Shown: piece by piece, positions 1 through 25,675 of the stretch
Layout: each line of letters begins with the position of its first letter
Position numbering within the stretch: position 1 is the stretch's first letter
Source: a virus
Lineage: Duplodnaviria; Caudoviricetes
Direction: 5' to 3' (one strand)
Virus record (IMG/VR): IMGVR_UViG_3300016484_000593
Location: 1-25,675 of that record
Length of the DNA stretch: 25,675 nt
Notes under the pieces: model-generated
The model's database searches: none
The model's input: the letters and a program-made list of their open reading frames with translations, nothing else
Told to the model about the DNA's origin: nothing
Translations under genes and position numbers: made by a program

Positions 1-1
1 G

Positions 2-85
2 GCGCCGGCCGTCATCAACGAAGAGTTTGGCATCGCGGTCGCGGAGTCGTTCGCGCGCCTGCAGGCGTCGAGGGCCGGCGGGTGA
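2..85 (+). CDS. 3' end of an upstream phage gene (partial)
   Basis: Frame 2 reads APAVINEEFGIAVAESFARLQASRAGG to TGA at 83-85; the start is outside the window. Confidence 0.4.
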   Translation, partial: APAVINEEFGIAVAESFARLQASRAGG

Positions 86-115
86 GGGCGGATCGGGTGG
101 CCGGCTGTGGGTTTT

Positions 116-172
116 GCGGGTCCTTCCCCACCCGCTCGCGCGCGGGTCCGTTCCGGCGCGCGATTGCGCTAG
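116..172 (+). other. Putative cos region (cosQ-like GGGTCCT at 118-124, cosN expected just downstream)
   Basis: GGGTCCT is the lambda cosQ sequence and lies ~90 bp upstream of the small terminase gene of a gpA-type terminase phage. The exact nick site cannot be placed. Confidence 0.55.
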
Positions 173-212
173 TCATGGCGGTTGGTGATTTGTTCGGTCT
201 TCAGTACGGTCT

Positions 213-752
213 ATGCCTGTAGGTTCGGTCGAACTCATCAGCAAAAGCGACTACGCCCGCCGCCGTGAGTGCACTGAGGCCGCTGTCCGCCGTGCTGTTC
301 GTGATGGCCGAATCTCACTTATCGACGGGAAAATCGACCCGGTAGCAGCCGACGCTCAATGGGCGCGAAACACGCGCGTGCGCGCCGGCAGCAAACCAGC
401 AGATTCAGCCAACATTGGCGCGCAGTCATCCGGGTCGTCAGGCGAGACGCCGTCGAGGGAAGAAAACGACGCCTATTGGGCCGTCAAGGCCCGCCGCGAA
501 AAGGCCGAGGCCGACATGGCCGAACTCAAGCTGGCTGAGCTTCAGGGCGAACTGGTGCGCCGCGCCGACATCGACGCCATCCACGCGCGCCATGCTGCCC
601 TGTTCCGCGAGCACTTGCTGCAGTTGGCCACCCGTATCACGCCTGTCATCGTGGGGTTTGGTGGCGACGAAGCCAAGATTCGCGCTTTGATCGACCAAGA
701 GCACCGCCAGGCGCTCCAGCAATTTGCGGGGGTGCCAGATGGGGGCGCGTGA
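213..752 (+). CDS. Terminase small subunit (Nu1-like)
   Basis: N-terminal winged-HTH-like ISKSDYARRRECTEAAVRRAVRDGRI and coiled coil REKAEADMAELKLAELQGELV; overlaps the large subunit start. Confidence 0.85.
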   Translation: MPVGSVELISKSDYARRRECTEAAVRRAVRDGRISLIDGKIDPVAADAQWARNTRVRAGSKPADSANIGAQSSGSSGETPSREENDAYWAVKARREKAEADMAELKLAELQGELVRRADIDAIHARHAALFREHLLQLATRITPVIVGFGGDEAKIRALIDQEHRQALQQFAGVPDGGA

Positions 753-2859
753 CGACATCTTCGCGGCGCAGGCCGAAGCCTTCTACCAGAAGATCTTGCT
801 GGCACACATGGCCCCGCCACTGGCAATGTCTGCGTCGGGCTGGGCCGACCGGTTCCGCCACATCGCTAAAGGCCCCGAGCGCGGCCCGTGGCGCACGTCT
901 CGCACGCCGTACCTGGCCGAGCCCATGGCCTGCACAGACCCAGAAAGCCCGGTGCAGCGCGTATCGATGATGTTTGCCACGCAGCTCGGCAAATCCGAAG
1001 TCATATACAACGCGGTTCTCAAGCGCATTCACTTGCAGCCCATGGACATGATGATGGTCCAGCCCACGCTGCAAGACGGCAAGGACCACAGCCGCGAGCG
1101 CTTCATGCCGACCGTGCGCGCCACACCTGCCGTGCGTGACCGCATGCCGAAGGCGACTTCGCGCGACGAAACCAACACCTGGCAAACCAAGCAGCTGCCC
1201 GGCGGAGCAACCCTGTACTTCGCCGGTGCCAACAGCGCCCGCAGCCTGGCGTCGAAGCCATTGCCGTTTGCTGCATGCGACGAAATCGACGGCTATCCGC
1301 ATGACGTCGACGGCGAGGGCGACCCCCTCGGCCTGGTGTGGGAGCGTATGTCCAACTTCGGACAGCGAAAGCTCATCCTGGCCAGCACGCCAACCACCAA
1401 AGGATTCAGCCGCATCGAAGAAGAATATCTCGCCGCCGATCGCTGCCGCTACCACGTGCCATGCCTGCACTGCAACACGCTGCAGACGCTGGAGTGGGGT
1501 GCGGGCGCGGCCTGGGGCATCAAGTGGCTGAAAACCCCCAGCGGTGAAGCCAGGCCAGAAACCGCCGTCTATGTCTGCCGACACTGCGGCAGCACCCTGC
1601 AGAACCACCAGAAAACCGACATGCTGGCTGCCGGTCTGTGGGTGCCAGAAATGCCGGGTGCGCAGAATGGATTGGCGCGCAGCTTCCACCTGAACAAGCT
1701 CTACAGCCCCGTCGGTTGGAAAAGCTGGTCCATGCTGGTGGGAGACTGGGAAAGGGCGCAAGAGACAGCCCGCGCGGGCGACAGCACCAAGCTCAAGACT
1801 TTCGTCAACACGTCGCTGGCGGAGACATGGGAAGACGCAGGCGACCGCGCCGACGAGCACGCCCTGCGCAAACGCGCCGCCGACATCCCCCTGCGCCAGG
1901 TGCACTGGGGCCTGTTCGTCGCCACAATGGGCGTCGACGTGCAAGGCGATCGCCTGGAGGCCTACACCTGGGCCTGGGGCCGCGATCTCGAACGCCAGCT
2001 TGTCGATCGCCAGGTCATCTACGGCGACCCAGCCATCCCAGAAACCGAAGCCGGCAGCCCTTGGAAAGCGCTCACCGACCTGCGCCGCGCCCCGCTCAGC
2101 CACGCCAGCGGCCGCACCGTGCCACTCATGGCCGTGGCCATCGACTCCGGCGGCCACCACACCCAGGCCGTCTACACCTACGTCCGCAGCCACCAGCACG
2201 CCCACGTCATCGCCGTCAAAGGCAGCAGCCAGCCCGGCCGCGCGATTCTCGGCAAACCCACCGAGCAGGATGTCAACTGGCGCGGCCAGAAAATGCGGCG
2301 TGGCGTCAAGCTGTGGCCCGTCGGCACCGACACCGCCAAGGCCGAAATCTACGGCCGCTTCCGCGTCGCCGATGTCGGTCCCGGCTACGTGCACCTCAGC
2401 AAACATCTGCCCGCCGACGTGTTCGAGCAACTCACCGCCGAACGCCTCGTCACCCGCTACGTCAAAGGCCGCCCGCGCCTCGAATGGGTCAAGCCCGCCG
2501 GCAAACGCAACGAAGCCCTCGACTGCGCCGTCTACGCCCTCGTCGCCGCCCATTACCTCGGCATGGAACGCTGGCGCGCCCACGAATGGGCTAAGTGGGA
2601 AAGCCTCGCCCAATCGCGCGACCTGTTCGACGGCCCAGGCACCGCCCAACCAGCGGCAACCTCATCGGCCGCCACCGACCAAGCCGCCACCGTCGACGCG
2701 GCAACCGCCACCCCGCAATCTAGCAACCACGGCCCCGTATCCAGTAACCCCGACGCTGAAGGCAGCAACAACGCCACCCCCACAACCCGCCCGCCGCTGC
2801 CCGCCCACGCCCGCCCGCAACCCCGCAGCACCGCCCGCCGCCTGCAGCGCGACTGGTAG
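739..2859 (+). CDS. Terminase large subunit, lambda gpA family
   Basis: GPWRTSRTPY, Walker A ATQLGKSE, Walker B ACDEIDGYP, STPT, CLHC/CRHC zinc pair, GVDVQ, IDSGG and RNEALDC motifs. ATG 739 is preferred over TTG 724. Confidence 0.97.
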   Translation: MGARDDIFAAQAEAFYQKILLAHMAPPLAMSASGWADRFRHIAKGPERGPWRTSRTPYLAEPMACTDPESPVQRVSMMFATQLGKSEVIYNAVLKRIHLQPMDMMMVQPTLQDGKDHSRERFMPTVRATPAVRDRMPKATSRDETNTWQTKQLPGGATLYFAGANSARSLASKPLPFAACDEIDGYPHDVDGEGDPLGLVWERMSNFGQRKLILASTPTTKGFSRIEEEYLAADRCRYHVPCLHCNTLQTLEWGAGAAWGIKWLKTPSGEARPETAVYVCRHCGSTLQNHQKTDMLAAGLWVPEMPGAQNGLARSFHLNKLYSPVGWKSWSMLVGDWERAQETARAGDSTKLKTFVNTSLAETWEDAGDRADEHALRKRAADIPLRQVHWGLFVATMGVDVQGDRLEAYTWAWGRDLERQLVDRQVIYGDPAIPETEAGSPWKALTDLRRAPLSHASGRTVPLMAVAIDSGGHHTQAVYTYVRSHQHAHVIAVKGSSQPGRAILGKPTEQDVNWRGQKMRRGVKLWPVGTDTAKAEIYGRFRVADVGPGYVHLSKHLPADVFEQLTAERLVTRYVKGRPRLEWVKPAGKRNEALDCAVYALVAAHYLGMERWRAHEWAKWESLAQSRDLFDGPGTAQPAATSSAATDQAATVDAATATPQSSNHGPVSSNPDAEGSNNATPTTRPPLPAHARPQPRSTARRLQRDW

Positions 2860-2868
2860 CCAACCGCC

Positions 2869-3264
2869 ATGACCCACACCGCAACCCCAACCGCAGCCGC
2901 CCCCGTCGTGCCCGCCGCTCCCACCGCGTCCATCGCCACAGCGCCGCCCCCCGCGCCGCCCGCCGACGACACCGACGACCTCGTCGCCCGCATGCTCGAC
3001 TACCTCGTCAAGCTCAAACCCGACCTGGCAAAGCAACGCAAGGCCCTGGCCGACGACATGCGCAAAGAATTCGGCGGCCAACGCTGGTACGTCGCCAGCC
3101 GCCAGCCCACCGAACGCCAAGAACGCATCGCCGCCATCCTCGCCACTTTCAACGGCCGCAACGCCAGCGAAGTCGCCCGAACACTCAAAATCAGCCGCGC
3201 CACGGTGTACCGCGTGCTCAAGCAGCCGGGGCGGTTTGCGCGGGCGGAAGGGGGCAAAAAGTGA
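2869..3264 (+). CDS. Mor/C-family transcription activator
   Basis: FGGQRWYV followed by FNGRNASEVARTLKISRATVYRVLK (C-terminal HTH), typical of Mu Mor/C homologues. Confidence 0.85.
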   Translation: MTHTATPTAAAPVVPAAPTASIATAPPPAPPADDTDDLVARMLDYLVKLKPDLAKQRKALADDMRKEFGGQRWYVASRQPTERQERIAAILATFNGRNASEVARTLKISRATVYRVLKQPGRFARAEGGKK

Positions 3265-3425
3265 AGGCCATGCACTGGCTGCAATCCCGCCTGAAAGCCT
3301 TGCGAGCGCGCCGCAAACTGGGCGCCTGCTTCTGGTATTTGAAATCGGAAGTCAAAACCAAGCGGCGCGACGTACTCAGCTACCACTGCCGACGCTGCGG
3401 CCTTCCGCATGACAACCATTTTTAA
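3261..3425 (+). CDS. Small hypothetical protein, 54 aa, with C...HCRRCG possible zinc ligands (not in the ORF track)
   Basis: GTG overlaps the Mor stop (GTGA). Reads MKAMHWLQSRLKALRARRKLGACFWYLKSEVKTKRRDVLSYHCRRCGLPHDNHF; the TAA lies inside the core TTTTAAC of attC-like site 1. Confidence 0.55.
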   Translation: MKAMHWLQSRLKALRARRKLGACFWYLKSEVKTKRRDVLSYHCRRCGLPHDNHF

Positions 3426-3506
3426 CGCGGAGTTAACCGGCGCCCACGGTGGCACCCACGAAACGCGAGGACGCCGACAGGCGTCCGGTTGAACGCACTG
3501 TTAGGC
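3420..3506 (-). mobile_element. attC-like site 1 (87 bp)
   Basis: Minus strand: R'' GCCTAAC, 5 nt, L'' GTTCAACC (extra C), GG[A]CGCC ... GGCGCC, L' GGTTAAC, 5 nt, R' GTTAAAA. Canonical attC layout with two extrahelical bases. Confidence 0.88.
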
Positions 3507-3520
3507 CCTGGTGGCCGGAG

Positions 3521-3724
3521 ATGAAACCGATGAACTGCCCGAATGTGTATTGGGTAACTGAACTCGTGAAGCTGACGCAGACGGTGGCGAGTTCGCACCC
3601 CACGCTGGGGTGGACGCCAGCCCGCCCGATTGGCTGGCAGGGGTTCGCCTTGCGCAGCCGCTTCCGTGCCGCGTGGCTGGTGTTCACCGGCAAAGCTGAC
3701 GCGGTGCGGTGGTTTGAGGCCTAA
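3521..3724 (+). CDS. Cassette A hypothetical phage protein (WxPARP...AAWLVFTGKADAVxW type)
   Basis: ORF fills the space between attC-like sites 1 and 2. GGAG at 3517-3520 (start 3521 or 3530); stop TAA inside GCCTAAC. Confidence 0.75.
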   Translation: MKPMNCPNVYWVTELVKLTQTVASSHPTLGWTPARPIGWQGFALRSRFRAAWLVFTGKADAVRWFEA

Positions 3725-3816
3725 CGTTGGAGCTAACACGGAGCCAGCGGCGGGAAGGACTGGACAGGAGCAAAGGCCGCGACCCGTTGGCGCTCGTGTT
3801 GAGCGACGTGTTATGC
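3719..3816 (-). mobile_element. attC-like site 2 (98 bp)
   Basis: Minus strand: R'' GCATAAC, 5 nt, L'' GCTCAACA ... L' TGTTAGC, 6 nt, R' GTTAGGC, with an imperfect inner stem. Confidence 0.85.
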
Positions 3817-3850
3817 GGCTGGTGAACGAAGGCACGAAAGGGCGAGAGCG

Positions 3851-4183
3851 ATGGAATGGCCGAAGAAACGGACGGTAGGACGATGCGGCGATATGGGGCC
3901 TGCAGGCGACCACCAGATGGTCCTGCATTTGCAGGACGACGGCGATGTAGTGCTGGCTGTTACCGGCACGGGCATGGGCAGCCAAGTTCACACCAGCACG
4001 GTGGAGTTTTGCGCTGGCGGCGCTGGCGGCGGCCGTTCGATGCGAACCCGCGACGCCCTGATTGCGCTGATGGTGGCAATGGAGGCCGACAACGCCGAAA
4101 GCCCGCGCGCTGCATGGCCGCCCGCGCGCCACGAGCCGCCTAACGCAAAGCTAAACGGCGGCCCGCCAGGGCCGTCCGTTTGA
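3851..4183 (+). CDS. Cassette B hypothetical protein (VEFC..GGGGRS..T..AL..L..A...DN type)
   Basis: ORF fills the space between sites 2 and 3; its last codons (PNAKLNGGPPGPSV) read into attC-like site 3. Confidence 0.75.
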   Translation: MEWPKKRTVGRCGDMGPAGDHQMVLHLQDDGDVVLAVTGTGMGSQVHTSTVEFCAGGAGGGRSMRTRDALIALMVAMEADNAESPRAAWPPARHEPPNAKLNGGPPGPSV

Positions 4184-4197
4184 GCGACCTGTTAGCC
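4138..4197 (-). mobile_element. attC-like site 3 (60 bp)
   Basis: Minus strand: GGCTAAC AGGTC GCT[C]AAAC GG[A]CGGCCC TGGC GGGCCG CC GTTTAGC TTTGC GTTAGGC. Same size and layout as the classic short 59/60-base elements. Confidence 0.92.
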
Positions 4198-4231
4198 GGC
4201 CAGGTGAAAACCGGCACAACCTAGGAAAGCA

Positions 4232-4459
4232 ATGGAAACTTTCGTGCAACCGAAGATCACCGGATACCGCCAACTGAACGAGGCGGAAGCTGCGCTGATG
4301 AACGAGATCAAGGCCGAGGGCGTGAAGCTGGGCGAGCTGGTGGCGAAGCTGCGCGCAACCGATGGCCTTGACCAGCGGTGGGTGAGCATCGGCGCCACCG
4401 ACCTGCAGACCGGCCTGATGGCGCTGACGCGCGGCGTGGCCCAGCCCACGACGTTCTAG
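4232..4459 (+). CDS. acb2: Acb2-like anti-CBASS cyclic-oligonucleotide sponge protein (cassette C, gene 1)
   Basis: KITGYRQLNEAEAALMNEIK...RWVSIGATDLQTGLMALTRGVAQPTTF matches the Acb2 pattern as I recall it (KIKGYRDLS.EEI..MN..K...RW.AIG.TD.QTG.MA..RA.AQP..F). RBS AGGA at 4223. Confidence 0.85.
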   Translation: METFVQPKITGYRQLNEAEAALMNEIKAEGVKLGELVAKLRATDGLDQRWVSIGATDLQTGLMALTRGVAQPTTF

Positions 4460-4461
4460 CC

Positions 4462-4728
4462 ATGAGCCGAGCCGACGCATTGCGCCCGATGCACCGCAGC
4501 GTGCTGGAGAAGCAGGCACGCGCCCGCGGCTACCGGCCGCGCCCGGTGAACATGAACACCGTGGCGCTGCCTGCCGAGGCGCGCGAGTGCATCGAGAGCA
4601 TTGCGCTCGGCATCTTCACCGACATGGTGAACAGCGGCGCCACGCTGCAGGAGACGCTGGCGGCCGTGTACCTGAGCGGCAGCGAGAACGCACTGGCGGC
4701 GTACCGCGAGCCGGCTAACACAATTTGA
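4462..4728 (+). CDS. Cassette C gene 2, hypothetical 88-aa protein
   Basis: ATG 2 nt after the acb2-like stop; MSRADALRPMHR...AVYLSGSENALAAYREPANTI. The last codons cross the terminal GGCTAAC core. Confidence 0.7.
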   Translation: MSRADALRPMHRSVLEKQARARGYRPRPVNMNTVALPAEARECIESIALGIFTDMVNSGATLQETLAAVYLSGSENALAAYREPANTI

Positions 4729-4749
4729 ACGACACCCATGTCGCATAAC
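4713..4749 (-). mobile_element. Putative attI-like site closing the cassette array
   Basis: Minus strand: GTTATGC GACATGGGTGTCGTTCAAATTGT GTTAGCC. A core site with a second GTT-type box 30 nt upstream and no attC-type partner arm. Confidence 0.5.
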
Positions 4750-4800
4750 CTGGCGCCTTCCCACCACCCAACCCATTGATTCCAAAGCCACCCAAGCCAT

Positions 4801-4833
4801 TTATCACGACACCGCACCAGTTATCACGACACC
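4801..4833. repeat. Direct repeat TTATCACGACACC x2 (20-bp period); ACGACACC also at 4729-4736
   Basis: Seen at 4801-4813 and 4821-4833. Confidence 0.85.
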
Positions 4834-4861
4834 CACGCGCCCGCCACACCGCCCACCCCAA

Positions 4862-4892
4862 AGTCTCACCCTTGCCTACCCCTGAGACACCC
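4862..4892 (+). promoter_or_regulatory. Putative late-promoter/activator box 1 (GTCTCA-N14-TGAGAC)
   Basis: 31-bp element 30/31 identical to 11155-11185; both end 19 nt before a structural gene start. Confidence 0.7.
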
Positions 4893-4911
4893 TAACCGGT
4901 AGTCTCAGCCC

Positions 4912-5136
4912 ATGGCGTACACCCAGACCGACCTCGACAGCCTAGACGCAGCCATTGCCTCGGGCCACCGCCGCGTGTACGTCGAAGGCCGCCAAGTCGA
5001 ATACGCCACCACCGAAGAACTCCTGAAGGCCAGAAGCCATGTAAGCGAGCAACTCAAAGCAGGCGCAGCGTCCGCATCTGGCGCCACCCGCCGCGGCGTC
5101 TTCCGCTTCCGCAACACCACCGTGCGCGGCGACTGA
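4912..5136 (+). CDS. Head-to-tail joining protein, gpW-like
   Basis: MAYTQTDLDSLDAAIASGHRRV...GRQVEY...EL..AR, directly before a lambda-type portal. Confidence 0.85.
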   Translation: MAYTQTDLDSLDAAIASGHRRVYVEGRQVEYATTEELLKARSHVSEQLKAGAASASGATRRGVFRFRNTTVRGD

Positions 5137-5155
5137 AAGCGGGCAGGGCGCACCC

Positions 5156-6631
5156 ATGAACCTCATCGACCGCGTCGTCGGCTACCTCGACCCTGCCGCC
5201 GGCATCCGCCGCGCCTACCAGCGCCGCCAGCTCCAGCGCGCCTATGAGGCCGCCAGTCCGCGCGACACCTGGCGCCCGCGCCGGCAAAACGCCAGCGCCA
5301 ATGCCGACCACGCGGCAGACGCCGCCACCCTGCGCGCCAAAGCCCGCACCCTGGTGCAAAACGTTCCCTACGTGCGCGCCGGCCTCGAGGGCCTCGTCAG
5401 CTACACCATCGGCACCGGCATCGTCAGCCGCGCAACAGACGCCCGCACCGCCGCCGCATTCAACGCCGCTTTCGCCGCCTGGTCCAAAGTGTGCGACGCC
5501 GACGGCCGGCTGGACTGGCCCGGCATCCAGGCCGCCGCCTACCGCGCCATGGAGCAAGACGGCGAAGTCCTCATCCGCCTGCGCCCGCGCCGCCCGTCCG
5601 ATGGCCTGCCCATCCCGCTGCAACTCCAGATGCTGGAAATCGACTGGCTCGACACCAGCCGCAGCGGCGTCATCGAAGGCGAGAACACCATCAACGGCAT
5701 CGGCTATGACGCCCTCGGCCGCCCCGCCGCCTACTGGCTGCACGACACCCACCCCGGCGACATGGGCCTGGCCGCCGCATTCACGCGCCGCACATCCAGC
5801 GTGCGCATACCCGCCCGCAATATCGTCCACCTCTACGCGCCCGACCGGCCTGGGCAGGGCAGGGGCTTCACCCGCCTGGCGCCCATCATCGCTCGCGCCC
5901 GCGACAACCAGCTCTACGAAGACGCCGAACTAGCCCGCAAGAACCTCGAGAGCCGCCTCGGCATCGTCGCCAGCGGCGACGTGTCCACCCTGGGCGACGG
6001 CCCACCGTCTGGCGCCACCACCAGCACCGCCACCAGCGGCGACCTGGGCGAGCTCGCTGGCGGCGGCATCCTGCAAGTGCCCGCCGGCCTGAACTTGACC
6101 GCCATCGAGCCCAAGGCCATGCCCGGCTACGTGGACACGCTCAAGTTCAACCTGCAGCTCATCGCCAGCGGCCTGGGCGTTCCCTACGAACTCATGACCG
6201 GCGACGTGAGCCAGACCAACTTCAGCAGCGCCCGCGTCCGCCGCCTCGACTTCAAGAAAGCCGTCGAAGCCACCCAATGGCTCACCGTCATCCCCCGCCT
6301 GATTGAACCCGTTCTCACCGCCGCCCAAGACGCCGCCGTCCTCGCCGGCATCATCCCCCGCGCCGCCCACCAGTTCGACCACAGCTGCCCGAAATGGGAC
6401 TACGTCAACCCACAACAAGACGCCGAAAGCGACCGCCTCGAAATCGCCAGCGGCCTCAGCACCCTGAGCGAAAAACTCCGCTCCCGCGGCTACAACCCCC
6501 AGGCCGTGTTTGACGAAATCAAGAGCGACATGCAGGCCCTCGAAAAAGCCGGCGTGCTCGACCTGCTGCTGGCATTGCAAGGCAAGACCAAACCGGGCGC
6601 GGCGCCTGCCAACACGGGGGGCGCAGCATGA
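5156..6631 (+). CDS. Portal protein, lambda family
   Basis: AYEAAS, LRAKARTLVQN, DGEVLIR, RPGQGRG, GVPYELMTGDVSQTNFSSAR and WDYVNPQQD motifs. Confidence 0.96.
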   Translation: MNLIDRVVGYLDPAAGIRRAYQRRQLQRAYEAASPRDTWRPRRQNASANADHAADAATLRAKARTLVQNVPYVRAGLEGLVSYTIGTGIVSRATDARTAAAFNAAFAAWSKVCDADGRLDWPGIQAAAYRAMEQDGEVLIRLRPRRPSDGLPIPLQLQMLEIDWLDTSRSGVIEGENTINGIGYDALGRPAAYWLHDTHPGDMGLAAAFTRRTSSVRIPARNIVHLYAPDRPGQGRGFTRLAPIIARARDNQLYEDAELARKNLESRLGIVASGDVSTLGDGPPSGATTSTATSGDLGELAGGGILQVPAGLNLTAIEPKAMPGYVDTLKFNLQLIASGLGVPYELMTGDVSQTNFSSARVRRLDFKKAVEATQWLTVIPRLIEPVLTAAQDAAVLAGIIPRAAHQFDHSCPKWDYVNPQQDAESDRLEIASGLSTLSEKLRSRGYNPQAVFDEIKSDMQALEKAGVLDLLLALQGKTKPGAAPANTGGAA

Positions 6632-7119
6632 CCCGCTCCAGCATCCTTTACACCCGCACCACCCGCTGGCAGCCCGCCGACGCGCTCATCCGCGCGTGGG
6701 ACGCCGGCCACATGAGCCACGCGGGCATCCGTCTTGGCGATTGGGTCATTGATGCAGCCGTCTGGGGTGGCGTCGCCCGCACTTATCTGCCGGACTGGAT
6801 GCACGGCCGCGAAATCGTGGCCGATCTGCCCGTGCTGTCGACCAGCCAAGGCACCCAAGAACAAGCGGAATCAGAGTTGTTCGACCGCATCGGCCAACGC
6901 TACGACCTCGCCGAGTTGGCCGGGTTCGTTTTGTTGCGCGACCTCGGCGACCCGGACCGGCCCGTTTGCAGCCGCCTGGGGTATGACTTTCTCGCCACCG
7001 CGTGTGGCTTGCGCATTCCTGGCCGTCAGGGCCGCATTGGCCCGCGCCTGCTGCACACCGCCCACCACAGTTTCAACCTCGGCCGGTCGGCCGTTTTCAC
7101 CCCCGGCCAGTCGGCCTGA
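6628..7119 (+). CDS. Permuted papain-like (YiiX/YebB-type NlpC/P60) amidase/peptidase
   Basis: SHAGI histidine motif, IG..YD and VCSRL cysteine motif in His-before-Cys order; ATGA overlap with the portal stop. Confidence 0.65.
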   Translation: MTRSSILYTRTTRWQPADALIRAWDAGHMSHAGIRLGDWVIDAAVWGGVARTYLPDWMHGREIVADLPVLSTSQGTQEQAESELFDRIGQRYDLAELAGFVLLRDLGDPDRPVCSRLGYDFLATACGLRIPGRQGRIGPRLLHTAHHSFNLGRSAVFTPGQSA

Positions 7120-7137
7120 TCCAAAAGGACCACCACC

Positions 7138-7728
7138 ATGTTTACCGACGCATCTCGCAATCTCATGATCGCAGCCGAGGGCACCACGCACCTCAGCCTG
7201 CACTCGGCCTACAGCACCACCGGTGCCAACGAGTTGACCGGCGGCTCGCCCGCCTATGCCCGCAAAGCGGTGACCTACGGTGCCGCCAGCACTGGCAGCA
7301 AGGCGCAGAGCGCCAACGTCACATTCGACGTGCCGGCCGCCGCCGCTGTGCAGTTCGTCGGCCGCTGGACGGCCATCACTGGGGGCACGTTCCTGGGCAT
7401 GACCTCGTGCGGCGGATCGGAAATGGAGTTCGCGGCCGATACCACCGCGGACACCATCACCGCAGCTGCCCACGGCCTGGCCGACACCGACAAGATCGTG
7501 TTTGTTGGCGACACCCCGCCGGCGGGCCTGATCGAGGGCACCGTCTACTACGTGCGCGACGCGACCACCAACACGTTCAAGGTCGCGGCCACGTCCGGCG
7601 GCGTCGCCATCGACCTCACGGGCCTGCCCGGTAAAAAGTGCGTCGTGTCCAAGATCGTGCCGGAAAGCTACGGCGCGCAAGGCACCTACCAGGTCAACAG
7701 CGGCGCGTCGCTGGCCGTCGACGCATAA
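7138..7728 (+). CDS. Virion structural protein, fibre/decoration-like
   Basis: LSLHSA...NELTGGSPAYARKAVT...VTFDVPA type fold with an inserted ITAAAHGL..TDKIVF...GTVYYVR...NTFKVAAT beta domain; RBS AAGGA. Confidence 0.6.
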   Translation: MFTDASRNLMIAAEGTTHLSLHSAYSTTGANELTGGSPAYARKAVTYGAASTGSKAQSANVTFDVPAAAAVQFVGRWTAITGGTFLGMTSCGGSEMEFAADTTADTITAAAHGLADTDKIVFVGDTPPAGLIEGTVYYVRDATTNTFKVAATSGGVAIDLTGLPGKKCVVSKIVPESYGAQGTYQVNSGASLAVDA

Positions 7729-7742
7729 CGGCAGGCTGACCC

Positions 7743-8552
7743 GTGGCTGATACCCACATCAACCGCGTCAAGCAGGCTGTCTCCGGCACGCCGGGTACGG
7801 GCTCGATCACGCTTGCCGCTGCACTTTCTGGCTTTCGCGCTTTGGGTGCAAGCCAGAACGGTCAGACGTTCCCATTCCTGTTCCTTGATGGCACAGCGTG
7901 GGAAATCGCCACTGGCTGCACCTACACGCACTCAGGCACAACACTTTCGCGCGGCACTTTGGAGGATTCGAGCACCGGCTCAAGAATAAGTCTGAGCAGC
8001 GCGGCGGTTTGCATGGTGCTGCCTACGGCGGCTTTCGGCAATCGCTTTGAGTTGGGTCGAGTTCCGACCCTGGCAATTGTTGATGAGTCTTCATCAAACG
8101 ATCCTGGCGGTCCTGCGGTTGTCTACAGCAGCTCCACGTTTCGGATGATGGCATGGGTTGTGAACAAGTGGAAGTCTTTTCCAATGTTGTTTGCGACGAA
8201 CACTTGGGAGGGCGCTCAACGCGGATCTATTACGACGCTGACGCCGAGCGGGGCTATCACAATAGATGCGAATTCGGGCAACTTCTACACCCTAACACCG
8301 AATGCCAATTTTGGTATTGCAAACCCGACCAATTTGGCCGCTGGCCAATCTTTCGTAATTGAGATTACGCAGCCAGCCAGCGGTGGACCGCGGGTTATCA
8401 GCAGCTGGGGCTCATACTTCCGATATGCCGGGGGTCTTTCCACGCTTCCAGCGCTCAGTACGGCAGCGAATGCGGTTGACGTTATAAGCTGCATCGCCTG
8501 GACATCGACGCGCATCCAGATTCTCGGCATTGCCAAGGACATCAAAGCATGA
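7743..8552 (+). CDS. Fibre-like structural protein
   Basis: N-terminal RVKQ...GTGSITL...WEIATG.YT..GT.L.R..SS.G and C-terminal NPTNL.AGQS..I.I.Q...G.R...WGS...LSTAANAVDVI, both common in phage fibre/baseplate proteins. Confidence 0.6.
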   Translation: MADTHINRVKQAVSGTPGTGSITLAAALSGFRALGASQNGQTFPFLFLDGTAWEIATGCTYTHSGTTLSRGTLEDSSTGSRISLSSAAVCMVLPTAAFGNRFELGRVPTLAIVDESSSNDPGGPAVVYSSSTFRMMAWVVNKWKSFPMLFATNTWEGAQRGSITTLTPSGAITIDANSGNFYTLTPNANFGIANPTNLAAGQSFVIEITQPASGGPRVISSWGSYFRYAGGLSTLPALSTAANAVDVISCIAWTSTRIQILGIAKDIKA

Positions 8553-9073
8553 TTCCGGGCGCGCCACTCCCCTGGGTGTCGACCGCCGCAAGTACGTCAT
8601 CTGTCAATGTTGCGCTCGCAGCTAATGGAGCATCAGCAGCGGCGTCTAGTCAGCTCGGCGCAAATTTTCCGGCATCGTCCGCGATTAACGGTTCTCGGAC
8701 GGCGGCCGGCTGGGGTGCAGGGTCTGGTGGTTGGGCATGCGGTACGCCCAATACGTGGCCCGATTGGTTGGAGGTGACGTTTGCAGCATCTAGCACGATC
8801 CAAACAATCAACGTTATCGGGATACCGGATAATTTCGGAGACGCCCCAGAACCCACGCTAAGCATGGTGTCTACGGAATTCCCGCTAACAGATTTTGTCG
8901 TCGAGTATTGGGACGGGTCGGCATGGGCCACTGTTCCGGGCGGGAATGTGACCGGAAATGATAAAGTATGGCGGCAGTTCACATTTAGCCCGATAACGAC
9001 GACAAAGATACGGGCGTATATTACAGCCGGATATGCGTACTCGATTATTTGCGAAATTGAGGCGTGGACATGA
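8549..9073 (+). CDS. Discoidin (F5/8 type C)-like carbohydrate-binding protein
   Basis: NVALAANGASAAASS...SAING...W...PDWLEVTF...DFVVEYWDGSAW...F.PITTTKIR...I.EIEAW. Confidence 0.8.
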   Translation: MIPGAPLPWVSTAASTSSVNVALAANGASAAASSQLGANFPASSAINGSRTAAGWGAGSGGWACGTPNTWPDWLEVTFAASSTIQTINVIGIPDNFGDAPEPTLSMVSTEFPLTDFVVEYWDGSAWATVPGGNVTGNDKVWRQFTFSPITTTKIRAYITAGYAYSIICEIEAWT

Positions 9074-9486
9074 GAGTCATCACAAAATACGTATCCGCTT
9101 CTGGTGCGCAAATATCCGCCGACTGGTGGGCGGCCGATGACGGCACGCGCTACTTAGTCCGCGCACTGTCGGATGAGCAGCGGCAGGCGCTGGGCATCAC
9201 AACCACGACTGAGCAGATTCCAGATCCACCCGCGCCAAGCTTGGAGCAGGTCAAAGCGGCGCGCATCGCGGCGATCAACTTCGAGTGCCGCAGTCGCATC
9301 ACGGCAACTTGGCCGATTGAAAAGCAACTGAGTGCGCTCGCTGGTGTATATGGCCCGACCGAATTGCAGGCGATGACGGATTGGGTAGATGCCCATATCG
9401 CGGCCAGCAACACGGCATCGGATGCCATCGATGCGGCAACAACCACAGCATCAGTGGAGGCGGTCACGGTAGCGTGGCCGGTGTAA
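9070..9486 (+). CDS. Fibre-assembly/DUF4376-like protein
   Basis: SLEQVKAARIAAIN...IDAATT...V.AV...WP ending; ATGA overlap. Confidence 0.6.
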   Translation: MRVITKYVSASGAQISADWWAADDGTRYLVRALSDEQRQALGITTTTEQIPDPPAPSLEQVKAARIAAINFECRSRITATWPIEKQLSALAGVYGPTELQAMTDWVDAHIAASNTASDAIDAATTTASVEAVTVAWPV

Positions 9487-9488
9487 GC

Positions 9489-9692
9489 ATGGCGATCAAT
9501 CACAAGCGCAGCGCTGCTGTAATCGCAGCCAAGGCGGCGGACAAAGCTGAACGTCAAGCTGTGAAAGCGCTGCAAACGGATCTGCAGGCCGTTGTTGATG
9601 GCATCGACGGCACGACCACGCTGGCACAGCTTCGCAACCATGTCAAAGACCTGGCGCGCATCTCGCGGCGCCTGCTGCGCTTGACGGCGTAA
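9489..9692 (+). CDS. Hypothetical helical protein, 67 aa
   Basis: ATG 2 nt after the previous stop; fills the gap to the next gene. Confidence 0.55.
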   Translation: MAINHKRSAAVIAAKAADKAERQAVKALQTDLQAVVDGIDGTTTLAQLRNHVKDLARISRRLLRLTA

Positions 9693-9698
9693 GCGGAT

Positions 9699-10781
9699 AT
9701 GTGGGGCGGCGCACCATGGGGTGATCTGGCGTGGGGCGATGCCCCTGCCAGCGCTGCGCAGTCCGCGGCCGGAACGGTAGCGGCACGAAGCGGCGCCACC
9801 AGCGCGGCGGCCGGTGCCAAAGCATCGCAAGCCTCGGCAGCGTCAAACGCCGCCCCACGATCCGGTAGCGTTGGCAGCAAGGCCGCAGCATCGTCCACCT
9901 CATCGACCGTCAGCGCCAGGTCGTCTGTCACCGGGCAAGCGGCGGCCCTGCCGCAAGGCGTGGCGTCGTCACGCGTGGGTGCCAGGTGCTCAGTCGCTGG
10001 GGGTAAGTCATCCAGTAGCAACGCCTCGACCGCGGTCGGCGTCGCGGCATCGTGCACGGGCGCCAAACTGGCGAGCGCTACCTGGGCTTCCCGTGCCGGT
10101 GTGCGCGGAGGCGCCCCGGGTCGGGTCGCATCCATCCCGCAAGGCATCGCATCGTCGCGCGTCGGCGCTCTTTGCTCAGTCGCCGGCGGCAAAACGGCCG
10201 CCGCCTCTACCGCCAGCACGGCCGGCGCTGCCGCGTCGTGTGTTGGCGGTAAAGCGTCCAGCAGCCTCTGGGCCGCGCACGTTGCAGCTTTGGCCAGCGC
10301 TCCCGGCCAGGCCGCGTCGATACCGCAAGGTTTGGCATCCTCACGCGCTGGCGCGCGGGCCTCGGTCGTCGGCAGCAAGGGCACGGCGGCTGTTGCGTCT
10401 GCATCGGCGGCAACTGCCAGCGCAACGATCGGCGGGAAGCAAGCCGGCAACACATGGTCCACCCGCGCCGGCACGCGAGCCAGCGCGCCCGGCCAAGCTG
10501 CGGCCGTCCCGCAAGGCGTGGCGTCGTCCCGCGTCGGCGCCCGGTGCTCGGTCGCTGGCGGCAAATCGGCCGGCGCCTTCGCGTCTACCCGATGCGCAAG
10601 CACAGCAGCGTCCAGTGGCGCCAAGCAGGCCAGCAGCGCGTGGACATCCCGCTCCGGCGCGCGGTCGGCCGCTCCCGGCCGCATCCCATCCGCCGTGCAA
10701 TTCGTGCCCGGCAATCCCGACGTGTGGCTCATCCCCTACCGCCAGCGCGTCGTCACCATCAACCCGCACCGCAGGGCATGA
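9699..10781 (+). CDS. Ala/Ser/Gly-rich repeat protein, probably fibrous and structural
   Basis: N-terminal MWGGAPWGDLAWGD; PQG.ASSR.GA recurs every 62 aa. Confidence 0.7.
   Translation: MWGGAPWGDLAWGDAPASAAQSAAGTVAARSGATSAAAGAKASQASAASNAAPRSGSVGSKAAASSTSSTVSARSSVTGQAAALPQGVASSRVGARCSVAGGKSSSSNASTAVGVAASCTGAKLASATWASRAGVRGGAPGRVASIPQGIASSRVGALCSVAGGKTAAASTASTAGAAASCVGGKASSSLWAAHVAALASAPGQAASIPQGLASSRAGARASVVGSKGTAAVASASAATASATIGGKQAGNTWSTRAGTRASAPGQAAAVPQGVASSRVGARCSVAGGKSAGAFASTRCASTAASSGAKQASSAWTSRSGARSAAPGRIPSAVQFVPGNPDVWLIPYRQRVVTINPHRRA
9930..10690 (+). repeat. 186-bp degenerate tandem repeat, ~4 copies (bounds approximate)
   Basis: CCGCAAGG at 9951, 10137, 10323 and 10509, an exact 186-bp spacing. 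Confidence 0.9.
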
Positions 10782-11137
10782 GCATGCAGCAACAACTCGT
10801 CAAGCGCTCCGGCGAAACGGTCCTTTGCGACTTCAACTGCCAGCTGCTGCTGGGCCCGTCAGAGTCCATCGAGGGCGCCATCCAGCTATCCGCAGAGGGC
10901 CCCGGCGCGGCTCTCAGCTTTGGCGATGCACAAATCAACAGCGAAGCCGTCACCTATGAATTCAATCGTCAGGTGCCGGCCGGCAAGGTGATCCAGGTGC
11001 TCATCGGTGGCGGCTCCATTCCATCCGGCGCCGCACAAGCCGCATACACCGTGCGCGCCCGCTTTGGCACCACCAACGCCGGCGAAGTGCGGGAAGCCAC
11101 CGCTCGGCTGCTCATCATCGACGAGCCATTCTGCTGA
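10778..11137 (+). CDS. Small beta-rich structural protein (fibre adaptor-like)
   Basis: K..GE....DF....L...ESI...V.I.GG......YTV.....T..G pattern; ATGA overlap. Confidence 0.55.
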   Translation: MSMQQQLVKRSGETVLCDFNCQLLLGPSESIEGAIQLSAEGPGAALSFGDAQINSEAVTYEFNRQVPAGKVIQVLIGGGSIPSGAAQAAYTVRARFGTTNAGEVREATARLLIIDEPFC

Positions 11138-11154
11138 CAGCGCCACCCGCAAAT

Positions 11155-11185
11155 AGTCTCACCCCTGCCTACCCCTGAGACACCC
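11155..11185 (+). promoter_or_regulatory. Putative late-promoter/activator box 2 (GTCTCA-N14-TGAGAC)
   Basis: Near-identical copy of 4862-4892, upstream of the protease-capsid gene. Confidence 0.7.
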
Positions 11186-11204
11186 GCATGCGCATCATCT
11201 GCGC

Positions 11205-13295
11205 ATGCCTGAAATCAGCAGCAGCAACCAAGCCGCCAGCCACACCCGCAGCACCGTCGACCTGCCCGCGCAATTGCGCGAGGCGTCTTTCGTGCCCGGT
11301 TCGTGGAACGCTGAAACCGCATCCTGCACGCTCGTCTGGACCACCGGCGCCCAGCGCCGCGCCTATGACTGGATGTCAGACACCCTGTACGACGAAGAGC
11401 TGCAGGTCGACGCCGACGCCGTCGACATGACTCGCTTCGAAGCCGGCACCGTGCAGGTGCTGGACGGCCACCGCGCATACGGTGGCACCGGCGCCATCCT
11501 CGGCATCGCCGCCCGCGGCTGGGTGGCAGACGGCCAAGGCCATGCCGACATCCGCCTGCGCACCAGCACGCCGCAACTCGCCGCCGTCGCTGCCGATGTC
11601 GGCGCCGGCCTCATCCGCGCCGTCAGCTTCGGCTACTCGGTCCAGCGCTACGAAATCACACCCGCGCACATGCGCACCGACGGCGGCACCGTGCCCCTGT
11701 ACCGCGCCACGCGCTGGACCCCGCAAGAAATCTCGTTCGTGGCCGTCCCGGCCGATCCCCACGCGGGCACCCGCTCGCAGCAAACCGCGCAGGCCAGCAG
11801 CACCGCCAGCCCCTGCGAACTCGTCCGGGCCATCGCCCAACCCCAAGCAACCCTGGAGCACCCCACCATGCCCGCAAACCTGAACCAAGCCGCTGACGAC
11901 CAAACCCGCCAGCAAGCCGCCGCAACGGCCGCCCAGTCCGACACGCAAAGCGTCGCCGTCGCCGTGCTCGACGCCACCGCCTTGGCCGCTGAAGCCGCCA
12001 CCCGCGCCGCCGACATCACCGAGCTCTGCGCCCGCCACGGTGTCGCCGATCTGGCCGCTGGCCTGATCCGCAAGCAATCCACCGTCGACCAGGCCCGCGC
12101 CGCCATCCTGGAGCAAATCGCCGTGCGCGACGCTGCCCAAGGTGGCCACACCAACGTGCGCAGCGTCCGCACCGAGCGCGACGAAACCGAAACCAAGCTG
12201 CGCGGCATGGAAGGCGCCGTCATGCACCGCATGGACAGCCGTGCGCAGCTCGACGACAACGCCCGCCAGTTCCGGGGCCTGAGCCTGCTGGAAATGGGCC
12301 GCGAATACTTGGAGTCGCGCGGCGTCTCCACGCGCGGCATGGACCGCATGCGCCTGGCCTCTGAAATGCTGCACTTCCGCAGCCCCGGCATGCACACCAC
12401 CAGCGACTTTTCAACGCTGATGTCCAACGTGGCCAACAAGCGCCTGCGCGGTGCCTACGAAGAAAACCCCGGCACCTACGCGCTGTGGGCCCGTCGCGCG
12501 CCGAATGCGTCCGACTTCAAGAACATCACCGTCGCGCAAATCTCCGCCATGCCGGACCTGCAGCGCGTGAACGAGCACGGTGAATTCAAGTACGGCGCCA
12601 TGAAAGACGGTGGCGAGGTTTACGCCGTGTTCACCAGCGGCACCATCGTGTCGCTGTCGCGTCAGTCCATCGTCAACGACGACCTGCGCAGCTTCGACCG
12701 CATGGTCGAGGGCTACGGCCGCGCCGCCCGCCGGTTCGAAAACCGCACCGTCTACAGCATCCTGACCGCCAACGCGGCCATGGCCGACGGCGTGGCGCTG
12801 TTCTCCGCCGCATCGGGTGCCCGCCTCCAGGCCAACATTCAGACGGGCGCTGGCTCCGCGCTGCAGCTGTCCAGCCTTGCCGCCGGGCGCACCAGCATGC
12901 GCAAGATGAAAGGCCTGCAAAACGAGGAACTGAACCTGGCGCCGGCCTACCTCATCGTGCCGTCGGACCTGGAGCAAACCGCCTACCAGTTGACAAGCGC
13001 CAACTATGTGCCGGCCACGCCAGCGGCCACCAACGAGTTCCGCAGCGGTGGCCGCACGGCCGTCATGCCAATCGTTGAACCGGTGCTGGACGGCACGTCT
13101 GCCACGCAGTGGTATCTGGCCGCGTCCAGTGGCCAGGTCGACACCGTCGAGTACTGCTACCTCGACGGCGCCGAAGGCCCGGTCATCGAAAGCGAGCCCG
13201 GCTTCGAGGTCGATGGCGTCTCCTACAAGTGCCGCCTCGACTTCGGCGCCAAGGCCATCGACCACCGGGGCCTGCACCGCTCCGCCGGCGCCTAA
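11205..13295 (+). CDS. Fused prohead protease / scaffold / major capsid protein
   Basis: Protease motifs VLDGH, IRAVSFGY and WTPQEISFVAVPAD; Ala-rich linker; capsid motifs HTTSDF, DFK, EHGEFK, SRQSIVNDDL and LDFGAKAIDHRGL. Confidence 0.93.
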   Translation: MPEISSSNQAASHTRSTVDLPAQLREASFVPGSWNAETASCTLVWTTGAQRRAYDWMSDTLYDEELQVDADAVDMTRFEAGTVQVLDGHRAYGGTGAILGIAARGWVADGQGHADIRLRTSTPQLAAVAADVGAGLIRAVSFGYSVQRYEITPAHMRTDGGTVPLYRATRWTPQEISFVAVPADPHAGTRSQQTAQASSTASPCELVRAIAQPQATLEHPTMPANLNQAADDQTRQQAAATAAQSDTQSVAVAVLDATALAAEAATRAADITELCARHGVADLAAGLIRKQSTVDQARAAILEQIAVRDAAQGGHTNVRSVRTERDETETKLRGMEGAVMHRMDSRAQLDDNARQFRGLSLLEMGREYLESRGVSTRGMDRMRLASEMLHFRSPGMHTTSDFSTLMSNVANKRLRGAYEENPGTYALWARRAPNASDFKNITVAQISAMPDLQRVNEHGEFKYGAMKDGGEVYAVFTSGTIVSLSRQSIVNDDLRSFDRMVEGYGRAARRFENRTVYSILTANAAMADGVALFSAASGARLQANIQTGAGSALQLSSLAAGRTSMRKMKGLQNEELNLAPAYLIVPSDLEQTAYQLTSANYVPATPAATNEFRSGGRTAVMPIVEPVLDGTSATQWYLAASSGQVDTVEYCYLDGAEGPVIESEPGFEVDGVSYKCRLDFGAKAIDHRGLHRSAGA

Positions 13296-13301
13296 ACCGC
13301 C

Positions 13302-13353
13302 ACCTGAGCGTCAACCTGAGCGTCAACCTGGGCGGCGCCACGCGGGCCGCCCA
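13302..13353 (+). repeat. 12-bp tandem repeat ACCTGAGCGTCA (x2 plus partial) running into an 8-bp stem hairpin TGGGCGGC/GCCGCCCA
   Basis: Seen directly after the capsid stop; no U-tract follows. Confidence 0.7.
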
Positions 13354-13379
13354 CCTTCACACCACACCCGGAGCACACC

Positions 13380-13712
13380 ATGCGCAATTACGTTCAAGAA
13401 GGCGAATCCATCCAGGTCGCCGCCCCCTACGCCGTCAGCTCGGGCGATGGCGTCCAAGTCGGCACTGCACTGTTCGGCGTCGCCGCCACCACGGCCGCCA
13501 GTGGCGCCGACGTGGTCATCAAGACCAATGGCGTGTTTGACGTCAAGGCCAAGTCCACTGACACGCCCGCCATCGGCGCCAAGCTGTACTGGGACAACAC
13601 CAACAAAGAAATCACCACCACGGCCACCAGCAACCTGCTGTGCGGCATCGCGCTGGTGGCCAAGGCCAGCGGCGACACCACCGTGCGCATGATCCTCGTC
13701 CTGGGCATGTAA
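13380..13712 (+). CDS. DUF2190-family capsid cement/decoration protein
   Basis: MRNYVQEG...APYAVSSGDGVQVG..LFGVA...GVFD...G.KLYWD; follows the capsid gene. Confidence 0.88.
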   Translation: MRNYVQEGESIQVAAPYAVSSGDGVQVGTALFGVAATTAASGADVVIKTNGVFDVKAKSTDTPAIGAKLYWDNTNKEITTTATSNLLCGIALVAKASGDTTVRMILVLGM

Positions 13713-13736
13713 GCGCGCAGTGAAGGGGCATGATGC

Positions 13737-14024
13737 ATGAACTTCGCGGCTGCCATTGACCGGGTCAACCTGGCGTGTGAAACCACGTTCGGTGAATCGG
13801 CCACCCTCAACGGCAGCCCGCTGGTCGGCATTTACCAAGCCCCCTTCGTCGCCAGCTTCGGCCTCAGCACGGCCGATCCCACCTTCCGCACGCGCACGCA
13901 CCAGGCCGCCAACGTGGCCGGCGCCCATGGCGCCACGCTCGTTTGTGCTGCTGGCGCGTTCAAAGTGCGCAGCGCCCAGCCCGACGGCACCGGCTGGTCC
14001 ACCCTGACGCTCGAAGCCGCCTGA
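13737..14024 (+). CDS. Head-tail joining protein (gpFII-like)
   Basis: C-terminal F.V...QPDGTG...LTLE and gene position. Confidence 0.75.
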   Translation: MNFAAAIDRVNLACETTFGESATLNGSPLVGIYQAPFVASFGLSTADPTFRTRTHQAANVAGAHGATLVCAAGAFKVRSAQPDGTGWSTLTLEAA

Positions 14025-14035
14025 CGGGCTCCGCC

Positions 14036-14482
14036 ATGTCCATTACCGCCTTCGACAGCCTCGTCGCCGCCATCATCGCCAAGCTACAGCAAGCCCCCGC
14101 GCTGGCCGCTGGCGTGGTTGACGACGAAACCAACTTCGACGAACTGCCCCCCACCATCGCAGCCGCCCTGCGCGTCACCGTGCTCGACAGCCTGCCGCTG
14201 AATCGCGCCTATGGCAAGGTGCAGTGGCGCAGCACCATCCGCGTGGCCTGCATGGCGCGCAGCGACACCCACAACGCCACCACCGGCCGCGCCAGCTCAC
14301 TGCTGGCCGCTGAGGTGTTCAGCCGCTTGATGGCTGACAACACCCTCGGCGGCAAAGCCCTGCGCGTGGAAGACCCCCGCATCGCGCCGGATGTCAATTT
14401 CTACCTGCAGCGCATCGGCGTGCAGAACCTCGATTTCCCCATCGTGCACGAAACCGGCACGCGGTCCATCCTGGCCGCCTGA
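14036..14482 (+). CDS. Putative tail terminator/completion protein
   Basis: Position before the tail tube; LMADNTLGG motif. Start moved to ATG 14036. Confidence 0.6.
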   Translation: MSITAFDSLVAAIIAKLQQAPALAAGVVDDETNFDELPPTIAAALRVTVLDSLPLNRAYGKVQWRSTIRVACMARSDTHNATTGRASSLLAAEVFSRLMADNTLGGKALRVEDPRIAPDVNFYLQRIGVQNLDFPIVHETGTRSILAA

Positions 14483-14554
14483 CCCCGCGCGACTGACACC
14501 CAAACCGCCAAACCAGACCCCAACACCTACCGCCCAACATCAGGAGCCCGCACC

Positions 14555-15526
14555 ATGTCCGCAGAAAACGCCCAACTCTTCTACGAAGGCGGCCAAAGCG
14601 CCACCGCCATGAGCGCGCTCACTAATAGCGGCGACGCCACCACCTACACCAGCGCCGCCAGCCTGTGGAGCCAGCGCGCCGGCTTCGCGCCCACCGTGCG
14701 GCCTGATGGCCTCATCAGCGGCGGTACGCTGTCCGCCACCGCCACCAACAACCAGGTGGCCGTCACGGCCCTGTCGTGCAACCTGGCCGGCGTCGTCACC
14801 GCTGTGGAAGCTGGCAACGTCACCATCACGCGCCCGTCCACCAACGTTTCCAAAGTCGTCAGCATCACGGTCACCAGTGCCGGCGCCCTGGCCGCCGTGC
14901 TGGGTACAGACGGCGCCACCGTCGCCTTCAGCGAAACCCGCGGCGCCGCGGGCGGCCCGCCGCTCATCCCCGTGGGCAGCATCGAAATCGGCCAGGTCCG
15001 CGTCACCACCAGCGCCGCCGCCGTGGTCACCGCCGCGCAGCTTTTCGCTGTGCCGGGCCTGCACGTCGAGCGCGCCGACGGCCCGCTGTTCGACATCAAC
15101 TATGCCGCCGGCTCCGTCGTGTTTCAGTCGGCCCTGCCGTCCATCCACGCCGGCACGGTGCCCAAGGGTGTCTACGCCTCCTACAGCGCGCCCATCTTCG
15201 CGGCTGTTGCCAAGGCCACCGATTTCGTCATGCCCGAAACCTCCTACAGCGTCACCAGCACGCAAATCTACGGCGGCAACATCGGCAGCACGTCCAGCAC
15301 GCTCAACCAGGGCAGCTTCACCGCGTTCCTGAACGACGGCGTCACCGACCCGCTGGTCACGCTCAAGGGCCAGAACCTGTGGTTCAAGTTCTTCCCCGAT
15401 CGGTACAAGACGCCCTACACCCTGTGCCAGGGCAAACTCGGTATCACCCGCAGCTTCCCGGCCGGTGACGAAATCCAGGCCTCTTGCACCATCAGCGCGG
15501 CCTCGGCCGGCGTCGAGGTCGGCTAA
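14555..15526 (+). CDS. Major tail (tube) protein
   Basis: Strong RBS CAGGAG, beta-rich Thr/Ser/Ala composition, position before chaperones and tape measure. Confidence 0.7.
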   Translation: MSAENAQLFYEGGQSATAMSALTNSGDATTYTSAASLWSQRAGFAPTVRPDGLISGGTLSATATNNQVAVTALSCNLAGVVTAVEAGNVTITRPSTNVSKVVSITVTSAGALAAVLGTDGATVAFSETRGAAGGPPLIPVGSIEIGQVRVTTSAAAVVTAAQLFAVPGLHVERADGPLFDINYAAGSVVFQSALPSIHAGTVPKGVYASYSAPIFAAVAKATDFVMPETSYSVTSTQIYGGNIGSTSSTLNQGSFTAFLNDGVTDPLVTLKGQNLWFKFFPDRYKTPYTLCQGKLGITRSFPAGDEIQASCTISAASAGVEVG

Positions 15527-16002
15527 TGGGGTTTGACCTGGCCAAGTTTGCGCAGGCTGAATTCAAGCCCCGCACGCAAGCCGTCGCCGTCCCCGGCCTG
15601 GCTGCCTTCTTCCCTGAAGGCGAGCCGGCCGAATGGACCGTGCGCGGCCTGGACAGCGCGCAACTCCATGCCGCCATGGAAGCCAAGCAGCGCCAGGCCG
15701 CCGTGCAATCCGTGGTCGACGCCATCGCCTCCAGTGGCGAAAAAGCGCAGGAACTGCGCAAGGCCCTGGGCCTGGCCGGCGACGTGCCCGGCGAAGTCGT
15801 CAAGCGCCTGGAAATGCTGGTCGCCGGCTCCGTCGCCCCGCAGGTGGACATGCCCGCCGCCGTCAAGCTGGCCGGTGCATTCCCCATCGAATTCCTGCTG
15901 CTCACCAACACCATCACCGAGCTGACGGGCAAGGGCTTCGACCTGGTAAAGCCGCACGCCGCCTCGCAGACGACCCCAGCCTCTACACCCACATGCGGCT
16001 GA
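15526..16002 (+). CDS. Tail assembly chaperone (gpG-like)
   Basis: TAATG coupling with the tube gene; lies between tube and tape measure genes. Confidence 0.75.
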   Translation: MGFDLAKFAQAEFKPRTQAVAVPGLAAFFPEGEPAEWTVRGLDSAQLHAAMEAKQRQAAVQSVVDAIASSGEKAQELRKALGLAGDVPGEVVKRLEMLVAGSVAPQVDMPAAVKLAGAFPIEFLLLTNTITELTGKGFDLVKPHAASQTTPASTPTCG

Positions 16003-16172
16003 TCGACATGCGCGGCGGCTTCCTCTACCAACACCGGCCCGACCTCATCCCCCACGGCCGCCTCACCGACGAAGAGCTGGCCCTGTGGGCCGTCTACCAC
16101 GACCGCCGCCGCGGCGAAGACGGCAGCACCGCCGCGCCCGCCGCCAACGCAAAGCGCCGCCGCCGGCGCTGA
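15945..16172 (+). CDS. gpT-like extension reached by -1 frameshift at G-GTA-AAG (15945-15951)
   Basis: The -1 frame is open (GKAARRLADD...LTDEELALW) to 16172; the heptamer resembles lambda G-GGA-AAG. Confidence 0.65.
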   Translation, partial: GKAARRLADDPSLYTHMRLIDMRGGFLYQHRPDLIPHGRLTDEELALWAVYHDRRRGEDGSTAAPAANAKRRRRR

Positions 16173-16193
16173 TCCACAAGGGCAGGGCAGGGC

Positions 16194-18140
16194 GTGGCCA
16201 CCGCACAAGTCATTGATGTCATCTTCCGCGGTCGCAACGACGCGGAAGCCGCCATCCGCAGCGTCGAAGACGGCCTGGCCAAGGTCGACAAAGTCGGCGA
16301 AAGCGTCGGAAGCGCCGGCAACGCCATCGACGGCCTGGCCAACCGCCTGGGCGCACTGGGGCCGCTTCTGGCCAGCGTCTTCAGCATCGCCACTGTCGCC
16401 CAACTTGCGCGCGAATTCACCGAGGCCAATGTCGAACTGGAGCGCTTTGTCCAAGCGGTCACGGCCATTCGCGGCACCGGCACATCGGCCCAAGAGCTTG
16501 ACTATCTGCGCTCCACATCAGACCGCCTCGGCCTGAGCGTCGGCGACACGACAAAAGCCTACGTCAACTTGCTGGCCGCCACCAAAGGTACATCGCTGGA
16601 GGGTGAAGCCGCCAGGCGCATCTTCGAGAACATCGGCAGTGCCATGTCGGTGCTCGGCAAATCATCCGCCGACACCGAGGGTGTTTTCGTCGCACTCACC
16701 CAGTCAATCAGCAAGAACCTCGTTCAATCGGAAGAGCTCAGGGGCCAAATCTCGGAGCGCCTGCCAGGGGCGTTTGCCATCTACGCCCGCTCATTGGGCG
16801 TAACAACAGCCCAGCTCTCAGACATGCTGAAAGAGGGCGAAGTCGGCATCGAGACATTGGTCGGATTTTCGGAGGAAGTAGCCAAGGCATTTGGCGCCCC
16901 TGAGCGTATTGACACCTACACAGCCGCTGTCAACCGCCTAGGCAATGCCTGGCAGCAAATGCTCCAAGGCATTGGCACAGCCATGGGTGGGCTCTCGGGT
17001 GGCGCGCTTGATTTTCTTGCCCGCGAGCTCGCCCTTTTCGGTGTTCAAACCGAGGCCATGATCACATCCGGCCGCGCGTTGATGAACGTCTTCCGCGGCG
17101 GCTCGTTCGACACGTTTGCCATCGAAGTCGGCATTGCCGACACCAAGGTGCGTGATTTCAGACTGGCAACCGAAAGCGGCAACCAGTCCCTCGCCGAAAC
17201 CGCCCGCATCGCCCGCCAGGCCGCCGACGCCATCGGGGGCCTTGGCGACCAGTCCGACGCCGAAACCGCGCGCCTCACGCGCCAAGCCAACGCGCAAGCC
17301 CAGGCCATCAAGGACGTGGCCGACGCCTTCAAATTCTTGGGCGTCAACCCCGATAAGGTCAACGGCGACGTGTCCAAGGTCATCCAGGCCTTCGACACCC
17401 TGACCAACAGCCCCAGCGTCCGCGGCGACCAGATGCTCGCCGGCCTGGAGGCCGTGCTCAAGAAGATCGACGACGCCAAATACCTGCCGCGCCTGAAAGA
17501 CGACCTGCAGGCCGCGTGGGAACAAGGCCGCATCACGTCCGACGAGCTCGCCAAGGGCATGGGCCTGATCGCCAAGGAACAAGAGGGCCTCGACAAGAAA
17601 CTCGGCGTCACCACCAAGTCCATCGCCGACCAGGCGCGCGAAGCCGAACGCGCCCGCGACAAGGCCCAGCAATGGGCCCTGGAAATGGAAAAGCTCGCCA
17701 GCAACGAGCGCATCAAGGCCATCGAAGCCCGTGTCACGCTCAACGTCGAGCAGGTGAAGGCCGACACCGAGCGCATCAAGGCTGCTTTCCAGTCGCTGGA
17801 CAACACGGTCAACAGCACCGCCGACGTCATCAACAAGGCCTTCGGCGCGCTCTCGGGCTCCAACGATCTGATGGATTCCAGCGTCCGCAACAAGCTGTTC
17901 GACCAGATCGACCAGGAAAACGCCAACCGATCGGCCGCCCTGCGCACCCAAGAGCGCCTGACCGAAGCCCAGATCCGCGTGCTCGACGCCCAGGCCCGCA
18001 ACCTGCAAAACGGCGACGCCATGATCAAGGTCGACGGCTCCGGCCTCAAGCCCCACCTCGAGGCCTTTATGTGGGAAATCCTCAAGGCCATCCAGGTCCG
18101 CACCAACAAAGACGGCCTCAACATGCTGCTGGGAGCCTGA
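16194..18140 (+). CDS. Tail tape measure protein
   Basis: Tape-measure domain ALTQSISKNLVQSEELRGQISERLPGA...LGVT...L..M...G; helical Ala-rich body, 648 aa. Confidence 0.93.
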   Translation: MATAQVIDVIFRGRNDAEAAIRSVEDGLAKVDKVGESVGSAGNAIDGLANRLGALGPLLASVFSIATVAQLAREFTEANVELERFVQAVTAIRGTGTSAQELDYLRSTSDRLGLSVGDTTKAYVNLLAATKGTSLEGEAARRIFENIGSAMSVLGKSSADTEGVFVALTQSISKNLVQSEELRGQISERLPGAFAIYARSLGVTTAQLSDMLKEGEVGIETLVGFSEEVAKAFGAPERIDTYTAAVNRLGNAWQQMLQGIGTAMGGLSGGALDFLARELALFGVQTEAMITSGRALMNVFRGGSFDTFAIEVGIADTKVRDFRLATESGNQSLAETARIARQAADAIGGLGDQSDAETARLTRQANAQAQAIKDVADAFKFLGVNPDKVNGDVSKVIQAFDTLTNSPSVRGDQMLAGLEAVLKKIDDAKYLPRLKDDLQAAWEQGRITSDELAKGMGLIAKEQEGLDKKLGVTTKSIADQAREAERARDKAQQWALEMEKLASNERIKAIEARVTLNVEQVKADTERIKAAFQSLDNTVNSTADVINKAFGALSGSNDLMDSSVRNKLFDQIDQENANRSAALRTQERLTEAQIRVLDAQARNLQNGDAMIKVDGSGLKPHLEAFMWEILKAIQVRTNKDGLNMLLGA

Positions 18141-18146
18141 CGCACC

Positions 18147-18503
18147 ATGCCCCAGGCCATCCTCTCCACCCTCGAATACGACGGCACCGCGCCCGTGCAG
18201 CTCGCGCTGCTGCCCGCCGCCGAAACCGGCAACGTGCAGCGCCGCGCCAACCGCGTGGCCACGCTGGACGGTGGCGCCGTGTTCAACGATTTCGGCTTCA
18301 GCCAGGCCGACCGCACCTTCGAACTGCGCTGGTCCCCCACATCCGCCGCGCAAGAGGCCGACATCGCCCGCCTGGTGCGCAGCTACCCCAAGCTCACCTG
18401 CGCGCTGGCCGAAGGCCTCTTCCTCGCCGCGCCGCTGGCCTACACGCCCGGCGACCGCGAAAGCCGCCTCACCCTGCTGGTTGACAGGCGCCTGGACGCC
18501 TGA
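18147..18503 (+). CDS. Minor tail protein (distal-tail position)
   Basis: Follows the tape measure gene; RRANRVATLDGG motif. Confidence 0.55.
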   Translation: MPQAILSTLEYDGTAPVQLALLPAAETGNVQRRANRVATLDGGAVFNDFGFSQADRTFELRWSPTSAAQEADIARLVRSYPKLTCALAEGLFLAAPLAYTPGDRESRLTLLVDRRLDA

Positions 18504-18581
18504 CGCCCGCGCCGACACAGCCACAACACCGCCCCCAACACCGCCCACCACACCTACCGCCCCACATCAGGAGCCGCCACC

Positions 18582-18968
18582 ATGCCCGCACCCACCACCG
18601 CCACCTACAGCGCCGCCGCCCTGGTGGCCGCGAATACCTCGTTCCGCGACCTGCTGGACAGCGGCGCCGCGGCCCTGCTGCGCATCCGCGATGCATCCGA
18701 CGTGCTGCTCGTGTCCTACACCCTGTCCGACCCCTGCGGCAGCGTCAACGGCACCACCGGCGTGCTCACCATCACCGCGCCATCGGCCGTCAACGCCGCC
18801 GCCAGCGGCACCGCCGCCTATGCCGAGCTGTGCACCAGCGGTGGCACCGTGCACCTCTCCCTGCCCGCCCAGGCCGGCACCACCGCCGTCGCCGGCAAGG
18901 TCGTGCTCAACACCCTGGCCCTCGTCTCCGGCGCGCCGGTGAGCATCGTCTCCATCGTCATCGGCTGA
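18582..18968 (+). CDS. Minor tail/structural protein
   Basis: RBS CAGGAG; L.I.D....L.....L..P.G....G.LT...ASGTA.YA pattern. Confidence 0.6.
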   Translation: MPAPTTATYSAAALVAANTSFRDLLDSGAAALLRIRDASDVLLVSYTLSDPCGSVNGTTGVLTITAPSAVNAAASGTAAYAELCTSGGTVHLSLPAQAGTTAVAGKVVLNTLALVSGAPVSIVSIVIG

Positions 18969-18999
18969 TCGGTAGCGCAGCGCCAATTCAGTCGCCGCC

Positions 19000-20538
19000 A
19001 TGGGCGCCGGGTTTCATTTTCATTTCGACGCCGACCTCACGGACGAGCGCGGGCACAGTTGGACCGCGTCGGGCTCGCCGGCTATTCAGGCGGGCGCCGC
19101 CAAATTCGGGGCGGGCGGTGCATATTTCAACGGATCCTCTGGCCTTTACATCCAGCCATCGACGGGCAGTGACTTCCGCGCCACCGGCCAATTCACGCTA
19201 GAGGGCTGGGCGCGCCTAGATACCGCCGGCGATGGCCACTTGGTGGCCATGATGCAAGGCGGCGAGTCGAATTACCACTCTGCATGGAGTATCTGGTACA
19301 CGAGCGCGGCGCTCATCCTCTACAGCGGCTACCACGGCAACATCGTTACCGCGGCCAACCCGCCACGGAACACACTATTCCACTTTGCGTGGACACGCGA
19401 CGCCGCTGGCGACATGCGCCTCTTCATCAATGGCGCCCTGCAGCAGTCAGCCGTCTTCAACGACTGGGTCATCGATCCCAACATTCTGACGATCGGCACC
19501 TATGTTTCGGCCATCGGGAACAACTACGCCAACCTCACAGGGGCACTAGACGAACTCATTTTCGATATTGGCGTTTGCCGCTACACCGCCAACTTCACGC
19601 CCCCCACTGGCCCCTTCACCGGCCCCGCGGAAGCCCGCATCGCCTCCCCCGGCCCGCTCGGCACCCCCGCGCTGCTCGGCCACCACCAATTCGCCGGCCT
19701 ATCGGCGGCTGGCCCCCTGGGCGCCGCGGCCCTCGTCGCCTCGCAGTACTACGCCAGCCTCGCCGTCGACGGCCCGCTCGGCGCCCCCGCGCTGCTGGGC
19801 TTCCAGCAGTCCGCCATCGTCGCCGCTGCCAGCCCACTGGGCACACCGGCCCTGCTGGCCGCCCAGCAATTCGCCAGCCTCGCCGCCCCCGGCCCGCTGG
19901 GCACACCGCAACTGCTCGGCACCGTGCCCATCGTTGGCGTCATCGGCACACCCGGCCCCCTGGCCGCGCCGCAGCTCCTGGCCTGGCACGACTTCACCAC
20001 CGGCCTCACCGGTGCCGAAGCCATACGCTACGTCATGGACCTCGTCACGCCCGGCGGTCTGGTGCGTGTGCCCATCAGCAGTTGGCAGGCCACGCTGCAG
20101 ACCGATTCGGCCTGCTACGTGCAATGCGTGGTTCCGGCCGCCGCGCCATGGGCCAGCGCCATCCTGGCAGCCACCGACTTCGTCATCAGCCGCCAGGCCA
20201 CCACCGCCGGCGGCCAGGTCATCGAGTACGAAATGGCCCGCAGTGCGCTGGAGGTGCGCGAGCCCAGCCAAGGCCCCAACAACTACACCATCGTCCTGAG
20301 CGGCTACCCCGACGCCCTCACGCCCAACGACAACCCACCCGCCGCCCAAGACCGCGCGCTGACCGGTGTGCGCAGCGTCGCCGGCCTGCCCGGCAGCGTG
20401 CGCATGCGCGCCAATATCGACTGGCTGCTGCGCCCCGGCATGCGCGCCACCTACGCCAGCCAAGACATCCTGGTGGACTACATCAACTACTACGTGCCGG
20501 GCAACGACCAGTACATGGATGTCGGGGAGCGCTCCTGA
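19000..20538 (+). CDS. Tail protein with N-terminal LamG/ConA-like lectin domain and 20-aa repeats
   Basis: AKFGAGG.YFNG...FTLEGW...HFAWTR...RLFING...G.LDEL...GVCRYTANFTPPT.PF, then GPLG.PALL repeats. Confidence 0.8.
   Translation: MGAGFHFHFDADLTDERGHSWTASGSPAIQAGAAKFGAGGAYFNGSSGLYIQPSTGSDFRATGQFTLEGWARLDTAGDGHLVAMMQGGESNYHSAWSIWYTSAALILYSGYHGNIVTAANPPRNTLFHFAWTRDAAGDMRLFINGALQQSAVFNDWVIDPNILTIGTYVSAIGNNYANLTGALDELIFDIGVCRYTANFTPPTGPFTGPAEARIASPGPLGTPALLGHHQFAGLSAAGPLGAAALVASQYYASLAVDGPLGAPALLGFQQSAIVAAASPLGTPALLAAQQFASLAAPGPLGTPQLLGTVPIVGVIGTPGPLAAPQLLAWHDFTTGLTGAEAIRYVMDLVTPGGLVRVPISSWQATLQTDSACYVQCVVPAAAPWASAILAATDFVISRQATTAGGQVIEYEMARSALEVREPSQGPNNYTIVLSGYPDALTPNDNPPAAQDRALTGVRSVAGLPGSVRMRANIDWLLRPGMRATYASQDILVDYINYYVPGNDQYMDVGERS
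19645..19985 (+). repeat. 60-bp degenerate tandem repeat, 6 copies (xGPLGxPALL)
   Basis: GP/SP codons start at 19651, 19711, 19771, 19831, 19891 and 19954. Confidence 0.9.
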
Positions 20539-22052
20539 TGGGCCGCGCTGTCATCGCCGGCGGCGGCACCGATGGCCGCTACACCATCACGGTGGACTAC
20601 GGCACCGCGCAAAAAGAGGCGCTGCTGGCCGCGCTGAACCAGTTGGTGGTGCGCTACGACGCCGAAATCAACAAGCAAATCGCCACCATGGCCACGCTGC
20701 TGGCCCGCGAGGCGGAACTGAAAGAGCAGCTGCGCATCGTCGGCACCGGCCTCATCCCGCCGCCCTATGCCGAGGCGGGCAACCCCATCAGCGACACCCT
20801 CAAAGCCACCATCCTCACCATCGCCAAAAAAGACCTGGAGCGCGTGCAAGACGCCCTGCGCCCCATGCAGCTCAACGGCGACAAGATGCGCTACGAGCGC
20901 GCCAACACCCTCACCAAGATCGCCACACTGAACACCGCCGTCAGCAGCATCACCAAACAGGCCTGGTGCACCACCTTCACAGAAGACGGAGCCGGCCCCG
21001 TCGCCACCATCGACATCAACGGCGAGAGCGACCTCACCCTCATCGCCCCCGACGCCCGCGCCTGGGCTCCCAGCGACGGCCTGATGACCATGCCCCACAT
21101 CATGAGCCCCGAGCAGTCGTTTCTGAACCTCGCCATCCTGCCCGGCTGGCAGAAACACATGCCCACCTACCGATGGGGCACCCTGACCGGCATCAACTAC
21201 GACAACGACACCGCCGACGTATCCCTAGCCCCCGCCACCAGCAGCGCCCAGCGCCTGGACATCAACAAGTTCACGCAGCTCTCGCGCATCCCCGTGAGCT
21301 ACATGAGCTGCAATGCCAAAGCCTTTGAGATAGGCGACCGCGTGGTGGTGCAGTTCATCCGCAGCGCCTTGGCCGGCGAATATGACGCCAAGGTCATCGG
21401 GTTTCTGGACAACCCGAAGCCGTGCGAAAAATACACCGCCTACCTGACCTATGAGGGCACAAAGGGGCCCGAGCCTGGCTTCCAGGAGCGCTACCGCGGC
21501 CAAACATGGGCGCCCATCACGGCGGATGCATCGCCCCATGCGCTCATCGCCTTCATGGGTTGGAGCGACGGCGTGGGGACGGCCGCCCGCAATGACGGGA
21601 AAGCCATCGCCAACCTGTACGCGCATCCCGTCTACCTCAACGCATCCGGCACCGCGTGGCCCGGGCATGACATGCGCCTGATCTCGCCCCGAACACGGAC
21701 CATCTACATCGTGCAAACGACGCTGACATCGATGTCGGCAACGCACGGCGCGCAGGGTTGGGGTGCGACGGCCACCATGAGCTACACCGTCACGCGCACG
21801 GATACAGCCTGGCCGGCCATTCCGGGCGGCAGCGTCACGGCCGATTCAACCGGCGCCAATTGGGTATTCCAAACCGGGGCGGAAGGCAGCGCCATCTTCA
21901 ACGCGGAAGGCCAAATCGCGGCGCAAGTGAACGCCCAAGAGCCGGCCACCCGCACTATCGATGAGCGCTTGGCATCGACCACGCCTGTCATTCATGTGGT
22001 CTGGAGCCGATCGGCGCCGCGCGTCTACACCGTCACCGCTCTGACAACCTGA
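20538..22052 (+). CDS. Tail tip/host-interaction protein, 504 aa
   Basis: TGATG coupling; MGRAVI..GG.DG.YT start, coiled coil, LPGWQK..PTYR.G and YM.CN..AF..GDRVVV.F motifs. Confidence 0.7.
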   Translation: MGRAVIAGGGTDGRYTITVDYGTAQKEALLAALNQLVVRYDAEINKQIATMATLLAREAELKEQLRIVGTGLIPPPYAEAGNPISDTLKATILTIAKKDLERVQDALRPMQLNGDKMRYERANTLTKIATLNTAVSSITKQAWCTTFTEDGAGPVATIDINGESDLTLIAPDARAWAPSDGLMTMPHIMSPEQSFLNLAILPGWQKHMPTYRWGTLTGINYDNDTADVSLAPATSSAQRLDINKFTQLSRIPVSYMSCNAKAFEIGDRVVVQFIRSALAGEYDAKVIGFLDNPKPCEKYTAYLTYEGTKGPEPGFQERYRGQTWAPITADASPHALIAFMGWSDGVGTAARNDGKAIANLYAHPVYLNASGTAWPGHDMRLISPRTRTIYIVQTTLTSMSATHGAQGWGATATMSYTVTRTDTAWPAIPGGSVTADSTGANWVFQTGAEGSAIFNAEGQIAAQVNAQEPATRTIDERLASTTPVIHVVWSRSAPRVYTVTALTT

Positions 22053-22061
22053 GCCACACCC

Positions 22062-22358
22062 ATGGACATTGAACCCCACCTCATCAAAGCCGCGCCCGGC
22101 GCCGTCGGCAGCTTCATCGCCATGTGGCGCCTGGCCGGCATCAACTGGTGGCAGCGCATCGTCTCATTCATCGGCGGCGTGGGCTGCAGCCACTGGCTCA
22201 CCGACGTGGTGCTCAGTGCCTTCCCCATCATGAGCCAGAACGCCACCAGCTTCGTGCTCGGCCTGTTCGGCATGTCGCTCATCGGCCAGGGATTTGAAGC
22301 CGTCGAAAGCCTCAACCTCACCAAGCTCCTGCCGCCGCGCTTCCGCAGAAAGGACTGA
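22062..22358 (+). CDS. Putative holin
   Basis: 98 aa, 2-3 hydrophobic segments, F.LGLFGMSL and basic C-terminus RFRRKD. Confidence 0.65.
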   Translation: MDIEPHLIKAAPGAVGSFIAMWRLAGINWWQRIVSFIGGVGCSHWLTDVVLSAFPIMSQNATSFVLGLFGMSLIGQGFEAVESLNLTKLLPPRFRRKD

Positions 22359-22364
22359 CCCGCC

Positions 22365-22883
22365 ATGTTTGCATCGCTCGCCACATTCCTGCACGACCTG
22401 GGCCTGCTGGTGTCCACCCAGGCCTTCCACATCGCCTGCCTGATCGTCATCCTGGGCGGCTGCATCCTCGCCGTGCTCACGCGCAGCTTTGACGACACCA
22501 TGGCCCAGCGCGCCGCCTTCATGCTCACGGCCCTGGGCGCCGTGCTGCAGCTCTCCCTCGTCGTCAAGACCGGCTACACCAGCCCAGGCTATGGCCTCAT
22601 GCTGGCCGGCTGCGCCCTCTACGTTGCCAGCACCGCGCTCAAGGTCTGGCGCCGCTGGCGGTCCGCCGGCCGTCCCGGCCACCCCCTGCGCCGCAGCACC
22701 GACCGCATGCCGCTGGACAGCGGCGCCGGGCCTCTGCCGTCCGCCTGGCCCGTCAGCGAAAGCGGATTCCCCGCCACCGTGCCCATGCCAGGCCGCCGCC
22801 GCGGCGATGCCTGGGTGCAGCCCTATCCACTCGGCACCCGCCCCACGCCACAAACCACCGCAACAACGGAGTCAAAGACATGA
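22365..22883 (+). CDS. Membrane protein of the lysis region
   Basis: Three to four hydrophobic segments followed by a Pro/Arg-rich tail. Confidence 0.55.
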   Translation: MFASLATFLHDLGLLVSTQAFHIACLIVILGGCILAVLTRSFDDTMAQRAAFMLTALGAVLQLSLVVKTGYTSPGYGLMLAGCALYVASTALKVWRRWRSAGRPGHPLRRSTDRMPLDSGAGPLPSAWPVSESGFPATVPMPGRRRGDAWVQPYPLGTRPTPQTTATTESKT

Positions 22884-23359
22884 TCACTGGAGCCCTTTCA
22901 GCCATCCTCAGCTTTTTCGGTGGAACCGCTTTTCGGTTGATCTTCGGCGAGCTGGTCGCCGCGTGGAACAAGAGGCAAGACCACGCCTATGAGATCGAGC
23001 GCATTCGCCTGCAGGCCGCCAACGACGCGGCCCAGCATGAGCGCAACATGGCCGCCATCAAGCAGCAGGCCGAGTTGGGTGTGCAGGTGATCCGGGTGGC
23101 CGCTGAAGGCGAGGTGGAGAAGATCACCGCCGACGCCTGGCGCAGCGCGGTGCAGGCCACAGGCAAAGCCACCGGCATCTGGTTGGTGGACCTGTGGAAC
23201 GGCGTCATCCGCCCCGGCCTGGCCACTGTGGCCATCGTCGCGTGGATCGGCAACTTCGCCGGCTGGTGGCAACTGAGCGAAAACGATTGGATGCTCACGG
23301 GCGGTGTGCTGGGCATCTACATCGCCGACCGAAGCTTGTTCAAGCGCGGCAAGAGCTAA
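22880..23359 (+). CDS. Membrane protein, 3TM-holin-like
   Basis: N-terminal hydrophobic helix, QD..YE coiled coil, W.VD..NG.IRP, two TM segments and a DRSL.KRGK end. Confidence 0.6.
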   Translation: MITGALSAILSFFGGTAFRLIFGELVAAWNKRQDHAYEIERIRLQAANDAAQHERNMAAIKQQAELGVQVIRVAAEGEVEKITADAWRSAVQATGKATGIWLVDLWNGVIRPGLATVAIVAWIGNFAGWWQLSENDWMLTGGVLGIYIADRSLFKRGKS

Positions 23360-23378
23360 GCGCGCCGTGGCGAACCCC

Positions 23379-23957
23379 ATGAGCCGCTTTGATTCAGCCA
23401 CCCTGGCCCGCGCCCTGGCCTACGTCGGCCGCCCGGTGCCGCCGGAATACCAGCCCACTGTCATCAGCGCCGCCGTGACCGCAGCCAACGACGCCGCGCC
23501 CGACACCTACGGCCAGGCCATCGAAGTCTGCGCCGTCCTGTGCCGCCGCTTCGAGGGCTTCCGCGCCGACCCCTACCTCTGCCCGGCCGGCGTTCCAAGC
23601 ATCGGCTACGGTGCCACGCACTACGCCGACGGCCGCCCCGTCAAGCTGACCGACCCACCCATCAGCAGCGCCCAGGCCGAGCGCCTGCTGCTGCTGATGA
23701 TCCGCCGCACCTACCTGCCCGCTCTGCTGCGCCAATGCCCGGCCATCGTGCACCAGGCACCCGGCCGCGTGGGCGCCCTGGCCGACTACACCTACAACCT
23801 GGGCGAGGGCAACTTGAGCGCCAGCAGCCTGCGCCGCAAGGTCAACGCGGGCGACTGGGCCAGCGTGCCCACTGAGCTGCGCAAGTGGGTTTATGCCGCC
23901 GGGCGCGTGCTGCACGGCCTAGTGCTGCGGCGTGAGGCGGAGGTGCAGCAATGCTGA
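23379..23957 (+). CDS. Endolysin, GH24 phage lysozyme
   Basis: FEGFRADPYLCPAGVPSIGYG, YNLG.G.L..SSL.RKVNAGDW and KWVYA.GRVL.GLV.RREAE motifs. Confidence 0.93.
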   Translation: MSRFDSATLARALAYVGRPVPPEYQPTVISAAVTAANDAAPDTYGQAIEVCAVLCRRFEGFRADPYLCPAGVPSIGYGATHYADGRPVKLTDPPISSAQAERLLLLMIRRTYLPALLRQCPAIVHQAPGRVGALADYTYNLGEGNLSASSLRRKVNAGDWASVPTELRKWVYAAGRVLHGLVLRREAEVQQC

Positions 23958-24172
23958 GCCAAACAGCCACCCGCTACCCGCGCCTCATCGTCGTGGCCGC
24001 CGTGCTGTGCGCCATGCCCAATAGCCGCGCCACCGAAGCCACAGACCCCCACCCGCCGCCCTTCGTCGCCCGCGTGTCCTGCGGCACCCTGCAGGGCTCC
24101 GGCGTGGTGGCTTTCACCGTCGGCGGCTGGGTCTTCAGCGTGCCGATCGTCTGCCAATCCTCCTCCACTTGA
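23951..24172 (+). CDS. Small hypothetical protein with signal-like N-terminus
   Basis: Overlaps the lysozyme stop; hydrophobic LIVVAAVLCA. Confidence 0.45.
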   Translation: MLSQTATRYPRLIVVAAVLCAMPNSRATEATDPHPPPFVARVSCGTLQGSGVVAFTVGGWVFSVPIVCQSSST

Positions 24173-24195
24173 TCCGCCTGACCACCGCCACCACC

Positions 24196-24930
24196 ATGCC
24201 CTACGCCCTCGGAAAATCCCCCGCCCAACGCGACCCGCGCAACCTGCTAATGGGCGCGCTCTTCACCAAGGCGCCCGCGCCGCCCGTTGCCTACGACGTC
24301 GACGACAACCGCCCCACCGTGCCCACGCCGATGTTTGCCAACGACGAACTGGGCTGCTGCGTCATCAGCGGCCGCGCCCACCAAACCCTGAGATTCGAGC
24401 GCCAGGAGCAGGGCAGGGCGCTGACCATTTCCGACGAAGACATCAAGGCCGAATACTTCCGCCAAACCGGCGGCGTCGATTCGGGCCTGGTCGTGCTCGA
24501 CAGTCTCAAGCAGTGGCGCAAGCAAGGCTGGCGAGCCGCCGGCCAAAACTACAAGATCCGCGCCTTCGCCGAAATCCGCCCGAGCAAAACCATGGAGCTC
24601 AAACGCGCCATCTGCGCCAACCTGGGCGTCGGCATCGGCCTGGAGTTGCCCCTCAGCGCGCAACGCCAGCTCGAGCGCGGCTTGCCCTGGACCACCACAC
24701 GCGGCGACAAAGCCGCCCCCGGCTCATGGGGCGGCCACTATGTCTACGTCGTCGGCTACACCCAGGCCGGACCCGTCTGCATCACTTGGGGCGCCCGCCA
24801 GCCCATGAGCTGGCGATTCTTCGGCCGCTACTGCTCCGAGGCCTACGCCATTTTCGACGCTCCCGACCTCAGCCAGCTACCGCCAGGCATCGACGGCGCC
24901 GCCGTCGAGCAATTCCTCCAGCAGCACTGA
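24196..24930 (+). CDS. Papain-like (C1-type) cysteine peptidase homologue
   Basis: NDELGCC (Cys), WGGHYVYVVGY (His) and ITWG in papain order. Confidence 0.65.
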   Translation: MPYALGKSPAQRDPRNLLMGALFTKAPAPPVAYDVDDNRPTVPTPMFANDELGCCVISGRAHQTLRFERQEQGRALTISDEDIKAEYFRQTGGVDSGLVVLDSLKQWRKQGWRAAGQNYKIRAFAEIRPSKTMELKRAICANLGVGIGLELPLSAQRQLERGLPWTTTRGDKAAPGSWGGHYVYVVGYTQAGPVCITWGARQPMSWRFFGRYCSEAYAIFDAPDLSQLPPGIDGAAVEQFLQQH

Positions 24931-24962
24931 TCAGCACTGAGCCCCGCGCCGCGCCCGCCACC

Positions 24963-25337
24963 ATGCCCGCCCGCCTGCCCTTCACCTGCCGCGTGCCCAT
25001 CTATGGCGGCACCCTGCGCCTGTTCACCACCCGCGCCGACTTCGTCACCTGGTGCCAATCCATCGGCCAACCCGCCGCCGCTGAAACCCCCTGCGCCGGC
25101 CGATCATTCAGCACCGCCGACAAGCTCGGCGCCATCACCTACACCATCGCCTGGCTCGACGGCCGCCTCACCACCTTGTCACACGAAACCAACCATACCG
25201 CCCTGCGCATCCTCAAACGCGCCGGCATGGCCCCCACCGACAGCGACGGTGAGGCCCTGTGCCACCTGCAGGCCGAACTGATGATGCTCTGCGGCGCCGA
25301 TGAATACGACCGCCCGCTCACCCAGCTGCGCGCCTGA
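24963..25337 (+). CDS. Small HExxH zinc-metallopeptidase-like protein
   Basis: TTLSHETNH...GEALCHL; ATG 24963. Confidence 0.6.
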   Translation: MPARLPFTCRVPIYGGTLRLFTTRADFVTWCQSIGQPAAAETPCAGRSFSTADKLGAITYTIAWLDGRLTTLSHETNHTALRILKRAGMAPTDSDGEALCHLQAELMMLCGADEYDRPLTQLRA

Positions 25338-25358
25338 CGCAACAACCCCCGCACACCC

Positions 25359-25556
25359 ATGAGCAACGGCGACCTGTGGGAAATCCCCGGCGGCCACCGC
25401 GCCATCGAAGTCGACGGCTCCACCCCCGACCGCCTCGCCCTGCGCATCATCCAGCCCGGCGAATGGCTCCAAGGCCGCCAAATCGTCGCCCGCAACCTCT
25501 GCACCAGGTTGCCAATGCGGTATTACCGGCAGGCGGACCCGCCCAAGCCGGTGTAA
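25359..25556 (+). CDS. Hypothetical protein, 65 aa
   Basis: Same strand and codon style as its neighbours. Confidence 0.5.
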   Translation: MSNGDLWEIPGGHRAIEVDGSTPDRLALRIIQPGEWLQGRQIVARNLCTRLPMRYYRQADPPKPV

Positions 25557-25568
25557 ATTCTGGTGTAA
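25550..25568. repeat. GGTGTAA direct repeat x2 (12-bp period), possible integrase arm-type sites
   Basis: At 25550-25556 and 25562-25568, ~75 bp from the tRNA fragment. Confidence 0.5.
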
Positions 25569-25643
25569 TCTGCCGTCCGTCGCTGTCCGAAACGGGCCGG
25601 ATTTGCAGGCATCCATACCGTGCGGCCCTGTCCGCCATTTGGG

Positions 25644-25675
25644 TTCACACGGCAGGGGTCGCAGGTTCGAACCCT
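25644..25675 (+). other. 3' half of tRNA-Val(CAC); prophage att core
   Basis: TT-CAC-AC GGCAG GGGTC GCAGG TTCGAAC CCT = anticodon loop, 3' anticodon stem, variable loop and T arm. The required 5' stem CTGCC and the D arm are absent upstream. Confidence 0.85.

Follow-up and report, generated by a model that had tools for sequence, protein, structure and literature searches.

A late-region array of three reversed attC cassettes with a phage-type attI and a decayed intI stub in a tailed phage

The late region of a tailed phage contains an array of three attC cassettes, inserted between a mor-like activator gene and a gpW-like adaptor gene, whose cargo genes are antisense to the attC sites and which ends at a phage-type attI that precedes the decayed 5' stub of an intI gene. 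The array is an integron variant and not a new kind of machine. The attC sites, their polarity, the exchange of cassettes 2 and 3 among phages with borders at AA|C, the homology of attI and stub, and complete phage integrons of the same layout are all present in the data, and we consider it probable that the array as a whole is an integrase-less copy of a phage integron, its three reversed cassettes moved in trans by an integrase (IntI) of a phage clade.

The window, i.e. the whole stretch of DNA analysed, is the 25,675-base virus contig IMGVR_UViG_3300016484_000593 and comprises the late half of a tailed phage. Family searches of its open reading frames (ORFs) identified a terminase, a mor-like activator, a gpW-like adaptor, a lambda-type portal and lysis genes, and the ORF list places ORFs for head and tail between these late genes. 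The array had been described as embedded in a prophage; this is unproven because no host DNA or early region is seen in the 25.7 kb of the virus contig. The run matching the window best, X1, is a freshwater metagenome and probably the source run. RNA-labelled runs gave small shares only, and one of them, X3, is probably DNA. A betaproteobacterial host is a guess from the GC content and from the sister group of related integrases. The protease-capsid gene (11205-13295) lies about 4.5 kb from the portal gene, with tail-like and decoration-like genes between them (6628-11137). This interval includes a low-GC stretch (7800-9600), and an ORF of 360 amino acids, rich in Ala and Ser and with internal repeats, is found at 9699-10781. 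Accessory ORFs (phrog_19005, phrog_1365 and an ORF of 65 amino acids) are located 3' of the lysis genes at 24169-25556; inspected by eye, the early regions of L226 and L239, two phages with intI, appear to contain relatives of the 65-aa ORF.

Sequence analysis identified the three palindromes as genuine attC sites located on the minus strand. A rule scan with the pattern R''-5-L''(extra base)-...-L'-5/6-R' gave exactly three sites across the window, each in minus-strand orientation: attC1 (3420-3506, 87 nt), attC2 (3719-3816, 98 nt) and attC3 (4138-4197, 60 nt). None of 100 dinucleotide shuffles of the window contained a site. A covariance model was built from 32 of 60 sites adjoining intI in bacterial genomes only (91% of cells paired). 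It scored attC1, attC2 and attC3 at 38.4, 43.7 and 51.7 bits, with rough E values of 2e-7 to 1e-10; the next-best match in the window reached 13.3 bits and the plus strand at the three sites at most 9.7 bits. The scan reproduced every coordinate of the palindromes that the earlier note had described, with R and L boxes, spacers and an extrahelical base in L''. The extrahelical base falls in L'' only when the sites are read on the minus strand, which is what the AA|C crossovers claimed there imply. The covariance-model check proposed in that note was thus carried out with a model of 32 bacterial sites, and scores of 38 to 52 bits bear out the identification as attC, as do the cassette borders reproduced in other phages.

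Free folding gave a significant hairpin for attC3, the best of the three (z -3.9), and values no better than shuffles for attC1 and attC2 (z -0.2 to -1.8). The R' box of attC1 is also poor, pairing at 4 of 7 positions, and attC1 and attC2 may therefore be weaker substrates. With three attC in 0.8 kb and no IntI in the 25.7 kb of the window, which lacks the rest of the genome, the array corresponds to a CALIN (at least two clustered attC with no intI nearby). An Rfam scan of 3200-5000 gave a single match, by chance.

Because attC1-3 are on the minus strand, every cargo gene, all being on the plus strand, is antisense to the usual cassette layout, in which the gene is on the top strand of attC and the attC follows it. 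It is an established rule that the bottom strand of attC recombines (10.1101/2022.09.11.507474, available text), and the recombining strand is therefore the coding strand of the cargo genes. Reversed polarity is general among viral attC. A degenerate attC pattern, with 39 of 64 parts scanned, gave 125 viral loci with 159 distinct sites. A ribosome binding site and start codon follow attC on the antisense side at 93 of these 159 sites and on the canonical side at 3. The counts beside viral intI are 13 antisense and 0 canonical (22 sites), and beside bacterial intI 1 antisense and 10 canonical (60 sites). A noisier test based on stop codons gave 111 vs 55 for viral contigs and 13 vs 43 for bacterial intI, and did not separate the sides beside viral intI (11 vs 9). 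At loci retrieved through the cargo genes, duplicate loci included, the model matches were antisense to the gene in 40/40 and 49/50 cases. The published TJE1 array, the model case of Qi et al. (PMC9892861), is canonical on the same covariance model, its three attC being on the strand of the genes. The literature, with subscription journals poorly covered, yielded no description of reversed cassettes and none of a phage branch of IntI. The position of the strand relative to replication affects excision (PMC5371416, available text); it may be conjectured that excision could be raised when bottom and coding strand coincide, provided that the genes run with replication.

The cassettes are almost certainly mobile attC cassettes. 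Cassette 1 (3426-3724, 299 bp) consists of attC1 and a gene at 3521-3724 (phrog_21988, unknown function), cassette 2 (3725-4143, 419 bp) of attC2 and an ORF at 3851-4183 that reads into attC3 and has no family, and cassette 3 (4144-4718, 575 bp) contains two genes and adjoins attI. Cassette 2 is identical at 416 of 419 bases to a cassette in phage L286. The identity is 40/40 just within each crossover and 20/40 and 25/40 beyond, and the neighbours in L286 are other cassettes; attC and the gene that follows it therefore move as a unit. Run X1 has cassette 2 as a separate unitig (3717-4146) at depth 24.4, flanked both by the window sequence (8.1 and 9.0) and by L286-type sequence (14.9 on the right). 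Cassette 2 is therefore shared by two co-occurring phages.

Cassette 3 is 92.7% identical over 4170-4719 to L081/L082, where the L082 copy is in a phage called Mu-like from its gene content, with the portal gene on one side and minor head genes on the other. At L082, the attC preceding this cassette is a different one (12/40 bases). Twenty-eight loci matched the second gene of cassette 3. The match ends at 4719-4722 in 16 of them, all at least 85% identical and with 11 different flanks by our own count; 10 more distant loci stop earlier, one ends with its contig and one continues into attI. Records of runs X2, X7 and X8 also stop at 4719. The cassette 1 gene has a 78% homolog in L294, preceded there by a separate attC and with its end at the same core, and a homolog in L292 without attC. 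Hence, the predicted borders recur at AA|C in other phages for cassettes 2 and 3, and those of cassette 1 are matched by the 78% homolog only. Differences between near-identical phages involve whole cassettes delimited by the cores: L085 equals L084 plus one cassette of 377 bp, and L417 has four cassettes more than L082 and one more than L422. This agrees with the gain and shuffling of cassettes by phages that had been suggested. For this phage, the contigs of four runs, which are of a kind that cannot show absence, revealed neither excision nor circles nor junctions in which a cassette is skipped.

One Mu-like phage (L082/L084 in record G002, L085 in G003) carries two Acb2 cassettes at separate sites, after portal and after mor. 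Each Acb2 array of L082, L084 and L085 ends at a GAT core without attI, and G002, 98% complete, is without IntI. GAT instead of GTT cores are also found within the arrays of L417 (1295-1353 and 2177-2235) and L422 (1220-1278 and 1705-1763). They reflect either a crossover shifted by one base or a tolerance of GWT by the integrase. The idea that the L082 cassette ends are two independent secondary sites is weakened, as L417 has the same right flank and GAT cores inside its arrays.

The fourth core, at 4713-4719, had been described as lone; its position stands, but it is the crossover of an attI. By homology of position and layout, the sequence at 4713-4753 on the minus strand is identified as a phage-type attI and the plus-strand segment at 4760-4845 as a decayed phage intI 5' stub. 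In phage integrons with intI, a conserved site just before intI terminates the array; it contains two TAAC boxes, which are separated by 31 nt in 14 of the 19 integrons examined, and window positions 4713-4749 have the same layout with the second TAAC box 30 nt further on. Locus L443 has the same gene end as the window, followed by attI and then a full intI. Profiles of attI gave their top window match at this site, although weakly (E 6e-4 with 19 loci, and 1e-3; 0.78 without L320), and one low-complexity control match scored equally high. The stub is 77% identical over 84 nt to the intI start of L320 (E 2e-9 against the window); it has no start codon at the homologous place and no catalytic domain. 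Among the features of a complete integron, an attI heading the array is present and the intI beside it is reduced to this stub. Two direct repeats, TTATCACGACAC, are found within the stub at 4801-4836; similar boxes occur within the 5' part of the coding sequence of phage intI genes, and IntI may bind them as additional sites.

The attI is a 37-nt node (4717-4753) in the assembly graph of run X1. Cassette 3 leads into it, as does another record with its junction at the core; the window path and a record of 2,164 nt lead out of it. The node, its entries and its exits all have a depth of 8.8-10.0 (8.8 for the 2,164-nt record; 9.0 and 10.0 for the window path). The 2,164-nt record appears to have an intact IntI start like that of L323, as read by hand from its listed differences. 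The sister copy and the window are identical in the 37-nt attI core, and the adjoining stub has 15 base differences and 4 gaps in 101. Because the sister attI-intI record occurs at equal depth in X1, equal depth being the only link, a second, complete integron probably exists in the missing half of the same phage. The L286 phage was also considered as holder of the sister attI and intI, with no match in G001. Exact 18-mers and 20-mers of attI had no matches in viral and metagenome contigs.

The window contains no catalytic domain of an integrase. A tblastn search with 29 phage IntI proteins gave nothing at E<=0.01, in line with the earlier note, which saw no integrase there. Phage IntI scores 429 bits against TIGR02249 (cut-off 265). 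Relatives are encoded at 32 viral loci, and some viral attC arrays adjoin such an intI. A quick tree of 103 rows, with rows shorter than 280 aa, with stops or duplicated left out and 4 of 64 genome parts scanned, placed 22 of 24 viral IntI on one branch (SH-aLRT 94), nearly all viral rows having been recruited with one query, which favours a single clade. This branch adjoins betaproteobacterial chromosomal IntI. GenBank phages contain no IntI with more than 54% identity to the phage-clade query. An IntI-like gene with 44% identity to the query, annotated as xerD, is found at 4680-5678 of Virus Rctr41k (L413, KX853513), with no clear attC on the model.

An IntI is present in 1 of 30 portal relatives of at least 20 kb and in 1 of 5 near-complete ones. 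The complete 42-kb relative G005 (L310; portal 56%) has a full phage integron with two attC, attI and intI, which directly precedes the phage integrase gene (G005:C1:1397-3749). In four phages with cargo genes in common with the window, 3-7 attC and no IntI were found, and two of these phages are 98-100% complete. Since the complete G004 and the 98% complete G002 carry cassettes without IntI, a host or foreign IntI must sometimes serve, and supply of IntI in trans is a real state.

The insert lies between the mor-like late transcriptional activator (2869-3264, plus strand; PF08765 1.4e-10; phrog_532), which is the left flank outside the insert, and the gpW-like head-tail adaptor (4912-5136, plus strand; phrog_2545 3.5e-18) on the right. 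The gap between mor and gpW is 1,686 nt here, compared to at most 104 nt in 62 of the 74 portal relatives (of 80) with both genes, where the maximum is 1,213 nt. Both flanks are collinear with relatives, terL-mor on the left and gpW-portal on the right. No attC was found in this interval or elsewhere in the loci of the 80 portal relatives (719,470 bases), and the array is therefore an insertion peculiar to this phage; the comparison of related phages suggested earlier thus reveals no cassette turnover between mor and gpW. The distal end of the insert is an ORF of 54 amino acids (3261-3425, plus strand), for which no relatives were found and whose stop codon forms the R' core of attC1.

On the right flank, an inverted repeat GTCTCA-N14-TGAGAC is located at 4863-4888, within a 31-nt element (4862-4892). 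A second copy of the element with one difference is found at 11155-11185 (repeat at 11156); the two precede gpW and the protease-capsid gene, respectively. The repeat occurs in 56 of the 80 portal relatives and is probably a late (Mor-type) promoter element. The stub ends just before this conserved repeat, which places the block at the end of the terminase-mor unit. No sigma-70-like promoter was found in 2800-5200. Where the Pc promoter of integrons drives cassettes away from intI, the cargo genes here point towards attI, and the cassettes are presumably expressed by read-through from the terminase-mor operon.

One cargo gene in cassette 3 (4232-4459, plus strand) encodes a protein of 75 amino acids that is Acb2-like by family (PF24729 1.3e-16) and by four ligand residues, and is a predicted anti-immunity gene. 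It matches PDB 8h2j with E 1e-10, its Y12, K27, R49 and T56 corresponding to Y11, K26, R67 and T74 of Acb2. These four residues bind cyclic di- and trinucleotides in PaMx33 Acb2 (PMC10312549, available text). The second gene of cassette 3 encodes 88 amino acids (4462-4728, plus strand), reads through the attI core, has no family and no known function, and has 30 metagenome relatives. A protein atlas gave a best value of 0.81 for it, unnamed, and nothing usable for ORF 3851-4183. Family searches found no known function for the three cargo genes other than the Acb2-like one. Both ORF 3851-4183 and ORF 4462-4728 read through a crossover, as also seen in L082 and L286, and their last residues therefore change with the neighbouring cassette. 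In most of the 80 Acb2 loci, no attC precedes the gene, so the cargo consists of ordinary phage genes turned into cassettes. GenBank phages gave only three matches to the acb2 region.

According to the model that we favour, a block with attI and an intI start would have been copied from an early-region integron into the mor-gpW interval, where the stub then decayed. The source of IntI would be another integron that is still intact, probably one in the half of this phage genome that the contig lacks, or otherwise a co-infecting phage, and a host IntI could add attC x attC excision. The promoterless cassette genes would be read through from the terminase-mor operon towards attI, and consequently no Pc promoter would be needed and the newest cassette would be the last gene. 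Recombination would use the bottom strand, which is the coding strand. The Acb2-like protein, as far as its sequence goes, would bind cyclic nucleotide signals and blunt CBASS-type immunity.

The same cassettes could instead be served solely by a host chromosomal IntI, the phage having no integrase of its own. The complete G004 and the 98% complete G002, with 3-4 such attC and no IntI, fit this, as do the good scores of attC1-3 on the bacterial model and the finding that phage attC are IntI1 substrates (PMC9892861, available text). We nevertheless judge it rather unlikely, as the attI and stub are of the phage-integron type and run X1 contains, at matching depth, the sister copy whose intI start looks intact. 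Besides, attI sites favour their cognate integrase and non-cognate pairs of attI and IntI are generally inefficient (PMC8946536, available text, which also gives the names DR1 and DR2 in attI1). The earlier note left the source of IntI between the host and another part of the phage; attI, stub and sister copy favour the latter, and the integrase serving the array is more likely phage-encoded than host-encoded. An inert relic, a block copied once by illegitimate recombination that no longer recombines and is kept for its genes only, would account for the decayed stub, the poor R' of attC1, the weak folding of attC1 and attC2, the lack of an excised form in contigs and the lack of a relative with an array at the mor-gpW position. 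Such a relic is unlikely, however, as the attI core is identical in the sister copy while the adjoining stub has diverged, which suggests that the site has been kept, and as cassette 2 is only 3 bases off its copy in a co-occurring phage.

It is very unlikely that the order of the array is an assembly chimera at repeats common to co-occurring phages (cassette 2 and the attI node). The X1 graph does branch at 3717-4146 and 4717-4753 and no single record spans the array, but the depths pair up, with 8.1, 9.0 and 10.0 for the window path, 14.9 for the other path and 24.4 for the shared piece. Moreover, the 3 bases that set cassette 2 of the window apart from L286 also separate it from the majority copy, the sequence on either side of the array is collinear with that of relatives, and the attI node has a length of only 37 nt. 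The attC structure is of the bacterial type and published phage arrays can be captured host fragments (PMC9892861, available text), but a captured piece of a bacterial integron is scarcely credible given a gene polarity opposite to that of bacterial integrons and cargo genes with plain, non-cassette homologs in phages. The same holds for mere RNA terminator hairpins, since 2800-5200 contains one terminator-like stem, fewer than in shuffles. Both are contradicted by the polarity counts, the exchange of cassette 2 and the whole-cassette differences between phages. The preferred reading remains an integrase-less phage-integron copy served in trans by a phage-clade IntI.

Phage attC arrays have been published before. 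Qi et al. (2023) reported 17 CALINs and 3 complete integrons among 10,705 phages, and IntI1 recombined 5 of 6 phage attC tested (PMC9892861, available text). The window resembles these CALINs as an integrase-less attC cluster in a phage genome, and counter-defence cargo (methyltransferases) was proposed there. In the available text of that paper the complete integrons are host- or class-1-derived, and genes antisense to attC, a phage IntI branch, a phage-type attI and cassette exchange between phages are not described. What the window contributes is an exchange of single cassettes between phages that occur together, and an attI in the late region with a decayed integrase stub. Bacterial integrons (class 1 and betaproteobacterial chromosomal) share the attC anatomy, the G|TT crossover, an attI with an extra binding box, an intI facing away from the attC polarity and, in relatives, a TIGR02249 integrase. 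Unlike in these, the genes here are on the other strand with attC in front and run towards attI/intI, and intI is a stub. In inverted-integrase integrons of the Spirochaetota type, intI is likewise co-oriented with the cassette genes, but there intI is flipped relative to attC, whereas in the window the relation of intI to attC is regular and the genes are flipped (PMC13323075; 10.1101/2022.02.06.479319, available text). The GAT-core ends of L082, L084 and L085 without an att site resemble attG insertion and SALINs and fit the 5'-GWT-3' consensus (10.1101/2022.09.11.507474, available text), although GAT cores inside the arrays of L417 and L422 make this reading of the ends uncertain; the window array differs in having a real attI. 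Compared with the anti-CBASS sponge Acb2 (PMC10312549, available text; PDB 8h2j), with which it shares the sequence family and the four ligand-binding residues, the predicted window protein of 75 amino acids is without part of the PaMx33 middle segment and is carried as an attC cassette.

Bacterial integrons stock anti-phage defences (bioRxiv 10.1101/2024.07.02.601686 and.601719, available text). The same chemistry on the phage side would allow precise, homology-free swapping of small accessory genes, an anti-CBASS candidate included, which bears on the origin of accessory-gene mosaicism in phages. Reversed cassettes are a ready filter for new counter-defence genes. As borders, attI and candidate integrases are defined to the base, the claim is open to standard attC x attI assays. 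We incline slightly towards the wider view that temperate phages run an integron network of their own, in which IntI and attI form a phage branch, unrelated phages of one community trade reversed cassettes from a common pool, and outlying attI platforms such as that of the window allow a phage to load its late operon by means of an integrase encoded elsewhere in its genome. The cassettes of this pool would derive from ordinary phage genes, among them counter-defence genes such as Acb2, and if this is true, the network would be the phage-side mirror of the bacterial defence-cassette integrons.

Follow-up and report, generated by a model that had tools for sequence, protein, structure and literature searches.

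The window analysed here is a whole phage record of 25,675 nt, 55% complete, in which the plus strand encodes the terminase, Mor, head-tail adaptor, and portal. The gap between mor and portal measures 1922 nt, versus at most 430 nt in 55 of 66 distinct relatives; judged by this comparison, the additional DNA is an insert at the mor-portal spot of a phage backbone. It holds three attC hairpins, four genes behind them, and a likely orphan attI (site D), after which come the gpW and portal genes (Table 1). The palindrome at its right edge is a candidate binding site or promoter for a Mor-type activator. A 54-aa ORF directly behind mor has no hairpin in front of it and is therefore not an intact cassette; it had no family match in Pfam or PHROG and no clear homologue in the fetched loci. 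No cultured phage with the array was found, and the three cultured-phage matches were to Acb2 only. Elsewhere in the window, the contig end (25640-25675) resembles the 3' half of a tRNA gene and is a possible prophage attachment site (ARAGORN found no whole tRNA in the window), and degenerate coding repeats occur in two virion-region ORFs (9931-10589 and 19633-19932; 186/372-nt spacing and four 60-nt units).

Table 1. Features of the insert and its edges, in window coordinates; a slash between two positions marks the crossover point
Feature	Position	Strand	Basis and remarks
mor-family late activator gene, upstream backbone	2869..3264	+	PF08765, E 1.4e-10; phrog_532
54-aa ORF	3261..3425	+	First crossover lies on its TAA stop; not preceded by a hairpin
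attC site A	3420..3506	- (top strand = minus)	Covariance model E 2.2e-9; bulged G and T on +; crossover 3425/3426
Cassette A	3426..3724	+	Hairpin A and gene starting at 3521 or 3530 and ending at 3724 (phrog_21988); its stop is the TAA of crossover B
attC site B	3719..3816	-	Covariance model E 3.6e-8; crossover 3724/3725
Cassette B	3725..4143	+	Hairpin B and gene 3851-4183; the AAC of crossover C is an in-frame Asn codon of this gene, which continues past it
attC site C	4138..4197	-	Covariance model E 2.9e-8; crossover 4143/4144
Cassette C	4144..4718	+	Hairpin C and two genes (4232-4459, 4459-4728)
Acb2-family gene	4232..4459	+	PF24729 (Acb2/Tad1), 61 bits, cut-off 27; PDB 8h2j (p26), E 1e-10
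89-aa gene	4459..4728	+	Reads through crossover D as in-frame Asn; 49 homologues
Site D, likely orphan attI	4717..4836	+	Crossover 4718/4719; simple site and repeated boxes; no intI after it
Conserved backbone palindrome, right edge of insert	4863..4888		Present in 42/66 relatives, normally close behind mor

A sequence-only reading of this DNA had proposed that the cassette genes are inverted relative to the polarity of their attC sites, a claim that it staked beforehand on the strand of covariance-model matches. With a model built from 14 class 1 attC sites, each taken on the annotated coding strand, sites A, B, and C matched on the minus strand only (E values of 2.2e-9 to 3.6e-8); the next-best match in the window had an E value of 0.07, and the sole plus-strand match, at 19861, had 0.58. 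A two-arm weight matrix gave the three sites 39, 27, and 42 bits on the minus strand versus 4, 7, and 3 bits on the plus strand, and in a leave-one-out control it identified the coding strand correctly for all 14 known sites. Our structural detector located the bulged G and T of all three hairpins in the plus-strand right arm, opposite the AAC arm, and found no sites in 20 shuffles of the window; in six class 1 plasmid regions it placed the bulged form on the non-coding strand in 6/6 sites detected. The arm bases quoted in the earlier reading are present where it had placed them, and the only 6-nt spacer is indeed on the left (spacers of 5/5, 6/5, and 5/5, the 6-nt one in site B). Extrahelical bases have been placed on the bottom-strand arm opposite AAC (Nivina et al. 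2016, PMC5027507); because the bulged G and T here sit on the plus arm opposite AAC, the plus strand is the attC bottom strand. Family matches and homologues put all four cassette genes on this same strand, as had been claimed. For the first gene the codon model could not decide (12.0 bits plus versus 11.7 bits minus), and its orientation comes from homology.

The earlier reading was thus right about polarity but not about extent: its span of 3420-4197 contains only two of the four genes, the array extending to the fourth crossover (4718/4719), and it overlooked the attI-like site that begins at 4717, the second gene's membership in the third cassette, the presence of Acb2 among the cargo, and a phage IntI clade described below. 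Folding both strands as single-stranded DNA, which it had also suggested, did not tell the strands apart; in unconstrained DNA folds the canonical hairpin appeared for site C only, site A misfolded, and forcing the R-box pair costs 5-7 kcal/mol on either strand. A general repeat finder did not place the attC sites among its top families.

Sites A, B, and C each form an imperfect hairpin of R''/R' and L''/L' arms with bulged bases opposite AAC, and by comparison only, their crossover lies in R' at G/TT. With at least two attC sites and no integrase nearby, the array has the makeup of a CALIN. A classical gene cassette has its ORF on the top strand, upstream of attC and readable from Pc, and here 4/4 genes are on the bottom strand. 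Such a layout could arise if ordinary bacterial cassettes had been inserted upside down by top-strand recombination, which does yield reversed cassettes (PMC5027507), or it could be only apparent if the true genes were on the minus strand, where long ORFs are present. The junctions, however, lie at R' and not at R'', the cargo consists of phage genes on the plus strand, and the minus-strand ORFs have no convincing family match (six were tested against each database, with no match to Pfam and one weak match to PHROG: 4459-4800, HNH, E 8e-4). As far as these comparisons go, both versions are largely refuted, and we consider them extremely unlikely.

Each unit runs from AA/C to AA/C, with the hairpin first and the gene after, and the same units occur in other phages. 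The gene of cassette A follows a similar hairpin in L040 and L041, where different hairpins come after it, and it occurs without any hairpin in L039, in a non-cassette version with 87% protein identity. Cassette B recurs among other neighbours in L172 (98.2% identical over 451 nt), and two elements in one sequencing run differ by 3 bases in their copies of it. In run X1 it forms a separate unitig (3717-4146) with a depth of 24 versus 8-10 for its flanks, though this run may be the source of the window and is therefore not independent of the window assembly. Cassette C recurs in L178/L179 (92.7% identical over 551 nt) in a match that ends at 4719, and contigs of runs X9, X11, and X12 also cease matching there. 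Homologues were found for genes 3851-4183 and 4459-4728, supporting plus-strand coding.

At all three window sites, R'' resembles the distal end of the unit to which it belongs more closely than the junction next to it (in cassette A, 8/10 positions matched downstream versus 4/10 at the left junction; in cassette C, 10/10 versus 9/10). The downstream end was likewise the better fit in 19 of 25 viral pairs (left better in 3, tied in 3) and in 50 of 59 cellular pairs among the matches listed (left better in 2, tied in 7). Because homologues break at the bottom-strand AAC, the mobile unit is a hairpin together with its downstream gene or genes. The limits set by R'' and by homology therefore put the cut at its normal place, so that the gene is reversed and not the chemistry. 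It is very likely that the folded plus strand would be cut at the AAC opposite the bulged G by ordinary integron chemistry.

The way genes end at these junctions invites a different account, in which the hairpin alone is mobile, lands at stop codons of resident phage genes, and creates cassettes as by-products. Among 73 viral junctions, the gene stops on the crossover TAA in 33 and reads through in 13, always with AAC in frame; the stop lies no more than 15 nt away in 13 and further up in 2, and 12 were uncalled. Besides these 33 stop codons, the account can draw on close gene versions outside cassettes, such as that in L039 and the approximately 73 of 80 fetched Acb2 relatives that have no hairpin. 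It does not fit with hairpin and gene moving together at 93-98% identity or with an R'' that tracks the far end of its own cassette, and we regard it as very unlikely for this array; insertion of a hairpin alone may nevertheless be how new cassettes first arise.

Site D was examined as the place where cassettes would join. It is kept at the same place in L404 (76% identical from D to portal), which has a different single cassette and no intI, and a second element in run X1 shares 37 nt from D's AAC on, behind other upstream sequence (the common 37-nt unitig has a depth of 9, which is not the sum of its two branches). Site D thus occurs at the same base with three different upstream neighbours, in the window, L404, and the second X1 element. 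It aligns ungapped and in register with the site before intI in L381 of the L381/G026 branch (22/34 identical). A four-sequence attI HMM, chosen post hoc after this likeness had been seen, had its best match at 4719-4836 (E 0.007); a broad 45-nt attI HMM gave no match at site D, and among 39 viral records a D-type pattern occurred in one. On this evidence, in which the recurrence of D behind different neighbours weighs more than the model matches, site D is probably an orphan attI at which new cassettes would enter the promoter-distal end of the array, which would make cassette C the newest. A 17-mer at 4820-4836 was tried as the remnant of an intI start and rejected, as L404 has an inverted core-box copy there and the window has no start codon; it is a repeated box of uncertain origin. 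In a Methylococcaceae bin (L095:1360-1401, minus), a phage-type attI lies with a broken intI, yet the cassettes score as classical.

Alternatively, D may be no attI but a backbone feature whose AAC is a chance hit, the array having grown by serial insertion at GWT sites (attG) and at attC sites. An attG requires only GWT (10.1101/2022.09.11.507474), lone copies of cassette C lie at GAT-type junctions in L179 and L181, the array of a related phage (L328) begins on mor's own stop codon, and the broad attI model is silent at D. What this route leaves unexplained is the recurrence of D at one base with three upstream neighbours, its alignment in register with intI-adjacent sites, and its absence from the short mor-portal gap of most relatives. 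We therefore judge it unlikely and retain the reading of D as a probable attI. The lone copies themselves (L179:2905-3488, and L181) are on contig G043, where both Acb2 cassettes present lie at GWT-type junctions, one of them inside an apparent short coupled ORF of a head operon; no empty allele of the L179 insertion was found in cultured phages.

No tyrosine recombinase (PF00589) was found in the window, a contig that is 55% complete, and no intI stands beside the array. Among viral records with such sites, 2 of 46 had an IntI over the cut-off, as did 1 of the 8 near-complete ones. A search seeded with those two IntI sequences found 24 viral IntI loci. In the 21 that were examined (L397-L399, with class 1 intI1 at their edges, were left out), all 25 detected attC sites lie upstream of intI on the intI strand; the call was clearly inverted for 21 of these sites and classical for none. 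Immediately ahead of the intI start, 16 of the 17 loci tried share a conserved site (L400 did not fit the attI extraction). Thirteen viral IntI formed a clade with support of 95/96 versus 8 cellular and 2 other viral rows, in a tree with few cellular rows, a query-biased viral set, and duplicate and short IntI rows left out. The scarcity of intI, absent from this contig and from most viral records with such sites, would suit a non-IntI tyrosine recombinase (Xer-like) that moves the sites, or an array that is a frozen relic. We give these ideas only a very slim chance, as the sites fit the class 1 attC model, in relatives the same reversed layout has next to it an IntI that shows catalytic and IntI-patch motifs, and cassette B is 3 bases apart between two elements in one run. 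The integrase would more likely be IntI, and it would likely come from the host, from a co-infecting phage of the phage IntI clade, or from the missing 45% of the genome.

The survey of viral databases for attC sites with antisense ORFs, proposed in the sequence-only reading, found the layout in most of the viral loci that were scored. One polar pattern matched 38 viral loci (32 clusters) and at least 127 cellular loci of approximately 240 estimated stretches, 80 of them with full flanks. The structural detector misses junctions other than TAAC or AAAC (as in L179, L404, and 4/6 in L328), and its counts are therefore lower bounds. To score the strand of each flank, we trained a codon model on these loci's own long ORFs. 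Of 131 viral flanks, 103 were inverted, 2 classical, and 26 uncalled, versus 37 inverted, 245 classical, and 130 uncalled of 412 cellular flanks among the matches listed. At the level of loci, 31 of the 35 scored viral loci were inverted, 3 tied, and 1 classical, and the 104 scored cellular loci among the matches listed comprised 12 inverted, 23 tied, and 69 classical. The layout is therefore typical of phages (31/35 viral versus 12/104 cellular, among the matches listed), in agreement with the suggestion of a distinct phage-adapted cassette class, but it is not exclusive to them because those 12 cellular loci also look inverted. In a Rubrivivax integron (L055:832-1550), the cassettes nearest attI score as inverted and the next one as classical; from this arrangement, a reversed cassette may have entered a cellular array. 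By eye, the related phage L328 (3067-5250) has six reversed attC sites, two of them found by the detector, at the same mor-gpW spot, and its array ends in a box like the start of a phage intI.

The cargo of cassette C includes a predicted anti-CBASS sponge, the product of gene 4232-4459, which by sequence belongs to the Acb2 family. Between one shared leader and end, Acb2 is paired with any of three second genes (window/L179, L182, and L180), and in L260 a leader and end shared with the Acb2 cassettes enclose a Tad1 relative (E 1e-19) and the window's second gene. The L260 stretch (2549-3265) has its leader and end as in the L182 Acb2 cassette, and behind it come a D-like stretch and a DNA polymerase-like ORF. 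Among the 49 homologues of the 89-aa gene, the crossover motif marks the end of 25, and 24 different tails come after it. A structure model of the gene's product (pLDDT 80) matched no fold in PDB or BFVD at E 0.001, and the ESM Atlas gave only scores under 0.9 for two cargo genes. A loose pattern was also run upstream of Acb2; three of its ten matches (L235, L237, L243) were chance-like and were not counted as cassettes. In L185, L186, and L188, the ORF just before Acb2 (upstream of 3001) ends in an HxT-type motif, which we take to recall Acb1-like phosphoesterases. Acb2 blocks CBASS yet triggers Panoptes, which needs Acb2 (PMC12657218). As Acb2 is needed to trigger Panoptes, an excisable Acb2 copy would be favoured.

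The genes point toward the likely attI, so that a Pc there could not read them, which upholds the earlier view that they are not read from such a promoter. No sigma-70-type site was found on either strand within 1-5300, and no plus-strand terminator-like site was found in the array. The cassette leaders are 14-34 nt long, and the array genes are on the same strand as terminase and mor; read-through from the terminase-mor transcript, as earlier suggested, is plausible from this arrangement. We consider it probable that the phage's own terS-terL-mor transcript would read the cassette genes and that stops and Asn codons on the crossovers would keep translation intact after a swap. Inspection by eye suggests that cassettes of relatives have promoters of their own, and two L328 cassettes contain promoter-like sequence. 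A bottom strand that serves as the lagging-strand template raises excision (PMC5371416); if the genes run with the replication fork, the bottom strand here would be that template, with more excision as the result.

Overall, the array quite probably consists of three integron-type cassettes with their genes on the attC bottom strand, a likely attI at the end, an IntI enzyme that would be supplied from elsewhere and would swap cassettes, and reading by a phage transcript. There is about an even chance that the phage benefits by rapidly gaining and losing accessory and counter-defence genes. We speculate, more tentatively, that temperate phages of Betaproteobacteria may run an integron branch of their own, with an IntI clade, its attI, enzyme-less satellite attI docks, and reversed cassettes of their own genes. 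New cassettes would form in it by excision of a hairpin leader and operon genes up to a later AAC, and a fixed chassis would swap Acb2 and Tad1. If this were true, the creation of cassettes would have been caught in the act.

Integrons are regarded as devices of bacteria whose bottom-strand cutting serves to point genes away from attI and under Pc, and the first origin of cassettes has long been an open question. In this array that chemistry seems to be put to use for a reversed pool of phage genes that includes counter-defence genes. Other phages share these cassettes, and the phages likely trade in a mirror-image gene pool of their own through an outside integron enzyme. The reversal would keep phage and bacterial pools mostly apart, because a phage cassette, once taken up by a host integron, would face Pc. 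The origin of cassettes becomes testable through near-identical cassette and non-cassette versions of a gene and through one chassis with four cargo sets, and such arrays flag small phage genes worth screening for anti-defence activity. Bacterial cassettes, for their part, carry defence genes (10.1101/2024.07.02.601686).

Compared with known systems, the array works, as judged from its features, like an integron array that departs from classical gene orientation and is without intI and Pc. It shares with classical integrons (class 1 IntI1/attI1/attC) the attC anatomy, the bulge arm, the R' crossover, and the placement of attC and attI (and of intI, in relatives) with respect to one another. 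In contrast to them, the genes follow their own hairpin on the bottom strand and point at attI, where no Pc can read them; stops or Asn codons lie on the crossover; the newest cassette would be furthest from the promoter; and in relatives intI is co-directional with the cassette genes. The matches to the Acb2 (PDB 8h2j, p26) and Tad1 (PDB 8kbg, 7uav) sponges concern gene 4232-4459 and the L260 cassette, respectively, which fill the same slot; unlike approximately 73 of the 80 fetched Acb2 relatives, this gene is carried on an attC cassette that would be excisable.

Phage CALINs have been described as attC clusters without integrase, and IntI1 recombined their bottom strand more than the top strand (Qi et al. 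2023, PMC9892861). In phage PH101 (KR534323; L417), attC matches lie on the plus strand at 76529-76585 and 77931-77987, and 10/10 annotated genes of that stretch are on the minus strand (the gene calls are the depositors' and have no PHROG match). The bottom strand of PH101_attC2 as published (PMC9892861) reads on the annotated coding strand just before a gene. On this evidence PH101 is a cultured phage with the reversed layout, one site of which has already been recombined by IntI1 (PMC9892861); phage TJE1 is classical. The portions of Qi et al. available to us make no remark on gene-versus-attC polarity, and our literature search, which lay mostly outside subscription papers, found reversed phage cassettes described nowhere. 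The present array resembles phage CALINs in having attC sites without an integrase and, as with PH101_attC2, in having them on the coding strand, but it differs in its likely attI, traceable cassette traffic, anti-defence cargo, and associated phage IntI clade. Insertion at attG (Loot et al., 10.1101/2022.09.11.507474) involves the same GWT-type junctions as the lone cassette C copies in L179 and L181. In that report, however, ordinary cassettes enter bacterial chromosomes with no bias in transcription direction, whereas the cassettes seen here are inverted and co-oriented with phage operons.

What the first reader, a model, noticed from the sequence alone, without database searches (positions are those of the whole stretch)
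4232..4459. Acb2-like anti-CBASS sponge carried as cassette cargo
Seen: a 75-aa ORF with GYRQL...MNEIK...RWVSIGATDLQTGLMALTRGVAQP. Known (from recall of Pseudomonas phage Acb2): Acb2 is a hexameric sponge for cyclic di- and trinucleotides, and the residues equivalent to its Y11, K26, R67, T74 and R82 appear conserved here, with a shorter central segment. Integron cassettes are known to carry anti-phage defence genes for bacteria; here the logic seems reversed, with a counter-defence gene in a phage's cassette. It sits next to the attI-like site, where the most recent acquisition would be expected (inference).
Basis: partly seen in the sequence, partly recalled or inferred. Interest (0 to 1): 0.88.

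Follow-up and report, generated by a model that had tools for sequence, protein, structure and literature searches.

The report
Phage Acb2 sponge in reversed cassette
A phage carries a gene of the known Acb2 family, which likely soaks up its host's anti-viral alarm molecules, inside a swappable integron-type cassette whose genes face backwards; the same cassette frame carries a different sponge (a Tad1 homolog) in other phages, so phages likely trade counter-defence genes using their host's integron enzyme.

Summary
Observation confirmed. The ORF at 4232-4459 is a 75-aa Acb2-family protein (Pfam above cut-off, PDB and fold matches). Y11, K26, R67 and T74 are kept; 'R82' is R85 in the deposited chain. 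The exact sequence is already in a published Acb2 homolog list, and a 74-aa homolog of the same short form inhibits two CBASS systems.

The gene lies in a 575-bp two-gene attC cassette (4144-4718). It abuts an attI-like site, with no integrase in this 55%-complete phage record. The same unit recurs in unrelated contexts, its right end exactly at the crossover. Cargo is antisense to attC polarity in phage-type arrays (9 family hits antisense, 0 sense) but sense in host integrons (8 sense, 0 antisense).

New here: the same attC type and leader drive a short Acb2, a long Acb2 or a Tad1 homolog (10 of 10 matches are sponge-family genes). Mobilisation by host IntI and expression by read-through are inferred. 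Phage attC arrays with counter-defence methylases are in print (Qi 2023), and this scan has already noted acb2 cassettes and antisense arrays on other DNA. Ordinary gene, interesting vehicle.

The parts
4232..4459 (+). acb2 gene, 75 aa, short-hairpin form
   Evidence: identical sequence in Hadary 2025 Table S1
4191..4231 (+). cassette leader from the attC core to the start codon, with ribosome site 4223-4226; the same leader type precedes acb2 or tad1 in other phages
4462..4728 (+). second cassette gene, 88 aa, unknown function; has no stop inside the cassette and ends on a stop in the attI-like site (100-101 aa in L002, L090, L266)
4144..4718 (-). acb2 cassette in canonical integron polarity (575 bp): crossover at 4718/4719, own attC at the left end
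4138..4197 (-). attC of the acb2 cassette; extra base in the right-hand L box, so the canonical top strand is the minus strand
   Evidence: hairpin z -3.9 on the minus strand, -2.7 on the plus strand
4713..4749 (-). attI-like site without intI
   Evidence: aligns with sites upstream of truncated intI in L246 and L249
3725..4143 (-). second cassette: attC 3719-3816 plus antisense gene 3851-4183 (110 aa, unknown); found at 98% identity in another phage, travelling with its left attC
3426..3724 (-). third cassette: attC 3420-3506 plus antisense gene 3521-3724 (phrog_21988, unknown function)
3261..3425 (+). 54-aa Cys-containing ORF at the distal end of the array; no further attC detected
2869..3264 (+). 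Mor-family late activator gene, left flank (after the terminase genes)
4863..4888 (.). native inverted-repeat element before the head-tail adaptor gene, repeated at 11156-11181 before the capsid gene; likely a late-promoter element
4912..5136 (+). head-tail adaptor gene, right flank (before the portal gene)

Best explanation
The ORF encodes a compact Acb2-family protein, predicted to form a hexameric sponge for CBASS cyclic dinucleotides, and it sits antisense in an attC-bounded cassette beside an attI-like site with no adjacent integrase, where the host's integron integrase likely inserted it. Shown: family membership, pocket residues, attC geometry, crossover-precise recurrence of the unit in other genomes, homology of the attI-like site, and antisense polarity. 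Inferred: (1) the phage lineage captured an attI from an integron and lost intI; (2) host IntI, acting in trans, moves cassettes in and out; (3) backward-facing genes are read by the phage's own terminase-mor transcript rather than by an integron Pc promoter; (4) the protein sequesters 3'3'-cGAMP/cUA (about 0.9 likely) and possibly cA3 (about 0.5), so that CBASS effectors are not switched on. The phage is probably a temperate phage of Burkholderiales.
Against: No recombination, binding, expression or hexamer result exists for this locus. Near-identical acb2 cassettes carry several different attC sequences, and gene 1 and gene 2 swap inside the unit; IntI alone does not do that. Many close homologs have no attC at all (L089, L127, L131, L136; most loci below 94%). 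A strict pattern for this attI type had 0 matches in 401 genomes of the likely host order, so the cognate IntI is not identified. The SMODS domain was found in only 2 of 41 relatives and 1 of 5 carriers; this is one family only and the genomes are incomplete. 10 of 46 Acb2 homologs tested inhibit type I Thoeris, so family does not fix the ligand. The record is 55% complete, so a phage-encoded recombinase is not excluded. Host and phage sets were scanned with different libraries.
Confidence: 0.66

Rival explanations
1. The protein is an Acb2 sponge, but the array is largely a frozen integron fragment; units now spread between phages by homologous or illegitimate recombination at the shared attC and leader repeats, not by IntI.
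For: attC sequences differ among near-identical cassettes. Gene 1 and gene 2 are exchanged within one frame. Several copies have lost one attC arm (L002, L004). No intI in the record. No cognate attI found in 401 genomes.
Against: Right-hand borders fall on the exact crossover base in three different contexts, and loose ends at 4719 recur in two unrelated runs. Sponge cassettes abut an attI-like site in four loci (window, L091, L129, L266). The neighbouring cassette moved intact with its own attC at 98% identity.
Confidence: 0.2
2. The short form has a different main ligand (3'cADPR of Thoeris, or cA3 of type III CBASS/CRISPR), so 'anti-CBASS dinucleotide sponge' is the wrong label.
For: 10 of 46 tested Acb2 homologs block type I Thoeris. 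The same slot holds a Tad1 homolog in other phages. SMODS is rare in the sampled relatives.
Confidence: 0.07
3. The arrangement in this window is an assembly chimera of co-occurring genomes that share cassettes.
For: In run X1, which holds the stretch, contigs branch at both ends of 3717-4146 (depth 24) and at 4717-4746, where a second contig of depth 8.8 joins. No listed piece spans the whole stretch.
Against: Depths along the window's path agree (8.1, 9.0, 10.0), while the alternative flank (14.9) matches the separately assembled L269 arrangement. The acb2 unit and its attI adjacency recur in independent loci. The whole cassette plus 28 bases of attI lies on one 630-bp contig.
Confidence: 0.05

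Closest known systems
Acb2 of Pseudomonas phage PaMx33 (PDB 8H2J, 8H2X, 8IXZ), JBD67 Acb2, T4 Vs.4 (7UQ2), and Acb2_26 of Hadary 2025 (PMC12393519)
   Same: Family profile, two-helix hairpin, dinucleotide-pocket residues (Y11, L14, K26, P90) and trinucleotide residues R67, I71, T74. The exact sequence is listed as an Acb2 homolog.
   Different: 75 aa against 93 (PaMx33) and 108 (JBD67); the segment before R67, where the E64 kink widens the cA3 pocket, is a short loop, and A70 is Ser. Acb2_26 has the same short form. Untested itself.
CALINs and integrons in phage genomes (Qi et al. 2023, PMC9892861)
   Same: A cluster of attC sites without integrase in a phage; counter-defence cargo (methylases) was proposed there; five of six phage attC sites recombined with IntI1.
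   Different: Here an attI-like site is kept without intI, all cargo is antisense to attC polarity, and the cargo is a nucleotide sponge. Neither is described in parts 1-4 of 7 that I read; its supplements were not read.
Sedentary chromosomal integrons of Burkholderiales
   Same: Same attC geometry and polarity rule: all 10 sites found upstream of host intI point away from it.
   Different: Host cargo with Pfam hits is sense (GNAT, RF-1, NYN, GFA, peptidase S51); phage cargo is antisense (methylases, HNH, sponges).
Tad1 (PDB 7UAV, 8KBG)
   Same: Shares the PF24729 hairpin; a Tad1 homolog occupies the same cassette slot in L266 and L282 (E 1e-19).
   Different: The window protein has no Tad1 sequence hit and no predicted strand.

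Membership tests
Acb2 | Sequence/profile homology to characterised Acb2 | tested here: met
   PF24729 61 bits vs cut-off 27; PDB E 1e-10, profile E 1e-23; listed in Hadary Table S1
Acb2 | Two long antiparallel helices | tested here: met
Acb2 | Cyclic-dinucleotide pocket residues Y11, K26 (L14, P90) | tested here: met
   Y12, K27, L15, P72; invariant in 86 homologs
Acb2 | Cyclic-trinucleotide pocket (R67, T74, A70, I71 and helix kink at E64) | tested here: inconclusive
   R49, T56, I53 kept, A70 is S52; the kink region is replaced by a loop; T4 Acb2 stayed unable to bind cA3 even with both residues
Acb2 | Homohexamer | not testable with these tools
Acb2 | Ligand sequestration and CBASS inhibition | not testable with these tools
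   Only by proxy: Acb2_26 active on both CBASS systems
Tad1 | About 120-aa protein with an N-terminal part ahead of the hairpin | tested here: not met
   75 aa, no strand, no Tad1 hit
Integron gene cassette | attC with R''/L''/L'/R' boxes and an extrahelical base | tested here: met
   3 sites, shuffle mean 0.13; 4138-4197 folds at z -3.9, but the other two do not beat shuffles in minimum free energy
Integron gene cassette | Unit borders at the G|TT crossover with complementary core and inverse core | tested here: met
Integron gene cassette | Gene reads towards its own attC (usual, not strict) | tested here: not met
   Antisense
Integron gene cassette | Recombined by IntI | not testable with these tools
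   Needs an attC x attI assay
Complete integron | intI next to attI | tested here: not met
   No PF00589 match in the 25,675-bp record; head genes follow the site; the record is 55% complete
Complete integron | attI site | tested here: met
   By homology only: the same motif lies directly upstream of IntI fragments in L246 and L249; 0 of 401 genomes matched a strict pattern
Complete integron | Pc promoter | tested here: inconclusive
   0 sigma-70-like sites in 2700-5200 (shuffle mean 0.2)
CALIN (Qi 2023 criterion) | Two or more attC sites within 3 kb, no integrase | tested here: met
   own detector, not IntegronFinder

The most novel reading that the evidence does not exclude
Temperate phages of Burkholderiales run their own reverse-polarity integron cassette pool: they keep a captured attI, borrow the host's IntI, and shuffle counter-defence genes, with one cassette frame acting as a 'sponge slot' that is reloaded with short Acb2, long Acb2 or Tad1. 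If so, the antisense attC-bounded genes of unknown function in phages, including the partner genes here, form a ready-made library of new anti-defence proteins.
Probability: 0.45. Interest if true: 0.8.

Novelty: new variant of a known kind. Interest (0 to 1): 0.55.

Why it matters
The gene alone is an ordinary member of a family with thousands of homologs (4,471 of 4,488 candidates). The vehicle matters. Integrons are being described as bacterial anti-phage libraries; here the same site-specific hardware appears to hold the opposite cargo, in the opposite polarity, in phages. The polarity split gives a simple filter for mining counter-defence genes. The Acb2/Tad1 exchange within one frame also bears on how cassettes are made and reloaded, a long-standing open question (my own knowledge). 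Both are directly testable with standard attC x attI and CBASS plaque assays.

Full report
Observation. The ORF 4232-4459 (+) is 75 aa with the quoted motifs. It lies between a Mor-family gene (2869-3264) and a head-tail adaptor gene (4912-5136) in a lambda-like head module with a gpA-type terminase and a lambda-family portal. The record is the window itself, a linear virus record estimated 55% complete, with no phage-integrase-family match.

What is in print on the protein. Cao et al. (PMC10312549; passages and section 9 read): Y11/K26 bind dinucleotides, R67/T74 bind cA3, a kink at E64 widens the cA3 pocket, and T4 Acb2 cannot bind cA3 even with both residues. That kink region is a short loop here, so cA3 binding is open. 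Hadary et al. (PMC12393519; parts 1-2 of 8, Table S2 part 1 of 5, and word searches of Tables S1 and S2) list this exact sequence as an Acb2 homolog (Table S1 rows 8800-8806). They show that Acb2_26, 74 aa and ungapped against ours (36 of 68 identical, hand count), inhibits both CBASS systems but not Thoeris I or II. Ten of their 46 Acb2 proteins inhibit type I Thoeris. JBD67 acb2 sits among head genes, so a late-operon position is compatible with function.

The cassette is real. A detector that uses only attC geometry finds three sites in the whole window (3420-3506, 3719-3816, 4138-4197), all on the minus strand; shuffles give 0.13. Only the third folds better than shuffles in plain minimum free energy. 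In canonical polarity the acb2 cassette is 4144-4718 and holds a second gene. The same two-gene unit occurs in L002 (93% nucleotide identity) and L090, with homology ending at 4719 in both. An attC end lies just before acb2 in 18 of 24 loci at >=94% identity, 2 of 30 at 85-94% and 6 of 130 below 85% (184 of 188 loci had enough upstream DNA; redundant loci included; four more carry the site by eye). Sixteen distinct closed units have five different second genes or none. The neighbouring cassette occurs at 98% identity in another phage. In run X1 it has depth 24, shared by two genomes of depth about 9 and 15.

Polarity. The extra base places the canonical top strand on minus, so all cargo genes are antisense. 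Three checks agree. The site upstream of acb2 is the one that travels with it (11 of 136 pairs, against 1 of 136). All 10 sites found upstream of host intI genes point away from intI, as expected. Family hits fall on the sense strand in host integrons (8 of 23 against 0 of 23; Pfam) and on the antisense strand in phage-type arrays (0 of 32 against 9 of 32; PHROGs). The two sets used different libraries, and an earlier length-based score failed. By codon bias a few host cassettes (e.g. L316) look antisense too.

The attI-like site. 4713-4749 aligns with sites in eight other places. In L246 and L249 the site lies directly upstream of IntI N-terminal fragments (146 and 59 aa; TIGR02249 at E 4e-36 and 3e-10, below cut-off). 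Sponge cassettes abut such a site in the window, L091, L129 and L266. In run X1 a second contig reaches the same 30 bases from a different cassette end, exactly at the crossover; whether this is a population variant, a second copy or another element cannot be told. Against: a strict pattern matched 0 of 401 genomes of the likely host order.

The sponge slot. An exact pattern for the cassette leader gave 10 matches on 9 viral contigs. Gene 1 was the 75-aa Acb2 in five, a 94-aa Acb2 in two, an apparently frameshifted Acb2 in one, and a 122-aa Tad1 homolog in two (E 1e-19 to Tad1 structures). L266 has an attC type seen with acb2 in other loci, the same leader, and the window's second gene at 89%. 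Some of the nine contigs may be one phage from several samples.

Host. The closest named carriers are Ideonella (97%, no attC before the gene), a Burkholderiaceae MAG (97%) and Aromatoleum (93%); the flanks scanned carry phage-type genes. Full IntI is present in 2 of 5 carriers and in 23 of 41 relatives of a Rubrivivax MAG that has a 62%-identical portal. SMODS was found in 1 of 5 and 2 of 41. The actual host is unknown.

Mechanism. Shown: family, residues, fold, attC geometry, crossover-precise recurrence, polarity, attI homology. Inferred: capture of attI with loss of intI; insertion by host IntI in trans, preferentially at attI (established integron knowledge, recalled); read-through expression from the terminase-mor transcript (no sigma-70-like site and no plus-strand terminator in 2700-5200); sequestration of cyclic dinucleotides. 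The swaps of attC and of genes inside the unit need another process, probably homologous recombination.

Novelty. Qi et al. (PMC9892861; parts 1-4 of 7 read, supplements not) found 17 CALINs in 10,705 phages, showed IntI1 recombination for five of six sites, and proposed counter-defence methylase cassettes. The AntiDefenseFinder preprint (PMC11370490; passages only) counts anti-defence genes in integrons without naming Acb2 in those passages; its supplements may bear on this. The two integron-defence preprints were seen only as search listings. Searches listed no paper on sponge cassettes or antisense attI-anchored arrays in phages; I read few of the listed papers, and most subscription papers are not held. 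This scan has already noted acb2 cassettes and antisense arrays on other DNA; none of its notes held all the words for an Acb2/Tad1 swap. Verdict: new variant of a known kind, interest 0.55.

Noticed in passing
L266:1136-1504 and L282:529-894: A 122-aa Tad1 homolog occupies the slot that acb2 holds in the window, behind the same leader; in L266 the same second gene and an attI-like end follow.
   Followed up: yes
L249 (IntI fragment 1295-1471, array 1542-2933): A phage attI with a 59-aa intI stub; the adjacent co-oriented genes include PF21825 crAss001_48 and DUF7446 members. L246 has two tandem attI-like sites around a 146-aa intI stub next to lysis-type genes.
   Followed up: partly
L239: Another phage has an attI-like site in a similar position, after a C5 DNA methylase gene and before the inverted-repeat element and head genes.
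   Followed up: partly
window 4863-4888 and 11156-11181: A 26-bp inverted-repeat element occurs twice, before the head-tail adaptor and capsid genes (chance 0.00); similar elements follow mor in related phages. Likely a site for the Mor-family activator.
   Followed up: partly
window 4717-4746, run X1: A second 634-bp contig (depth 8.8) joins the same attI bases from a different cassette end; incoming depths (9.0 + 8.8) exceed the outgoing one (about 10), which is unexplained.
   Followed up: partly
L002 and L004 (one 39-kb contig): One phage carries two acb2 cassettes with different attC types and different second genes.
   Followed up: no
L255, L285-L308, upstream of intI: LexA-box-like palindromes are visible before about 12 of 26 host intI genes (by eye), fitting SOS control (recalled), which would coincide with prophage induction.
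   Followed up: no
L084, L085, L086, L088, L103, L124, L129, L146: Antisense phage cassettes carry DNA methyltransferases (5 of 9 hits), HNH/endonuclease genes and one phrog_478 member.
   Followed up: partly
window 7743-9073: GC drops to 55-57% around two tail-fibre-like ORFs that sit upstream of the capsid gene, an unusual order suggesting a swapped module.
   Followed up: no
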